54,153 bases of DNA, taken from positions 1 through 54,153 of the IMG/VR virus record IMGVR_UViG_3300009181_000094; one strand, written 5' to 3'. Source of the stretch: a virus (lineage: Duplodnaviria > Caudoviricetes). Numbering within the stretch: position 1 is the stretch's first letter; every line of letters begins with the position of its first letter. Positions 1-54,153 of this stretch are shown here, in pieces. A program made the translations under genes and the position numbers. The notes under the pieces were generated by a model, which was not told where the DNA came from, made no database searches, and was given only the letters and a program-made list of their open reading frames with translations.

Positions 1-449
1 ATATCAACACTGCTGGCATAATGTCAAGCACTGGCAATGCCATACATGGCAATATTACCACAGCCGGATTAATTAGTGCCACAGGCAACGTCACAGGTGG
101 CAATCTAAGTGGCACCAGCATTGTGGGCACGTTGACCACAGCCGTACAAAACAACATCACCAGCATAGGCACACTGAGCAGCTTGTCAGTTACAGGCAAT
201 GTGGTTGGTGGCAACATCAATACTGCTGGATTGGTATCAGTCACAGGCAACATAACCGGCGGTAATCTAAACGCAGTAGGATTGAGTTTGAGTGGCAATG
301 TAATCAGTGCAATCAATCTCACAGCAAACATTACAACAACAGCCAATGTCAATGCCAATAATATCAGTGCTACCACAGCGATAAATATTGCAGGAGCACG
401 GGTAGCAACATTGGATGACGCGGCTGCATTGGCATTAGCATTAGGATAA
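1..449 (+). CDS. Tail fiber-like virion protein, C-terminal part (truncated at window start)
   Basis: Frame is open from position 3 (INTAGIM...). It has GN(I/V)TGGN(L/I) repeats like those in the 785..4789 protein. Confidence 0.7.
   Translation, partial: INTAGIMSSTGNAIHGNITTAGLISATGNVTGGNLSGTSIVGTLTTAVQNNITSIGTLSSLSVTGNVVGGNINTAGLVSVTGNITGGNLNAVGLSLSGNVISAINLTANITTTANVNANNISATTAINIAGARVATLDDAAALALALG
96..182 (+). repeat. 87-bp direct repeat, copy 1 (copy 2 at 4103-4189, in a different gene)
   Basis: Both copies start GGTGGCAATCTAAGTGGCACCAGCATTGTGGGCAC and encode GGNLSGTSIVGTLTTA(V/A)QNNITS(I/V)GTLSS, with few mismatches. Confidence 0.9.
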
Positions 450-452
450 CAA

Positions 453-785
453 ATGGCAAATACTTTTACACGAAAAACTCAACAAAATATAGGTGCAACA
501 GCTACCCAAATAGGTGCTTATACAGTGCCTTCGGCTACAACTACTATTGTGATTGGGTTGACTTGCACCAATACCACAGGCAGCGCAATCACAGCCAATG
601 TATATCTGGCCAATGCCACCGCCAACACTTATATTGTGGCCAATGCACCTATCAGTTCAGGAGCTTCACTAATTCCTGTGGGCGGCGATCAAAAGATTGT
701 GATGATCACTGGGGACAAAATGTATGTTCAAAGCAGTGCAGCCACCAGTATTGATACAGTAATGAGCATAATGGAAATCACCTAA
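453..785 (+). CDS. Small virion structural/fiber-associated protein
   Basis: AGGA SD. 110 aa, beta-rich, lies between fiber genes, TAATG coupling to the next gene. Confidence 0.55.
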   Translation: MANTFTRKTQQNIGATATQIGAYTVPSATTTIVIGLTCTNTTGSAITANVYLANATANTYIVANAPISSGASLIPVGGDQKIVMITGDKMYVQSSAATSIDTVMSIMEIT

Positions 786-3700
786 TGAGCTATCTTGGTC
801 TTCAACCCAACACGCCACTGCTGAATACCAGCACCCAAACGTTCAGTGGTAACAGTGTGGCCACACAGTTTACGTTGGCCAGATCAGTAGCGTCTGCAGC
901 AGACCTAGATGTCATGATTGGCAGCACACTACAAAGACCTTTTACAGATTATGTTGCTGGCAACATAAGTTTGCAGTTTACTAGTGCGCCAACTGCTGGC
1001 GCAAACAACATCACTGTGACCTATCGTGGCGGTGCACTCAACAGTTTGAATTTGTCAGCATCAGTGTTCAATGCAGGCACAGTGGCAGCACCCAGTGTGG
1101 TGAGTCTGGCTGCCAACAACACTGGTTTGTATTGGGCCAATGCCAGTTCAATGAGTGTCACAGTGAGCGGCACCAATCGTGCTACTTTCAGTGCCAATGC
1201 CACTGCAATCAGCACAGACACCGGAGCCCTGCGTGTAAACGGCGGACTTGGAGTTGGGGGTAATACCATCATTGGTGGCAATGTGGTAATTGGTGACACT
1301 ACTCAAAGCACCAGCGTATCAACTGGCGCATTCAAGCTCAGTGGCGGCGCTGGTATTGTTGGTAATTTGAATGTGGGCGGCGACATCACCTGCGTGGGCG
1401 ACTTTACTGTCAACGGCACATTTACCACAACAGGCACAGACAGTTTATCAGTGACTGATCCTTTTATCTTTTTGGCCAATGCCAATCCTGGTGACACCTA
1501 TGACACTGGTGTGGTCTCGCAATACTATGATGGAGCCAACACACGTTATACTGGTTATTTCCGTGACATCACAGTGAACAAATACAAGTTGTTTGGCAAC
1601 TTGCTAACACAGCCAACCACAACAGTAGACACAACCGATCCTAGTTTTCAATATCAAGATTTGATTTTGGCCAACTTGAGTGCCACTGGCAATGTGAGTG
1701 GCACTTATTTGTTGGGCAACGGCAGTTTGCTCACTGGTATTTCAACTACCAGTAGCAATATCTTTAGTGGCAACACCAGTGTCTCTATACCTGCTGTGAA
1801 TGGCAATGTGAATGCTGTGATCAACAGCACTCAAATAGCCAACATATGGTCAGGCGGTATTTCAGTGGTTGGTGCAGTGACTGCATCTACCACAATCAGT
1901 GGTGCAGGCAACATCACTGGTGGCAACATAGCCACTGCAGGCTTGATCACGGCCACAGGCAATGTGACCAGTGCAGGTAATGTCAGTGCAGGCAATGTGC
2001 TGACTGGCGGAGTAGTCAGTGCGGTGGGCAACGCCACTGGCGGCAATGTAAATGCTGTGACGGCAGTCAGCGCAGGTGGCAATGTGATTGGCGGCAACAT
2101 CAAAACTGCTGGTATTTTATCAGCTGTTGGAGATGCATACGGTAACAACCTCAGTGCAGTCAACAACATAACTGCTGGATTGAATATCAGTGCCACAGGA
2201 GATGTCTCTGGACAAAATGTATACAGTCTGGGTGTGGTGTCTGCAGTAGGCAATGTCACAGGCAGCTACATCTTTGGCAATGGATCGCAACTGACCGGCA
2301 TTGACGCTACCAGCATACAAAATGGCAACAGCAATGTGCGAGTGTATGGCAACAGCAATGTTGCTGTAAGTATAACCAGCATTGCAAACGTAGTAGTATG
2401 GGCTACGTCAGGTGAGTATGTCACTGGGTTGATTAGTGCAACAGGCAACATAACTGGTGGCAATCTAATCACTGCAAATTTGGTGCAAGGGGCAACACTG
2501 AGTGCCACTGGCGCAGTCACATTCTCGGCCACAACACAAAGTATCGGTATCGGTAACAATCAAAGCACCGGAGCCATAGTGGTGGGTGCCACAGGACAAA
2601 CTGGCGAAATTGCAATTGGACAAAGCACTGCCACCCAAACAGTGAACATTGCCAATGCTGCCACTAGTACTGCTAACACCAAAACAGTAAATATTGGCCA
2701 AGGCGGTCTTGCAGGATCTACCACAAACATCAATGTAGGCCCAGTTAGTGCTACCACAGCCGCTGGCCTAGTAACATTTAATTCAGCCACCAGAGTGGCC
2801 ATTGCCAACACAGGTGCGTCGGCATTGAGCGTGGCTGGCAACATCACCGGCGGTAATGTGCTGTTTGGCACAGGTATTGTAAGTGGAACCGGTAATATCA
2901 CTGGTGGCAACTTGATTACCAGCGCCGCAATATCAGCGGCTTCAGTCAGTGCCAGTGCCAATATCACTGGTGGTAATTTGATTACCAGCGCCGCAATATC
3001 AGCGGCTTCAGTCAGTGCCAGTGCAAACATTGTTGGTGGCAACATCAACTACGGTTCAGGTATAGTGTCAGGAACTGGCAATATCACAGCAGGCACAGCC
3101 AATATTTCGGGTGGCAACTTGATTGGCACACTGGTTGGCAACGTTACTGGAACCACAGTGTCGGTCAGCGGTAATGTAATTGCTGGCAATTTAAACGCAG
3201 CCGGATTGAGTTTGAGTTCAAACGTGGTAAGTCAAATCACTACCACTGCCAACATCACAGGATCAAACATCATTGCCACAGCCGCAATGAGTGCCGCTTC
3301 AGTTAGCGCAAGTGCTAATATCACAGGCGGCAACTTAATAACATCAGCCGCAATATCAGCAGCATCAGTTAGTGCGTCGGGCAACATCACTGGCGGCAAT
3401 GTGCTGGGCGGAGCCAATGTCAATGCCACATTATTCACAGGCACTACAATTAGTGTAACTGGTAATATTACCGGTGGTAATCTTATTGTATCTGGAATAT
3501 TAGTTGACAATACTGGCAATCTTGATTTGCAGGCCACTGCAACAAACGCCAATATCAATCTAACACCCGCCGGCACTGGTATTGTTGGTATATCGACTTC
3601 ACTCAGTGTCACTGGCAACATCACTGGCGGTAATGTGTTGGGTGGCGCCAATGTCAATGCTACCACACATACTGGAACCACTGTAAGCGTCACTGGCAAC

Positions 3701-4789
3701 ATCACTGGTGGCAATGTTTTGGGCGGCGCCAATGTCAATGCCACACTGTTCACTGGAACTACAGTCAGTGTAGCAGGTAATGTCACTGGTGGCAATTTGA
3801 TTACAGCAGCCGCAATAAGTGCTGCGTCAGTTAGTGCATCAGGCACAGTAACTGGTAGTGGATTTGTTGCTACAGGTGCTACTGTAATAACAGCCAACGT
3901 GACCAATGCTGGCATGGAGTTGGGATTATTAAACGCAGTCAACACACCATACATTGATTTTCACAGTAGTGGTAATGCCACTGCTGATTATGACACAAGA
4001 ATTAGTTCTGGTGGCGGTGGAGCCACAGGCACAGGCACATTGAGTTTGACTGGAGCAGTTGTTACTGCAAGTGCAATTTTATCAGCCATTGGCAATATTG
4101 TTGGTGGCAATCTAAGTGGCACCAGCATTGTGGGCACACTGACCACAGCCGCACAAAACAACATTACCAGCGTGGGCACATTGAGCAGCCTAGCAGTAAC
4201 TGCCAACGTCACAGGTGGAAATATACTCACAGGTGGACTAATATCAGCAACTGGTGCAATAACTGGGGCGGCTATTACTGGTAGCAGTTTAACGGTGTCA
4301 ACTGGCAACATTGCTGGTGGTAACATCAACAACAACAACACCACTGGGGTGGGCAACATTGGTACTTCTACAGTGGCATTCAATACTGTGTTTGCCAAAG
4401 CAACATCTGCACAATACGCTGACTTGGCAGAATGGTATGAAGCAGATGCTGAGTATCCTCCGGGCACTGTGTTGATATTTGGCGGCAGCAAAGAAGTCAC
4501 CCAGGCCATTGGCATTGGTGATGTGCGTGTGGCAGGTGTGGTTTCTACAAATCCGGCACACATCATGAATTCAGGACTTGAAGCCGAACACACAGCAGCC
4601 GTGGCATTAACAGGTCGTGTGCCCACAATGGTAGTTGGCGCAGTGCGAAAAGGCGACATGATGGTCACAGCCGGCGGAGGACGAGCACAAGCCTGTGCAG
4701 AACCTAGAATGGGTGCAGTAATTGGTAAATCGCTGCAGGATCATCCAGGTGGGCAAGGCATGATTGAAATTGTTGTAGGAAGATTATAA
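785..4789 (+). CDS. Long tail fiber protein with C-terminal intramolecular chaperone/autocleavage domain
   Basis: 1334 aa with dozens of GN(I/V)TGGN repeats. The C-terminal AQYADLAEWY...GTVLIFGG...VALTGRVP...KGD resembles the peptidase G2/IMC chaperone domain of phage fibers. Confidence 0.8.
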   Translation: MSYLGLQPNTPLLNTSTQTFSGNSVATQFTLARSVASAADLDVMIGSTLQRPFTDYVAGNISLQFTSAPTAGANNITVTYRGGALNSLNLSASVFNAGTVAAPSVVSLAANNTGLYWANASSMSVTVSGTNRATFSANATAISTDTGALRVNGGLGVGGNTIIGGNVVIGDTTQSTSVSTGAFKLSGGAGIVGNLNVGGDITCVGDFTVNGTFTTTGTDSLSVTDPFIFLANANPGDTYDTGVVSQYYDGANTRYTGYFRDITVNKYKLFGNLLTQPTTTVDTTDPSFQYQDLILANLSATGNVSGTYLLGNGSLLTGISTTSSNIFSGNTSVSIPAVNGNVNAVINSTQIANIWSGGISVVGAVTASTTISGAGNITGGNIATAGLITATGNVTSAGNVSAGNVLTGGVVSAVGNATGGNVNAVTAVSAGGNVIGGNIKTAGILSAVGDAYGNNLSAVNNITAGLNISATGDVSGQNVYSLGVVSAVGNVTGSYIFGNGSQLTGIDATSIQNGNSNVRVYGNSNVAVSITSIANVVVWATSGEYVTGLISATGNITGGNLITANLVQGATLSATGAVTFSATTQSIGIGNNQSTGAIVVGATGQTGEIAIGQSTATQTVNIANAATSTANTKTVNIGQGGLAGSTTNINVGPVSATTAAGLVTFNSATRVAIANTGASALSVAGNITGGNVLFGTGIVSGTGNITGGNLITSAAISAASVSASANITGGNLITSAAISAASVSASANIVGGNINYGSGIVSGTGNITAGTANISGGNLIGTLVGNVTGTTVSVSGNVIAGNLNAAGLSLSSNVVSQITTTANITGSNIIATAAMSAASVSASANITGGNLITSAAISAASVSASGNITGGNVLGGANVNATLFTGTTISVTGNITGGNLIVSGILVDNTGNLDLQATATNANINLTPAGTGIVGISTSLSVTGNITGGNVLGGANVNATTHTGTTVSVTGNITGGNVLGGANVNATLFTGTTVSVAGNVTGGNLITAAAISAASVSASGTVTGSGFVATGATVITANVTNAGMELGLLNAVNTPYIDFHSSGNATADYDTRISSGGGGATGTGTLSLTGAVVTASAILSAIGNIVGGNLSGTSIVGTLTTAAQNNITSVGTLSSLAVTANVTGGNILTGGLISATGAITGAAITGSSLTVSTGNIAGGNINNNNTTGVGNIGTSTVAFNTVFAKATSAQYADLAEWYEADAEYPPGTVLIFGGSKEVTQAIGIGDVRVAGVVSTNPAHIMNSGLEAEHTAAVALTGRVPTMVVGAVRKGDMMVTAGGGRAQACAEPRMGAVIGKSLQDHPGGQGMIEIVVGRL
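2894..3025 (+). repeat. Tandem 66-bp in-frame duplication in the fiber gene
   Basis: NITGGNLITSAAISAASVSASA is encoded twice almost identically (2894-2959, 2960-3025). More diverged copies lie near 3317 and 3779. Confidence 0.9.
4103..4189 (+). repeat. 87-bp direct repeat, copy 2
   Basis: Near-identical to 96-182. Confidence 0.9.
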
Positions 4790-5181
4790 TGAGTTACTTG
4801 GGAAATTCACCGCAGATTGGTCAGTATCGTAAAATGGACAATTTGACCTTTGACGGCGTACAACAGACATTTGACATCAACATCAGTGGCGTGCCTTTTA
4901 ATCCTCCCACAGCTTATGCCATGATGGTGAGTTTGAATGGCGTGGTACTAAATCCTGGTGTGAATTTTTCAATATCAGGATCACAAATCAGTTTTGCAAC
5001 ACCGCCTGCGGCATTAACACCGTTCTTTGGACTGTTGTTCGGAGATACACTATATACAGGCACACCCAGCGATGCCACTGTTACCAACAGCAAAATTGCA
5101 CAGGGTACGATCGATTACGACCGATTCAGTGTCAACACTCAAGCAACGTTGACAGCAAATCAAATCATATTTGGAGTTTAA
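4789..5181 (+). CDS. Virion structural protein (fiber/baseplate-associated)
   Basis: The MSYLGN start and TF...MVSLNGVVLNP...ISFATPP domain resemble the N-terminus of 785..4789 (MSYLG...VMIGSTLQRP...LQFTSAP). Confidence 0.6.
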   Translation: MSYLGNSPQIGQYRKMDNLTFDGVQQTFDINISGVPFNPPTAYAMMVSLNGVVLNPGVNFSISGSQISFATPPAALTPFFGLLFGDTLYTGTPSDATVTNSKIAQGTIDYDRFSVNTQATLTANQIIFGV

Positions 5182-5184
5182 GAA

Positions 5185-8100
5185 ATGGCAAGAAAAAGAA
5201 TATACGAGTACGTATTCACACCAGGCACAGCAGGTCTAGGCACTATACAAGTCCAGGATCGTATCAACCTGGAGGACTTCTTGGCCATATACGATACCAC
5301 AACCAACACATCAATCTACAACTTTGGAGCACCCACACAAGGTGGTACAGTAAGTTGGAGTTCAGGCACCATTGCTGGGTTGCCCACAGCCTATGCAGGT
5401 GTTACCACACTGAACTTGGACTTGGACACCAGCAGTCTAAGCGCCAATGACAAATTGGCCATTTATGTGGAATCACGTGAACTCGGCGTACAACCTTGGG
5501 AATTTGGCATGGATGCCATTGGACGTGAACGTGTGAGCAATCCAGAGAGTTTGATTGACGCTGACTTTGAATATGGTTTGCAAAATACCAAATGGTAAAA
5601 CGTCAGCACTATCAACAACATTCCTAGTTTCTACGAAGATGTTGGTGCAGATTTAGTATACAACACCAATGGATATGCCACATTGTTGAGCAGCACCAAT
5701 TTGCTGACCAGCAATGCTGATACCAGTATCAACACAGCCGATGCTGGAACGCCGCCCTGGATCACCAACGATTATGCATTGATGATCAGCCAAACACAAG
5801 GCAACGTCACACCTTTTGTTACCAGTTATCTCACTGCCAATGTCAACAGTTCAGCAGAACGCACATTCACTGTGGCCAGCACAACTGGTGTTACTGCACT
5901 AGATAATATCATGCTGATTGGATTGCCTACCTCGGGTGGCACAACCACAGCAGTCAGTGCCATCACCAGCAATGCCACAACCACAGTCAATGTGGCCAGT
6001 GCTTCCGGTGCTGGTATTGTGGCTGGCACATACATCATTGTACAAACAGATACTACCAATATATACGAACTCATGGCAGTGACTTCAGTATCAACTAATC
6101 AACTCACAGTTGTGCGCCAAAGCAATGGCACCAATTCTTCATCTGCCAATATTGCCACAGGCAAAAACGTTTTTGTTGCCAGCACAATTGAAGTGGCACA
6201 AGTGCAAGAAGTTACAGATTCAACCACACTGCAACTGAACCGTGGATGGTATAATATTTCTGCAGCTAATTCTTTTGTGACAGGTTCAGTGTTTCAAAAG
6301 TTGAGCAGTAATGTGGAATTGGTCAAAATGACCACTGTCAGCACAGCGGTGAATGGCACACAAACCATTAGTCGCACACAATTCAACACCACAGGATTGA
6401 CCACTGCAGGTGTTGGGTCACCCTTGATTCGTATGACTGGTATGTTCTACGGTGGATCAAACACCATTCCCACTGTCACAGTCAACGTTACAGACACTCC
6501 ATTGACTGCCAACGAATACAGCAGCACACAAAACACTTCAGCCACCAATGCTGAAGGTATCAACATTGTGTATTTGGGGGAAACCAATAACTTTGCTTAC
6601 TACCCACGCAGATCGGTTGCAGTAGCGCCCGGCTATCCGCTGAATCAAACTGACACTTCCATACGTCAAGCATTTCCATATACCGGTGCTGACTTTGACA
6701 TTGCGTCAATGGCCAGTGATGGCGGCAATCCCAGTATTATCACAGTGACCACGCTGTATGCACATGGTTTGTTTCCAGGATGTCCAATTGTTGTGGACAT
6801 GACTGGTGGTACCAACACTGAATATGCCGAAGGGTCGTTTATTATCACAGCCATTCCCAGCACCACCACATTCCAATTTACAGCCAGAACAGGTGCTGTG
6901 GTCAGTGGTACTTTGACAGCCAATATCAACGTGCGAAGCAATGCTGTGTTCCAATCAAGACCGTTTGATGGCGGTGTGTTAATGGGTCCCGGCACACCCA
7001 CCCGTGGAGCAAGTGCAACTCGTGTGACCAAAAAATACTTCCGCTACCAATCTGGTAAAGGCATCTTCTTCAGCACTGGAACTGTGTTAGCACCTACCTT
7101 GGACGTGGCCAATGTTACATCTAGTGGTACTGTTGTCAACAGCAACATCACAATCACCACTGACATTGAGCACGGTCTCAACGCTGGCGCAACTATTACT
7201 CTAAGTGGTGTTACCACATCAGGATACAATGCCACAGGATACATTGTTACAAGTATAACCAGCGACACTGCATTTGTGGTGCAAGCACAAGGCACACTGG
7301 GCAGTGCAACTCCTGTGTTGGGGCAACAGCCTAGAATTAATGTCACTGCGTGGCATGGGGCAAGTATTAGAGCTGGGTTGTTTGACGACCAGAACGGCTT
7401 GTTCTGGGAAAATGACGGTATCACAGTGAATGCGGTGCAACGTTCAAGCACGTTCCAAACAGCAGGCCTGGTCAGTGTCAGTGTTGGTTCCAACCTTGTG
7501 ACCGGTGATGGAAACTGTCGTTTCCAAGATCAACTCAACGTGGGCGACGTTGTGGTCATACGTGGTATGACACACAGTGTGGCTTCAATCACCAACAACA
7601 ATCGTATGACAGTGGTACCCACATTCCGTGGGGTGACGAATCAAGTTCGTGTGAAAATGGCCTTGCGCAACGAAATTCGTGTGCGTCAAGCAAACTTCAA
7701 CATTGATCCACTCAACGGCACCGGCGCATCTGGATTCACACTTGATGCCAGCAAAATGCAGATGTATGCATTGGAATATTCCTGGTACGGTGCTGGTACA
7801 GTTATTTGGATGTTGCGTGGACAAGATGGGCGTTTCAATCATGCACACCGTCGTCCCAACAACAATTTGAACAATGAAGCATACATGCGTTCAGGTAATT
7901 TGCCTGCACGTTATGAAGCTATAAATGAAACTCCTACGAGTTCACTGAATGGCGCAATTACCAATAGTCAAACCACAATTACTCTGGTTGATGCCACAGA
8001 CTACCCACCAGCGTCGGTAACATATCCTGCGTATGTGATGATTGACAGTGAAGTCATAAAGTATTCAGGTAAAAATGGCAACGACTTGACTGGTTGTACA

Positions 8101-9141
8101 CGTGCCGCAACATTTACACAATGGGCCGAAGGACAAAGCCGCAGTTATACCAGTTCAGCAGCCACAACACATGCTGACAATGCAGGTGTTATATTGATCA
8201 GTAACACTTGTGTGCCCTTGGTAAGTCACTGGGGTAGTGCAGTTATCATGGACGGCAATTTCAACGGTGACGAGGGCTTTGCATTTACATACAACAGAAG
8301 CAACTATGGTTTGCCAGCTACAGTTGGTGCCAGCCAAACAGCGTTTTTGATGCGATTGGCTCCTAGTGTGTCAAACGGTGTTATTGGTGACTTGGGAGTG
8401 CGTGATCTTATCAATCGTGCTCAGTTGACACTGCAAACACTCACAGTCAACGTCAGTGCAGGACGATACTTGGTGACAGGTATTTTGAACCCCAACAACA
8501 TTGACTCAGCCAATACCACCTGGTCAGGACTGAACAATGCGGGTGGTGGCTTCCAGCCCAGTTTCTCACAGTTTGCTGTGGCTCCGCGTTATTCAAACGA
8601 AACCACAGGTGGCGTCCAAGCTGCTCCACTAAACACCACAGGTGGTTTTGCACGGTCAGGTGTTATGACTTCGGGCAGTTCTGTTAGAACGTATTCTGGA
8701 TTGAGCCTAACCAATGTGTCAAGTTCAGGTTCAGGTGCCAACGTCACTGTAACATTGCAAGCATTGAAAACTGTTTACAGTGATACCACAACTGCTATTA
8801 CCATTCAAAATCCTGGCACAGGTTATGCTGTGGGCGACACTGTGAAGATTCTTGGAAATGTATTAGGTGGAAGCACCACTGCAAATGATTTGTTCTTGAC
8901 AGTGGCTGCGGTATCAGCCGATATCACCGGAGGCGAAAGATTGTTTGCTATCCCAATTCAGTCCACAGGTGTTAATAATTTGGACTTGACACAGATCAAA
9001 CAGATTGGACAAAGTTCAATTCCTGGAACAGGCACCTATCCCAATGGACCAGAAGTATTGGCTGTAGTGATCACTGCATTGAGCACACAATCAGCACCAG
9101 TGGGCGAAATTCAGTTGAGTTTCCAGGAAAGCCAGGCCTAA
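5185..9141 (+). CDS. Large virion structural protein (~1318 aa) interrupted by one in-frame TAA at 5596-5598
   Basis: ORFs 5185..5598 and 5683..9141 share a frame, and the gap reads open (NVSTINNIPSFYEDVG...). GGAG SD at 5185. Thr/Ser/Gly-rich beta repeats with TTxxxHGL motifs. Confidence 0.7.
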
Positions 9142-9563
9142 GAACTCAAAGCAAGATATCTCTCTACAGTGTCTATCTTGCTTTGCACAGCTTCAATATT
9201 CACAGTTGACCATAAGCCAGGGTGCATGGGTCTAGGCCATTGACCACGATCAATCCAGGCGTAGCCCAGGTGTTCATCATTTAACACTGGCACAAATTCG
9301 TCAGCAACAACACACACCCAGGTGTTGTATTCAAACTGGCTGTCCGATGACGTAAATTTTTCTAGTGGAACCAAGCGTTGATATTCAGGCATTGAGCCTA
9401 GTTCTTCGATGCACTCACGTTCCATGGCACCCAGCAGTGTTTCTCCAGATTCTACCTTGCCACCAGGCAGTCCCCATGATCCAGGATGGCGTGTGTCGTT
9501 GCGCAAGAGATATAGATAACGTCCAGTGGCACTGCTACGAAACCAAACGCCAACGGCTTTCAC
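9138..9563 (-). CDS. Nudix hydrolase
   Basis: Nudix box GGKVESGETLLGAMERECIEELG. Likely GTG start at 9563 overlapping the upstream stop (GTGA). Confidence 0.9.
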   Translation of the reverse strand: MKAVGVWFRSSATGRYLYLLRNDTRHPGSWGLPGGKVESGETLLGAMERECIEELGSMPEYQRLVPLEKFTSSDSQFEYNTWVCVVADEFVPVLNDEHLGYAWIDRGQWPRPMHPGLWSTVNIEAVQSKIDTVERYLALSS

Positions 9564-10963
9564 AGTACGATCCTCCAGGTGCCTCCAACGTATACACCTT
9601 GATAACTTTTGATCCATGCATCGCCAGCCCAACGATACTGTATGCCTGTGGTGATATTTGTAACATATTGTGTGCTGTTGGTTTCAGTGGCAGCACGAAA
9701 CACCACATGCCAGTAGTTGTTGCTATATTCAATAATGTCATTGGCCTGTGCCACAAGTCCACGACCGTTCGCACCTACCCATGCTTGAGCAGGGTCAGTA
9801 TTGTTGACTGATCCTGTGTCTTCGGTCAACAAATATCGTTGCCCTTCCAAGGCAGAATCTAAACCGTCGCCAGGACCTGATGTCAGTGGATTGATAACAG
9901 CATCAATAGGATCTAGTGTATTTTGCGGGGTAGTATCAATGTCAACATTATACAGCATGAATCTGTCATCGTTAGGGTCAAGTGCAATGGTGCCAATTAC
10001 TTCAGTGCCGTCAGGTTGTTCCAAACATATTTGACTCACACCAGGTCGAAGTGTGCCATACAGGTCTACCACAGTCGGCCACAACAAGTTGGAGTCTGGA
10101 ATAATTATTGTGGGATCTAGTTCTGCGTTGTTGGGTTCTTCAACCACAGATCTTTGTTGCAAACATTGTATTTTGTTGTTAACCAGGACCACGGCCCAGT
10201 TGTAAGGTGTGATAACTTGTCTGGTGCCCAGTAATAAATCACTGTCGGTGACTGCATTGTGTAAATCGCCTTGTGCATCATACATTGACGCAATCACACG
10301 TTCTATCACACCCAGTTTCTTGACCTTGGCTGGACTCGACAACCAAATTGGCATGCTAAAAGTCAATGTGGCAACGTCAATAGGATTTTCTGTGCCAATA
10401 GGAATAGTTCTGCTGGTCCATGCAGTTCTATCCAGATACATCACACTCAGGCTGGTCCAGTCAATGTAGTTGTCAGTGCTTTGAATTTCTAAACTGGGAT
10501 TGAACAGTGTAAGGATCTGCTCTAGCAACTGCAACTTTTGATTGGTATTTGATGTCCAGATATCCAATTGTATTGTGAGCTTGAATGGCACAGGCATCAA
10601 GCGTTCCACTGTGAATGCACTGCCTTGTGTGGTTTCGTAGGTTTCTGTTGCTGAATCATAAGTGCGTTGACGCACATTGATCTTGCTCACAAAGTAAGGC
10701 TCTTGCATGCGACTTTGTTCATAGTCCAAACCAGTGATATAAAATGTCATTAGTGGTGTTGAAGGCAAACTGTTGCGTGAGTTTTCTTGTATGATGGTTT
10801 GCGCATTGCGACTAGCATCACCATAGCGCACAGGCACACGCAACAGCGTGGCAGCGTTTACTCCGTCGTTTTCATTGGCATACTCTACTTGAAAGCCTGA
10901 AAAGATTCTTGTGAACTGCAACAAGAATCTGCGTATTTGTTCATCGTAAAAAAATTGCTGAAT
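9560..10963 (-). CDS. gp15: Tail sheath stabilizer/tail terminator (T4 gp15-like) with C-terminal extension; probable ATT start
   Basis: FFYDEQIRRFLLQF...RVPVRYGD...P.PF.LTIQLDIW...EQILTLFNP motifs; adjacent to gp14. AGGAG SD is 7 nt before ATT at 10963. Confidence 0.75.
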   Translation of the reverse strand: MQQFFYDEQIRRFLLQFTRIFSGFQVEYANENDGVNAATLLRVPVRYGDASRNAQTIIQENSRNSLPSTPLMTFYITGLDYEQSRMQEPYFVSKINVRQRTYDSATETYETTQGSAFTVERLMPVPFKLTIQLDIWTSNTNQKLQLLEQILTLFNPSLEIQSTDNYIDWTSLSVMYLDRTAWTSRTIPIGTENPIDVATLTFSMPIWLSSPAKVKKLGVIERVIASMYDAQGDLHNAVTDSDLLLGTRQVITPYNWAVVLVNNKIQCLQQRSVVEEPNNAELDPTIIIPDSNLLWPTVVDLYGTLRPGVSQICLEQPDGTEVIGTIALDPNDDRFMLYNVDIDTTPQNTLDPIDAVINPLTSGPGDGLDSALEGQRYLLTEDTGSVNNTDPAQAWVGANGRGLVAQANDIIEYSNNYWHVVFRAATETNSTQYVTNITTGIQYRWAGDAWIKSYQGVYVGGTWRIVL

Positions 10964-10977
10964 TTTAATTCTCCTGG

Positions 10978-12318
10978 TTAGGTGCCAGGCGGTAAGAACC
11001 CACCTTGGTCACCGTTGTCTGCACGTGGTTTAAGTATCTCGCTCAGGCTCTGACGACTTGGAATGTTGCCCAAGTCTTTGGTGTTTACTGTGGCTGTGTT
11101 ATTTACGAAGCCACTGCGCAGTGTTTTATTTGTTGGACCGTTGTTGAGATCTGTTCTTACTTTTTCGTCAACTTTGACCCATCGCAATCCGTCATATCGA
11201 AACAAGCGATTGGGTTTGTAGTCTAATCGCAGTATATACGCCCCCACCACAGGATTAGGCGGAAAGTTCACTGCAGATGTGACCGGAAGTCCGTTGGGCG
11301 CAACACCACCACCAGTAAGATAACCAGCTGCGTAGCCTTCGCTGGTTGGCGTGGTATTCATGCCACCTTGTGTGCCATCCACTGTGACATTGCCATCAGT
11401 GCTGAGACTTGTGGGATTGCCTGGTTCTCCTGTTGGCGTAGTAGACTCAAGATAGAACACAGTATTATCATACCCTGACAACGGAACTTCTGCATCTGCT
11501 TGAGCCAAGATAGCATCATTGATTTCGTAGTCTTTGTTACGGGTTCCCTGTATGTCGCTGATAGTGGCAGGATCATATGATGCCCAAAAATCTGTATTGG
11601 TGATGTCTGTGCCAGCAGGCACATTGCCTTGTGCTTGGTAATAAGTGTTGCCGTAATTGACAATGGTATTTGAAGGATAAAAATTACCTGGATCCCAGAT
11701 GTTTTCTTGCACAAGGGGCTTGTTGGTAATGGTGTTGAACTCTTGCTGGTCCTTCATTGGTGTGCATTTCACACGCCACAAGTGGGGCAACCAAGTTACT
11801 GAAAATCCTTCACTGGCGAAGTCTGCGTCTTGTATCACATAGTATCTGGGCAAGGCTCGGGGGATATTTTGATTCAGCGGATGGTAATCTTTCAAGTTGG
11901 GGATCTCAATAACATCACCGTTCATGAGTTTGCGACCAAATGTGTCAATCATGGTGTTGTAATGAAACGTCATGAATATGGTGTCGTTGTTGAGGAACAG
12001 GCCAAACTGTGTTAGGTCAAAGTCCACATCTTGTGTGTTGTAAACACCGCGCATGATATACACATCAGGATCATAAATTCTATCACGGTTCTCTAACAAC
12101 AGCAAGTCCTGAATGTTCAGCACATCCACTGTTTCGTATGTGGGCTGAGTGGCATCAAAATTTCCACTTAGTGCTGAGTCATCGCCACCCGATTGTGGAC
12201 CCATGTATTTGTGAATGTAGATATCCAATCCGCCCACAGTGTACATTTCACGTATGGTGCGGTCCAAAAATTGATAGTCTCTGGTGCGGTTGGGGCGGTA
12301 TAGGGATAAGCGTGGCAT
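10978..12318 (-). CDS. gp14: Neck/head-closure protein (T4 gp14-like)
   Basis: G.DIYIHKY...LLLENRDR.Y...DLTQFGLFL...GDVIEIP pattern; preceded by TATAAATA; adjacent to the gp15-like gene. Confidence 0.7.
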   Translation of the reverse strand: MPRLSLYRPNRTRDYQFLDRTIREMYTVGGLDIYIHKYMGPQSGGDDSALSGNFDATQPTYETVDVLNIQDLLLLENRDRIYDPDVYIMRGVYNTQDVDFDLTQFGLFLNNDTIFMTFHYNTMIDTFGRKLMNGDVIEIPNLKDYHPLNQNIPRALPRYYVIQDADFASEGFSVTWLPHLWRVKCTPMKDQQEFNTITNKPLVQENIWDPGNFYPSNTIVNYGNTYYQAQGNVPAGTDITNTDFWASYDPATISDIQGTRNKDYEINDAILAQADAEVPLSGYDNTVFYLESTTPTGEPGNPTSLSTDGNVTVDGTQGGMNTTPTSEGYAAGYLTGGGVAPNGLPVTSAVNFPPNPVVGAYILRLDYKPNRLFRYDGLRWVKVDEKVRTDLNNGPTNKTLRSGFVNNTATVNTKDLGNIPSRQSLSEILKPRADNGDQGGFLPPGT

Positions 12319-12322
12319 GTTA

Positions 12323-12330
12323 TATTTATA
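12323..12330 (-). promoter_or_regulatory. T4-type late promoter TATAAATA
   Basis: Exact T4 late consensus 4 nt upstream of the gp14 ATG. Confidence 0.8.
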
Positions 12331-12356
12331 GCACTTTGGGTTTACATTTGCTGGGG

Positions 12357-12385
12357 TTGACCAATAATTGCCAAAATGCTATAAT
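12357..12385 (+). promoter_or_regulatory. Early sigma70-like promoter (copy 1 of 5)
   Basis: TTGACC-AATAATTGCCAAAATGC (17 nt)-TATAAT, with TG extended -10. Confidence 0.85.
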
Positions 12386-12412
12386 ATGGACTTAACAACA
12401 AAGGAGCCAACA

Positions 12413-12682
12413 ATGAGTGATTTAGTTACAGATTTGCACAGTGAGATGATTAACAGTGTAGCACCAAATTACAATATCAATTATGAAGCAGAGGCTCTTG
12501 CTAGTTTTGAAGCCTCAGGCGATGACTTGATGGAAGCACTTGAGACTCGGGCTACAGACTTTATTGCAGAGACAACTGGGGCAGATGTGCGTGAGGACTT
12601 GGGTGGGCTCACTGTATTTTTCCGTGGTAATACTTTGGTTGCATTTTATGATTACGAGCAATTTAAAGGGCATGTGTTCTAA
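12413..12682 (+). CDS. Small acidic early protein (89 aa)
   Basis: AAGGAGCCAACAATG start downstream of the early promoter. Confidence 0.75.
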   Translation: MSDLVTDLHSEMINSVAPNYNINYEAEALASFEASGDDLMEALETRATDFIAETTGADVREDLGGLTVFFRGNTLVAFYDYEQFKGHVF

Positions 12683-12710
12683 AACCCTGAGCCCGCAAGG
12701 GCTTTGGGTT
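12683..12710 (+). terminator. Stem-loop (GCAA tetraloop) abutting the next early promoter
   Basis: AACCC-TG-AGCCC-GCAA-GGGCT-TT-GGGTT. Confidence 0.6.
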
Positions 12711-12737
12711 GACCAATAATTGCCATTCTGCTATAAT
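12709..12737 (+). promoter_or_regulatory. Early sigma70-like promoter (copy 2)
   Basis: TTGACC-AATAATTGCCATTCTGC-TATAAT. Confidence 0.85.
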
Positions 12738-12760
12738 TACATATAATTTAAGGAGCCCAC

Positions 12761-13897
12761 ATGAACGCAACACGAGCCGCTGTCCGGCCAATGAACCCTC
12801 GCAGTCCTGATACCAAATACACAGGACTAGAACCCACATGGCGTGTGCAACCCACAGACGATCGCACCAGCCAACTCAGTGCTGCCTTTTCGTGGTATAA
12901 CTATTTTTATGGCAAGAAAGATGCTCGCGAAATGCTGGTAGCATACTTGGAGCATCATGGACGCAAAGCAGATGTCCGTGCCCTCAAAGGAGTGCCAGAT
13001 TCAGCAGTTCGTTTGACCACGGCATGGTTGTGCCGCATGAGCATGGTGGGACTGGAACTCACAGACACTGAGCAAGTGAGACTAGAAGGTTACATACAAG
13101 AAATTCTAAAAGCCCGCGAACCCGAAGTAGCAGTGGTAGAAGCCGTACCTGTGGTGGTCAAGCCCAACATTCAAGATCGCCTGCGTGAAAAGGTATCAGA
13201 ATGTGCTGGCGAATTGGACGGCATGTTTGATGAGTTTGTTGTAAACGGCGCCAAGATGAGTGCAGACTACAAGCCTATCACAGTTATACGTGGCTTAAAT
13301 GTAGCACCGCAAATGATTTCGGACATTGCCAACTTGTGGAAACACAAACTTGCAGAATTTGAAACTGTGATCGAGGGCAAGGACGCACAATTGGTTGAGG
13401 GCTATAGCCACCTAAGCAAGATTCAAATGCGCAATCTTGTGAAGTTTTGTGAAGCGGTCATAAATGACTGTGGTGCGTATGTGCAGATCAAGAAAGTAGA
13501 ACGCAAGCCACGCAAGGTCAAGTCAGTGCCACCTGAGAAACGTGCCGCAAAATTCAAAGTGCTCATGGACTTTGCCGAGCTCAAGCTCAAAGGGCTTCCT
13601 GCCGCAAGTCTTGTGGACAAAGCCGAAGCCTGGTTGTATGACACCAAAAAGCGCAAGTTGATACACCTTGTTGCTGACAGCCACACACAGGCATTCACTG
13701 TGAAAAGCAACAGCATCATTGGTTTCAGCACCATTGAGACCATGCAGAAAACTGTGCGCAAGCCAGCAGATGTTGTGAAAGCAGTGCAAGCCGCAGGCAA
13801 GCCAGCGGCACGTAAGATCTACAAGGACTTGACTACTACAGAAACCCCGTTTAACGGGCGCGGCACAGAGAATTTGATGGTGCTCAAGGCCTGGTAA
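12761..13897 (+). CDS. Hypothetical early protein (378 aa, basic C-terminus)
   Basis: AAGGAGCC SD, long ORF with core-like codon usage; no motif recognised. Confidence 0.8.
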   Translation: MNATRAAVRPMNPRSPDTKYTGLEPTWRVQPTDDRTSQLSAAFSWYNYFYGKKDAREMLVAYLEHHGRKADVRALKGVPDSAVRLTTAWLCRMSMVGLELTDTEQVRLEGYIQEILKAREPEVAVVEAVPVVVKPNIQDRLREKVSECAGELDGMFDEFVVNGAKMSADYKPITVIRGLNVAPQMISDIANLWKHKLAEFETVIEGKDAQLVEGYSHLSKIQMRNLVKFCEAVINDCGAYVQIKKVERKPRKVKSVPPEKRAAKFKVLMDFAELKLKGLPAASLVDKAEAWLYDTKKRKLIHLVADSHTQAFTVKSNSIIGFSTIETMQKTVRKPADVVKAVQAAGKPAARKIYKDLTTTETPFNGRGTENLMVLKAW

Positions 13898-13904
13898 GTA
13901 ATGA

Positions 13905-14867
13905 ATGCCACAAGATACCAGATATGTATTAGACAAGGTTGAATTTTACATCACGAATGTTTGCAATTTAAATTGTGATCAGTGCAATCGATTCAATGAT
14001 TATAAATTTGCCGGCTGGCAACGATGGAGCGACTACGAAGCAGTTCACCGTCGGTGGGCTGACCTCATTGACATCAAGCAAATAGTAATCCTTGGCGGTG
14101 AACCCTTGTTGAATCCTTCTATAAATGAATGGATTAGAGGACTGTCAGACACATGGAAAAGACCAGTGCAAGTGTTAACCAACGGCACACGCTTAAATCA
14201 CACACCTGGATTGTATGAATCACTGCTGTCTTGGCACACTGATCCCGCAGTATTCAAACACTGGGTTGGTATCAGTGTTCACAACAAAGAAGACTTGGAT
14301 TTTTATATACAAGAAGCCAAAAAATTTCTTTGTGAACCTATTCAGATATTCACCAACAAACAAGAAACTGATGAAGAAAAATCAACACTTGGCGCTGATT
14401 TGGCACTCCTGGACGTGAATGGGGTCAGGGTGTGTTTTTGGATTCAAGACAATTTTTACAATGCTGCTGTTACCAAAAACAGCAACGGAGAGCTGACGTT
14501 GTTCAACAATGATCCAGAGATATCGCACAAGCACTGTGGATTTGTGCAATGGAAAAACTATCATTTTATCCGCGGCGCCTTGAACAAATGCGGACCTGCC
14601 CCGTTGTTTGCTGAGTTCGATCGTCAGCATCCATTGGCAATCAGCTCAGCTGATCGAGAACTGATCAATGCTTATCAGCCCTACACCGTAGATCAAGTGG
14701 AGCAACAGGGTGTTGATATTTTAAAAAACATTGACTCAGTATTGCCTCAGTGCAAGTTTTGCCCTGGTCCTAATGACATGAAATACCGGCAAATTCATGC
14801 TACTCTTAAAAATAAAACCATCCCCATAAATCAAATTAGAGCAAAAGAACTGCAGGAATCGCAATAA
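13905..14867 (+). CDS. Radical SAM protein
   Basis: CNLNCDQC (CxxxCxxC), GGEPLL, TNG, C-terminal CxxC. Confidence 0.85.
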   Translation: MPQDTRYVLDKVEFYITNVCNLNCDQCNRFNDYKFAGWQRWSDYEAVHRRWADLIDIKQIVILGGEPLLNPSINEWIRGLSDTWKRPVQVLTNGTRLNHTPGLYESLLSWHTDPAVFKHWVGISVHNKEDLDFYIQEAKKFLCEPIQIFTNKQETDEEKSTLGADLALLDVNGVRVCFWIQDNFYNAAVTKNSNGELTLFNNDPEISHKHCGFVQWKNYHFIRGALNKCGPAPLFAEFDRQHPLAISSADRELINAYQPYTVDQVEQQGVDILKNIDSVLPQCKFCPGPNDMKYRQIHATLKNKTIPINQIRAKELQESQ

Positions 14868-14870
14868 ATA
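14865..14870 (+). promoter_or_regulatory. Late promoter TAAATA
   Basis: Motif directly upstream of the gp13-like gene. Confidence 0.6.
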
Positions 14871-14888
14871 CAGGAACCGGAGTTCCAG

Positions 14889-15659
14889 ATGCCAGAACAG
14901 CAACAACAATCACTGCCCACACTAAAGCAAAACTTAATTGAATATGTCAAACTTCAATTGGGCGGCGACATCATTGACCTAGAACTAGATCCTTCACACT
15001 ACGAAGCAGCCTATCAAAAAACCATTGGCACTTATCGCCAGCGAGCCAACAATGCCTATGAAGAAAGCTACAGTTTTATGCAGTTGGTCACAGATGTCAA
15101 CATCTACGAGCTGCCCCAAGAAGTCATTAGTGTGCGCCAAATCTTCCGTAGAACTTTTGGCGATAGCTCAGGACCGTTTGCATCAAACTTTGATCCATTT
15201 GCACAAGCGTCAATCAACGTTTACCTCATGAACTTCAACGTGGCGGGCGGCCTTGCTACCTATGACTTCTACAGTCAGTATATTGAATTGGCTGGACGCA
15301 TGTTTGGTGCATACATGAACTACACATGGAATCCTGTCACAAAGAAATTGCAACTGATTCGTGATCCCAAAGGGTCAGGCGAAACTGTGTTGCTGTGGAG
15401 TTATAACTTAAAACCCGAATTTAACTTGTTGAATGACTTTCAAATCAGTCAGTGGATACGAGACTACATGGTGGCCAATTGCAAAATGATCATTGGCGAG
15501 GCACGTGAGAAATTTGGCACCATAGCTGGACCACAAGGTGGCGGTAGTCTAAACGGTGCTGCCATGAAGTCAGAAGCACAGACCCAAATGGATGGCCTAA
15601 TTGAGCAACTCAAAATGTATGTGGATGGGTCACAACCACTTACATTTGTTATTGGCTAA
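14889..15659 (+). CDS. gp13: Neck protein (T4 gp13-like)
   Basis: LIEYVKLQLGGDIIDLEL...WIRDY...K...G..REKF.TIAGP.GG.SLNG motifs. Confidence 0.8.
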   Translation: MPEQQQQSLPTLKQNLIEYVKLQLGGDIIDLELDPSHYEAAYQKTIGTYRQRANNAYEESYSFMQLVTDVNIYELPQEVISVRQIFRRTFGDSSGPFASNFDPFAQASINVYLMNFNVAGGLATYDFYSQYIELAGRMFGAYMNYTWNPVTKKLQLIRDPKGSGETVLLWSYNLKPEFNLLNDFQISQWIRDYMVANCKMIIGEAREKFGTIAGPQGGGSLNGAAMKSEAQTQMDGLIEQLKMYVDGSQPLTFVIG

Positions 15660-15686
15660 ACTGCTCGTACTTTCTTTTAAATTTCA

Positions 15687-15695
15687 TGCTATAAT
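15687..15695 (+). promoter_or_regulatory. Extended -10 promoter, probably leaderless transcript
   Basis: TGCTATAAT 5 nt before ATG 15701, with no SD. Confidence 0.55.
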
Positions 15696-15700
15696 GCGGT

Positions 15701-16219
15701 ATGGACTTAATGATCGACATTGAAGGTTTGGCCACTGGCCCTGAAGCAACAATACTGACCATTGCGGCTCAGGCATTTGATCCGCTGGGCACAGGTTACT
15801 ACGAACACAAATACTATGCTCGAGTAGATCTTGAAAGCCAAGAGAATCGTACCATTGAACAAGGCACTATAAACTGGTGGGCTACACAAAAAGAAGCCCA
15901 ACAAGAAGCCTTTGCTGAAGATGGGCGAATTCCGCTAGATCAAGCACTGGATGAATTACACCGGTTATGCTGGAAGTGCAATCGTATCTGGATGAATGGT
16001 CCCACATACGATGCCAACATCCTGGAGCATGCCTACAAGAGTTATCACAAACCCCTGCCTTGGCAGTATTACAAGATTCGTGATGCACGAACAGTGTATA
16101 GTTTGTGGCCAGGGTTGCCCAAGCCTGCTACCAGTCACCATGCGCTGGAAGACTGTCGCAGACAAATTGATTTGTTACAAGCAACTCTGCAACATTTAAA
16201 CATAACTGAACTAGCATGA
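15701..16219 (+). CDS. DEDDh 3'-5' exonuclease (DexA/exoVIII-like)
   Basis: MIDIEGL, W.NG.TYD, RDART, HHALED motifs. Confidence 0.85.
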   Translation: MDLMIDIEGLATGPEATILTIAAQAFDPLGTGYYEHKYYARVDLESQENRTIEQGTINWWATQKEAQQEAFAEDGRIPLDQALDELHRLCWKCNRIWMNGPTYDANILEHAYKSYHKPLPWQYYKIRDARTVYSLWPGLPKPATSHHALEDCRRQIDLLQATLQHLNITELA

Positions 16220-17244
16220 TCATTTCTCGATCTGCTGAATTTTTGTTCAACAGTTGCTCTGACACCGCGGTAGAAATATTTTGCAACAAAATTGTTGCTA
16301 AAAAACCCACACATGTTTTTTTGACTGTGTTGTGGGAAACTTATGAGTGTTCAGATTACTGCAAAACAGTTGATGAATATTTTTACTCTCGCGGTATTCC
16401 TACCACCTGGGTTACAACCACCTGGGCCAAAGATAATATCAGTTGGCAGCAACTGCAAAATCAAGTGGTGTTCGTTGATTTTTGTCTTTTGCGGTCTCAT
16501 CAGGAAATTGTGGTCAGACACAAAAGCAAAATTAATTTAACCTGGAATCCAGACGCTGACCATTATTTGTTTTTGACTGGAAAACCTCACAAAATAAATC
16601 GTGCTGGCTTGCTGTATAAACTGCATCAACAAGATTTACTCAAACAGTGCAATTACAGTTTTTTCATGCATCAAGGCATGTGGCAACAGACTAAAAATGT
16701 GTTGCCTGAACTGTCAGATGCTGAATTTGTTGAATTTATAAACAAGTATCAACAATCTCCGGACAATGTGACACCCACCATGCAAGTCCATGACATACAC
16801 TATGGTGGTATACCTTATGATCATGAAATGTATAGCAATTCATTGTTTCGGTTGATTGCTGAAACAGGCATGAATTACACACCACCTTGGCTGTCTGAGA
16901 AAACGTATTTGACCATACTCAACAATCAACCTTTTGTCATTGCTGGTGATATTAATAGTTGTCAATATTTAAAGACCCTGGGGTTTGAAACTTTTGATAA
17001 CATGTTTGACACACCGTCATATGACAACATATTAGACCCTATTGAAAGATTGAACACTGTGATTGAGCATGTCAAGCAGTGGTTGAATGGCAACTTTGAC
17101 CGGACTCGAGTGAAAAATATGGTCGAGCACAACTATCATCAGTTTGAAAATGTAGTGTTAAATACCAAGGACAATTTTAAAAAAGCCACTGGGTATGACA
17201 TTATCAATGCGGTTAACACACGAGACGACATTACAGGATTTTAA
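16216..17244 (+). CDS. Hypothetical protein, possibly glycosyltransferase-like
   Basis: C-terminal LIAET...LSEKTY...QPFVIAG...LGFETFD...YD motif shared with 35114..36127, reminiscent of the GT10 E..TEK motif. Confidence 0.5.
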   Translation: MIISRSAEFLFNSCSDTAVEIFCNKIVAKKPTHVFLTVLWETYECSDYCKTVDEYFYSRGIPTTWVTTTWAKDNISWQQLQNQVVFVDFCLLRSHQEIVVRHKSKINLTWNPDADHYLFLTGKPHKINRAGLLYKLHQQDLLKQCNYSFFMHQGMWQQTKNVLPELSDAEFVEFINKYQQSPDNVTPTMQVHDIHYGGIPYDHEMYSNSLFRLIAETGMNYTPPWLSEKTYLTILNNQPFVIAGDINSCQYLKTLGFETFDNMFDTPSYDNILDPIERLNTVIEHVKQWLNGNFDRTRVKNMVEHNYHQFENVVLNTKDNFKKATGYDIINAVNTRDDITGF

Positions 17245-17895
17245 ATGATAATTGGAATTTGTGGATTTATTGGCTCAGGCAAAGATACCATTGCAGATTA
17301 TCTTGTGAATTTGCATCACTTTCGCAGAGAAAGTTTTGCCAACACACTCAAAGACGCTGTGTCACAAGTGTTTGGTTGGGACAGAACCATGCTGGAAGGC
17401 CGCACAAAGCAGGCCCGTGAATGGCGTGAGCAAGTGGATCCATGGTGGGCTGAACGACTGGGCATACCGCACTTGACTCCACGTTTTATTCTACAACAAT
17501 GGGGCACAGAAGTATGCCGCAAAAACTTTCACGATGACATCTGGATTGCCAGCCTGGAAAACAAACTACGCAATTCAAAGGATGATGTTGTTATAAGTGA
17601 TTGCAGATTTCCCAACGAGATCCAAGCAATTAAACAAGCAGGAGGCATTGTGGTGCGTGTGGTGCGTGGGCCTGAACCTGAGTGGTATGATGCGGCTGTG
17701 AGTGTAAATCGTGGACCCAATGGTAACAGCACCTGGGCATTGAGTGGGCGTCGATTAGATCAACTGGGGGTGCATGCTAGTGAAACAAGTTGGGTGGGCA
17801 CACAGTTTGACGTAGTGCTGGACAACAATAGCACACTGGACAATTTATATCAACAGGTCAAGCGTCTGGTTCAAGATCACCCGCCCGCCAAGTAA
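17245..17895 (+). CDS. gp1: Deoxynucleoside monophosphate kinase (T4 gp1-like)
   Basis: GFIGSGKDT P-loop, FA..LK, PR..LQ.WGTE, ISDCRFPNE, HASE. Confidence 0.9.
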   Translation: MIIGICGFIGSGKDTIADYLVNLHHFRRESFANTLKDAVSQVFGWDRTMLEGRTKQAREWREQVDPWWAERLGIPHLTPRFILQQWGTEVCRKNFHDDIWIASLENKLRNSKDDVVISDCRFPNEIQAIKQAGGIVVRVVRGPEPEWYDAAVSVNRGPNGNSTWALSGRRLDQLGVHASETSWVGTQFDVVLDNNSTLDNLYQQVKRLVQDHPPAK

Positions 17896-18202
17896 CTTCT
17901 GTCCGGGCTATTTCTTCCACACAATTTCGGCATACTGTGCGTAGGTTTCTCAATACTGTGTTGTTGAGATCTCCATCCACATGATACACTAACAACTGAC
18001 TAGTAAATCTTGCCTTGAACCCGCATCTATCACATGCGGGTTTTTTCTTGTAGCCTGCTGATTTCCAACGCGGTTCTCTGGGCTTGATTCCTCGCCCCCG
18101 GCGTTGGCAAGTTTCACAGCGGCTGCGGTAGTGTGTGACATCTTCCCGGATATAGTTCACAGCACAAGGGCGTTGATTGCAGGCTTGACAAATGGGTCTC
18201 AT
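17858..18202 (-). CDS. Small Zn-finger/HNH endonuclease-like protein
   Basis: CxxC repeats and VYHVDGDLNN...NL.TVC.NC. Likely start at 18202, 4 nt after TAAATA. Confidence 0.65.
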   Translation of the reverse strand: MRPICQACNQRPCAVNYIREDVTHYRSRCETCQRRGRGIKPREPRWKSAGYKKKPACDRCGFKARFTSQLLVYHVDGDLNNTVLRNLRTVCRNCVEEIARTEVTWRAGDLEPDA

Positions 18203-18206
18203 TGGG

Positions 18207-18212
18207 TATTTA
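18207..18212 (-). promoter_or_regulatory. Late promoter TAAATA
   Basis: TAAATA-CCCA-ATG on the minus strand. Confidence 0.6.
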
Positions 18213-18236
18213 GCACCTGGACCTTTGGCAAAGGGC

Positions 18237-18256
18237 GGTGTAAAACACCTTTTTTT
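18237..18256 (+). terminator. Possible intrinsic terminator
   Basis: GGTGT-AAA-ACACC followed by T7; short stem. Confidence 0.45.
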
Positions 18257-18267
18257 GGGTATGCCAA

Positions 18268-18273
18268 TAAATA
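18268..18273 (+). promoter_or_regulatory. Late promoter TAAATA for the tail sheath gene
   Basis: Motif upstream of AAGGA SD and ATG 18299. Confidence 0.65.
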
Positions 18274-18298
18274 TCAATAACTTGAAAAGGAATCAACC

Positions 18299-21200
18299 AT
18301 GGCACTAGTATCACCAGGCGTAGAAGTACAAATAATTGACGAAAGTCAATATATCCCTTCTGCTGTAAACACAGTCCCTTATTTTTTAATTGCCACAGCA
18401 CAGAACAAAGCTGACGCAGCCGGTGTAGGCGTGGCAGCAGGCACAACCGCTGCCAATGCAAACAAAACTTATCTCATTACCAGTCAGCGTGATTTGGCAG
18501 CCACATTTGGTGTGCCATTCTTTTACAACACCACAACTGGAACACCAATCAATGGTTACGAACTCAACGAATATGGTTTGTTGGCAGCGTATAGTTCATT
18601 GGGGGTTACAAACCGTGCTTATGTTCAGCGTGTTGATATTGACCTAACAGAATTATCTGCAAGTTTGAGTCGCCCCACAGGCGATCCTGCCAATGGCACA
18701 TACTGGTTAGATACCAGCACCAGCACCTGGGGGGTGTTTCAGTGGAATCAAACCACTGGCGAATTTACAAATTATGTCCCCATTGTGATCACAGACACAG
18801 CAGATGTGGTAAACTATGCTGGTGGCAACTATACTCCACTTACTACAATTGGCACCATTGGCGATTATGCTGTGACCGCAGTGGCTCTTGGCAACGGCGG
18901 CTGGTATAAAAACATGGACAATGTCTGGGTGTATGTGGGCAGCGATGACTGGAAACTTTCATGGCCCACACTTCAAGGTTCAGTCAGCAACCCTAGTCTA
19001 GCCGGCACTTTTGGTTACAACATGTATATCAATGGCCAATTGGTAGCAGTGCCAGCTGGTCAGACAGTGAGTGCATTCAGCACTGCAATCAATGCTGCGT
19101 TGCCATATGGCACATACGGGTTTTATACTGAAGTAGTTGATGGCAAGTTGACATTCTATGCAGATTCAACTGCCACAAACGACGGATCAACTGCCGATGG
19201 CGGTATTGTTAGTATTACTCCTGGACCCAACAACGGTGTAGCATTGCTGGCCGCACTGGGCATCGAAGCCATCGAATATTTGACTCCTGAGTATTTTCCA
19301 GGCTACAGTTATCAGGCTCCACGTTGGAGAACTACTGATACCAGCCCACGCCCCACAGGCAGTGTATGGCAAAATCTCAGCTCGGCCAACAATGGTCTGA
19401 GTTTGAAAATCAAACAATACAGTGCAGCACTGGCCACTTGGATTACACAAACAGTGGCTCCATATGCCAACGATGCTGCTGCCAACTATGCGCTTGATCC
19501 TTCAGGTGGTGGCAAAAACATTCCTATCGGCACAACTTACACAGTGTATAATGCTTCGGCTTACACTTACAACCCTTCAAGTTCATTCCAGATCTTTGAA
19601 AGAGCTGCACTAGGCGCAACAGTGGTCACAGGTGATGTGTTGAATCCAACATTTGTCAATGGTAATTCATTCCAATTGAGTGCATCAGTAGCAGGTTCAT
19701 CAACATTTACCAACTACACAGTGACATTGACTGGAACCACACCAAGTGCATTTGTCAGTTCAGTTAGTGCAGCCAACATTCCTTATGTCAGCGCAAGTGT
19801 AAACAGCGCAGGTGCTATTGTGTTTACACACAGTCAAGGTGGAACTATGCTGGTAACCAATCTCACTGGCACTCCAATTACCACTGCTGGATTTTTGACC
19901 ACAACACAATATGTTCACGCCAGCAACACCACCGCTGGACAATTGGTATTGAGTAACTGGGTAACTGATCCTGAATTTACATACACAGCCAGCACAACAG
20001 CTCCAGATCAAAATCCTACTGACGGCCGTTACTGGTATTACAGCAGTGTGAGCGATGTTGATATCATGATCCAAGACAATGGTATTTGGCAAGGTTATCA
20101 AAACGTTACCAATGACACACGTGGATTTGACTTGACCCTGACCAATGCGTCAGGTCCGATCGTGGCAGCAACTGCGCCTCTCACACAAAACAATGCTGCA
20201 GAAAGTCCATTGGTATACGGTGATTTGTGGGTTGATACCAGTGATTTGGAAAACTATCCTAGATTGTATCGCTGGCAATCAGTGAGTGGCACTGATCAAT
20301 GGGTGGCAATTGATACCACAGATCAAACCACACAAAATGGTGTGTTGTTTGCAGATGCACGTTGGAGCACCAGTGGCGCTACCAATCCTGTGACAGATGC
20401 GTTGCCAACAATCGAAAGTTTGTTGACCAGTGATCACCTGGACTTGGATGCACCAGATCCTGCATTGTATCCCCAAGGTATGCTGTTGTGGAACACACGT
20501 CGTTCAGGTTACAATGTAAAAGCATTTACTACCAACTACTTTACCACAGCCAACTATCCTGATGCTGGCGCATACAATCCTGCAGCACCTACCAACAATG
20601 CCAACTTGCCCAATTACAGTTATACCTGGGTAACCGCAAGCGGTAACAAAGCTGATGGTTCAATGTATTCAGGTCGCCAGGCACAACGTGCATTGGTCGT
20701 GGCTGCATTGAAATCAGGTATTGATACCAGCTTGGCAGCAAGAGAAGAACAAAATCAATTCAATTTGATTGCTACTCCTGCATATCCCGAATTGGCTGTT
20801 AACATGGTAGCACTTAGCAACGAACGTGCCAACACATTGTTTGTTGTAGGCGATACACCAATGCGCCTGGCAGGCAACGGCACAGATCTTGCAACTTATG
20901 CCACAGACAACGGCGGACTTGGATTGTCAACTGGTGATGGTTTGACCATTGGTAGTGCTTATGCTGCTGTGTTCTATCCCAGCTGCCAGACCACAGACTT
21001 GTCAGGCAACACAGTTGTAACAGCACCAAGTCACATGATGATGCGCACAATCTTGCGCAGTGATGCAGTGAGCTATCCATGGTTGGCACCTGCTGGCACA
21101 CGCCGCGGTGTTGTTGACAATGCCACAGCAATTGGCTATATCAACAGTGCAACAGGCGAGTTTGTGCAAATTGCTGTGAGCCAAGGCCTGCGTGATGTTC

Positions 21201-21625
21201 TGTATCAAAACAACATCAATCCAATTACCTTTATTCCAGGTATTGGTATTACCAACTTTGGTAACAAAACACGTCAAGGTGCCACAACAGCACTGGATCG
21301 TATCAACGTTGCACGACTGATCTGTTTCTTGCGTGGACGTTTGGAAGAGATTGGCAAACTGTATTTGTTTGAACCCAATGATCAAATCACACGCAATGAG
21401 ATCACCAACACTGTGAACAGTTTGATGATTGACTTGATTGCCAAACGTGCTATCTATGACTACCTGGTGGTTTGCGACTTGAGTAACAACACTCCTGCAC
21501 GTATTGACCGCAATGAGTTGTGGGTTGACGTGGCTATCGAGCCAGTGAAAGCAGTGGAGTTTATCTACATTCCACTGCGTATCAAGAATACTGGTGAAAT
21601 TGCAGGCGGCAGTGCAGCACAGTGA
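18299..21625 (+). CDS. gp18: Tail sheath protein (gp18-like), 1108 aa
   Basis: LVSPGVEV.IIDES N-terminus; C-terminal PWLAPAG.RRG, INPI, NFGNKT, LDRINVARL, LFEPND, IEPVKAVEFIYIP. Confidence 0.95.
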   Translation: MALVSPGVEVQIIDESQYIPSAVNTVPYFLIATAQNKADAAGVGVAAGTTAANANKTYLITSQRDLAATFGVPFFYNTTTGTPINGYELNEYGLLAAYSSLGVTNRAYVQRVDIDLTELSASLSRPTGDPANGTYWLDTSTSTWGVFQWNQTTGEFTNYVPIVITDTADVVNYAGGNYTPLTTIGTIGDYAVTAVALGNGGWYKNMDNVWVYVGSDDWKLSWPTLQGSVSNPSLAGTFGYNMYINGQLVAVPAGQTVSAFSTAINAALPYGTYGFYTEVVDGKLTFYADSTATNDGSTADGGIVSITPGPNNGVALLAALGIEAIEYLTPEYFPGYSYQAPRWRTTDTSPRPTGSVWQNLSSANNGLSLKIKQYSAALATWITQTVAPYANDAAANYALDPSGGGKNIPIGTTYTVYNASAYTYNPSSSFQIFERAALGATVVTGDVLNPTFVNGNSFQLSASVAGSSTFTNYTVTLTGTTPSAFVSSVSAANIPYVSASVNSAGAIVFTHSQGGTMLVTNLTGTPITTAGFLTTTQYVHASNTTAGQLVLSNWVTDPEFTYTASTTAPDQNPTDGRYWYYSSVSDVDIMIQDNGIWQGYQNVTNDTRGFDLTLTNASGPIVAATAPLTQNNAAESPLVYGDLWVDTSDLENYPRLYRWQSVSGTDQWVAIDTTDQTTQNGVLFADARWSTSGATNPVTDALPTIESLLTSDHLDLDAPDPALYPQGMLLWNTRRSGYNVKAFTTNYFTTANYPDAGAYNPAAPTNNANLPNYSYTWVTASGNKADGSMYSGRQAQRALVVAALKSGIDTSLAAREEQNQFNLIATPAYPELAVNMVALSNERANTLFVVGDTPMRLAGNGTDLATYATDNGGLGLSTGDGLTIGSAYAAVFYPSCQTTDLSGNTVVTAPSHMMMRTILRSDAVSYPWLAPAGTRRGVVDNATAIGYINSATGEFVQIAVSQGLRDVLYQNNINPITFIPGIGITNFGNKTRQGATTALDRINVARLICFLRGRLEEIGKLYLFEPNDQITRNEITNTVNSLMIDLIAKRAIYDYLVVCDLSNNTPARIDRNELWVDVAIEPVKAVEFIYIPLRIKNTGEIAGGSAAQ

Positions 21626-21633
21626 TGAAACAG

Positions 21634-21658
21634 GGGGCCTTTTTGAAGGCCTCCATTT
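21634..21658 (+). terminator. Stem-loop after the sheath gene
   Basis: GGGGGCCTT-TTTG-AAGGCCTCC-ATTT. Confidence 0.5.
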
Positions 21659-21662
21659 CAGG

Positions 21663-21668
21663 TAAATA
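21663..21668 (+). promoter_or_regulatory. Late promoter TAAATA for the tail tube gene
   Basis: Upstream of AGGAG SD and ATG 21690. Confidence 0.65.
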
Positions 21669-21689
21669 AAACAACAGGAGAAATAACAA

Positions 21690-22314
21690 ATGGCAGTTTC
21701 ATCATTACAGAGAATGACAGTACCCTTGGCAAGTGACCAAAGCTCACCAACCCAAGGTCTGTTGATGCCCAAACTCAAATATCGCTTTAGAGTGATGTTT
21801 GAAAATCTTGGCGTGAGCACACCAAGAACAGAATTGACCAAACAAGTTGTGAGCTTTGCTCGTCCCAATTTGACATTTGAAGAAATTTCATTGCCAATTT
21901 ACAACTCAACATTAAAACTGGCAGGTCGTCATGCCTGGGCCGACACCACATGCAGTCTGCGTGATGATGCGTCTGGTCAAGTCAGCAGATTGGTTGGCGA
22001 ACAGTTGCAGAAGCAAATGGATTTCTTGGAAATGAGTTCAGCAGCGTCTGGTATTGATTACAAGTTCACAACCAAAGTTGAAATCCTACGGTGGCAACGG
22101 TGCCAACGAACCAGTGGTGTTGGAAACATGGGAACTGTATGGCTGCTACCTCAAAGGTGCCAACTATGGCGACTTGAACTATGGCACTAACGAAGCTGCC
22201 ACAATCGAACTCAGCATTGCTTACGACAACGCCAATCAGACACCTGAAGGCACTGGAGTTGGTACTGCAGTTGGCAGAACTTTAGGCGACGTGGTAACCG
22301 GCGCAGGCGTCTAA
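21690..22314 (+). CDS. gp19: Tail tube protein (gp19-like), frameshifted near 22089
   Basis: PKLKYRFRV...RP.L...LAGRHAW in the first frame; GGNG...ETWELYGCYL...YGDLNY...IAYDNA in the +1 frame; follows the sheath gene. Confidence 0.8.
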
Positions 22315-22316
22315 AC

Positions 22317-23495
22317 ATGCCAACGTTCGGCCAGGACTTTTTAAAAGGGTTCTACGGCAACAACAGCTTGCGTGACTACCAACACGCAAGCCGTACATTT
22401 ACTACCAACGCCTACGAACTCAAACCCCGATTCAAGTTTCTCTTTCATGTCAGCTTCACGCTGAACGTGCAAGAGATTCCTGCATTGCGTGGTGCAATGG
22501 GCAACGATGACATAACCAGTTTGAGTTACATTGTCAAAACAGCAGACTTGCCCAAGTATAATATCGAAAACGAAACACTGAGTCAATACAATCGCAAACG
22601 TGTGATTCAGAAAAAAATCAACTATGAGCCTTGCACCATTGTGTTTCATGACGACGGTGGTGATGTGTCTCGTAACATGTGGTACAACTACATGGCCTAC
22701 TACTACAAAGATCCAAGCCAACAGTATCTAGCACCCAACAACACCAACGGCAGCATTGGTCCCAGTGCCAATCGTCAAGCAGGATTTGGATACAATGCTA
22801 GGGACATCTACAATGATGTGCGACAAGTCAACGATTGGGGCTACATCGGCGAATCGTTCAATGATGGCACTAGCACAGCATCTGGCAAACCACCATTCTT
22901 CCGAGACATTAGAATTTACGGCATGGACCAGCACAAGTTTGCTGAGTATGTGCTGATCAATCCATTAATCACAAACTGGAGTCATGATCAATACAGCTAT
23001 GCTGAAGGTGCTGGCATCATGCAAAACTCAATGACCATTGCGTATGAAACTGTGAAGTATTACACAGGTGCTGTGGGCAAACGTCAACAAGGTGGAGACA
23101 CCAATGTGCAAGGATTTGCAGATCATGCGCACTATGACACCACTACCAGTCCTTTGTCAAGAGCAGGTGGTGTTGCCACAGTGTTTGGCCAAGGCGGCTT
23201 GTTGGATGCTGGTGTTGGTATCTTGGAAGACTTGCAAAGCGGCAGTGTGTTGGGTTTGATTGGTGCAGCACAAAAAGCTGGCCGAACCTACAACACATTC
23301 AAAGGCAAGAACTTGGCAGCCATCACCAAGAGCGAAGCAACGGCCATTGGCACAAACACTGTGATACAAGCATTGCCAGGCGCCACCAGAGCAGTGGCCA
23401 ATCGTGCTGACGGCTGGATATTCCCTCAAGCACAAGCCCAGCGGCAAGCCGCAGCACAAGCACAAGGTAGAAACAATCCCAATCCTGGAGCATAA
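22317..23495 (+). CDS. Tail tube-related/baseplate initiator protein (gp48/gp54-like)
   Basis: Tube-like fold motifs (DLPKY...QYNRKR...YEP..I.FHDD...NP.IT.W.HD...YE.V.Y); follows the tube gene. Confidence 0.6.
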   Translation: MPTFGQDFLKGFYGNNSLRDYQHASRTFTTNAYELKPRFKFLFHVSFTLNVQEIPALRGAMGNDDITSLSYIVKTADLPKYNIENETLSQYNRKRVIQKKINYEPCTIVFHDDGGDVSRNMWYNYMAYYYKDPSQQYLAPNNTNGSIGPSANRQAGFGYNARDIYNDVRQVNDWGYIGESFNDGTSTASGKPPFFRDIRIYGMDQHKFAEYVLINPLITNWSHDQYSYAEGAGIMQNSMTIAYETVKYYTGAVGKRQQGGDTNVQGFADHAHYDTTTSPLSRAGGVATVFGQGGLLDAGVGILEDLQSGSVLGLIGAAQKAGRTYNTFKGKNLAAITKSEATAIGTNTVIQALPGATRAVANRADGWIFPQAQAQRQAAAQAQGRNNPNPGA

Positions 23496-23498
23496 TTC

Positions 23499-23858
23499 GT
23501 GAGCACAGTAAATTACGCAAATCCCAACACAGACCTAACAGTCAGAGTGTTTGACAGTTTCTATGATTACGATGTCAACGTTCCTGTCAACGAATATGAT
23601 GCAGTGCATAGTTACTTTCTGTCACAAATGACATCACGAGTAGCTGCTGGAAACTTTACTGTGAGCTTGTTCAGAGTGTCAGAAAGCACCGGTATACCAG
23701 CACTGACATTGTTGCAACAGATGCAGGGCAACAACGGTGTCAATATCAATGTCAACATGGCCTACTACTTGAATCAAATTCGCAGCAGAGCCACGTTGTT
23801 GGGTGTGGGGGCAGCAGTTACTCCCAACTACTATCAGGCCAGAAACATATTGTCATGA
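23499..23858 (+). CDS. Hypothetical protein (morphogenesis cluster)
   Basis: GGAG SD with GTG start; overlaps the next start (ATGA). Confidence 0.65.
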   Translation: MSTVNYANPNTDLTVRVFDSFYDYDVNVPVNEYDAVHSYFLSQMTSRVAAGNFTVSLFRVSESTGIPALTLLQQMQGNNGVNINVNMAYYLNQIRSRATLLGVGAAVTPNYYQARNILS

Positions 23859-24286
23859 GTCACTGGGCACAAGGTCCTTACACAGTGATCAACACAGCCA
23901 AGTATGTGGGCAACGGCACACCGCGTTATAGATCAGGTTGGGAACTGAGCTTTATGAAATTTTGTGACACCAATGACAATGTGTTGCAGTGGGCGTCAGA
24001 GAGCATTGCTATTCCCTATCGGCATCCACTCACAGGCAAGATGACACAGTATATTCCGGACTTTTTGATCACTTACAGAACTCGCAACAACACTGTGAAA
24101 GCAGAGTTGATCGAGATCAAACCCAAAAAGCAAAGCGTGATTGAATCAAAAATGAGCAACAAAGACCGTGCTATTGTGGCCATAAACTATGCCAAATGGG
24201 ATGCCGCAACCAAGTGGGCCAGAAGCAACGGCTTGACTTTTCGCGTGATTACCGAGAACGATATGTTTCACAACGGCAAGTCTTGA
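23855..24286 (+). CDS. gp4: Head completion nuclease (T4 gp4-like, TnsA-like PD-(D/E)xK)
   Basis: YRSGWE..FM.FCD...WASE..IPY...Y.PDF...EIKP...N.AKW.AA...F..ITE. Confidence 0.9.
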   Translation: MSHWAQGPYTVINTAKYVGNGTPRYRSGWELSFMKFCDTNDNVLQWASESIAIPYRHPLTGKMTQYIPDFLITYRTRNNTVKAELIEIKPKKQSVIESKMSNKDRAIVAINYAKWDAATKWARSNGLTFRVITENDMFHNGKS

Positions 24287-24290
24287 CCCA

Positions 24291-24296
24291 TAAATA
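24291..24296 (+). promoter_or_regulatory. Late promoter TAAATA (leaderless arrangement)
   Basis: TAAATA-GGGC-ATG. Confidence 0.65.
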
Positions 24297-24300
24297 GGGC

Positions 24301-24822
24301 ATGACTCGTAAACTCGAAGAACTGTTTGAATTACCTCCCGCCGAAGATGCTCCTGCTGCGGATGTTGGCTCTCCCCCAGTAGAAGATCTACGCACTCAAT
24401 TACAAACCCTGGACGAAACCATAGACAAAGTAGATGCTGCTTTGCCCGGCGTGCGTGGCTTGGAAAGCAGTGATGAAGAAATGGATGGCTTGGCCGAACT
24501 GGCCAAAGACAGCTACAAAGACCTCATGGATCTTGGCATGCAAGTTGATTCAAGATTTGCCAGTGAAATATTCTCAGTGGCTTCAAACATGCTGGGACAT
24601 GCTATCACAGCAAAAACAGCCAAGTTAGACAAAAAACTCAAAATGATTGACTTGCAGATGAAAAAGATCCGATTGGATCAACAACAGCAAGTTATTGACT
24701 CTAAGAAAATTGAAGCCGGCGACGGTGAAGCCATGCAAACAGCACAGGGCATGGTGTTGAGTCGCAATGATCTGCTGGATCGACTGCTGGCCGGCAAAGA
24801 CCAAAAAGATAAAAAAGAATAA
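24301..24822 (+). CDS. Probable terminase small subunit (gp16-like)
   Basis: 173 aa, helical/coiled-coil, with a RFASEIFSVAS segment and C-terminal SRNDLL like gp16-type proteins; late promoter. Inferred. Confidence 0.5.
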   Translation: MTRKLEELFELPPAEDAPAADVGSPPVEDLRTQLQTLDETIDKVDAALPGVRGLESSDEEMDGLAELAKDSYKDLMDLGMQVDSRFASEIFSVASNMLGHAITAKTAKLDKKLKMIDLQMKKIRLDQQQQVIDSKKIEAGDGEAMQTAQGMVLSRNDLLDRLLAGKDQKDKKE

Positions 24823-24842
24823 ATATGATACAGGAACCTGAT

Positions 24843-25451
24843 ATGAAACCATTTGCACATTACCTAGCCGAAAGCGAACGTACCTACAACTATCGTATCA
24901 AACTGCTGGGTAAACCGCCTGGTGATTTGGTCGCACAGTTGAAGAAAAAGTTGGATCAATTTGATCCTGTCAAGATGGGTGAACCCAAGACCACCCCTAT
25001 ACAGATCATTCCCACTGACTTTCCCAATCACAAAAACGACTCAGTAACAATGTTTGATGTGAGCTTCAAGTATCCAGCCATCGAACCACAGATCAAACAA
25101 CTGGCACAGTTATTGGGCTTTGATCCCAATCACATCATCATGCAGACCACACCATATGTGGATGGCTTGGTGGATGAGTATGAACGGATTGATGCCGAAA
25201 GCAAAGACTTGCTGAATGACACAGACTATCCTGCTCCTGATGCAGAACAACGGGCCTTGAGCAAAGATTATGCTACTGGTCCTTATGATCATGCTGTGTT
25301 GAAAAATGCTTACCGTTCAGACTTCACCGTGGCTGGTGGCAAGACACCTCCTGCCAAAACCACAAATGATATTCCAATGGGCAACAAGAGCCCAATGACC
25401 AAGATCAATCGCCCCGCAAAGCCAGCCACTGGCGCACAACCAAGAGGATAA
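24843..25451 (+). CDS. Putative internal head/prohead protein
   Basis: N-terminal MKPFAHYLAE resembles the T4 capsid-targeting sequence; TAAATA at 24820 and AGGA SD. Confidence 0.55.
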   Translation: MKPFAHYLAESERTYNYRIKLLGKPPGDLVAQLKKKLDQFDPVKMGEPKTTPIQIIPTDFPNHKNDSVTMFDVSFKYPAIEPQIKQLAQLLGFDPNHIIMQTTPYVDGLVDEYERIDAESKDLLNDTDYPAPDAEQRALSKDYATGPYDHAVLKNAYRSDFTVAGGKTPPAKTTNDIPMGNKSPMTKINRPAKPATGAQPRG

Positions 25452-25455
25452 TACA

Positions 25456-27729
25456 ATGAGTTTCTTTTATGATTTAAACAAAAAACTAGACGCCATCCGC
25501 GAAACACCAAGCAAGACACATGGTCAGTTAAATGAGCGCGACATGGGCAAGCACAATAATGCCACCACAGGGTTCAAAGCCTTGGCTGACAAAGCCGGCA
25601 AAGAATATGGCTCAAAGGCTGCTGGCGAGCGTGTGGCTGGTGCTGTCAAGGCCAAGATGGCCAAGGCTGGCAAGTTGGAAGAAGAAGGCATGAGCCGTGC
25701 TGCCAAGGGTTATGAAAAATACGGCAAAGAAGGCATGGAAGCATTGGCCAAGGCTGGTCGTGATGGCAAAGCCCTTGATCCTATTAGAAAAAAGTACGAC
25801 AAGTATGACAATAAAGAAGTAGATGAAGGCGTCATGGACACAGTAAAGAACGTTGGCAAGCGAGTTGCCAGCGGTGTCAACCGGTTAGTTGGACATGGCA
25901 GTGATGAAGACATGATCAAAGACCTGCAACGCAAGTCAGGTGCTCCTGTCACAGGCAAGAAGCCAGCCACTGCACCAAAACAAAAGCCAATGCATCCAGC
26001 AGATGAATATGATTACTTTACTGGACGTGATAAGGTGCGTGGTGGTGAGCAACAAGTCAAAGAAAAACTAAGTCCAGCAAAACAAAAAAGTTTTGCAGCA
26101 TTGGCACCTCCCACAGACAAAATCACTTTTGCTGACAAGATTGCTGGCGCCAAAAAAGAAGTTGACGAGATGCTGGGTGATGTGGCTGCCGAAGCCATGC
26201 GTAATGCATTGAGCCCCAAGCAAAAGAAAATTGACATGAACAAAAATGGCAAACTAGATGCCAATGACTTTGCTATGTTGCGCAAAGGTTCTAAATCTAA
26301 ATCCAGTGGTGAAATGGACGAAGAACGTTCAAAAGGCACTGCATTTGACTTGTCAAGCCCAAGAGAAGTCAAACCCAAAGTTGGTTCAGTTGAACGTGGT
26401 CACAAGCATGATATCAAGCACACTGCTACAGGCCGTATGGTCACACGCCGTACAGATGATCAAGGCAACTCAGTTGGTGCAGACGATGACTCAGATACAC
26501 AAGCAGGACCACGTGGACGTGGACGTCCCAAGGGCACAAAAGGCGCTATTGGTGCCAAAGGACCCAGCGGCACAAGCAAGTTGATGACTCGTGAAGGTGA
26601 CAATGAAAGCAGCGAATTAAAAGCCGCCATGGCATTGCTGAAGAAGTCTGGTTACAAAGTGACCAAGGCTGAAGGTGAAGAACAAGAGCTTGATGAAAAA
26701 GCAGTGAGCAAAAAACAACAAAAATTCATGGGCATGGTTCATGCAACTCAAAAGGGCGAAAAAGCCCCCAGTAAAGAAGTTGCCAAAGTGGCCAAGACCA
26801 TGAAGAAATCGGACGCTGAAGACTTTGCCAGCACCAAGCACAAAGGCTTGCCAGAAAAAGCACCCAAGAAGAAAAAAGAAGAATCAGTTGAAGAATCTGG
26901 TACCACTAGTGGATCAGTTGCGACCAGCACTGCTACTGGTGGCAAGGGTGGAGTATTTGGCAAAGGCATTTATGACTCAATGAACTTTGAACTGGAACAA
27001 ATGATTGCTGAATCAATGAGCGTGAATATGAGTGACTCAACAGAAGGTGGTAAGAGTTTGACCATCACTGCCACAGACGAAGATGCACTCAAACTGGGCA
27101 TGATGTTGAAGAATGCCGGACTTGGTGGTGGAGATGCACACGGCGGCGACATGCACTCACATGCGGAAGAGCCATGTGAAACATGCGGCATGCCTGATTG
27201 TGGTTGCGGTGATGTTGAACAAGCAGTGGATGAAAATGCTCCTGATTGGCCCACAAACACTGAAACTTCTCCTGATGCATTGCAATATGCAGGCGGATTG
27301 AACAAGCCCAAAACAGACATAAACGGTGACGGACAAACTACCATTCCTAACCAAGCAGTTCACACACAAGACGAAAACATGCTACACAGACTCAGAGAAA
27401 TGGCCGGTATCAAACAATCTGAACTTGAGCCATGGAAAGAAACCATGAAGGAACAAGCTGAAGAAGAACTTGATGAAAGCAAAGAATGTTCTACATGCCA
27501 CAAGGCTCCTTGCGAGTGCGATGAAGATGTAGAAGAAAGTTTTCTTGAAAGCATCAAACGCATGCGAGAAATTGCTGGAATCCAAGAAGCCAAAAAACCA
27601 GACTTCTTGGACATGGACAAAGATGGCGACAAAAAAGAGCCCATGAGCAAAGCTGTCAAAGACAAAGAAAAGAAAGTTGATGAAAGCATTTTTGCGCTCA
27701 CCAACCAATGGAAAGCATACCGGGGGTAA
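25456..27729 (+). CDS. Large charged modular protein, probable internal head polyprotein
   Basis: Lys/Glu-rich, many (L/V/M)xE sites, DUF3008-like segment (AVSKKQQKFMGM...FASTKHKGLPEK), AT-hook RGRGRPKG, DxDxDG loops, Cys clusters. Confidence 0.6.
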   Translation: MSFFYDLNKKLDAIRETPSKTHGQLNERDMGKHNNATTGFKALADKAGKEYGSKAAGERVAGAVKAKMAKAGKLEEEGMSRAAKGYEKYGKEGMEALAKAGRDGKALDPIRKKYDKYDNKEVDEGVMDTVKNVGKRVASGVNRLVGHGSDEDMIKDLQRKSGAPVTGKKPATAPKQKPMHPADEYDYFTGRDKVRGGEQQVKEKLSPAKQKSFAALAPPTDKITFADKIAGAKKEVDEMLGDVAAEAMRNALSPKQKKIDMNKNGKLDANDFAMLRKGSKSKSSGEMDEERSKGTAFDLSSPREVKPKVGSVERGHKHDIKHTATGRMVTRRTDDQGNSVGADDDSDTQAGPRGRGRPKGTKGAIGAKGPSGTSKLMTREGDNESSELKAAMALLKKSGYKVTKAEGEEQELDEKAVSKKQQKFMGMVHATQKGEKAPSKEVAKVAKTMKKSDAEDFASTKHKGLPEKAPKKKKEESVEESGTTSGSVATSTATGGKGGVFGKGIYDSMNFELEQMIAESMSVNMSDSTEGGKSLTITATDEDALKLGMMLKNAGLGGGDAHGGDMHSHAEEPCETCGMPDCGCGDVEQAVDENAPDWPTNTETSPDALQYAGGLNKPKTDINGDGQTTIPNQAVHTQDENMLHRLREMAGIKQSELEPWKETMKEQAEEELDESKECSTCHKAPCECDEDVEESFLESIKRMREIAGIQEAKKPDFLDMDKDGDKKEPMSKAVKDKEKKVDESIFALTNQWKAYRG

Positions 27730-27732
27730 ACA

Positions 27733-27921
27733 ATGAGTACAAACAACATGATGAGACCTTACAGTGAAGTGGCAGCAGAACTTGCACAGCGCAATGCCAA
27801 CAACTATGTGCCACCTGCTGTGCCTAGTGTGAAACAAACACCTGTGGAAATTCCAGGCGTGATGTATCAAGCACGAGAACTATTTCAACCCATAGTTTCT
27901 AACCCCAAAGGTGACCAATAA
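27733..27921 (+). CDS. Small hypothetical protein (62 aa)
   Basis: GGGG SD; TAATG coupling to the next gene. Confidence 0.55.
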   Translation: MSTNNMMRPYSEVAAELAQRNANNYVPPAVPSVKQTPVEIPGVMYQARELFQPIVSNPKGDQ

Positions 27922-28250
27922 TGGCTGTGCAAGTTGTAAATGCAATAGGAAACACACTGTGGACCACTGACAAAGTGGAATTTGCCACCACACTCAGCAA
28001 TGTGACATTTCAAGTGAGTGCTGTGCAGTTGACCTATGCTCAGGCCAATGGCACACCAGCCAATGCCACCATGCCCGCAGGTCTACCAGGCAACATCTAT
28101 GCCAATGCTGTGGCTGTGCCTGGCAACACTGTGTCACAATACTATGTGGGTGCAGGCAACTATTTGTATATTCTCACAGGTACTGGCGGATTTACTGCCA
28201 CTGCATTGGGCACTGCAACCAGTGCCACTGCTGGCAGCAACGGAATCTAA
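27921..28250 (+). CDS. Small Ala/Thr/Gly-rich putative virion protein
   Basis: AAGGTG SD; composition like decoration/structural proteins. Confidence 0.55.
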   Translation: MAVQVVNAIGNTLWTTDKVEFATTLSNVTFQVSAVQLTYAQANGTPANATMPAGLPGNIYANAVAVPGNTVSQYYVGAGNYLYILTGTGGFTATALGTATSATAGSNGI

Positions 28251-28252
28251 CA

Positions 28253-28627
28253 GTGAGAGCCACTGAGTTCCTTGTTGAAAAACAACAAGGTCACATGCGT
28301 CATAGATATCACCAGGCCACCCGTGGACTAAACAAGTTCCGTGACCCAGGTGGGTATGATCGTGCCTATGAACTCAATCGTGTGATGATGGCAGTGGCCT
28401 GTGCTGATGGCAGTAATAAACCTATAGACATGGACTCGGCCAGTTGGGTAGGCAAGTACAACACAGCAAATCCTTACACTGATGAAGAATCAAAAATGAT
28501 GAAGCAGGCATTCAAAGCTGTGGGCAGCGAAACACATGACATGAATCATGGCGATAATCGCAGCCAAGAGCCTGGTGATACAAACAAAATCAGTCCGGTA
28601 GCAGCATTCAAAGGATATCCCCGATGA
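28253..28627 (+). CDS. Putative internal head protein, paralog A
   Basis: Starts MRATEFLVE (targeting-sequence-like) and ends SPVAAFKGYPR. Confidence 0.6.
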   Translation: MRATEFLVEKQQGHMRHRYHQATRGLNKFRDPGGYDRAYELNRVMMAVACADGSNKPIDMDSASWVGKYNTANPYTDEESKMMKQAFKAVGSETHDMNHGDNRSQEPGDTNKISPVAAFKGYPR

Positions 28628-29010
28628 GAGCTAAAGAGTTCCTTAAGGAACAAACAACATTGCCTCCTGAACAAGCAGATCCCATGAATCACGTGTTTAC
28701 ATTGCCTGGAGTGCAATCTAGCGACCCATATCAGATTTATCGACTGGGTGTGGCCATGGCTCGTGCCAGAAGTGATGCTGGCACGAATGATCCAATTCCA
28801 TTCATGCCAGAATGGTCTCCCAGGGCTGCATTTGGAGAAGATGCGGTGGTTGCTGGTTTTAATGCCACTGTTGAACCCATAATTGACCAAGCATTGAAAA
28901 TGGCTGGCTTGCCTGCTACAAAAGTGCAAATTAGCACTCCAAACAGTTTAGAACCTGCATCTGTGTTAAAACAAAGTCCTGTCAAGCCATTTGCTGGCTA
29001 CCCCCGTTAA
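28624..29010 (+). CDS. Putative internal head protein, paralog B
   Basis: Starts MRAKEFLKE and ends SPVKPFAGYPR; YxxxR..(M/V)A(V/M)A core shared with paralog A. Confidence 0.6.
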   Translation: MRAKEFLKEQTTLPPEQADPMNHVFTLPGVQSSDPYQIYRLGVAMARARSDAGTNDPIPFMPEWSPRAAFGEDAVVAGFNATVEPIIDQALKMAGLPATKVQISTPNSLEPASVLKQSPVKPFAGYPR

Positions 29011-29029
29011 CCAATCAATAAATATCCAT

Positions 29030-29836
29030 ATGAAAAAACTTTTATTTGTGCTGTTGCTCACAGCCTTTAACTCAGCACAGGCCTGGGACCAAACAGCCCC
29101 ACTAGCAGTTGACCACTGCAAAGCACACAATCCTTACGGTTGGGCACAGACTTCAAAACAAGTCACAGCCATTTGCCGTAGAGCATATTTTGTGGCATAC
29201 GATGCAGCCGCAAAGATTCCCAACTATGTAACATACACACTGACCCCACCCAATGCCTTGGGATGCTGGCCAAGAACCAATGCGTTTGTAGCAGATGCCT
29301 CAGTGCCCAATGGGCCACGTCCAGATGACTATGCTGGCACAGGCTACGACAAAGGTCATGCTGCTCCTGATGGCGACTTATCATGGGATCAACAAGTAGA
29401 GTACGAGTCATTCCTAATGACCAATATGTATCCGCAACTGGGTGGATTGAATCGTGGCATTTGGAAACTGTTGGAAACGTCAGTGCGTGGCTGGACTGTG
29501 CAACAAAATCAGGTGTATACAATCTATGTGGGTGCTGTGTATGACACTGCCACTGACAAAAAGATTGGCAACGGTGTTGTGGTGCCCACAGGCTTCTACA
29601 AGATTGTGATCAATCAAGCCACAGGTGCCATGGCTGGCTGGTATTTCCGGCATGAAGGCGGACAAGGCAATGACTTGACCCGGGCCCGTGCTGCTATCTC
29701 AGCAATCCAAAACAAAGCAGGAGTGAAGTTTGCTTATCCTGCCAATGCGCATGAACTGCCTATTGGACAAGAATGGCCCGTGGACTTTGGCGCACTAACA
29801 AATGCCAAACGTGCCAAGTGCAAATCTGCCGAATAA
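29030..29836 (+). CDS. DNA/RNA non-specific endonuclease (NucA/Serratia type) with signal peptide
   Basis: YDKGHAAP active-site motif, TNMYPQ...NRGIW..LE, VPTGFYK; N-terminal MKKLLFVLLLTAFNSAQA; TAAATA at 29019. Confidence 0.9.
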   Translation: MKKLLFVLLLTAFNSAQAWDQTAPLAVDHCKAHNPYGWAQTSKQVTAICRRAYFVAYDAAAKIPNYVTYTLTPPNALGCWPRTNAFVADASVPNGPRPDDYAGTGYDKGHAAPDGDLSWDQQVEYESFLMTNMYPQLGGLNRGIWKLLETSVRGWTVQQNQVYTIYVGAVYDTATDKKIGNGVVVPTGFYKIVINQATGAMAGWYFRHEGGQGNDLTRARAAISAIQNKAGVKFAYPANAHELPIGQEWPVDFGALTNAKRAKCKSAE

Positions 29837-29868
29837 TACTCAACACCATTTGCACATGTAAATAATGC

Positions 29869-31044
29869 ATGGCCAAAACTATTCCTAAAGATTTTTACTG
29901 TGCTGCACCCTGGCGCGGTTTGCATATAAACCCCCAGGGTGCTGTCAAAACATGCTGTGCCGGCGATCCCAACATGTTGGGCAATCTTAACTCGCAAGGC
30001 ATTGAACAAATACTCAACAGCGACCTGATGGGCAAAATACGTGCCAGTTTGGCACAAGGCAAACCGCACAAATACTGCAATAACTGTGTCAAAGCCGAAC
30101 GATTTGGTGCTGATTCAGAGCGGCAGTGGCACAACAAAGTCAACCCCAACTTTGACTTTGCCAACGCAGGTGATCAGTATCATTATCCAGTGATTGTGGA
30201 TGTGCGCTGGAATACCACTTGCAATTTGAGTTGCAACTACTGTGGAGAAATGTGCAGTTCAAAATGGGCGCAGATCAAGTCCATGCCAATCAAATCTGGC
30301 ACAAGACCCTATTACGAGCAAGTGTGTGATTTTATTGAGCAACATCATGATCACATATACGAAGTTGCACTAGTGGGCGGCGAACCACTGTTGCTGCCTG
30401 AAAATGAAAGACTGCTGGATGTTGTGCCCAAATCTGCTATCATCACATTGATCACAAATCTAAGTGTTGATTTACGCAACAACAAAGTATTCCGCAAATT
30501 GTCCGAAAGACAAAAGGTAGGGTGGTCAATGAGCTTTGACAACATTGGAGCTAAGTTTGAATATGTGAGGCACGGTGCTTCTTGGCCTGTGTTGCAAGAA
30601 AATTTACAGATCATCAAAGACAGCAAGCAAAGTCGACAAAACTGGGGCGGAGTACATGCAGTGTATAATATCTACAACGCCACTCATATCTGCGAATTTA
30701 GACAATTCCTTCAGGATGCAGGTGTTTCAATTATGTGGCAAAACTTGTTTAGACCTGACTACTTGGATCCATTTTTGTATGGTCCTGCTGTGGCCGAGAA
30801 GGCTGCGGAAGAGATTAGACGTTTTTATGCCATGGGCATTGCTACTCCTGCAGAGAAGAGATTTTTTGATCAAGCACTGAGTAAATACGAGTCTGTTGTG
30901 GCAGCACAACCCAGAATTGTTTACAAGTTCAAGCAACACATCAACGAAATTGAAACAATGTATCACCCAGACAAAGCAGGACAATTTAGACAGTTATGGC
31001 CTGAACTGGCCGAAAGCATATTAGATGATCCAACCTCCAGCTAA
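29869..31044 (+). CDS. Radical SAM protein with N-terminal SPASM/twitch-like Fe-S domain
   Basis: CAAPW...TCC...CNNC, then CNLSCNYC, GGEPLL; TAAATA 4 nt upstream. Confidence 0.85.
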   Translation: MAKTIPKDFYCAAPWRGLHINPQGAVKTCCAGDPNMLGNLNSQGIEQILNSDLMGKIRASLAQGKPHKYCNNCVKAERFGADSERQWHNKVNPNFDFANAGDQYHYPVIVDVRWNTTCNLSCNYCGEMCSSKWAQIKSMPIKSGTRPYYEQVCDFIEQHHDHIYEVALVGGEPLLLPENERLLDVVPKSAIITLITNLSVDLRNNKVFRKLSERQKVGWSMSFDNIGAKFEYVRHGASWPVLQENLQIIKDSKQSRQNWGGVHAVYNIYNATHICEFRQFLQDAGVSIMWQNLFRPDYLDPFLYGPAVAEKAAEEIRRFYAMGIATPAEKRFFDQALSKYESVVAAQPRIVYKFKQHINEIETMYHPDKAGQFRQLWPELAESILDDPTSS

Positions 31045-32611
31045 AAATTTAGAAACGGTGCTGGTCAAAGCGCCGCACCGCAAAGAAGTCTACACAGAAG
31101 ACGAGCTGATTGAGTTTGCCCGGTGTGCAGATCCTGTCACAGGTCCACTATACTTCATGGATAATTTCTTTTTTATTCAGCATCCCACACGCGGTAAGAT
31201 GTTGTATCATCCGTTTGAGTATCAGACCAGACTGATTGAAACTTATCACAACTACAGATACAGTATCAGTCTGATGCCTCGACAAACCGGCAAGTCAACG
31301 TCGGCTGCCGGTTACTTGTTGTGGTATGCAATGTTTGTGCCAGACAGCACAATCTTAGTGGCCGCACACAAATACACAGGTGCGCAGGAGATCATGCAAC
31401 GTATTCGTTATGCATATGAACTGTGTCCCAATCATATTAGAGCAGGTGCTACCAGTTACAACAAGAACAGTCTAGAGTTTGAAAACGGATCGCGTATTGT
31501 TGCACAGACCACAACTGAAACAACTGGACGGGGTATGTCCATATCGCTGTTATACGCTGATGAGTTTGCATTTGTGCGACCCACTATTGCCAGAGAGTTC
31601 TGGACTTCTATCAGCCCCACCTTGGCCACTGGTGGTAAGGCAATTATTACAAGCACTCCCAACTCAGACGAAGACCAGTTTGCACTGCTGTGGAAAGGTG
31701 CCAACAAGACTGAGGACGAGCATGGCAACACCACTGAGTTAGGCATCAACGGATTCCGTGCATTTAGAAGCAACTGGCGTGAGCACCCTGACAGAGATGA
31801 AAAATGGGGATTGGAACAGTTGGCACAACTGGGTGAAGATCGATTCCGACGTGAAATGGAATGCGAATTTGTTATCAATGATGAAACCTTGATTGCCCCT
31901 ACCAAACTACTGGACTTAGAGGGCGTAGAACCACAACGCAGAACAGGTCAAGTGCGTTGGTATAAAAAGCCTGTCAAAGACAAAATGTATATTGTGGCAT
32001 TAGACCCTAGCCTGGGCACAGGCGGCGATCCTGCTGCCATACAAGTGTTTGAAGCAGATACCACAGAACAAGTGGCCGAATGGCGTCACAACAGAACTGA
32101 CATTCCCACACAGGTCAAACTGTTGGCTGACATTGTGGCTGAGTTATACGAAGTCATCAAAGACGACAAAAAGATTTACTATTCAGTAGAAAACAACACC
32201 ATTGGTGAAGCTGCCTTGATATCCATAAACGAGTATGGCGAAGAGAATATTCGGGGCTACTTTCTCAGCGACAATTCAGTGACAGGCACCACTGGACGTA
32301 GATTCCGCAAGGGATTCAACACCACCAACAAAGCCAAGCTCACTGCCTGCAACAAGTTCAAAATTCTTGTGGAATCAGGTCGCATGAAGCTACACAGCAG
32401 ACCCTTGATTTCAGAACTCAAAACGTTTGTTGCTCATGGGGGCAGTTATGCTGCCAAGCCCGGCGAAACTGATGACCTTGTGATGAGCTCGCTGTTGGCA
32501 GTGCGCATGCTGATGATGTTGCAAACATACCATGCAGAACTAGACACACAAATGAAAGATCACGGCGATAACATCATTGAGCCCATGCCGTTCATATCAA
32601 TGCTGCGCTAA
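31025..32611 (+). CDS. gp17: Terminase large subunit (gp17-like)
   Basis: PRQTGKS Walker A, LLYADEFAF Walker B, ITSTPN, RFRREMECEF, LDPSLG, VENN, DDLVMS nuclease motifs. Confidence 0.95.
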   Translation: MIQPPAKNLETVLVKAPHRKEVYTEDELIEFARCADPVTGPLYFMDNFFFIQHPTRGKMLYHPFEYQTRLIETYHNYRYSISLMPRQTGKSTSAAGYLLWYAMFVPDSTILVAAHKYTGAQEIMQRIRYAYELCPNHIRAGATSYNKNSLEFENGSRIVAQTTTETTGRGMSISLLYADEFAFVRPTIAREFWTSISPTLATGGKAIITSTPNSDEDQFALLWKGANKTEDEHGNTTELGINGFRAFRSNWREHPDRDEKWGLEQLAQLGEDRFRREMECEFVINDETLIAPTKLLDLEGVEPQRRTGQVRWYKKPVKDKMYIVALDPSLGTGGDPAAIQVFEADTTEQVAEWRHNRTDIPTQVKLLADIVAELYEVIKDDKKIYYSVENNTIGEAALISINEYGEENIRGYFLSDNSVTGTTGRRFRKGFNTTNKAKLTACNKFKILVESGRMKLHSRPLISELKTFVAHGGSYAAKPGETDDLVMSSLLAVRMLMMLQTYHAELDTQMKDHGDNIIEPMPFISMLR

Positions 32612-32621
32612 ATACACAACT

Positions 32622-35117
32622 ATGACAATGGAAGCATTACCTCAAGATCTAGCAGACTTTCTGGTTACAAAGAATTTTGACCCAGAATACTTTGATGACC
32701 AAGGCCAGCCCTCAGAAGCTGGTGACGCTAAAACTATCAAATTTGACTATGTGGCAGATTCCGGCAAGAATTACGGCACAGCAGTGTGTGTGATTGCTGA
32801 TGATGAACTCAGTTTGTTCTACGGGGACAATTTGGGCCGCGGAATGGAGCCAGAGGACAAAGAAGAGTGGTTCAGTTTCTTAGAAGAACTCAGCAACCAA
32901 GCAGCCAGACATTCAGCAACTTGGAGTCCCCGAGATATCAACCAACTCAAACACACCTTGGCTGGCATTGCTGCCATCAAAGAAGGTTTGTTTGAAGGCT
33001 ACTACGGTAATCGCCGTGTGAGTTACATGGGCGAACAAACTCAAGCGCGACTGGTGATCAATCACAATCGTGTGTTGGGCGAAGAAGACAAACGTTATCG
33101 CTATGTGGAAAGTTTGTTTATTGAAACAGCAGATCAAGAACGTTTTAGACTGCCATTCAAAAGCCTGGCAGGTGGTCGAGCCATGCTGGAACATGTGCGT
33201 TCGGGCGGACGCCCGTATGATGTTCGTGGCAATCACATTACCGAAGTTGTGAGTGAGATGGCAGTGCTGAGTCGTTTCAATCGTGCGCAACACAATCGTG
33301 TGTACGAGGGTGTCACACAAGAACTAGTAGAAAGCGCACAGCAATACTATCACAACCTACAAGAAACCATCAAGCATCTTGGCAGCTCACGTGGCTATCA
33401 AGCATACTTTGAAAGCTGGGCTCCTGACCAAACAGGTGAAGCAGAAAGCCTGGTAGAAAATCTACGCAACTTGTTTGTGGAACAAACACTGGATGCTAGA
33501 ATTGAAGCTGCCTTGCCCACATTGGCCAAGATACAACAACAAGGAAACAACATGAAAGAAGCGCAAATATTTGAAAACTGGATCAACAACCTCAGCGAAG
33601 GAACTTGGTCACTACCAGAAACTCCTGAGCAAATGGAAAAACTCAACCAGTTGATGAGTGCAGAACTCATTGTTGGTCCAGATGCTACCAACGCCACAGA
33701 ACTGTTGTATGACATTGTGGGTGATGACGAACTGTTTGACATCTTAAACGACTTGGCTGATCGTTCAGAAGGTCGTGCCAACATTTGGGACGACTCAGAT
33801 GTGCAACGCAGACTGGCTGAACTGGGTGTGCAAACTCCTCAGAGCACACAAGCAGAACCTGCTGATGTGCCACAAGACACAGCACCGGCTGTGAAAGAAC
33901 AAGGCATGGCGGAAGGCTCGTTGAATGAATTTAAAGTAGATAATTTCGATCGTGATGACGATGATGACGATGAGGATGAATTCCCGCAGATGTTTGAAGC
34001 ACCATTTACTGCTGTTATTAACGGTAAAAAACAAACTGGCACAGTGATAATTTATCCTGGAGAAGTTACCTCGGCAGAATGGCATCTCAAAGATGCAATC
34101 TATATCAAAACTGGTATGGATAATGTACACGACACAAGTGACTTTATTACACATGCGGCAGAATACATTCAAGAAATCATCAAATTGGATGGCCGAGGGC
34201 ATAATTATGTAAAGCATCTGAAAAAGCGTCGAGGTGTGGGGGAAAACTCTGGTGACTCACAGATCGCACCTGGCATGAAAACTCAATACGGAATTGTGAT
34301 GTCTGTAGAGGGAAACACTGTCACAGTTAAAGCATCAAACGGTGAATTGACCACGGTGAATATTCACGATATAGAGCAAGGTGTGGCGGAAGGCGACAAC
34401 ATGTCTACATTTGCGGAAGATCGTGAATTGGCTGAGATGCTGAAATATGCTGGCGTGCCCATCAAAGAAAACGTGTTGACAGATTCCACTGGCAGCACAC
34501 TAGACCATATCATGGACACATACAAGCGTGATGTCAAAGACTTCACCCAAACTGGAGAAATGAGTCGTCATTTGGAGCAAGTATTGTATGATTACTACTA
34601 TGACGATATGCCATATGGCGCAAAAACTGGCGAAGACATAGATACATCTGAATGGATCGGCGATCGTTTTGCTCAAGACATTGGTCTTGACGAAGGTTGG
34701 AAAGGTGCCTTGGCCGGCGGACTTGCTGGCTCAGCATTGGGCAGCGTGGTTCCTGCACTGGGCACAATAGCCGGTGGTATTGCTGGTGCTTATGCAGGAC
34801 ACAAAATTGGCGATCAAGGGATCAGTGACCCAGACAAACAATGGAAGTCACCAAACAAAGAACCACAACAACAAAAACCTGTGAGTGAGTGCAACTACAC
34901 TATGGAAGGTGAATATTGCCCAGAACACGGTCTAGCCGAATGTGGCATGGCATCAGGTGGCGCAGTGGGCATGCCTTACAGCATGGGCGAAGGCACAGAT
35001 GATCCAATCAATTCAAACTCAGCCATGACTGGCAGCTACTACGAAGGCAAGGAATCTAACATCCAAGAAGGCGATGCACTCCTGGCAAGAATAAAGTCAT
35101 TAGCCTTGATTAGATGA
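32622..35117 (+). CDS. Large acidic head-associated protein with cassette-like C-terminal modules
   Basis: TAAATA at 32609; follows the terminase; many xxE sites, three QG(V/M)AEG-like repeats and a glycine zipper. Confidence 0.65.
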   Translation: MTMEALPQDLADFLVTKNFDPEYFDDQGQPSEAGDAKTIKFDYVADSGKNYGTAVCVIADDELSLFYGDNLGRGMEPEDKEEWFSFLEELSNQAARHSATWSPRDINQLKHTLAGIAAIKEGLFEGYYGNRRVSYMGEQTQARLVINHNRVLGEEDKRYRYVESLFIETADQERFRLPFKSLAGGRAMLEHVRSGGRPYDVRGNHITEVVSEMAVLSRFNRAQHNRVYEGVTQELVESAQQYYHNLQETIKHLGSSRGYQAYFESWAPDQTGEAESLVENLRNLFVEQTLDARIEAALPTLAKIQQQGNNMKEAQIFENWINNLSEGTWSLPETPEQMEKLNQLMSAELIVGPDATNATELLYDIVGDDELFDILNDLADRSEGRANIWDDSDVQRRLAELGVQTPQSTQAEPADVPQDTAPAVKEQGMAEGSLNEFKVDNFDRDDDDDDEDEFPQMFEAPFTAVINGKKQTGTVIIYPGEVTSAEWHLKDAIYIKTGMDNVHDTSDFITHAAEYIQEIIKLDGRGHNYVKHLKKRRGVGENSGDSQIAPGMKTQYGIVMSVEGNTVTVKASNGELTTVNIHDIEQGVAEGDNMSTFAEDRELAEMLKYAGVPIKENVLTDSTGSTLDHIMDTYKRDVKDFTQTGEMSRHLEQVLYDYYYDDMPYGAKTGEDIDTSEWIGDRFAQDIGLDEGWKGALAGGLAGSALGSVVPALGTIAGGIAGAYAGHKIGDQGISDPDKQWKSPNKEPQQQKPVSECNYTMEGEYCPEHGLAECGMASGGAVGMPYSMGEGTDDPINSNSAMTGSYYEGKESNIQEGDALLARIKSLALIR
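33897..34394 (+). repeat. Direct repeats GARCAAGGYRTGGCGGAAGGC bounding in-frame modules
   Basis: GAACAAGGCATGGCGGAAGGC (33897), CGAGGTGTGGGGGAA (34230), GAGCAAGGTGTGGCGGAAGGC (34374). Confidence 0.75.
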
Positions 35118-36127
35118 ACTTATCGTTCCCACCAGGATCACCGGAACATGAATTAATTCAACCGGTTGATTCTGGCACTGTTCGACTGATAGATCATCTG
35201 TTTGGCTTTGATTCAAACTTTGAAAATTATCTGCTTCGAGCGTTTGATGACTTACAACAGCCTATAACAATCTACACTGAATATATTCTTGACGATCAAG
35301 TAAAACTCAAGTATCCAAATCTTGACATAAGATTTGATGCGGCTGCAATGATTCAAGGAAATAATTTGTTGGCAGTTGACAGATATGCAAGATCTGCAGA
35401 CCCAAACTTGTTAAACAATGTAAAAGTCAATTTCCTCAGCTCATTTAACAAAGCAGCACACATAGGTAGAATTTGGTTGGTTTTGTGGTTGTATGAACTG
35501 GGATGGTTCAATGATGAGTGTTGTTCAAAGCATTTTGAAATTGTAAACACTCCTCGACAAGGGTGGGTATGGAGTCCTATCCCAGACGAAGTGTTGTATT
35601 TGTATTCAAAGTATGTTGGAGATGATTACAATCTGCCCTCCAAACAACATCCACGAAGTCAATTCTTAAAAAAAATTATCAAGTTCGGCAATCCATACCA
35701 TACTCCCAGTGATGATTTAAAAATTCTAGCAAAGTTCAATCAAAGGTCTTTTGTGAATCTAGTGGCAGAAACTGTGCCAATCAACAGCATACCATTTCCA
35801 ACTGAAAAATCTTTGTGCCCAATCGTGCATAAAACATTATGGGTAGCATACGCACCGTTAGGACATCATAAATTTATGTTTGACAAGTTTGGATTCCGCC
35901 CATACCAGTGCTTTGATTACACATTTGATCAAGAACCTGACCCAGTGGAGCGACTAGGCAAGCTCACACACATGCTGACTAAATTTTCCAAAATGACTCC
36001 AGACCAATGGCAAGATATCTACAATCAAGAAAAAGAAATCATCAAGTTTAATTTTGAACATGTGGCCAGCGGATCTTTTCTAACACAAATTCGACAACTG
36101 AATCAGACTGACAATAATTTTAATTAG
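35114..36127 (+). CDS. Hypothetical protein, possibly glycosyltransferase-like
   Basis: LVAET...FPTEKS...FGF..Y..FDYTFD motif as in 16216..17244. Confidence 0.5.
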   Translation: MNLSFPPGSPEHELIQPVDSGTVRLIDHLFGFDSNFENYLLRAFDDLQQPITIYTEYILDDQVKLKYPNLDIRFDAAAMIQGNNLLAVDRYARSADPNLLNNVKVNFLSSFNKAAHIGRIWLVLWLYELGWFNDECCSKHFEIVNTPRQGWVWSPIPDEVLYLYSKYVGDDYNLPSKQHPRSQFLKKIIKFGNPYHTPSDDLKILAKFNQRSFVNLVAETVPINSIPFPTEKSLCPIVHKTLWVAYAPLGHHKFMFDKFGFRPYQCFDYTFDQEPDPVERLGKLTHMLTKFSKMTPDQWQDIYNQEKEIIKFNFEHVASGSFLTQIRQLNQTDNNFN

Positions 36128-36140
36128 AACAACTTGATCA

Positions 36141-36178
36141 TAAATAACATTGACACGTAGACAAAAAGCGCATATACT
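36141..36178 (+). promoter_or_regulatory. Tandem late (TAAATA) and sigma70 (TTGACA-17-TATACT) promoters of gp32
   Basis: TAAATA 36141-46, TTGACA 36150-55, TATACT 36173-78. Confidence 0.7.
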
Positions 36179-36277
36179 ACTACAGTGTTTGCGCTTTTTT
36201 GTTTGTGTCACAGGCAACTAAGATCTAAACATTTAGATAGGCAACATAACATAGGCAACTTACTAAGGAGAAAAACT

Positions 36278-37276
36278 ATGGCATCATTAGCAGAAATCAG
36301 AGCAAGACTACAGGCAGCAGAGGGCAACAAAGGCGGCGGACAAACAGGTGGAGACAACTCCATTTACGCCCATTGGAACATGGAAGAAGGACAAAGTGCA
36401 ACACTGCGATTCCTTCCCGATGCAAATACAAAAAACACATTTTTCTGGCAAGAACGAGCAATGATTCGTTTGCCTTTCGCTGGCATCAAAGGCGAAATGG
36501 ATTCCAAACAAGTGTATGTGCAAGTGCCTTGTGTGGAAATGTGGGGCGAAGCATGTCCTATCTTGGCAGAAGTGCGCACCTGGTTCAAGGACAAGAGTCT
36601 TGAAGAAATGGGTCGCAAATACTGGAAGAAGCGTAGCTACATCTTTCAAGGCTTCGTGCGTGAAAACCCACTAAGCGACGACAAGAGCCCAGAAAATCCC
36701 ATCCGACGTTTCATCATCGGACCTCAGATTTTCACCATCATCAAAGGCGCATTGATGGATCCCGAACTGGAAGAATTGCCCACAGACACACTGCGTGGCT
36801 TGGACTTCCGTATCACTAAAACTGCCAAAGGTGGTTTTGCTGACTACAACACTTCAAAGTGGGCACGTAAGGAATCGGCACTGACCGAAGCTGAACAAGC
36901 CGCTATTGCCACACATGGCTTGTATGACTTGAGCACATTCCTGCCCAAGAAGCCGGGCGATGTTGAACTCAAGGTCATCAAAGAAATGTTTGAAGCCTCA
37001 GTGGAGGGACAACCTTACGACACAGAACGTTGGGGTCAATACTTCCGTCCTGCTGGTGTTCAAGCACCTGGTGGTGCCGGAGCCGCACATGTGGATGAGG
37101 ACACTCCTGCACCAGCAGCCAAAGCCGCACCAGTGGCAACACCTGCACCAGCAGCAGACAATGGATTTGACGAAGATGACACTCCTGTGGCAGCCGCACC
37201 AGTGGTCAAGCCCGCAGCCAGTGGACAAAATGCTCAGGACATCCTGGCCATGATCCGTAGCCGTCAAGCCAAGTAA
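36278..37276 (+). CDS. gp32: Single-stranded DNA-binding protein (gp32-like)
   Basis: LRFLPD, CPI, YWKKRSY, DFRITK, Y..SKW and an acidic/Ala-Pro tail; AAGGAG SD; upstream of uvsX. Confidence 0.9.
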   Translation: MASLAEIRARLQAAEGNKGGGQTGGDNSIYAHWNMEEGQSATLRFLPDANTKNTFFWQERAMIRLPFAGIKGEMDSKQVYVQVPCVEMWGEACPILAEVRTWFKDKSLEEMGRKYWKKRSYIFQGFVRENPLSDDKSPENPIRRFIIGPQIFTIIKGALMDPELEELPTDTLRGLDFRITKTAKGGFADYNTSKWARKESALTEAEQAAIATHGLYDLSTFLPKKPGDVELKVIKEMFEASVEGQPYDTERWGQYFRPAGVQAPGGAGAAHVDEDTPAPAAKAAPVATPAPAADNGFDEDDTPVAAAPVVKPAASGQNAQDILAMIRSRQAK

Positions 37277-37287
37277 TTGACTGTATC

Positions 37288-37317
37288 ACACAGAGGGGCT
37301 CTCCCTCTGTGTTCTTT
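37288..37317 (+). terminator. Intrinsic terminator after gp32
   Basis: ACACAGAGGG-GCTCT-CCCTCTGTGT-TCTTT. Confidence 0.75.
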
Positions 37318-37337
37318 AAAAAAATAATAGGTGATTC

Positions 37338-38393
37338 ATGGGTAAACCCTTTGACGTTTCAAAATTCCGTAAAGAAATTACAAAATCAATCGATGGACTC
37401 AGCATCGGTTTTAACGATCCTACAGACTGGATCAGCACAGGCAATTATGCACTAAACTATTTGATCAGCGGCGACTTCAATCGCGGCATTCCACTGGGTA
37501 AGGTCACAGTGTTTGCTGGTGACTCTGGTGCAGGTAAATCATACATCTGTTCAGGTAACATTATCAAGAACGCACAAGAGCAAGGCATCTTTGTTGTGCT
37601 GATTGATAGTGAAAACGCCTTAGACGAAGACTGGCTCAAAGCACTTGGCGTGGACACATCAGAAAGCAAACTGTTGAAACTGAGTATGGCCATGATTGAC
37701 GATGTGGCAAAGACCATTTCAACATTTATGAGCGACTACAAAGCATTACCCGAAGGCGAACGTCCCAAGGTCATGTTTGTGATTGACTCACTGGGCATGT
37801 TGTTGACCCCAACGGATGTTAACCAGTTTGATGCAGGCGAAATGAAGGGCGACTTGGGTCGTAAACCCAAAGCACTCACAGCATTGGTGCGTAACTGTGT
37901 AAACATGTTTGGTAGCTACAACGTAGGGTTGGTTTGCACCAATCACACCTACGCAAGTCAAGACATGTTTGATCCCGACGACAAAATTAGTGGTGGTCAA
38001 GGCTTTATCTATGCTTCAAGTATTGTGGTTGCCATGAAGAAGATGAAGCTGAAAGAGGATGAGGACGGCAACAAAGTGTCAGACGTGAACGGTATTCGTG
38101 CAGGCTGTAAAGTTATGAAAACACGCTATGCCAAACCCTTTGAAGGTGTGCAGGTCAAGATTCCTTACACAACAGGTATGAGTCCTTACTCAGGCCTGGT
38201 AGACTTGATTGAAAAGAAAGAAATGCTCAAGCGCGAAGGCAACAGTTTAGTGTTTACCACAAGCGAAGGCGAGATCATCAAGAAGTTTCGCAAGGCCTGG
38301 GAAAAGAACGATGATGGTTGCTTGGACAAAGTCATGATTGACTTCAAGAATATCAAAACAGAGGTAAGTACAGCCGACACAGCGGAGGAATAA
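37338..38393 (+). CDS. uvsX: RecA-like recombinase UvsX
   Basis: GDSGAGKS Walker A, IDSENA, VIDSLG, TNHTY, SGGQG..YASS, KTRY.KPF. Confidence 0.95.
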   Translation: MGKPFDVSKFRKEITKSIDGLSIGFNDPTDWISTGNYALNYLISGDFNRGIPLGKVTVFAGDSGAGKSYICSGNIIKNAQEQGIFVVLIDSENALDEDWLKALGVDTSESKLLKLSMAMIDDVAKTISTFMSDYKALPEGERPKVMFVIDSLGMLLTPTDVNQFDAGEMKGDLGRKPKALTALVRNCVNMFGSYNVGLVCTNHTYASQDMFDPDDKISGGQGFIYASSIVVAMKKMKLKEDEDGNKVSDVNGIRAGCKVMKTRYAKPFEGVQVKIPYTTGMSPYSGLVDLIEKKEMLKREGNSLVFTTSEGEIIKKFRKAWEKNDDGCLDKVMIDFKNIKTEVSTADTAEE

Positions 38394-38395
38394 CA

Positions 38396-38662
38396 ATGTC
38401 AGCAGAAGTAGCAAGCGAAATTTGGGGCGAATTAAAACGATACGTCAATGTGGTAGATCGCATGGATGCAGCCGAAAGCATTGTGGCTATCTTGATTGAT
38501 CATGACCATGATGTTGACGAAATTCGAGAAGCCTTTAAAGGAGATTCAGACATCAAGAAAGCTCTTACAGCATACTTGGACAATGACAAGGACTATGCAG
38601 AAGACGACCTAGAAGAAGATATTGATGATGAGGACAACTACAATCAAGAAGATGACTACTAA
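38396..38662 (+). CDS. Small acidic hypothetical protein
   Basis: GGAGG SD; lies between uvsX and uvsY. Confidence 0.75.
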   Translation: MSAEVASEIWGELKRYVNVVDRMDAAESIVAILIDHDHDVDEIREAFKGDSDIKKALTAYLDNDKDYAEDDLEEDIDDEDNYNQEDDY

Positions 38663-39114
38663 TGTGGTATAGCAAAGTAGTTGCTGATCTCAGCAACATA
38701 CCTGACTTCATTGCACACTTTGAGTCAGAACTCACGGATGCCAAACGTGACTGTAAAATTGGCGGCTTGGTAGAAAAGAATATTACTGCACTACCGGGCA
38801 TCACTGAGCACAGGTTCAACCAGCTGCAAGAAATTGAAGCTGTGTTGAACTTTCTCAACATTCAACTGCGCAAAATACGCACCCGACATTTTAAAAAATA
38901 TCTAGAAGGCTATGCCCGTGCGTTGACTGCACGTGATGCTGAAAAATATGTGGATGGCGAAGAAGAAGTTGTAGACTTTGAAACCATCATTAACGAAGTG
39001 GCCTTGCTACGTAATCGCTGGCTGGGCATCATGAAAGGTCTAGACACTAAGCAGTGGCAAATGGGGCATGTGGTGCGACTGCGCACAGCAGGCATGGAAG
39101 ACATCACAGTATGA
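38662..39114 (+). CDS. uvsY: Recombination mediator UvsY-like protein
   Basis: Helical 150 aa with YVDGE...KGLD.KQWQ...LR.AG C-terminal motif; synteny with uvsX. Confidence 0.75.
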   Translation: MWYSKVVADLSNIPDFIAHFESELTDAKRDCKIGGLVEKNITALPGITEHRFNQLQEIEAVLNFLNIQLRKIRTRHFKKYLEGYARALTARDAEKYVDGEEEVVDFETIINEVALLRNRWLGIMKGLDTKQWQMGHVVRLRTAGMEDITV

Positions 39115-39743
39115 ACTTGTATGCAGACAATCCCGACAAAGGTGCACACGACTCAGCACAGTGGGCTAGAAAATGGACTACTGAAAAATACATTGCCAAG
39201 CGTCGAGCCAACTTTGACGCAGTTGATGCATACTTGTCACAACCCATTGGCAAGTTATTGGACATTGGTTGCGGGTTTGCTCACGAATCCCGCTGGTTTG
39301 CAGAAAAGTACGGCACAGAGTTGTGGTTATTGGACGGCGATCAACAACAAAACGCCAACAAATCTGACACAGCCTCTTATGGTAATTGGAATGCAACATC
39401 AGACGCCTTGTACTTTTATCACAGTTTTGATTTTTTAGATGCCAAGTTACAAGAACTAGGCACAAAAAATTATCACTTGATTGATGCCAACAACATCAAC
39501 ATTGCCGAAGATGTAAAATTTGACGTAATAACTTCGTGGCTCAGTTGTGGACATCATTATCCTGTTAACACCTACATTGACTTAATGAAAAAGCATTCGC
39601 ATGAACACACACGAATCATATTGGACATACGATGCAAAGGTACTGAAACTAATTTTATAGGTGTAGACGGATTTGAAATTGTCAATGTGGTGTCAAACTC
39701 TGGCGGCAAAAAACGAGCCACAGTGGAAATAAAGTTGATCTAA
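39111..39743 (+). CDS. Class I SAM-dependent methyltransferase
   Basis: LLDIGCG motif I, FDVITS; ATG at 39111 overlaps the uvsY stop. Confidence 0.8.
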   Translation: MNLYADNPDKGAHDSAQWARKWTTEKYIAKRRANFDAVDAYLSQPIGKLLDIGCGFAHESRWFAEKYGTELWLLDGDQQQNANKSDTASYGNWNATSDALYFYHSFDFLDAKLQELGTKNYHLIDANNINIAEDVKFDVITSWLSCGHHYPVNTYIDLMKKHSHEHTRIILDIRCKGTETNFIGVDGFEIVNVVSNSGGKKRATVEIKLI

Positions 39744-39744
39744 A

Positions 39745-39858
39745 ATGACTGACCAAGAACGCTGGCAACAAGATCTAGAAGAAATGGAAATTGTTTTGCT
39801 GCTGCTCTTTTTCTTTGCCTGGGTGGCTTTTTGGTGGTATGTCGATCATGTCAGTTAA
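39745..39858 (+). CDS. Small single-pass membrane protein (37 aa), not in the ORF track
   Basis: MTDQERWQQDLEEMEIVLLLLFFFAWVAFWWYVDHVS fills the intergenic gap exactly. Confidence 0.5.
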   Translation: MTDQERWQQDLEEMEIVLLLLFFFAWVAFWWYVDHVS

Positions 39859-39866
39859 ATACCCGC

Positions 39867-40631
39867 ATGAAAATAGTAATTGTCACAGGCGGATTTGATC
39901 CGCTACATTCAGGGCACATTGCCTACTTTGAAGCTGCCCGGGCACTAGGCGACAGACTAGTGGTGGGCATTAACTCAGATGAGTGGCTCACCCGTAAAAA
40001 AGGCAGGCCATTTTTGCCTGCAACAGAACGTCGAGCCATTATTGAAAATTTACGCATGGTGGACAAAGTAATCGAGTTTGACGATGCTGACAACACATCC
40101 ATAAATGCCATACGTGTTGCACGTGACTTTTATATACGTCCAGGAACCAAGTTTATTTTTGCCAATGGCGGAGACCGTACAGCCGACAACTGTCCTGAAA
40201 TGGTGTTTGATGATGTGGATTTTTGTTTTGGTGTAGGCGGCGAGAACAAAATGAATTCCAGTTCATGGATACTCAATGAATGGAAAACACCACGAACTGA
40301 TCGTGCCTGGGGATACTATCGTGTGTTACATGAAGTAGGCGCCAATACCAAACTCAAAGAACTCACTGTGATGCCCAACACATGTTTGAGCATGCAAAGA
40401 CACGACAGTCGTGCTGAGTTTTGGTTTGTGGCTGAAGGAGAAGCCACAGTGTATACTTTGGATGAGGCTTCAACTGATCAAGAAGTCAAGTGTCAGTTGA
40501 CCATGCATGCACACACTTTTATCAATGTAAATGAATGGCATCAGCTGTGCAATGAAACTGATCAACCACTCAAATTGATTGAAATACAATACGGTGACTG
40601 CTGTGTTGAGGAAGATATAGAACGCCGATGA
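39867..40631 (+). CDS. Nucleotidyl(cytidylyl)transferase fused to a cupin (type II PMI C-terminal-like) domain
   Basis: TGGFDPLHSGH (HIGH), GINSD, NGGDR; then RAWGYY...LSMQRH..R.EFW...WHQL.N...IEIQYG...EEDIER; TAAATA 5 nt upstream. Confidence 0.85.
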   Translation: MKIVIVTGGFDPLHSGHIAYFEAARALGDRLVVGINSDEWLTRKKGRPFLPATERRAIIENLRMVDKVIEFDDADNTSINAIRVARDFYIRPGTKFIFANGGDRTADNCPEMVFDDVDFCFGVGGENKMNSSSWILNEWKTPRTDRAWGYYRVLHEVGANTKLKELTVMPNTCLSMQRHDSRAEFWFVAEGEATVYTLDEASTDQEVKCQLTMHAHTFINVNEWHQLCNETDQPLKLIEIQYGDCCVEEDIERR

Positions 40632-41320
40632 AACCCATACCTGTGTTTGTGGGCTATGATCCCAGAGAAGCAGTGGCATACCACGTATGTGTGAACTCGA
40701 TCATCAGGCATGCCAGTCAACCAGTTGCTATTATTCCTGTGGCATTGAACCTGTTCCGAGACTACGATGAAACGCATACTGATGGTAGTAACCAGTTTAT
40801 CTACAGTCGTTTCCTTGTGCCGCACCTGATGGACTATCAGGGCTGGGCCATATTCATCGATGGCGACATGATCCTGCGTGGAGACATTGTGGAATTATGG
40901 AATCTACAAGATTCTTTTAAAGATGTCATGGTTGTCAAACATGACTATAAAACTCGCATGCCTGTGAAATATCTTGGATCAAAGAACGAAGACTATCCGC
41001 GCAAGAATTGGTCAAGTGTGATACTGTGGAACTGCAACAGCTATCCCAATCGTAAACTAACGCCTGAGTTTGTGCAAAAATCAACAGGTGCGGAACTGCA
41101 TAGATTTTCCTGGATAGATGATGAACGTATTGGTGAACTACCTGCAGAGTGGAACTGGCTGGATGTTGAGTATGAGTGGAACCCTTTGGTCAAGTTAGTG
41201 CATTACACATTAGGAACTCCTTGTTTTCATGAGTTTGCTAATGCTGGTGACTTTGCACAAGACTGGCATCAAGAAAGACTATTAACTGACTACTGTGAGC
41301 AAAGAACAAAAAATGGATGA
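40628..41320 (+). CDS. Glycosyltransferase (GT-A, GT8-like)
   Basis: GYDPRE, F.YSRFLVP, FIDGDM (DxD), NWSSV, EWNWL, HYTLGTP. Confidence 0.8.
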   Translation: MKPIPVFVGYDPREAVAYHVCVNSIIRHASQPVAIIPVALNLFRDYDETHTDGSNQFIYSRFLVPHLMDYQGWAIFIDGDMILRGDIVELWNLQDSFKDVMVVKHDYKTRMPVKYLGSKNEDYPRKNWSSVILWNCNSYPNRKLTPEFVQKSTGAELHRFSWIDDERIGELPAEWNWLDVEYEWNPLVKLVHYTLGTPCFHEFANAGDFAQDWHQERLLTDYCEQRTKNG

Positions 41321-42275
41321 TGAAGAATACACACCACCGGTAGAGCATGAATTTGATTTGTTACCAGCCGAAGTTCGAGAAATATTCTACGACATAATAA
41401 AATATCGGGCAGACCCAGCAGGGGATTATTATGGTATGAATTTTGATGCGATTACCGCAAAAATTCGTGCGTTAGACACACAGGCAGTACATGCCATTGA
41501 CAGTGAATACAGATATGAAAGAAAAGGGTATATGTACGATCCTACATTAGAAAGTTTTGTGCGCGGATGTGGTGGACAAATAACCACCTGGAGTAAAACT
41601 GAAACAACGCCCACTCCAGTGGTGTTACGTGGTATTACCAAACGCAAACAAATGGATGCGTGTCGAGCTGCTGGCAAAGACTTTTATTATATTGACACTG
41701 GATACTTTGGCAATGGCAAGAAAAAATTGTATCATAGGATTACAAAAAATGATGTGCAAAACTTTGGACCTGTGATTGAGCGTCCCAGTGATAGGTTTGA
41801 TCGCACAGGAGTTCGACTCAAAAAAGTGCGCACTGATGGCAGTAAAATATTGTTGGCACCACCCAGTCAAAAACTGTTGAATCTTTATGACATAGATCTT
41901 GAAACTTGGTTGCAAAATACATTGAATGAAATTGGTTTGCACACCGACAGAGAAGTGGTGATTCGCCGCAAGCAAGGGCGCAGTGTGAGAATAAATGATG
42001 ACACAATAGAAATGGCCTTAGACCAGGATATCTATTGTATGATAACTTATTCCAGTATTGCAGCCGGCGAAGCCATACTGCATGGCAAGCCTGCCATTAC
42101 GCTTGGCCCCAATGCTGCCGCTGCTGTATGCAGTAATTCAATTGCAGAAATAGAAAAAATTAAAAAACCCAATCTTGACGAAATTACTGCTTGGGCACAT
42201 CACATAGCCTATTGCCAGTTTACTGAAGCGGAAATGCGAGATGGCACCGCTTGGAGAATACTGCAAGGTGGTTGA
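41313..42275 (+). CDS. Putative GT-B glycosyltransferase (capsule biosynthesis KpsS/KpsC-like)
   Basis: IDTGYF...ILLAPP...ITYSSIAAGEAIL.GKP motif shared with three neighbours. Confidence 0.55.
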   Translation: MDDEEYTPPVEHEFDLLPAEVREIFYDIIKYRADPAGDYYGMNFDAITAKIRALDTQAVHAIDSEYRYERKGYMYDPTLESFVRGCGGQITTWSKTETTPTPVVLRGITKRKQMDACRAAGKDFYYIDTGYFGNGKKKLYHRITKNDVQNFGPVIERPSDRFDRTGVRLKKVRTDGSKILLAPPSQKLLNLYDIDLETWLQNTLNEIGLHTDREVVIRRKQGRSVRINDDTIEMALDQDIYCMITYSSIAAGEAILHGKPAITLGPNAAAAVCSNSIAEIEKIKKPNLDEITAWAHHIAYCQFTEAEMRDGTAWRILQGG

Positions 42276-43209
42276 TTGTGTTGTTTACCTCAGTAGTGTG
42301 GCCAACGTTCGCAAACACACAAGAAAAATTGAATGTTTGGAAAGTTTTGCCGAAGGGGTGCGGGTAACCGGCCACTCAGTTGTGACAGAATGGGAACACC
42401 GATATACTCCCAGCAAATTAGCAGTAATATTGGGCTGGGCAACAACAAACACCGGTGGCCGCAATATTGCATTGCGCAAGCAAATCATTGCCGATCAACG
42501 CCGCCTGGGAAATCATACCATGTGTATAGATGCCAGTTGTTGGAAATATCTTGATGATGCCAGCGGCTATTTGCGATACAGTCTTGGTGGACCATTTTAC
42601 GATCGTGCTGAGTATGCTAATAAAAACAGCAATGCCACCAAGTGGACAGAAATAAGTCGCCAATTGGGTGTGCAACTACAGCCGGTCAAAACAAACACCA
42701 CTGGACATATCTTAATTTGCATGCAACGTGATGGTGGGTTCGCAATGAAAACTTTGGATCCCATGCAATGGCTCAAAGAAAAAGTTCAACAAATTAGATC
42801 TACAAGCAATAGGCAGATACATATTCGCCCACACCCTGGGCAATACGACATGAACAAATTTGTAGAATATACAAACAGATCAGGACAGCGAAACAACATA
42901 GTTGTTGTTGAACCCAGTCAAAGCCGATTGATTGATAATTTGCAAAATGCACATGCCGCAGTGTTTTTCAACAGTTCGGCCAGTGTGGCAGCGGCATGCG
43001 AAGGTATACCTGTGTTTGCGGACGATGCCAGTTGTGTGGCATGGGCAGTGGCCAACAAAGATGTCAGTAAGATTGAATCTCCTGAAACATTCTCAAGAGA
43101 GCAATGGATGTATGATCTAGCAGCCGCACATTGGAGTGATGCGGATGCTAGAGCCGGCCGTATCTATCAAAAATTCTTGCCTTACTTGACTTCCACAGTG
43201 ACGTCGTAG
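42268..43209 (+). CDS. Putative GT-B glycosyltransferase (KpsS/KpsC-like)
   Basis: ILICMQ...IRPHP...NSSASVAA..EGIPV motif; probable GTG start. Confidence 0.55.
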   Translation: MVDCVVYLSSVANVRKHTRKIECLESFAEGVRVTGHSVVTEWEHRYTPSKLAVILGWATTNTGGRNIALRKQIIADQRRLGNHTMCIDASCWKYLDDASGYLRYSLGGPFYDRAEYANKNSNATKWTEISRQLGVQLQPVKTNTTGHILICMQRDGGFAMKTLDPMQWLKEKVQQIRSTSNRQIHIRPHPGQYDMNKFVEYTNRSGQRNNIVVVEPSQSRLIDNLQNAHAAVFFNSSASVAAACEGIPVFADDASCVAWAVANKDVSKIESPETFSREQWMYDLAAAHWSDADARAGRIYQKFLPYLTSTVTS

Positions 43210-43739
43210 ACTTCGCCCACAATGTTGGGCCATTTGTGACGCTTGTCAAACACCGCAATCTCTTCTTTAACTATGATCACATTCATGTTGGCCAACAGTT
43301 GCTGACGCCACCAGTTGGGTGATTCCACAATCAAGTGAGCATTACGACCATCGGGCAAGTGTTTTTTTGCAGGATAACAGGCAATTCTAAACCAACCAGC
43401 AACTTGTATCTTGCTGCTGATCAACTGTAATGTGGCGGCAAGATGCGCAGGCTCTATGTGTTCAAATACATCAGCACTGACCACAGCATCAAATGATTTT
43501 TTGGGCATGCGATTGTGCTCAGTATTTCCTGGATCATAACCATCTGTGACTATGCCAGGGTATGCGTTGTTGATGCTAGACATCAGTGCGCCATGACCAC
43601 AGCCAAAGTCTAATATGCTGTTGGGTTGATATTGATTTATAAATGGACGCATGGCCTTGAGCATTTTGCTGCCTCTAACAAACTGGCCCTTGCTGTGCAT
43701 TTCCACCAGTTGTGCTTGATAGTTGGGATCAATTATCAT
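43182..43739 (-). CDS. SAM-dependent methyltransferase
   Basis: ILDFGCGHG, YDPG, FDAVVSADVFEHI. Confidence 0.85.
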   Translation of the reverse strand: MIIDPNYQAQLVEMHSKGQFVRGSKMLKAMRPFINQYQPNSILDFGCGHGALMSSINNAYPGIVTDGYDPGNTEHNRMPKKSFDAVVSADVFEHIEPAHLAATLQLISSKIQVAGWFRIACYPAKKHLPDGRNAHLIVESPNWWRQQLLANMNVIIVKEEIAVFDKRHKWPNIVGEVYDVTVEVK

Positions 43740-44416
43740 CTATGATTTACTTCCACAAACTCATACTTACCAATAAATGTTTCAGGTGTGTCCTGCCACA
43801 TACCAATCAATTGATCATCCATCCAGGTATCATAATACGGGCGATCTTTGAACCACCAAAATAAGTCACTTCCTGACCAATCTGTGTAGTGGCCACGAAA
43901 GAATTCTCTAGTGCGTGGCACACGAAAATAGTCAGGATTATACATGGTCTTTTTGCCCTTGGCCACACGTTGAAAGTTTAGCCCAATAAAACAAAACTTT
44001 TCAGCATGGTGTTCTAGTTTTTCTCTCACCCAGGTCATGTCATCATCAGGTATGCTGTTCAACACTTGTGTGCATATCACACCGTCAAATTTGGCACCTG
44101 GGGGCGGCGGGGTTTCAAATTCTGCCACACAAGGATCGTAACAATACACAGTGACACCAAGATATTGATCAAAAGTTTGCCACTGACTTTCGGGCATGGT
44201 CTCGCCAGACAACATGCCATATGGCAGTGGTTCTCGGTATTGTAGTCCTTTGCCGCAGCCATAGTCTAATATAGTTTTGGCATTGTATCGATCCACAAGA
44301 TCCTTGATGAGTTTTTGATATTTTACAACATCATATCCGGCCCAACTTTTGTTGTTAACTTGAAACTCACGACCCAGTTGCACTGATTCTTCATAATATT
44401 GACTAGGGCTTGTAAT
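43736..44416 (-). CDS. SAM-dependent methyltransferase; probable ATT start
   Basis: ILDYGCGKG, YDP, FDGVICTQVL. The frame is open to ATT at 44416, 7 nt after GGAG, with an in-frame stop just upstream. Confidence 0.8.
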   Translation of the reverse strand: MTSPSQYYEESVQLGREFQVNNKSWAGYDVVKYQKLIKDLVDRYNAKTILDYGCGKGLQYREPLPYGMLSGETMPESQWQTFDQYLGVTVYCYDPCVAEFETPPPPGAKFDGVICTQVLNSIPDDDMTWVREKLEHHAEKFCFIGLNFQRVAKGKKTMYNPDYFRVPRTREFFRGHYTDWSGSDLFWWFKDRPYYDTWMDDQLIGMWQDTPETFIGKYEFVEVNHR

Positions 44417-44417
44417 T

Positions 44418-45104
44418 TTATTTCTCCAAATTCATTGTGGTGGATAATTTTTTAATATTACCATCTTTTGCGTAAAGTGGATGTAGTCTCGCAATAGAGG
44501 GACAGTGATGACTCACCGACACAATTTTTGTTCCTATCAACCAGTCAGTTGGAAGGAAACCATTGGCTTTGACCCAGTCAATCAGCTTGACTGCGGCATG
44601 TGGTTTGATGATGTAGGCATAGGCTCCCAAGGTATTCCAGCCAGCAGCAGTTTCACGATTGCCACCGCTGTGTTCACCATCTCGAATGGTCCAGATTGAT
44701 GATGTATCATTTGAGTGTGCGGCCAACCAGTGTTCATATGAATCGCTGTAGGGATTTCCAGAATCTAATTTAATAACATCATCAAACAAGTCTAAAATAT
44801 TGTCTGGTAGTGGCTTGATAAAATATCCATCATGTTCTAGCACAAGATACGGAACATTGTGTTTGACACAATCCAGCCACAAATAATAATGACTTAGCAA
44901 ACACCCAACTATTCCAACTCTTCCTTTTTTAAATTTACCCAAGGGCTTTATGTTTAATAATTCTAAATGACTCGCTGCATCAAATCCGTTTATGGCATCA
45001 AATACTTCAGCAGTGATGCCAAACTTTGCGGCCTGTTCTATGCAATCCTGTGCCACTGTTTGAGACAGCTGATTATTTTGTAACACAATTATTTTTGTTC
45101 GCAT
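44418..45104 (-). CDS. Glycosyltransferase family 25 (LPS/LOS biosynthesis-like)
   Basis: FDAING, GCLLSHYYLW, LVLEHD, GAYAYII...A.KL, PTD. Confidence 0.8.
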   Translation of the reverse strand: MRTKIIVLQNNQLSQTVAQDCIEQAAKFGITAEVFDAINGFDAASHLELLNIKPLGKFKKGRVGIVGCLLSHYYLWLDCVKHNVPYLVLEHDGYFIKPLPDNILDLFDDVIKLDSGNPYSDSYEHWLAAHSNDTSSIWTIRDGEHSGGNRETAAGWNTLGAYAYIIKPHAAVKLIDWVKANGFLPTDWLIGTKIVSVSHHCPSIARLHPLYAKDGNIKKLSTTMNLEK

Positions 45105-45745
45105 GTGTATATCCAATCAGATTCGTTCAGTGTATCAACATGTGTGTAACCCAATGATGCCAGTAGGTCTTTGGTTTTTTGATTGATGTTGTCCCCAAAT
45201 CTATTTTGATATTTAATTGGAGGTGGATCCCACATTTCAATGGCTATGACTGGTTTGAATTTTTGAATAGTAGACACAGCACCGCTGAGAGCAAAATATT
45301 CATAGCCTTCTATGTCCAAGTGTATCAAATCACATGCTGTCAATCCTAAATTATCTATCAAATAGATTGGATAAAGTCCAGCACCGTTGATAAAACTTTT
45401 TCCTCTACTTTTGGATTTGATATGAAGATCAACCAATCCAGGATCACTACCGAGACATCCTTGGGATTTAATTATATTTTCTTCAGGGCAATTCAGGGCT
45501 AAACAATAAAAATTCAGCCAGTCTGGTTCAAAAGTATAAACAGCATTAAAAATTTTTGAATATTGTTTTGGATACATACCGCAGTTGCCGCCAGCTTGCA
45601 CCACAACTTTTTTGTCATCAACATAACTGGATATTCGGCCAGGCAAATCAAAATTTTCTAATAAAAATTTCCAAGTGTTGGTATCATCTTTTGGCCAATG
45701 CCATCCTTCTTTAATTTCTACTAGATCAAGTGCAGTTATGGCCAT
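45089..45745 (-). CDS. FkbM-family methyltransferase
   Basis: VQAGGNCG, TFEPD, IHLDIEGYE...GA..TI...PVI.IE. Confidence 0.85.
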   Translation of the reverse strand: MAITALDLVEIKEGWHWPKDDTNTWKFLLENFDLPGRISSYVDDKKVVVQAGGNCGMYPKQYSKIFNAVYTFEPDWLNFYCLALNCPEENIIKSQGCLGSDPGLVDLHIKSKSRGKSFINGAGLYPIYLIDNLGLTACDLIHLDIEGYEYFALSGAVSTIQKFKPVIAIEMWDPPPIKYQNRFGDNINQKTKDLLASLGYTHVDTLNESDWIYTCEQK

Positions 45746-46386
45746 CCCATGATCCAGTCGTCACGTATTTGCTCCAGTTTGACCATGCTCCAGGCTTGCA
45801 ATAATTCTACTGCTGCAAACTGACCGTATTGCTTGCTGTAAGCATCATGTGGTTTTTGTTCTATCACTATCACAGGTCTACAACGACGAATGGTTTGTTC
45901 AGCGCCTTGCAAGATACGATACTCGTATCCCTCGCAGTCAATTTTGATATAACTGACATCATGAAAATTCAATGTATCCAGTCGAACAACTTGCACATCG
46001 CCAGTGCCCATGGTAGCAGGATCTAGATGGCTGTGCCCAGAATTTTTCTCCGTGATGATCATGGTTCCTTGTGTGTCTTGATCACCTAAGGCAATTGGCT
46101 GAACTTCAAAGTTTGTGCCTTGCACATTTTGTTCCAGACATTCTCTAAACAAGGCCACTGGTTCAAATGCTATCACACGAGCAAAACTGCCAACAAAGTC
46201 ACGGCTCCACAATCCCACATTGGCACCAATGTCCAGGGCCACGTCTCGTTTTTTGCACAGTTCAATGCTTCGACGTCGCACAGCAACTTGATATTCAGCC
46301 GGGAGACCTTTGTCTACACTTTTCTTCAACATCTTTGGAAGATGTGTTTCAAAGTCCGGGAATTTCCATCCATAATGCTCAACCAT
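45736..46386 (-). CDS. FkbM-family methyltransferase
   Basis: LDIGANVG, AFEP, IKIDCEGYE..ILQGA..TI...PVIVIE. Confidence 0.9.
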   Translation of the reverse strand: MVEHYGWKFPDFETHLPKMLKKSVDKGLPAEYQVAVRRRSIELCKKRDVALDIGANVGLWSRDFVGSFARVIAFEPVALFRECLEQNVQGTNFEVQPIALGDQDTQGTMIITEKNSGHSHLDPATMGTGDVQVVRLDTLNFHDVSYIKIDCEGYEYRILQGAEQTIRRCRPVIVIEQKPHDAYSKQYGQFAAVELLQAWSMVKLEQIRDDWIMGWP

Positions 46387-47182
46387 TTAATATCTCCTCA
46401 GTTTGTTTAATTATACGTTCTGCTGAACCGTTCTTGAATTCGTCTATGTGAAACTGCGCATAGGCCAAATGATGTGCCCAGGCCAACACTTGATCTCGAT
46501 CTGGAAACCAAGGATTGTCTATGTGAGCCAGGTCTGTGTTGCTCACAGGTCTGGCAGCGTTCGATGGTGCCAAGGCAAACACAGGAACACCCGCTAGTAT
46601 AGCTTCTGTGCCTGCTATTGAGTTGAATGTTACCACAGCATGCACATCATCCAGGGCTTTTTCCACACGATTAATTTTTCTGTCAGTACGACTTCGATTG
46701 CGTTCACGCACAACAACAGGTCTGTCTGTGTGTTGCCGGATAGTGGCCACAGTTTCTGCCATCCATGAGTCCAGTTCAATATCATAAAATTTACAAGGCT
46801 TTTCGTCGGGAGCAACAATCAGTATTGTGCTGCCACGACGGCGATTGGCTACTTCTAATCCCAGTCGATTCCACCGGTCACTGGGTCGTGGAATAACCTG
46901 ATCATGCTGTAAGTTGTTGGGCACAATACGATGCCAGTGCTTCCAGCCTTGTGGGTTGTTGTAACTGGGGCGATTACCTAAATAACCTGAGTCCATGTAT
47001 CTAAATGGTCGTTTGTCCTCCCAGCACTGCTTGATAATCTTGTGTTTCATGATGCCACGCAACATAAGTGGCTCTGTGCTGTCCTCGTAACGCCATGACT
47101 CCAATGGAGTAGACTCAACACCAAGCCCATGTGCATACATGTCGATGTATTCGTCATCACCATTCTTGCTCAAAAATATCAT
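46379..47182 (-). CDS. Putative GT-B glycosyltransferase (KpsS/KpsC-like), paralog of 41313..42275
   Basis: LRGI.K...MDSGY...HRI..N..Q...RPSDR...VTFNSIAGTEAILAGVP...AY.QF. Confidence 0.55.
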   Translation of the reverse strand: MIFLSKNGDDEYIDMYAHGLGVESTPLESWRYEDSTEPLMLRGIMKHKIIKQCWEDKRPFRYMDSGYLGNRPSYNNPQGWKHWHRIVPNNLQHDQVIPRPSDRWNRLGLEVANRRRGSTILIVAPDEKPCKFYDIELDSWMAETVATIRQHTDRPVVVRERNRSRTDRKINRVEKALDDVHAVVTFNSIAGTEAILAGVPVFALAPSNAARPVSNTDLAHIDNPWFPDRDQVLAWAHHLAYAQFHIDEFKNGSAERIIKQTEEILNG

Positions 47183-47961
47183 CGCCAGTATGTTTCTTTT
47201 CTTGGTGCCACAAGGTCTGACAAGTTGCTGCGGCCACTGCCTTTGCGTTTGCCCTTGAGATGATCAATATACCCTCCCCAATCACAGTTGATCAAGGGAT
47301 GACCCTCGCCCATTTGCAAGTGTGCTGTCCAATTGAGTTCTGCCAGTCCACTGCGAGCTTTTACCGCATCAAACACAAAACTGTCGTGCCATTCTTTCAG
47401 AGTAAAGATGCCATTCTCAGCGTCATCATACATGCGTTGAAACTCTGCCAAGAACTTTTGCACAGGTTCTCTGGTTAGATTCATACCGTATAGGCCACAT
47501 TCACTGAATTTGTTACTGCGACCTGCATAACACAGTTCACGATCTGCAGGAAAGAACTGATCCAATTGTTGCACAGTGATTGGTGAGTGGCACACCATGT
47601 CAGCGTCCATCCAAATCAACCAATCTGTTTGGGCATGTTTGGCAGCATGAAATATAGCATACACTTTGTGACTGAATCTCACTGCTTGCCATTTGAATGA
47701 TTTACGTTCGCTACCAGGCCCATTATCGCCATTGGCCTTGGGCACGTTGCGCCATTTGTTTTTGAATGCCACAAGATCAGCACTTACCCCTTCCAAGTCC
47801 AACACTTGTAAATTGGGTGCTGATGGTTTAACACGACACCCTTCGGCATACACCTTGAGCAAGATGTCTTTGGGCCAAGTCTGTAAAAAAGTTTGAATCA
47901 TTCGCCGACCGTAGGTATTGTAACCGTCGGCATTGAAAGTGGTAACTACAGTGTATTTCAT
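47179..47961 (-). CDS. Nucleotide-diphospho-sugar transferase (GT-A)
   Basis: RFSHKVYA, WMDAD (DxD), EWHDS.VFD, DHLKG; start MKYTVV 5 nt after TAAATA (47967-72). Confidence 0.75.
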   Translation of the reverse strand: MKYTVVTTFNADGYNTYGRRMIQTFLQTWPKDILLKVYAEGCRVKPSAPNLQVLDLEGVSADLVAFKNKWRNVPKANGDNGPGSERKSFKWQAVRFSHKVYAIFHAAKHAQTDWLIWMDADMVCHSPITVQQLDQFFPADRELCYAGRSNKFSECGLYGMNLTREPVQKFLAEFQRMYDDAENGIFTLKEWHDSFVFDAVKARSGLAELNWTAHLQMGEGHPLINCDWGGYIDHLKGKRKGSGRSNLSDLVAPRKETYWR

Positions 47962-47974
47962 AAGCGTATTTACA

Positions 47975-48826
47975 GTGATCAAATCCATAGCCTATTTTCC
48001 TGCCCAGTGTGCGCTAAATTCCCGACCTGTGATGGCAGCGTTTTTGGATTGTTGCCAAGCCTCAGGTATACAAACACAAGAGAATTCCATGACTGCTGAT
48101 GCCGCAGTGATTTGGTCAGTGTTATGGCATGGCAGGATGCGAGCCAACCAAGCAGTATATGAGCACTATCGCGGTCAAAACCGACCTGTGATTGTGATAG
48201 ACATTGGTGCGTTGTATCGTGGGCAGACTTGGAAACTGGCAGTAAACCATATCACTAGAGATGGATACTATGGACACTATGATAATTTGGATTGGGATCG
48301 CCCTAGAAAGTTGCAAATAAGTTTGGCTACTCAACTGCATCCAGGTCCCGAAATCATCATTGCCGCACAACATCAAAACAGTTTGCAAGTCGCTGGCATT
48401 GGCAGCATGGAATCCTGGGTGTTGATGCAAATTCAACAACTACGCAACTCTACTGACCGTCCCATACGCATACGAGCACATCCGCGAAGTCCGCTACGCA
48501 TGCCATACTTGCCTGAGAATACTACTTTGGAAGTTGCAAGACCCGTGGTCAACACTTACGACAGTTTTGACATGCACTTTAACTGCCATGCAGTTGTGAA
48601 CCACAATTCAGGACCGGGCATACAAGCAGGCATTGCAGGTTGCAGACCCATTGTGGCACACAGCAGTCTTGCATATCCTGTGGCAGTGGGTATGCCTGAT
48701 ATTGAACAACCCTATGACATAGACAGGGAATCGTGGCTGGCGCAAATATGCCACACTGAATACACTGTGGAAGAAATTGGACAAGGACTATGGCTAAAAA
48801 GAATCGAGCCCACACTGACACTGTGA
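47975..48826 (+). CDS. Putative GT-B glycosyltransferase (KpsS/KpsC-like)
   Basis: IIIAAQ...IRAHPR...VVNHNSGPGIQA.IAG motif; probable GTG start at 47975. Confidence 0.55.
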   Translation: MIKSIAYFPAQCALNSRPVMAAFLDCCQASGIQTQENSMTADAAVIWSVLWHGRMRANQAVYEHYRGQNRPVIVIDIGALYRGQTWKLAVNHITRDGYYGHYDNLDWDRPRKLQISLATQLHPGPEIIIAAQHQNSLQVAGIGSMESWVLMQIQQLRNSTDRPIRIRAHPRSPLRMPYLPENTTLEVARPVVNTYDSFDMHFNCHAVVNHNSGPGIQAGIAGCRPIVAHSSLAYPVAVGMPDIEQPYDIDRESWLAQICHTEYTVEEIGQGLWLKRIEPTLTL

Positions 48827-49533
48827 CTGATTGTGCATGTGTGATTCACGGCACCGGGTATGATTGGGTATATGTGGAAAAGCTCTACAACATGTTGTTA
48901 CGTCACTTGCAAAATGGCATACGATTTCATGTATACACTGAATCCACAAGGCCTGTGCCACCTCACATGACCAAACACGAGCTGACAGAATGGCCTGGAA
49001 TCACTGGCCCAAAACGATCATGGTGGTATAAGATGCAGTTGTTCAACGCTGAACATCATGCAGGCAACCTGTTGTATTTTGATCTTGACTGTGTGATTGT
49101 CAACGACCTACAATGGCTTGTGGATTTGCCCACCCAGAATTTTTGGACCATACGCGACTTCAGATATCTGCAACGGCAAGGTCATTCCGGAATGAATTCT
49201 AGTGTGATGTGGTGGAACACTGAACAGTTTGCACATGTTTGGGAAAACTTTGCCCAGCTGGACATTGATCAAACAGTGCGGCGCTATCCTGGAGACCAAG
49301 ACTACCTGGGTGCGGTAATTGAGCCAACAGTGTGCAGATACTTTGATCAGTCCCAGTTACAAAGCTGGCGCTGGCAAGTGGCCGAAGGTGGATATGATTT
49401 TGCTTCTCGCAAACCACGAAAGCCAGGCACACCAGCACAAATTGATCCTGCTGCCAGCATACTGGTATTTCACGGCCGTCCCAAGCCACATGAATGTGTC
49501 ACTGACCCTGTAATACAGAGATTTTGGCAGTAA
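48790..49533 (+). CDS. Glycosyltransferase (GT-A)
   Basis: YVEKLYNM, WWYKMQLF, YFDLD (DxD), NSSVM, GDQDY, VFHGRPKPH. Confidence 0.8.
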   Translation: MAKKNRAHTDTVTDCACVIHGTGYDWVYVEKLYNMLLRHLQNGIRFHVYTESTRPVPPHMTKHELTEWPGITGPKRSWWYKMQLFNAEHHAGNLLYFDLDCVIVNDLQWLVDLPTQNFWTIRDFRYLQRQGHSGMNSSVMWWNTEQFAHVWENFAQLDIDQTVRRYPGDQDYLGAVIEPTVCRYFDQSQLQSWRWQVAEGGYDFASRKPRKPGTPAQIDPAASILVFHGRPKPHECVTDPVIQRFWQ

Positions 49534-49576
49534 TACTTAGGTATTACTTGACCAATAATTCCCAATTTGCTATAAT
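49529..49576 (+). promoter_or_regulatory. Inverted repeat + early promoter (copy 3)
   Basis: AGTAATAC-TTAG-GTATTACT overlapping TTGACC (49548)-17-TATAAT (49571). Confidence 0.85.
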
Positions 49577-49606
49577 ACGGGCATACCAAGCAAAAAGGAG
49601 CCAGCA

Positions 49607-49816
49607 ATGGGATATCGTGTAGTTGATACCATAGACGTCATGCGTGACAAATACGGCCCTCGCAAGGGACTTGAAGGCCCGTTCAACTTTTCAGGCCGTG
49701 TGTTGTATTACGACAACAAACAGGGTCAATACTACGATCCTACTACTGACTTCTACGTGGAGCAGGCAGAAATGGACGAAATCAACACCCGCTTTTTTGA
49801 ACAGTTTAAAAAGTAA
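49607..49816 (+). CDS. Small early protein (69 aa)
   Basis: AAGGAGCCAGCAATG; GLEGPF...LYYD.K.GQYYDP.TD motif. Confidence 0.8.
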   Translation: MGYRVVDTIDVMRDKYGPRKGLEGPFNFSGRVLYYDNKQGQYYDPTTDFYVEQAEMDEINTRFFEQFKK

Positions 49817-49869
49817 TACTTTTGTAGTATTACTTTTTGGTTGACCAATAATCCCCAAAATGCTATAAT
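49808..49869 (+). promoter_or_regulatory. Inverted repeat + early promoter (copy 4)
   Basis: 13-bp perfect IR AAAAAGTAATACT-TTTGT-AGTATTACTTTTT, then TTGACC (49841)-17-TATAAT (49864). Confidence 0.85.
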
Positions 49870-49898
49870 AATGGCATACAAAGCAAAAAGGAGCCACT

Positions 49899-50081
49899 AT
49901 GCAGATCACCACAGCAATCAAACAAATTCAAAAAGAAGCAGACTTCCTGGGCATGCCACTGCTGGAAACCTTGCAAGACATTCAGAAAAACGGTCGCATG
50001 GTATACAGTGAGCGCACAATGGAAGCGTTTGTTGTTTTTATGCAACAAGGTCAAGCATTGTTTGCCCCGGTTGACCAATAA
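49899..50081 (+). CDS. Small early protein (60 aa)
   Basis: AAGGAGCCACTATG; its stop codon lies inside the next promoter. Confidence 0.75.
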   Translation: MQITTAIKQIQKEADFLGMPLLETLQDIQKNGRMVYSERTMEAFVVFMQQGQALFAPVDQ

Positions 50082-50099
50082 TCCGTCTTTTGCTATAAT
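50071..50099 (+). promoter_or_regulatory. Early sigma70-like promoter (copy 5)
   Basis: TTGACC-AATAATCCGTCTTTTGC-TATAAT. Confidence 0.85.
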
Positions 50100-50142
50100 A
50101 GAGACATAAACAGTAAACAACCGCATTTCAAAGGAGCCAACA

Positions 50143-51171
50143 ATGAGTGCAATTCGTGTAATTAAAGGTGTGTATCGCAACAAACCCGTGCGCAACATCG
50201 CTTTCAATCTTGTGTCAGGCTTTCAATCTGGCGCCAAAGGTAACTTCGTGACAGTAGAAAACAACGGTGCATTTCCCAACTGCCCCGACACCATCCGTAT
50301 CAAAGTCAACAACATTAGCGACATCGAGTATGTCAATGGAGATGCAGTGAGCAAAGAAAATACAGTGGCATTTGCCAAGCCCCCAGTAGAGGCTGAAACA
50401 GAAGATGAAATCATGACACGTATTCGTGAGCGTTTTGACATCTTGCATGAGATGACAAAGGCCTGTGTCAACGGTGACATCCGTGCTATGATTGTGTCAG
50501 GTCCTCCTGGAGTTGGCAAGAGCTTTGGTGTTGAGCAAGAGATTGAAAAGGCCACACTGTTTGACAAGCTGGCAGGCAAGCGCCTTCGTGCCGAAGTTGT
50601 CAAAGGTAGTGCCACTCCCATTGGCTTGTATCAAGCACTTTACAAATACTCAGACGACAACTGTGTGTTGGTGTTTGATGACTGTGACAGCATTCTGCTT
50701 GATGACGTGGCACTGAACTTGCTGAAGGGTGCATTGGACTCCGGCAAGAAGCGCACAATTTCATGGTTGTCAGAGTCCTCAACTCTGCGCCGCGAAGGCA
50801 TCCCGGATCGTTTCGAGTTCAAAGGCTCAGTGATCTTTATTACCAACTTGAAGTTTGATCAGATGAAGAGCCAAAAGTTGCGTGATCACTTGGATGCACT
50901 GCAATCACGCTGTCACTATCTTGACTTGACACTGGACACCATGCGTGACAAAGTGTTGCGTATCAAGCAAATTGCCAAAGACGGTGTGTTGTTTGCAGAC
51001 TATGATTTTGAAGAGTGTGCGCAAGACGAGATCATTGAGTTCATGGAAGCAAATCAAAATCGTTTGCGTGAGATGAGCCTGCGTATGGCATTGAAGATCG
51101 CTGACTTGCGCAAGAGCTTTGCAGGCAACTGGAAGCGACTGGCTGAGACTACATGTATGAAGAGTGCCTAA
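50143..51171 (+). CDS. AAA+ family ATPase (early)
   Basis: GPPGVGKS Walker A, LVFDDCD Walker B, IFITN sensor 1, ALQSR Arg finger. Confidence 0.85.
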   Translation: MSAIRVIKGVYRNKPVRNIAFNLVSGFQSGAKGNFVTVENNGAFPNCPDTIRIKVNNISDIEYVNGDAVSKENTVAFAKPPVEAETEDEIMTRIRERFDILHEMTKACVNGDIRAMIVSGPPGVGKSFGVEQEIEKATLFDKLAGKRLRAEVVKGSATPIGLYQALYKYSDDNCVLVFDDCDSILLDDVALNLLKGALDSGKKRTISWLSESSTLRREGIPDRFEFKGSVIFITNLKFDQMKSQKLRDHLDALQSRCHYLDLTLDTMRDKVLRIKQIAKDGVLFADYDFEECAQDEIIEFMEANQNRLREMSLRMALKIADLRKSFAGNWKRLAETTCMKSA

Positions 51172-51172
51172 T

Positions 51173-51313
51173 ATGATAATTATAAATTTGCTTTTTGTGT
51201 TTGTCAGTGGATACTTTGCTGTGCAATGCTTTCAAGAGGGCAATAAATTTTGGGGCTGGTTCAACGTGTTTGCTAGTGCCATGAATGCGGCAGCCTTTTT
51301 GTTGTATATCTAA
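51173..51313 (+). CDS. Small membrane protein (46 aa), not in the ORF track
   Basis: MIIINLLFVFVSGYFAVQCFQEGNKFWGWFNVFASAMNAAAFLLYI; starts 1 nt after the ATPase stop. Confidence 0.55.
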   Translation: MIIINLLFVFVSGYFAVQCFQEGNKFWGWFNVFASAMNAAAFLLYI

Positions 51314-51314
51314 C

Positions 51315-51404
51315 ATGGCTTGGCTTGCTGTGCTACTGTTAGTGTTTGTAGGCCACCCTGTGTTAGCATTGATATTGGCATTTTTGATTTTGATGTCTGA
51401 ATAA
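51315..51404 (+). CDS. Small hydrophobic peptide (29 aa), not in the ORF track
   Basis: MAWLAVLLLVFVGHPVLALILAFLILMSE; starts 1 nt after the previous stop. Confidence 0.5.
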   Translation: MAWLAVLLLVFVGHPVLALILAFLILMSE

Positions 51405-51411
51405 TAGTTTT

Positions 51412-51442
51412 ACCCTGGGGATTGGTTGGCTCCGCCCCGGGT
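51412..51442 (+). ncRNA. Candidate regulatory RNA hairpin with an anti-leader loop
   Basis: Stem ACCC(T)GGGG/CCCCGGGT; loop ATTGGTTGGCTCCG is complementary to the GGAGCCAACAAT early leaders. Confidence 0.45.
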
Positions 51443-51448
51443 TTTTAC

Positions 51449-51475
51449 AACAGGCTCTTCGGAGCCTGTTTTTTT
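51449..51475 (+). terminator. Intrinsic terminator (UUCG tetraloop)
   Basis: AACAGGCTC-TTCG-GAGCCTGTT-TTTTT. Confidence 0.9.
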
Positions 51476-51502
51476 GACTTCTTGTAGCGATAAGTATATA
51501 CT
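51474..51502 (+). promoter_or_regulatory. Sigma70-like promoter, probably leaderless transcript
   Basis: TTGACT-17-TATACT, 5 nt before ATG 51508; a TAAGTA late-like variant lies in the spacer. Confidence 0.65.
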
Positions 51503-51507
51503 GTTAC

Positions 51508-52335
51508 ATGATCAAAGTTTATTTTCCTCGAGGTTGTTACGGCACTTACCTTGCACAGTGCATTTACAATTATACCAATTTAAGAACTGAACCGTTTGAA
51601 GGATTAGCATTAAACAATGACGGAAGCAGTCATCAATTTTGGTTGAGAAGTGAAGAGCTGGCATCAACAATAAGGCACGGCCACATTGATGCGCCATACT
51701 TGAATGTCAATGCAGATCATACAATAGTTGTCCTCCCTTGTCAAGAACACAGACTGGACTACTACGACAACCATTTTTTTAAAACAGAAAAAGAACAGTT
51801 GATCAATTATATTTTGATGCAAATGCCTGAACAAGAAGTCATCCACAAACTCAAAACGCATTGGGGTTACACAGGTAAATTTGACAGCACTGTTCCTAGA
51901 TGGATACTGAGAGAATGGTGTTCTTTTTGGATCAATGATGTTCTTGATCTAACATGTGATGCAACGTCATACACCAAAATAGATTCCACAATAAAAATAT
52001 CAACGCAAGACATAGTTGAAAATTGGAAAGAATCATTTATTCAATTGGTCTCAGCACTGCGGCTCAATCTCACAGTGGATGTTGATGTAATAGAAAAACA
52101 ACATGAGCAATTTCTAGCACTACAAAAATTTCATAATATTCAACTCAGGTGTGAACAATTTGCAACCAATCTAATCAACGGTGTCAACAGCAACATAGCA
52201 TTGCATAGCATTTTTGATGAAGCATACATTCAGCACTTCCTGCGACTGCACAATATTGAATTACAGTGTCACGGACTTGATGTGTTTCCAAACACCACGC
52301 AACAACTTAGAAACATGACTTATGCATCACAGTAA
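51508..52335 (+). CDS. Hypothetical protein (275 aa)
   Basis: Long ORF; N-terminal FPRGCYGTYL is weakly P-loop/sulfotransferase-like; no confident function. Confidence 0.65.
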   Translation: MIKVYFPRGCYGTYLAQCIYNYTNLRTEPFEGLALNNDGSSHQFWLRSEELASTIRHGHIDAPYLNVNADHTIVVLPCQEHRLDYYDNHFFKTEKEQLINYILMQMPEQEVIHKLKTHWGYTGKFDSTVPRWILREWCSFWINDVLDLTCDATSYTKIDSTIKISTQDIVENWKESFIQLVSALRLNLTVDVDVIEKQHEQFLALQKFHNIQLRCEQFATNLINGVNSNIALHSIFDEAYIQHFLRLHNIELQCHGLDVFPNTTQQLRNMTYASQ

Positions 52336-53473
52336 AATATTTTGTAATGCACCATTTACTAATGTGCGTATTGAAAGTCAGTCAGATCGAAATGTTATTT
52401 TCAAACCATGCTGTGTGTATCAAGAGCAGGCACCAATTCCTACTTTAAATGATTTTTTTGTTGGCAAGGAAATGAAAGATCTTCGGCACAACATGCTGGC
52501 GGGCGCAGTGCCAGATGTGGGGTGTGTCAACTGTTCTGTTCCTGAAAGCATGGGATTGACCAGCATAAGAAAACAACTGTTGAATCAGCCCTGGGCCAGT
52601 GCAGACAACAAGACCTATACGTTGGAAATATTCTTTGGTAACACTTGCAATTTAGGATGCGCCATGTGTTCGGCTGAAGTCAGCAGTTATGCAGCCGAGG
52701 AACGATACCAAGCAGGCATCATGCCCATCCGACCTTTGATTGCAGACAATGTTCAAATAGCATTGGACACCATTGACCAGCTGCCAGATTTGAAGAGTGT
52801 GACGTTCATTGGGGGCGAATTCTTTTTGGTCAAGCGCAACATTGAAATCCTTGACAAGATCATACAAAGAAATATACAATGTGTTATAGCTACCAACGCC
52901 ACCGTGCTCACCGAACCATTGCTACACAAACTGGAACAAATTCAAGACTTGGAAATAGGAATCAGTGTTGATGGTGTCAAAGATGTTTACAACTTTGTGC
53001 GATATCCTGGCAACTGGGACACACTAAATCGCAACATTGACACACTAAAGCAACGCATTCCTTGGGCTGACTATAGTGTTCGTGCGGTGGCACAACCTTT
53101 GAACATTCAAAATTTTCACGAACTGTTTGAATGGGCAAACAAAAAAATGCTACCGTTCCACTATCAAGTATTGGTAACTCCTGAACACTTGACTTGGAAA
53201 ATTTTAACACCAGAAGAGAAACACGGTCTGGTAGAACTATTGAAGACAAAACAATCTGCTGAATATAAAATTACCAGCAAACAAAAAAGCACCATTGAAG
53301 ATTTCATCAATGGCATTGTGCAAGACAACTATGATGCACAGTTGAGAACACAAGGAGTTGAATACTTGTCCAAGCTGTTTGCACATAGAAAAATTTCCAA
53401 CGATGCAATATTAAAACAGTTTGGAATATTAACAGACTTGGCCAATGAAATAATTACTGCAATGAAAGCATGA
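52322..53473 (+). CDS. Radical SAM protein with N-terminal SPASM/twitch-like domain
   Basis: CNAPF...PCC...CVNC, CNLGCAMC, GGEF, TNAT, SVDG...VRYP; same layout as 29869..31044. Confidence 0.85.
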   Translation: MHHSKIFCNAPFTNVRIESQSDRNVIFKPCCVYQEQAPIPTLNDFFVGKEMKDLRHNMLAGAVPDVGCVNCSVPESMGLTSIRKQLLNQPWASADNKTYTLEIFFGNTCNLGCAMCSAEVSSYAAEERYQAGIMPIRPLIADNVQIALDTIDQLPDLKSVTFIGGEFFLVKRNIEILDKIIQRNIQCVIATNATVLTEPLLHKLEQIQDLEIGISVDGVKDVYNFVRYPGNWDTLNRNIDTLKQRIPWADYSVRAVAQPLNIQNFHELFEWANKKMLPFHYQVLVTPEHLTWKILTPEEKHGLVELLKTKQSAEYKITSKQKSTIEDFINGIVQDNYDAQLRTQGVEYLSKLFAHRKISNDAILKQFGILTDLANEIITAMKA

Positions 53474-53474
53474 T

Positions 53475-54153
53475 GTGAGAGCAACAATAGTAATCAAAGA
53501 CGAAGTAAACATCAAGATCGAAGGCCTGGACTTGGATGCTCGCAAGGCCTTGGTCAATGCGTTCAAATATGAAAACCCTGCCGCACGTTATTTGCCAGCA
53601 GTGAGACTGGGACGTTGGGATGGCAAGGTAGCATACTTCCAACTGGGTGGGTCAACTTATGTGAACCTGTTGCCGGAGATTGTGCCCATATTGGAACGAT
53701 TAAACTATGACATTGAACTGGATGACCAACGTGACTATTCGAACACATTCAACTTTGAACAGATAACCGAAACAAGTTTTGAACATGTGAAGTGGCCCAA
53801 GGGTCATCCGGCTGCAGGTCAGCCCATAATGATGCGTGACTACCAAGTAGAGATCGTGAACAATTTCTTGGCCAATCCACAGTGCATACAGGAAGTGGCC
53901 ACCGGCGCAGGTAAAACAATCATGACAGCAGCCTTGAGCAATGCCATTGCACCCTATGGACGCAGTATTGTTATTGTGCCCAACAAGAGCTTGGTTACGC
54001 AGACCGAAGCAGACTACAAGAACATGGAACAAGATGTCGGTGTGTATTTTGGTGATCGTAAAGAATATGGGCGTCAACATACTATATGCACATGGCAAAG
54101 TCGAAACAACCTGCTCAAGAACACCAAGGCAGGAGTAGGCGACTGCACCATTG
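53475..54153 (+). CDS. uvsW: SF2 DNA helicase UvsW-like (runs off window end; absent from the ORF track)
   Basis: GTG start; reads MRATIVIKDEV...RLGRWDGK...MRDYQ...ATGAGKT...IVPNKSLVTQT...TWQS with no stop before the window end. Confidence 0.9.
   Translation, partial: MRATIVIKDEVNIKIEGLDLDARKALVNAFKYENPAARYLPAVRLGRWDGKVAYFQLGGSTYVNLLPEIVPILERLNYDIELDDQRDYSNTFNFEQITETSFEHVKWPKGHPAAGQPIMMRDYQVEIVNNFLANPQCIQEVATGAGKTIMTAALSNAIAPYGRSIVIVPNKSLVTQTEADYKNMEQDVGVYFGDRKEYGRQHTICTWQSRNNLLKNTKAGVGDCTI

Follow-up and report, generated by a model that had tools for sequence, protein, structure and literature searches.

A terminator-proximal element that covaries with the leader of an early AAA ATPase gene in large T4-like phages

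Why would a hairpin at the end of a phage early operon carry in its loop the complement of the ribosome-binding site at which the first gene of that operon is translated? The question is raised by a window of 54,153 bases, the whole stretch of DNA analysed here and an entire IMG/VR record with a CheckV completeness of 16%. Because the window encodes a gp32-like SSB, a UvsX-like recombinase, a large terminase, a tail sheath and a UvsW-like helicase, we regard it as a piece of a large T4-type myovirus. The lineage is known from metagenomic viral contigs only; a DNA search of a cultured-phage collection with positions 49400-52400 returned zero matches, and the near-complete relative used below is a 349-kb record that is 97% complete.

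The AAA operon and its two terminal hairpins

The gene at the centre of this analysis encodes an AAA ATPase that matches phrog_1250, a family of unknown function, with E = 4e-84 and AAA domains weakly. The protein shares 34-46% identity with proteins of PA5oct-like and T4-like phages, one of which, from Aeromonas phage 25, is annotated nrdC.10; a sequence search of the PDB found no relative.

Transcription of the gene is predicted to start from one of five exact copies of TTGACCAATAAT in the window, all on the + strand (12357, 12709, 49548, 49841 and 50071). Including a one-mismatch site at 27911 there are six matches where 0.44 are expected, a number that 0 of 100 shuffles reached. Each exact copy leads into tGCTATAAT and, 20-40 nt further on, into a AAGGAGCC leader and an ATG, the GGAGCC of the five leaders lying at 12403, 12752, 49597, 49890 and 50133. 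The AAA promoter agrees with the consensus at 11 of 12 positions and has a TG ahead of its -10 box. The leader at 12401 is identical to that of the AAA gene over 21 nt. Leaders of non-early type read AAGGAGA at the gp32-like SSB gene (36278, phrog_1192) and AAGGAAT at the tail sheath gene (18299). The original prediction, made from the window alone, had proposed that five early genes share a promoter and an extended Shine-Dalgarno (SD) sequence and that late-gene and gp32 leaders differ from them, and both proposals are borne out.

The operon ends in two hairpins, T1 and T2 (Table 1). In the MFE fold, T1 (51412-51442) has the stem ACCC(U)GGGG/CCCCGGGU and the 14-nt loop AUUGGUUGGCUCCG, and the hairpin region has an MFE of -30.6 kcal/mol (z = -3.4; equalled by 0 of 200 shuffles). 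T2, whose stem-loop itself occupies 51449-51470, has the GC-rich hairpin, short loop and U-run of an intrinsic (Rho-independent) terminator. T1 has a stem and a U5 run in the window; its 14-nt loop exceeds the 3-8 nt range of the terminator scanner and its U-run is just 3-4 in many relatives. The 3' side of the T1 loop carries a 10-mer, and its full complement, GGAGCCAACC, is found at the AAA start in most relatives. The window's own target is GGAGCCAAC, so that its match is 9 nt and not 10: GGAGCCAAC (50133-50141) is complementary to GUUGGCUCC (51425-51433) over nine contiguous bases, and the complementarity continues past a one-base bulge as AAU/AUU. The leader at 12403 has the same nine complementary bases. 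A GC-rich hairpin ahead of a UUCG terminator, with a loop complementary to an early leader, is therefore present as had been predicted. RNAfold also pairs the ends of the 10-mer (GG:CC) in class 1 of the sequence classes described below, where UUGGCU alone stays open.

Table 1. Features of the AAA operon and of the other early leaders (window coordinates)
Feature	Position	Strand	Remarks
Early leader AAGGAGCCAACAATG	12401..12415	+	same as AAA leader
Early leader AAGGAGCCCACATG	12750..12763	+	loop match 6 nt
Early leader AAGGAGCCAGCAATG	49595..49609	+	9 bp with loop, one of them G-U
Early leader AAGGAGCCACTATG	49888..49901	+	loop match 7 nt
AAA gene promoter, early sigma-70-type (TTGACC, 17 nt, TGcTATAAT)	50071..50099	+	predicted from sequence
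Target site GGAGCCAAC in AAA leader	50133..50141	+	SD through position -2; ATG 50143
AAA ATPase gene, 342 aa	50143..51171	+	phrog_1250; nrdC.10 homologue of T4-like phages
Small hydrophobic ORF, 46 aa	51173..51313	+	between AAA gene and hairpin
Small hydrophobic ORF, 29 aa from ATG 51316	51316..51404	+	stop codon 8 nt 5' of hairpin
Hairpin T1 with U5 run	51412..51446	+	stem 51414-51420/51435-51441, loop 51421-51434
Anti-leader 10-mer GGTTGGCTCC	51424..51433	+	3' side of T1 loop; exact reverse complement of GGAGCCAACC
Intrinsic terminator T2, canonical (9-bp stem, UUCG loop, U7)	51449..51477	+	
Next promoter (TTGACT, 17 nt, TATACT)	51474..51502	+	-35 box overlaps T2 U-run

Downstream of T2, the gene at ATG 51508 is probably leaderless, since the ATG is only 5 nt past the -10 box of the next promoter. 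No antisense promoter was found near the AAA leader, the only minus-strand promoter-like sites being at 51207 and 50519. Rfam gave 0 matches at gathering score across the whole window, and for 51300-51560 chance-level matches only (E = 0.18 and 0.79).

Two further readings of the loop were considered and set aside. The T1 loop (GGCUCCG) can fold with the 3' arm of T2 (CGGAGCC), a structure that fits the window's clade only and that we reject as a conserved function since the sequence of T2 differs in most relatives. Mimicry of the 16S rRNA 3' tail, which we take to read GGUUGG...CUCC, is not upheld by the variant classes, which do not keep that sequence.

Covariation of the leader and the anti-leader

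Relatives were gathered from a viral contig collection by protein search with the AAA ATPase of 50143-51171. A first search provided 80 of about 600 relatives' loci, at 79-100% identity, and a second, with a divergent member as query, 80 further loci, some contigs being common to both sets. With the window included, the gene start can be read in 159 loci, of which 113 differ from one another in leader plus downstream sequence. Gene starts and terminators are calls by simple scripts, and the gene calls of the window are rough.

The stem of T1 was aligned in 52 distinct sequences picked for carrying the loop 10-mer. In this alignment 95.8% of the cells are paired and six of the seven pairs show changes on both sides, a result matched by 0 of 500 shuffles; sliding the partner by one column lowers the pairing to about 64%. 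Stems as different as CCCGGGG/CCCCGGG, CCCGGGC/GCCCGGG, CCTGGGC/GCCCAGG, CCTAGGC/GCCTAGG and GTTTGGG/CCCAAAC all remain paired, and RNAalifold independently recovers the T1 stem. The 10-mer is invariant in 52 of 52 sequences, as the way the set was picked requires, and GGTTGGCTCC is always found on the 3' side of the loop, one base ahead of the 3' arm. The 5' spacer of the loop varies from 3 to 8 nt around this fixed 10-mer, which excludes a coding constraint on the loop. T2 sequences are unrelated between relatives, a turnover expected of a plain terminator. The stem that presents the loop is, by the pattern of its substitutions, kept by selection.

The leaders provide the other half of the comparison. 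The commonest promoter-linked leader in the first set of loci, AAGGAGCCAACC directly ahead of the ATG, is that of the AAA gene and is the exact complement of the loop 10-mer. Among the 78 loci of this set with a readable AAA start, the exact 10-mer is found downstream in 66, and in all 66 the AAA leader is of the GGAGCCAA type. Of the 12 loci that do not have the 10-mer, two break off no more than 90 nt past the gene. The other ten have a changed AAA leader, and in each of them the corresponding position ahead of the tandem terminators holds a matching anti-leader: GGGCTAGAAA with TTTCTAGCCC in four loci, GGGCTAGTAA with TTACTAGCCC in three, and GGAGTTGGC with GCCAACTCC, GGAGCTAA with TTAGCTCC and GGAGCTA with TAGCTCC in one locus each. 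The second set adds CAGGAGCTAAC/GTTAGCTCCTG variants, and its most divergent locus has GGAGCAA/TTGCTCC. At position six of the leader C, T and A are found opposite G, A and T in the anti-leader. Two of the comparisons that the original prediction had named, conservation of the loop with covariation of its stem and covariation of the loop with an SD leader, come out in favour of its pairing idea: the 10-mer is invariant in the main clade, six of seven stem pairs covary, and the changed AAA leaders of several classes have matching 3' elements.

The specificity of the match is evident in a cross-class matrix of leaders against pre-terminator windows, in which a leader matches its own class over 7-11 nt and other classes over 4-7 nt, with the exception of one 9-nt match in a U-rich tract. 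With shuffled leaders, between 0 and 490 of 20,000 trials per class yield a match as long as the observed one. We also counted automatically, scoring a perfect complement of at least 8 nt within the 82 nt that precede the first strong terminator past the AAA gene. Too short a sequence excluded four distinct loci and failure of the terminator finder 13, and of the 96 scored, 91 are positive, compared with 3 of 96 for a reversed-leader control and 0 of 96 for a sense control. The five misses are L015, in which the terminator finder took T1 itself, L076 and L127, with a 7-nt complement each, and L054 and L072, to which we return below. Overall, a 3'-UTR motif complementary to the AAA SD region, of 9 nt in the window, is found with a length of 7-11 nt in 93 of the 96 distinct loci. 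In L106 no leader complement was found in its 556 nt of downstream sequence. The flanks of the perfect block show no excess of G-U pairs.

The complementarity is kept through six to seven sequence classes, and in about a hundred related phages the leader and the 3' element have changed in step. A quick ML tree of 106 distinct AAA proteins requires nine changes of class label, the minimum possible being six; the classes lie dispersed among members of the majority class, and at least five changes for class 1 are forced by well-supported branches. Coordinated switches at the two sites therefore happened several times, and we count at least five to six of them among AAA proteins that are 73-83% identical. 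Leader and anti-leader are evidently kept complementary by selection. The position of the anti-leader varies from 6 to about 2100 nt past the AAA stop, and the intervening genes vary as well.

The exact 10-mer occurs in five copies in the 349-kb relative, where about 0.7 are expected: one in the hairpin, one in the AAA leader and three in apparent coding sequence. The cultured homologues appear to have no convincing equivalent of the element, and in Aeromonas phage 25 no leader complement of at least 8 nt was found. In PA5oct an 8-nt complement of the leader lies 20 nt past the stop, which is not significant alone.

The loop and the other early leaders

The original prediction went further and made the loop the effector of a regulon, in which a stable RNA of about 70 nt derived from the 3'-UTR represses all AAGGAGCC-leader early genes in trans and brings about early shut-off. 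Several observations accord with such an sRNA. When the start regions of the window are ranked by predicted duplex energy with the loop, the five early ones take ranks 1, 2, 3, 5 and 7 of 59, a ranking equalled by 1 of 500 shuffled loops (on rough gene calls), and the predicted enrichment of early leaders among the top targets is to this extent confirmed. Of 165 promoter-linked leaders in the first set, AAA leaders counted in, 130 have CC directly after (A)AGGAG, as do 65 of the 107 non-AAA leaders of class-1 loci. The anti-leader of classes 5 and 7 is outside the loop and directly 5' of a small hairpin, so that seed, terminator hairpin and U-tail resemble the layout of classical sRNAs. L054 and L072 retain the 10-nt match although an inserted terminator, promoter and gene separate their AAA gene from the anti-leader; this argues for read-through or for action in trans, and the position of the anti-leader behind a promoter and terminator module of its own favours trans.

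The early leaders that should belong to the regulon do not, however, follow the loop where the loop has changed. In class 2/3 loci the other early leaders that could be read are GGAACC, GGAAT or GGAACCCC, and in class 5 loci they are GGAGCC (two), GGAGTC (two) and GGAGCG (one). The homologue of the gene at 12761 has GGAGCT in the class-5 locus L195, GGAGCG in another class-5 locus and GGAACC in a class-2 genome; GGAGCT on this second early gene of L195 is the lone case that matches a changed loop, a point on the side of the regulon. The 97%-complete relative likewise speaks against it. About 50 early-type promoters are found there, of which about ten lead into AAGGAGCC, and the full 10-mer is at the AAA gene only, the other AAGGAGCC leaders matching over 6-9 nt; the hairpin is single-copy. 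Complements of at least 9 nt to other promoter-linked leaders are no commoner than in the reversed-leader control, both in this relative and in the window, and none of them is found within a terminator hairpin.

Because the other early leaders ignore the changes of the loop, we take the conserved partner to be the AAA start region and not a five-gene regulon, and the preference of early leaders for GGAGCC to be a family trait independent of the loop. Conserved complementarity of the seed to several mRNAs was not found; the AAA leader alone covaries, and the arrangement of leader and terminator loop is, on this evidence, specific to the AAA operon. The five-gene regulon of the original prediction and a free sRNA are not favoured by these comparisons, and an sRNA with that range of targets is in our view unlikely. 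Other leaders of the window with GGAGCC(AAC), those at 12401 and 49595 included, may be secondary targets.

Possible consequences of the pairing

In 93 of the 96 loci the stretch from the AAA gene to the anti-leader has no detected strong terminator, which fits co-transcription. Because the anti-leader precedes the first strong terminator in these loci, it would share one mRNA with its target, in the window a predicted transcript of about 1.37 kb in which the two sites are about 1.3 kb apart. Folding predicts a mostly unpaired anti-leader in 13 of 13 representatives, with a mean P(unpaired) of 0.43-0.95, and the predicted energies of its duplex with the leader are -9.7 to -18.9 kcal/mol, versus -6.2 for AAGGAG:CUCCUU, the pairing with the rRNA tail. 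Since the duplex spans the SD through position -1 or -2 and outweighs the rRNA-tail pairing, it should exclude the 30S subunit.

The reading we favour, with a probability of roughly 0.6, is that an anti-SD element beside the terminator occludes the ribosome-binding site of the AAA gene, either in cis or as a 3' fragment in trans. T1 would be the first of two tandem terminator hairpins that close the early AAA operon, and the single-stranded anti-SD GGUUGGCUCC on the 3' side of its loop would pair with GGAGCCAAC[C] at the AAA start, about 1.3 kb upstream. Judging by the position of this pairing, the ribosome-binding site would be occluded and AAA translation repressed as a consequence. Repression, possibly with faster decay, would set in on completion of the mRNA's 3' end, and the output per mRNA would be limited: in cis, ribosomes would load while the mRNA is being synthesised and be shut out once its 3' end exists. 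Alternatively, accumulated 3' fragments could act on other AAA mRNAs in trans.

A more speculative version of the trans mechanism is that of a diversifying lock and key, in which the 3' fragment acts in trans and repeated switches to orthogonal 10-mers let a phage lineage escape cross-repression by the RNA of a co-infecting relative. The element would then reflect RNA-based interference between co-occurring freshwater phages over the nrdC.10-like ATPase, and within a single infection it would be a timer, each mRNA being translated until its own 3' end is transcribed. We consider this version a long shot.

Covariation shows that the two sites pair and is silent on the consequence, and the pairing could be real with a main role other than translational repression, such as closure of the mRNA that protects its ends or its GGAG from nucleases, creation of an RNase III-type site, or terminator read-through into downstream genes coupled to ribosome occupancy of the leader. 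Precedents for such roles are reported: an interaction between the 5'- and 3'-UTRs of hbs governs the action of a ribonuclease (PMC5737220), and RegB of T4 cuts GGAG in early leaders (PMC3014915). The location of the anti-leader in or beside the first of two terminators is also in keeping with them. On the other side, a duplex from the SD to the start codon has the classic geometry against 30S binding, 10 bp is short for RNase III, pairing of the loop leaves the terminator stem intact, and a RegB or RegA homologue was not detected in the near-complete relative, in a search that had no positive control. We regard a main role of this kind as decidedly unlikely.

The remaining explanations dispense with RNA pairing altogether. 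RNA complementarity and inverted DNA repeats are indistinguishable by sequence, and there is no G-U signature that would point to RNA, so that the two 10-bp sites might be inverted recognition sites for, for example, a DNA-binding regulator or a recombinase. The repeated switches to unrelated sequences among such similar proteins are easy for pairing and hard for the specificity of a protein; moreover, the SD-like 5' end of the left copy and its SD distance to the ATG are kept throughout, the right copy is predicted to be single-stranded in every case, in or beside a covarying hairpin of a transcribed 3' UTR, and the variable spacing past the stop is unlike that of a fixed cassette. The fast turnover of the sites, the retained SD end and the single-stranded right copy make a DNA-level element very improbable. 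Chance, that is an ordinary tandem terminator with a loop that matches the leader by accident, would be hard to discount from the window by itself: a lone 9-mer match in 54 kb is unremarkable after many hairpins have been read, and the 10-mer with up to two mismatches occurs 43 times in the window versus 38 in shuffles. This explanation is already contradicted by the comparative data, in which the 10-mer is invariant within a variable hairpin and loop and leader have changed together in six to seven classes, and it can practically be dismissed.

Occlusion of the AAA ribosome-binding site would place the element among several known systems, and the element itself is, on the comparative evidence, real, strongly selected and akin to SD occlusion by 5'-3' pairing or to a seed at an mRNA 3' end. 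In the hok mRNA of plasmid R1, the fbi-tac fold-back between the 5' and 3' ends keeps the full-length mRNA untranslated and is accompanied by coupled covariations; hok encodes a small toxin and has the antisense partner Sok. The phage element shares with it a 5'-3' pairing supported by coupled covariation and differs in that the gene encodes a 342-aa AAA ATPase, not a type I toxin, and has no antisense promoter near its leader. RsaE and RNAIII are products of independent sRNA genes that act on many targets through C-rich anti-SD loops with UCCC motifs. The hairpin loop with a CUCC-type anti-SD is common to both systems, whereas the phage has one gene-specific 10-nt seed that evolves together with its target. 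CpxQ and SroC are 3'-UTR-derived sRNAs that share the terminator of their mRNA. The conserved seed of the phage is similarly beside or inside its mRNA's own terminator, and a stable 3' fragment is possible; in contrast to these sRNAs, its only covariation-supported partner is the first gene of its own operon. RegA is a T4 protein that acts on early leaders in post-transcriptional shut-off. RegA and RegB, neither of whose families was detected in the search of the near-complete relative, also target SD regions of T4-type early mRNAs; they are protein effectors, whereas RNA-RNA recognition is proposed here.

The closest parallel is the icaR mRNA of Staphylococcus aureus, in which a 3'-UTR anti-SD motif is reported to pair with the mRNA's own SD and to block the initiation complex (PMC3868564). 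Both elements are anti-SD motifs of a 3'-UTR that complement the SD region of their own gene. The phage element differs in belonging to an early operon, maybe polycistronic, of a virulent T4-like phage, in being known by phylogenetic covariation, and in its position in or beside a terminator hairpin loop, with 7-11 nt that reach beyond the SD core. Terminator loops are described as having a role in sRNA action, likely without base pairing (PMC11979758). In B. subtilis, anti-SD-like sequences hundreds of nucleotides downstream are reported to pair with the ribosome-binding site, promote decay and inhibit initiation, and pyrimidine-rich sequences of this kind within bacterial mRNAs are described as generally depleted by selection (PMC12697547); the phage one, by contrast, appears to be positively maintained. 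Literature searches found no description of this element.

A few bacterial mRNAs are known to be under long-range 5'-3' translational control, mostly through single-species experiments. Here, natural variation is the equivalent of compensatory-mutation tests, with several orthogonal pairs spread over about a hundred large, uncultured phages of T4-like type. Should it be confirmed, the element would be an RNA-only means by which a virulent phage meters an early protein, in a group without detected RegA or RegB, and would give the conserved, uncharacterised nrdC.10 ATPase family the status of a tightly controlled one. The natural orthogonal pairs of leader and anti-leader could also be tried as portable translational off-switches.

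Sequence resembling the AAA gene is present in RNA libraries. In four metatranscriptome runs we found it, from relatives, in the form of assembled Logan contigs, which give neither ends nor strand and would not reveal a small RNA, and one assembled RNA contig of a relative covers the region corresponding to 51417-51601.

Complementarities of the T1 loop and possible exchange of leader and 3′ modules

The loop of T1, the hairpin that precedes the UUCG terminator T2 at the end of the operon and whose loop is complementary to the leader of the nrdC.10-like AAA ATPase gene, shows two further sequence relationships. Its GGCUCCG segment (51427-51433) is also complementary to the T2 3′ arm, CGGAGCC (51460-51466), in the clade of the window. 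Because most relatives carry another T2, pairing between the T1 loop and the T2 arm was ruled out as a conserved feature. The loop GGUUGG-CUCC (51424-51433) also looks like a 16S rRNA 3′ tail, GGUUGGAUCACCUCC, from which the middle has been taken out, and this likeness is lost in the variant classes of leader/anti-leader pair.

In variant classes 2, 3 and 4 (L044/L054/L072, L073/L074/L081/L086 and L080) the T1 stem is of one type, GATCGC/GCGATC, yet the AAA protein tree does not place these classes as sisters, a distribution that hints that leader and 3′ modules are swapped by recombination. In the homologue from Pseudomonas phage PA5oct, an 8-nt complement to its own leader (AGTAGCAT; L193, 3161-3168) lies in a hairpin arm, 20 nt past the stop codon, a match that taken alone is within chance.

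Surroundings of the AAA gene and T1

In relatives, 6 to about 2100 nt separate the AAA gene from the hairpin, and in the window this interval holds two small, very hydrophobic ORFs. The stop codon of the second is 8 nt upstream of T1, and therefore a ribosome terminating there would extend into the hairpin 5′ arm. Directly 5′ of T1, seven relatives (L027, L029, L034, L035 and L037-L039) carry a U-rich tract, UUUUUCUCCUUUUU, a second anti-SD-like sequence that complements AAAAAGGAG in the leaders of those same loci. One of the two radical-SAM domain genes of the window is directly downstream of the operon. Neither the RegB (PF10715) nor the RegA (PF01818) family was matched in the 349-kb relative G001, but the control genomes were equally without a match, so G001 may still encode either protein.

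Features of the window discussed here
Feature	Position	Remark
Small, very hydrophobic ORF, 46 aa	51173-51313	between AAA gene and hairpin
Small, very hydrophobic ORF, 29 aa	51316-51404	between AAA gene and hairpin
Radical-SAM domain gene	13905-14864	
Radical-SAM domain gene	52322-53470	
Closely spaced ATG	ATG at 51508	TATACT gttac ATG
Hairpin + short U-run	about 12685-12705	before early promoter
Hairpin + short U-run	49530-49547	before early promoter
Hairpin + short U-run	49812-49835	before early promoter

Architecture of the early promoters

At many early-type promoters an ATG is found 5-6 nt past the −10 box (window 51474-51510; L195-L197; many sites in G001, where TATAAT-N6-ATG is recurrent). 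Such spacing points to numerous early mRNAs without a leader, which would coexist with the AAGGAGCC-led ones. Immediately upstream of each early promoter in the window is a hairpin with a short U-run. Promoter/stem-loop cassettes have been described for the hyperplastic regions of T4-type phages, and the stem-loop and early-promoter units of the window resemble them.
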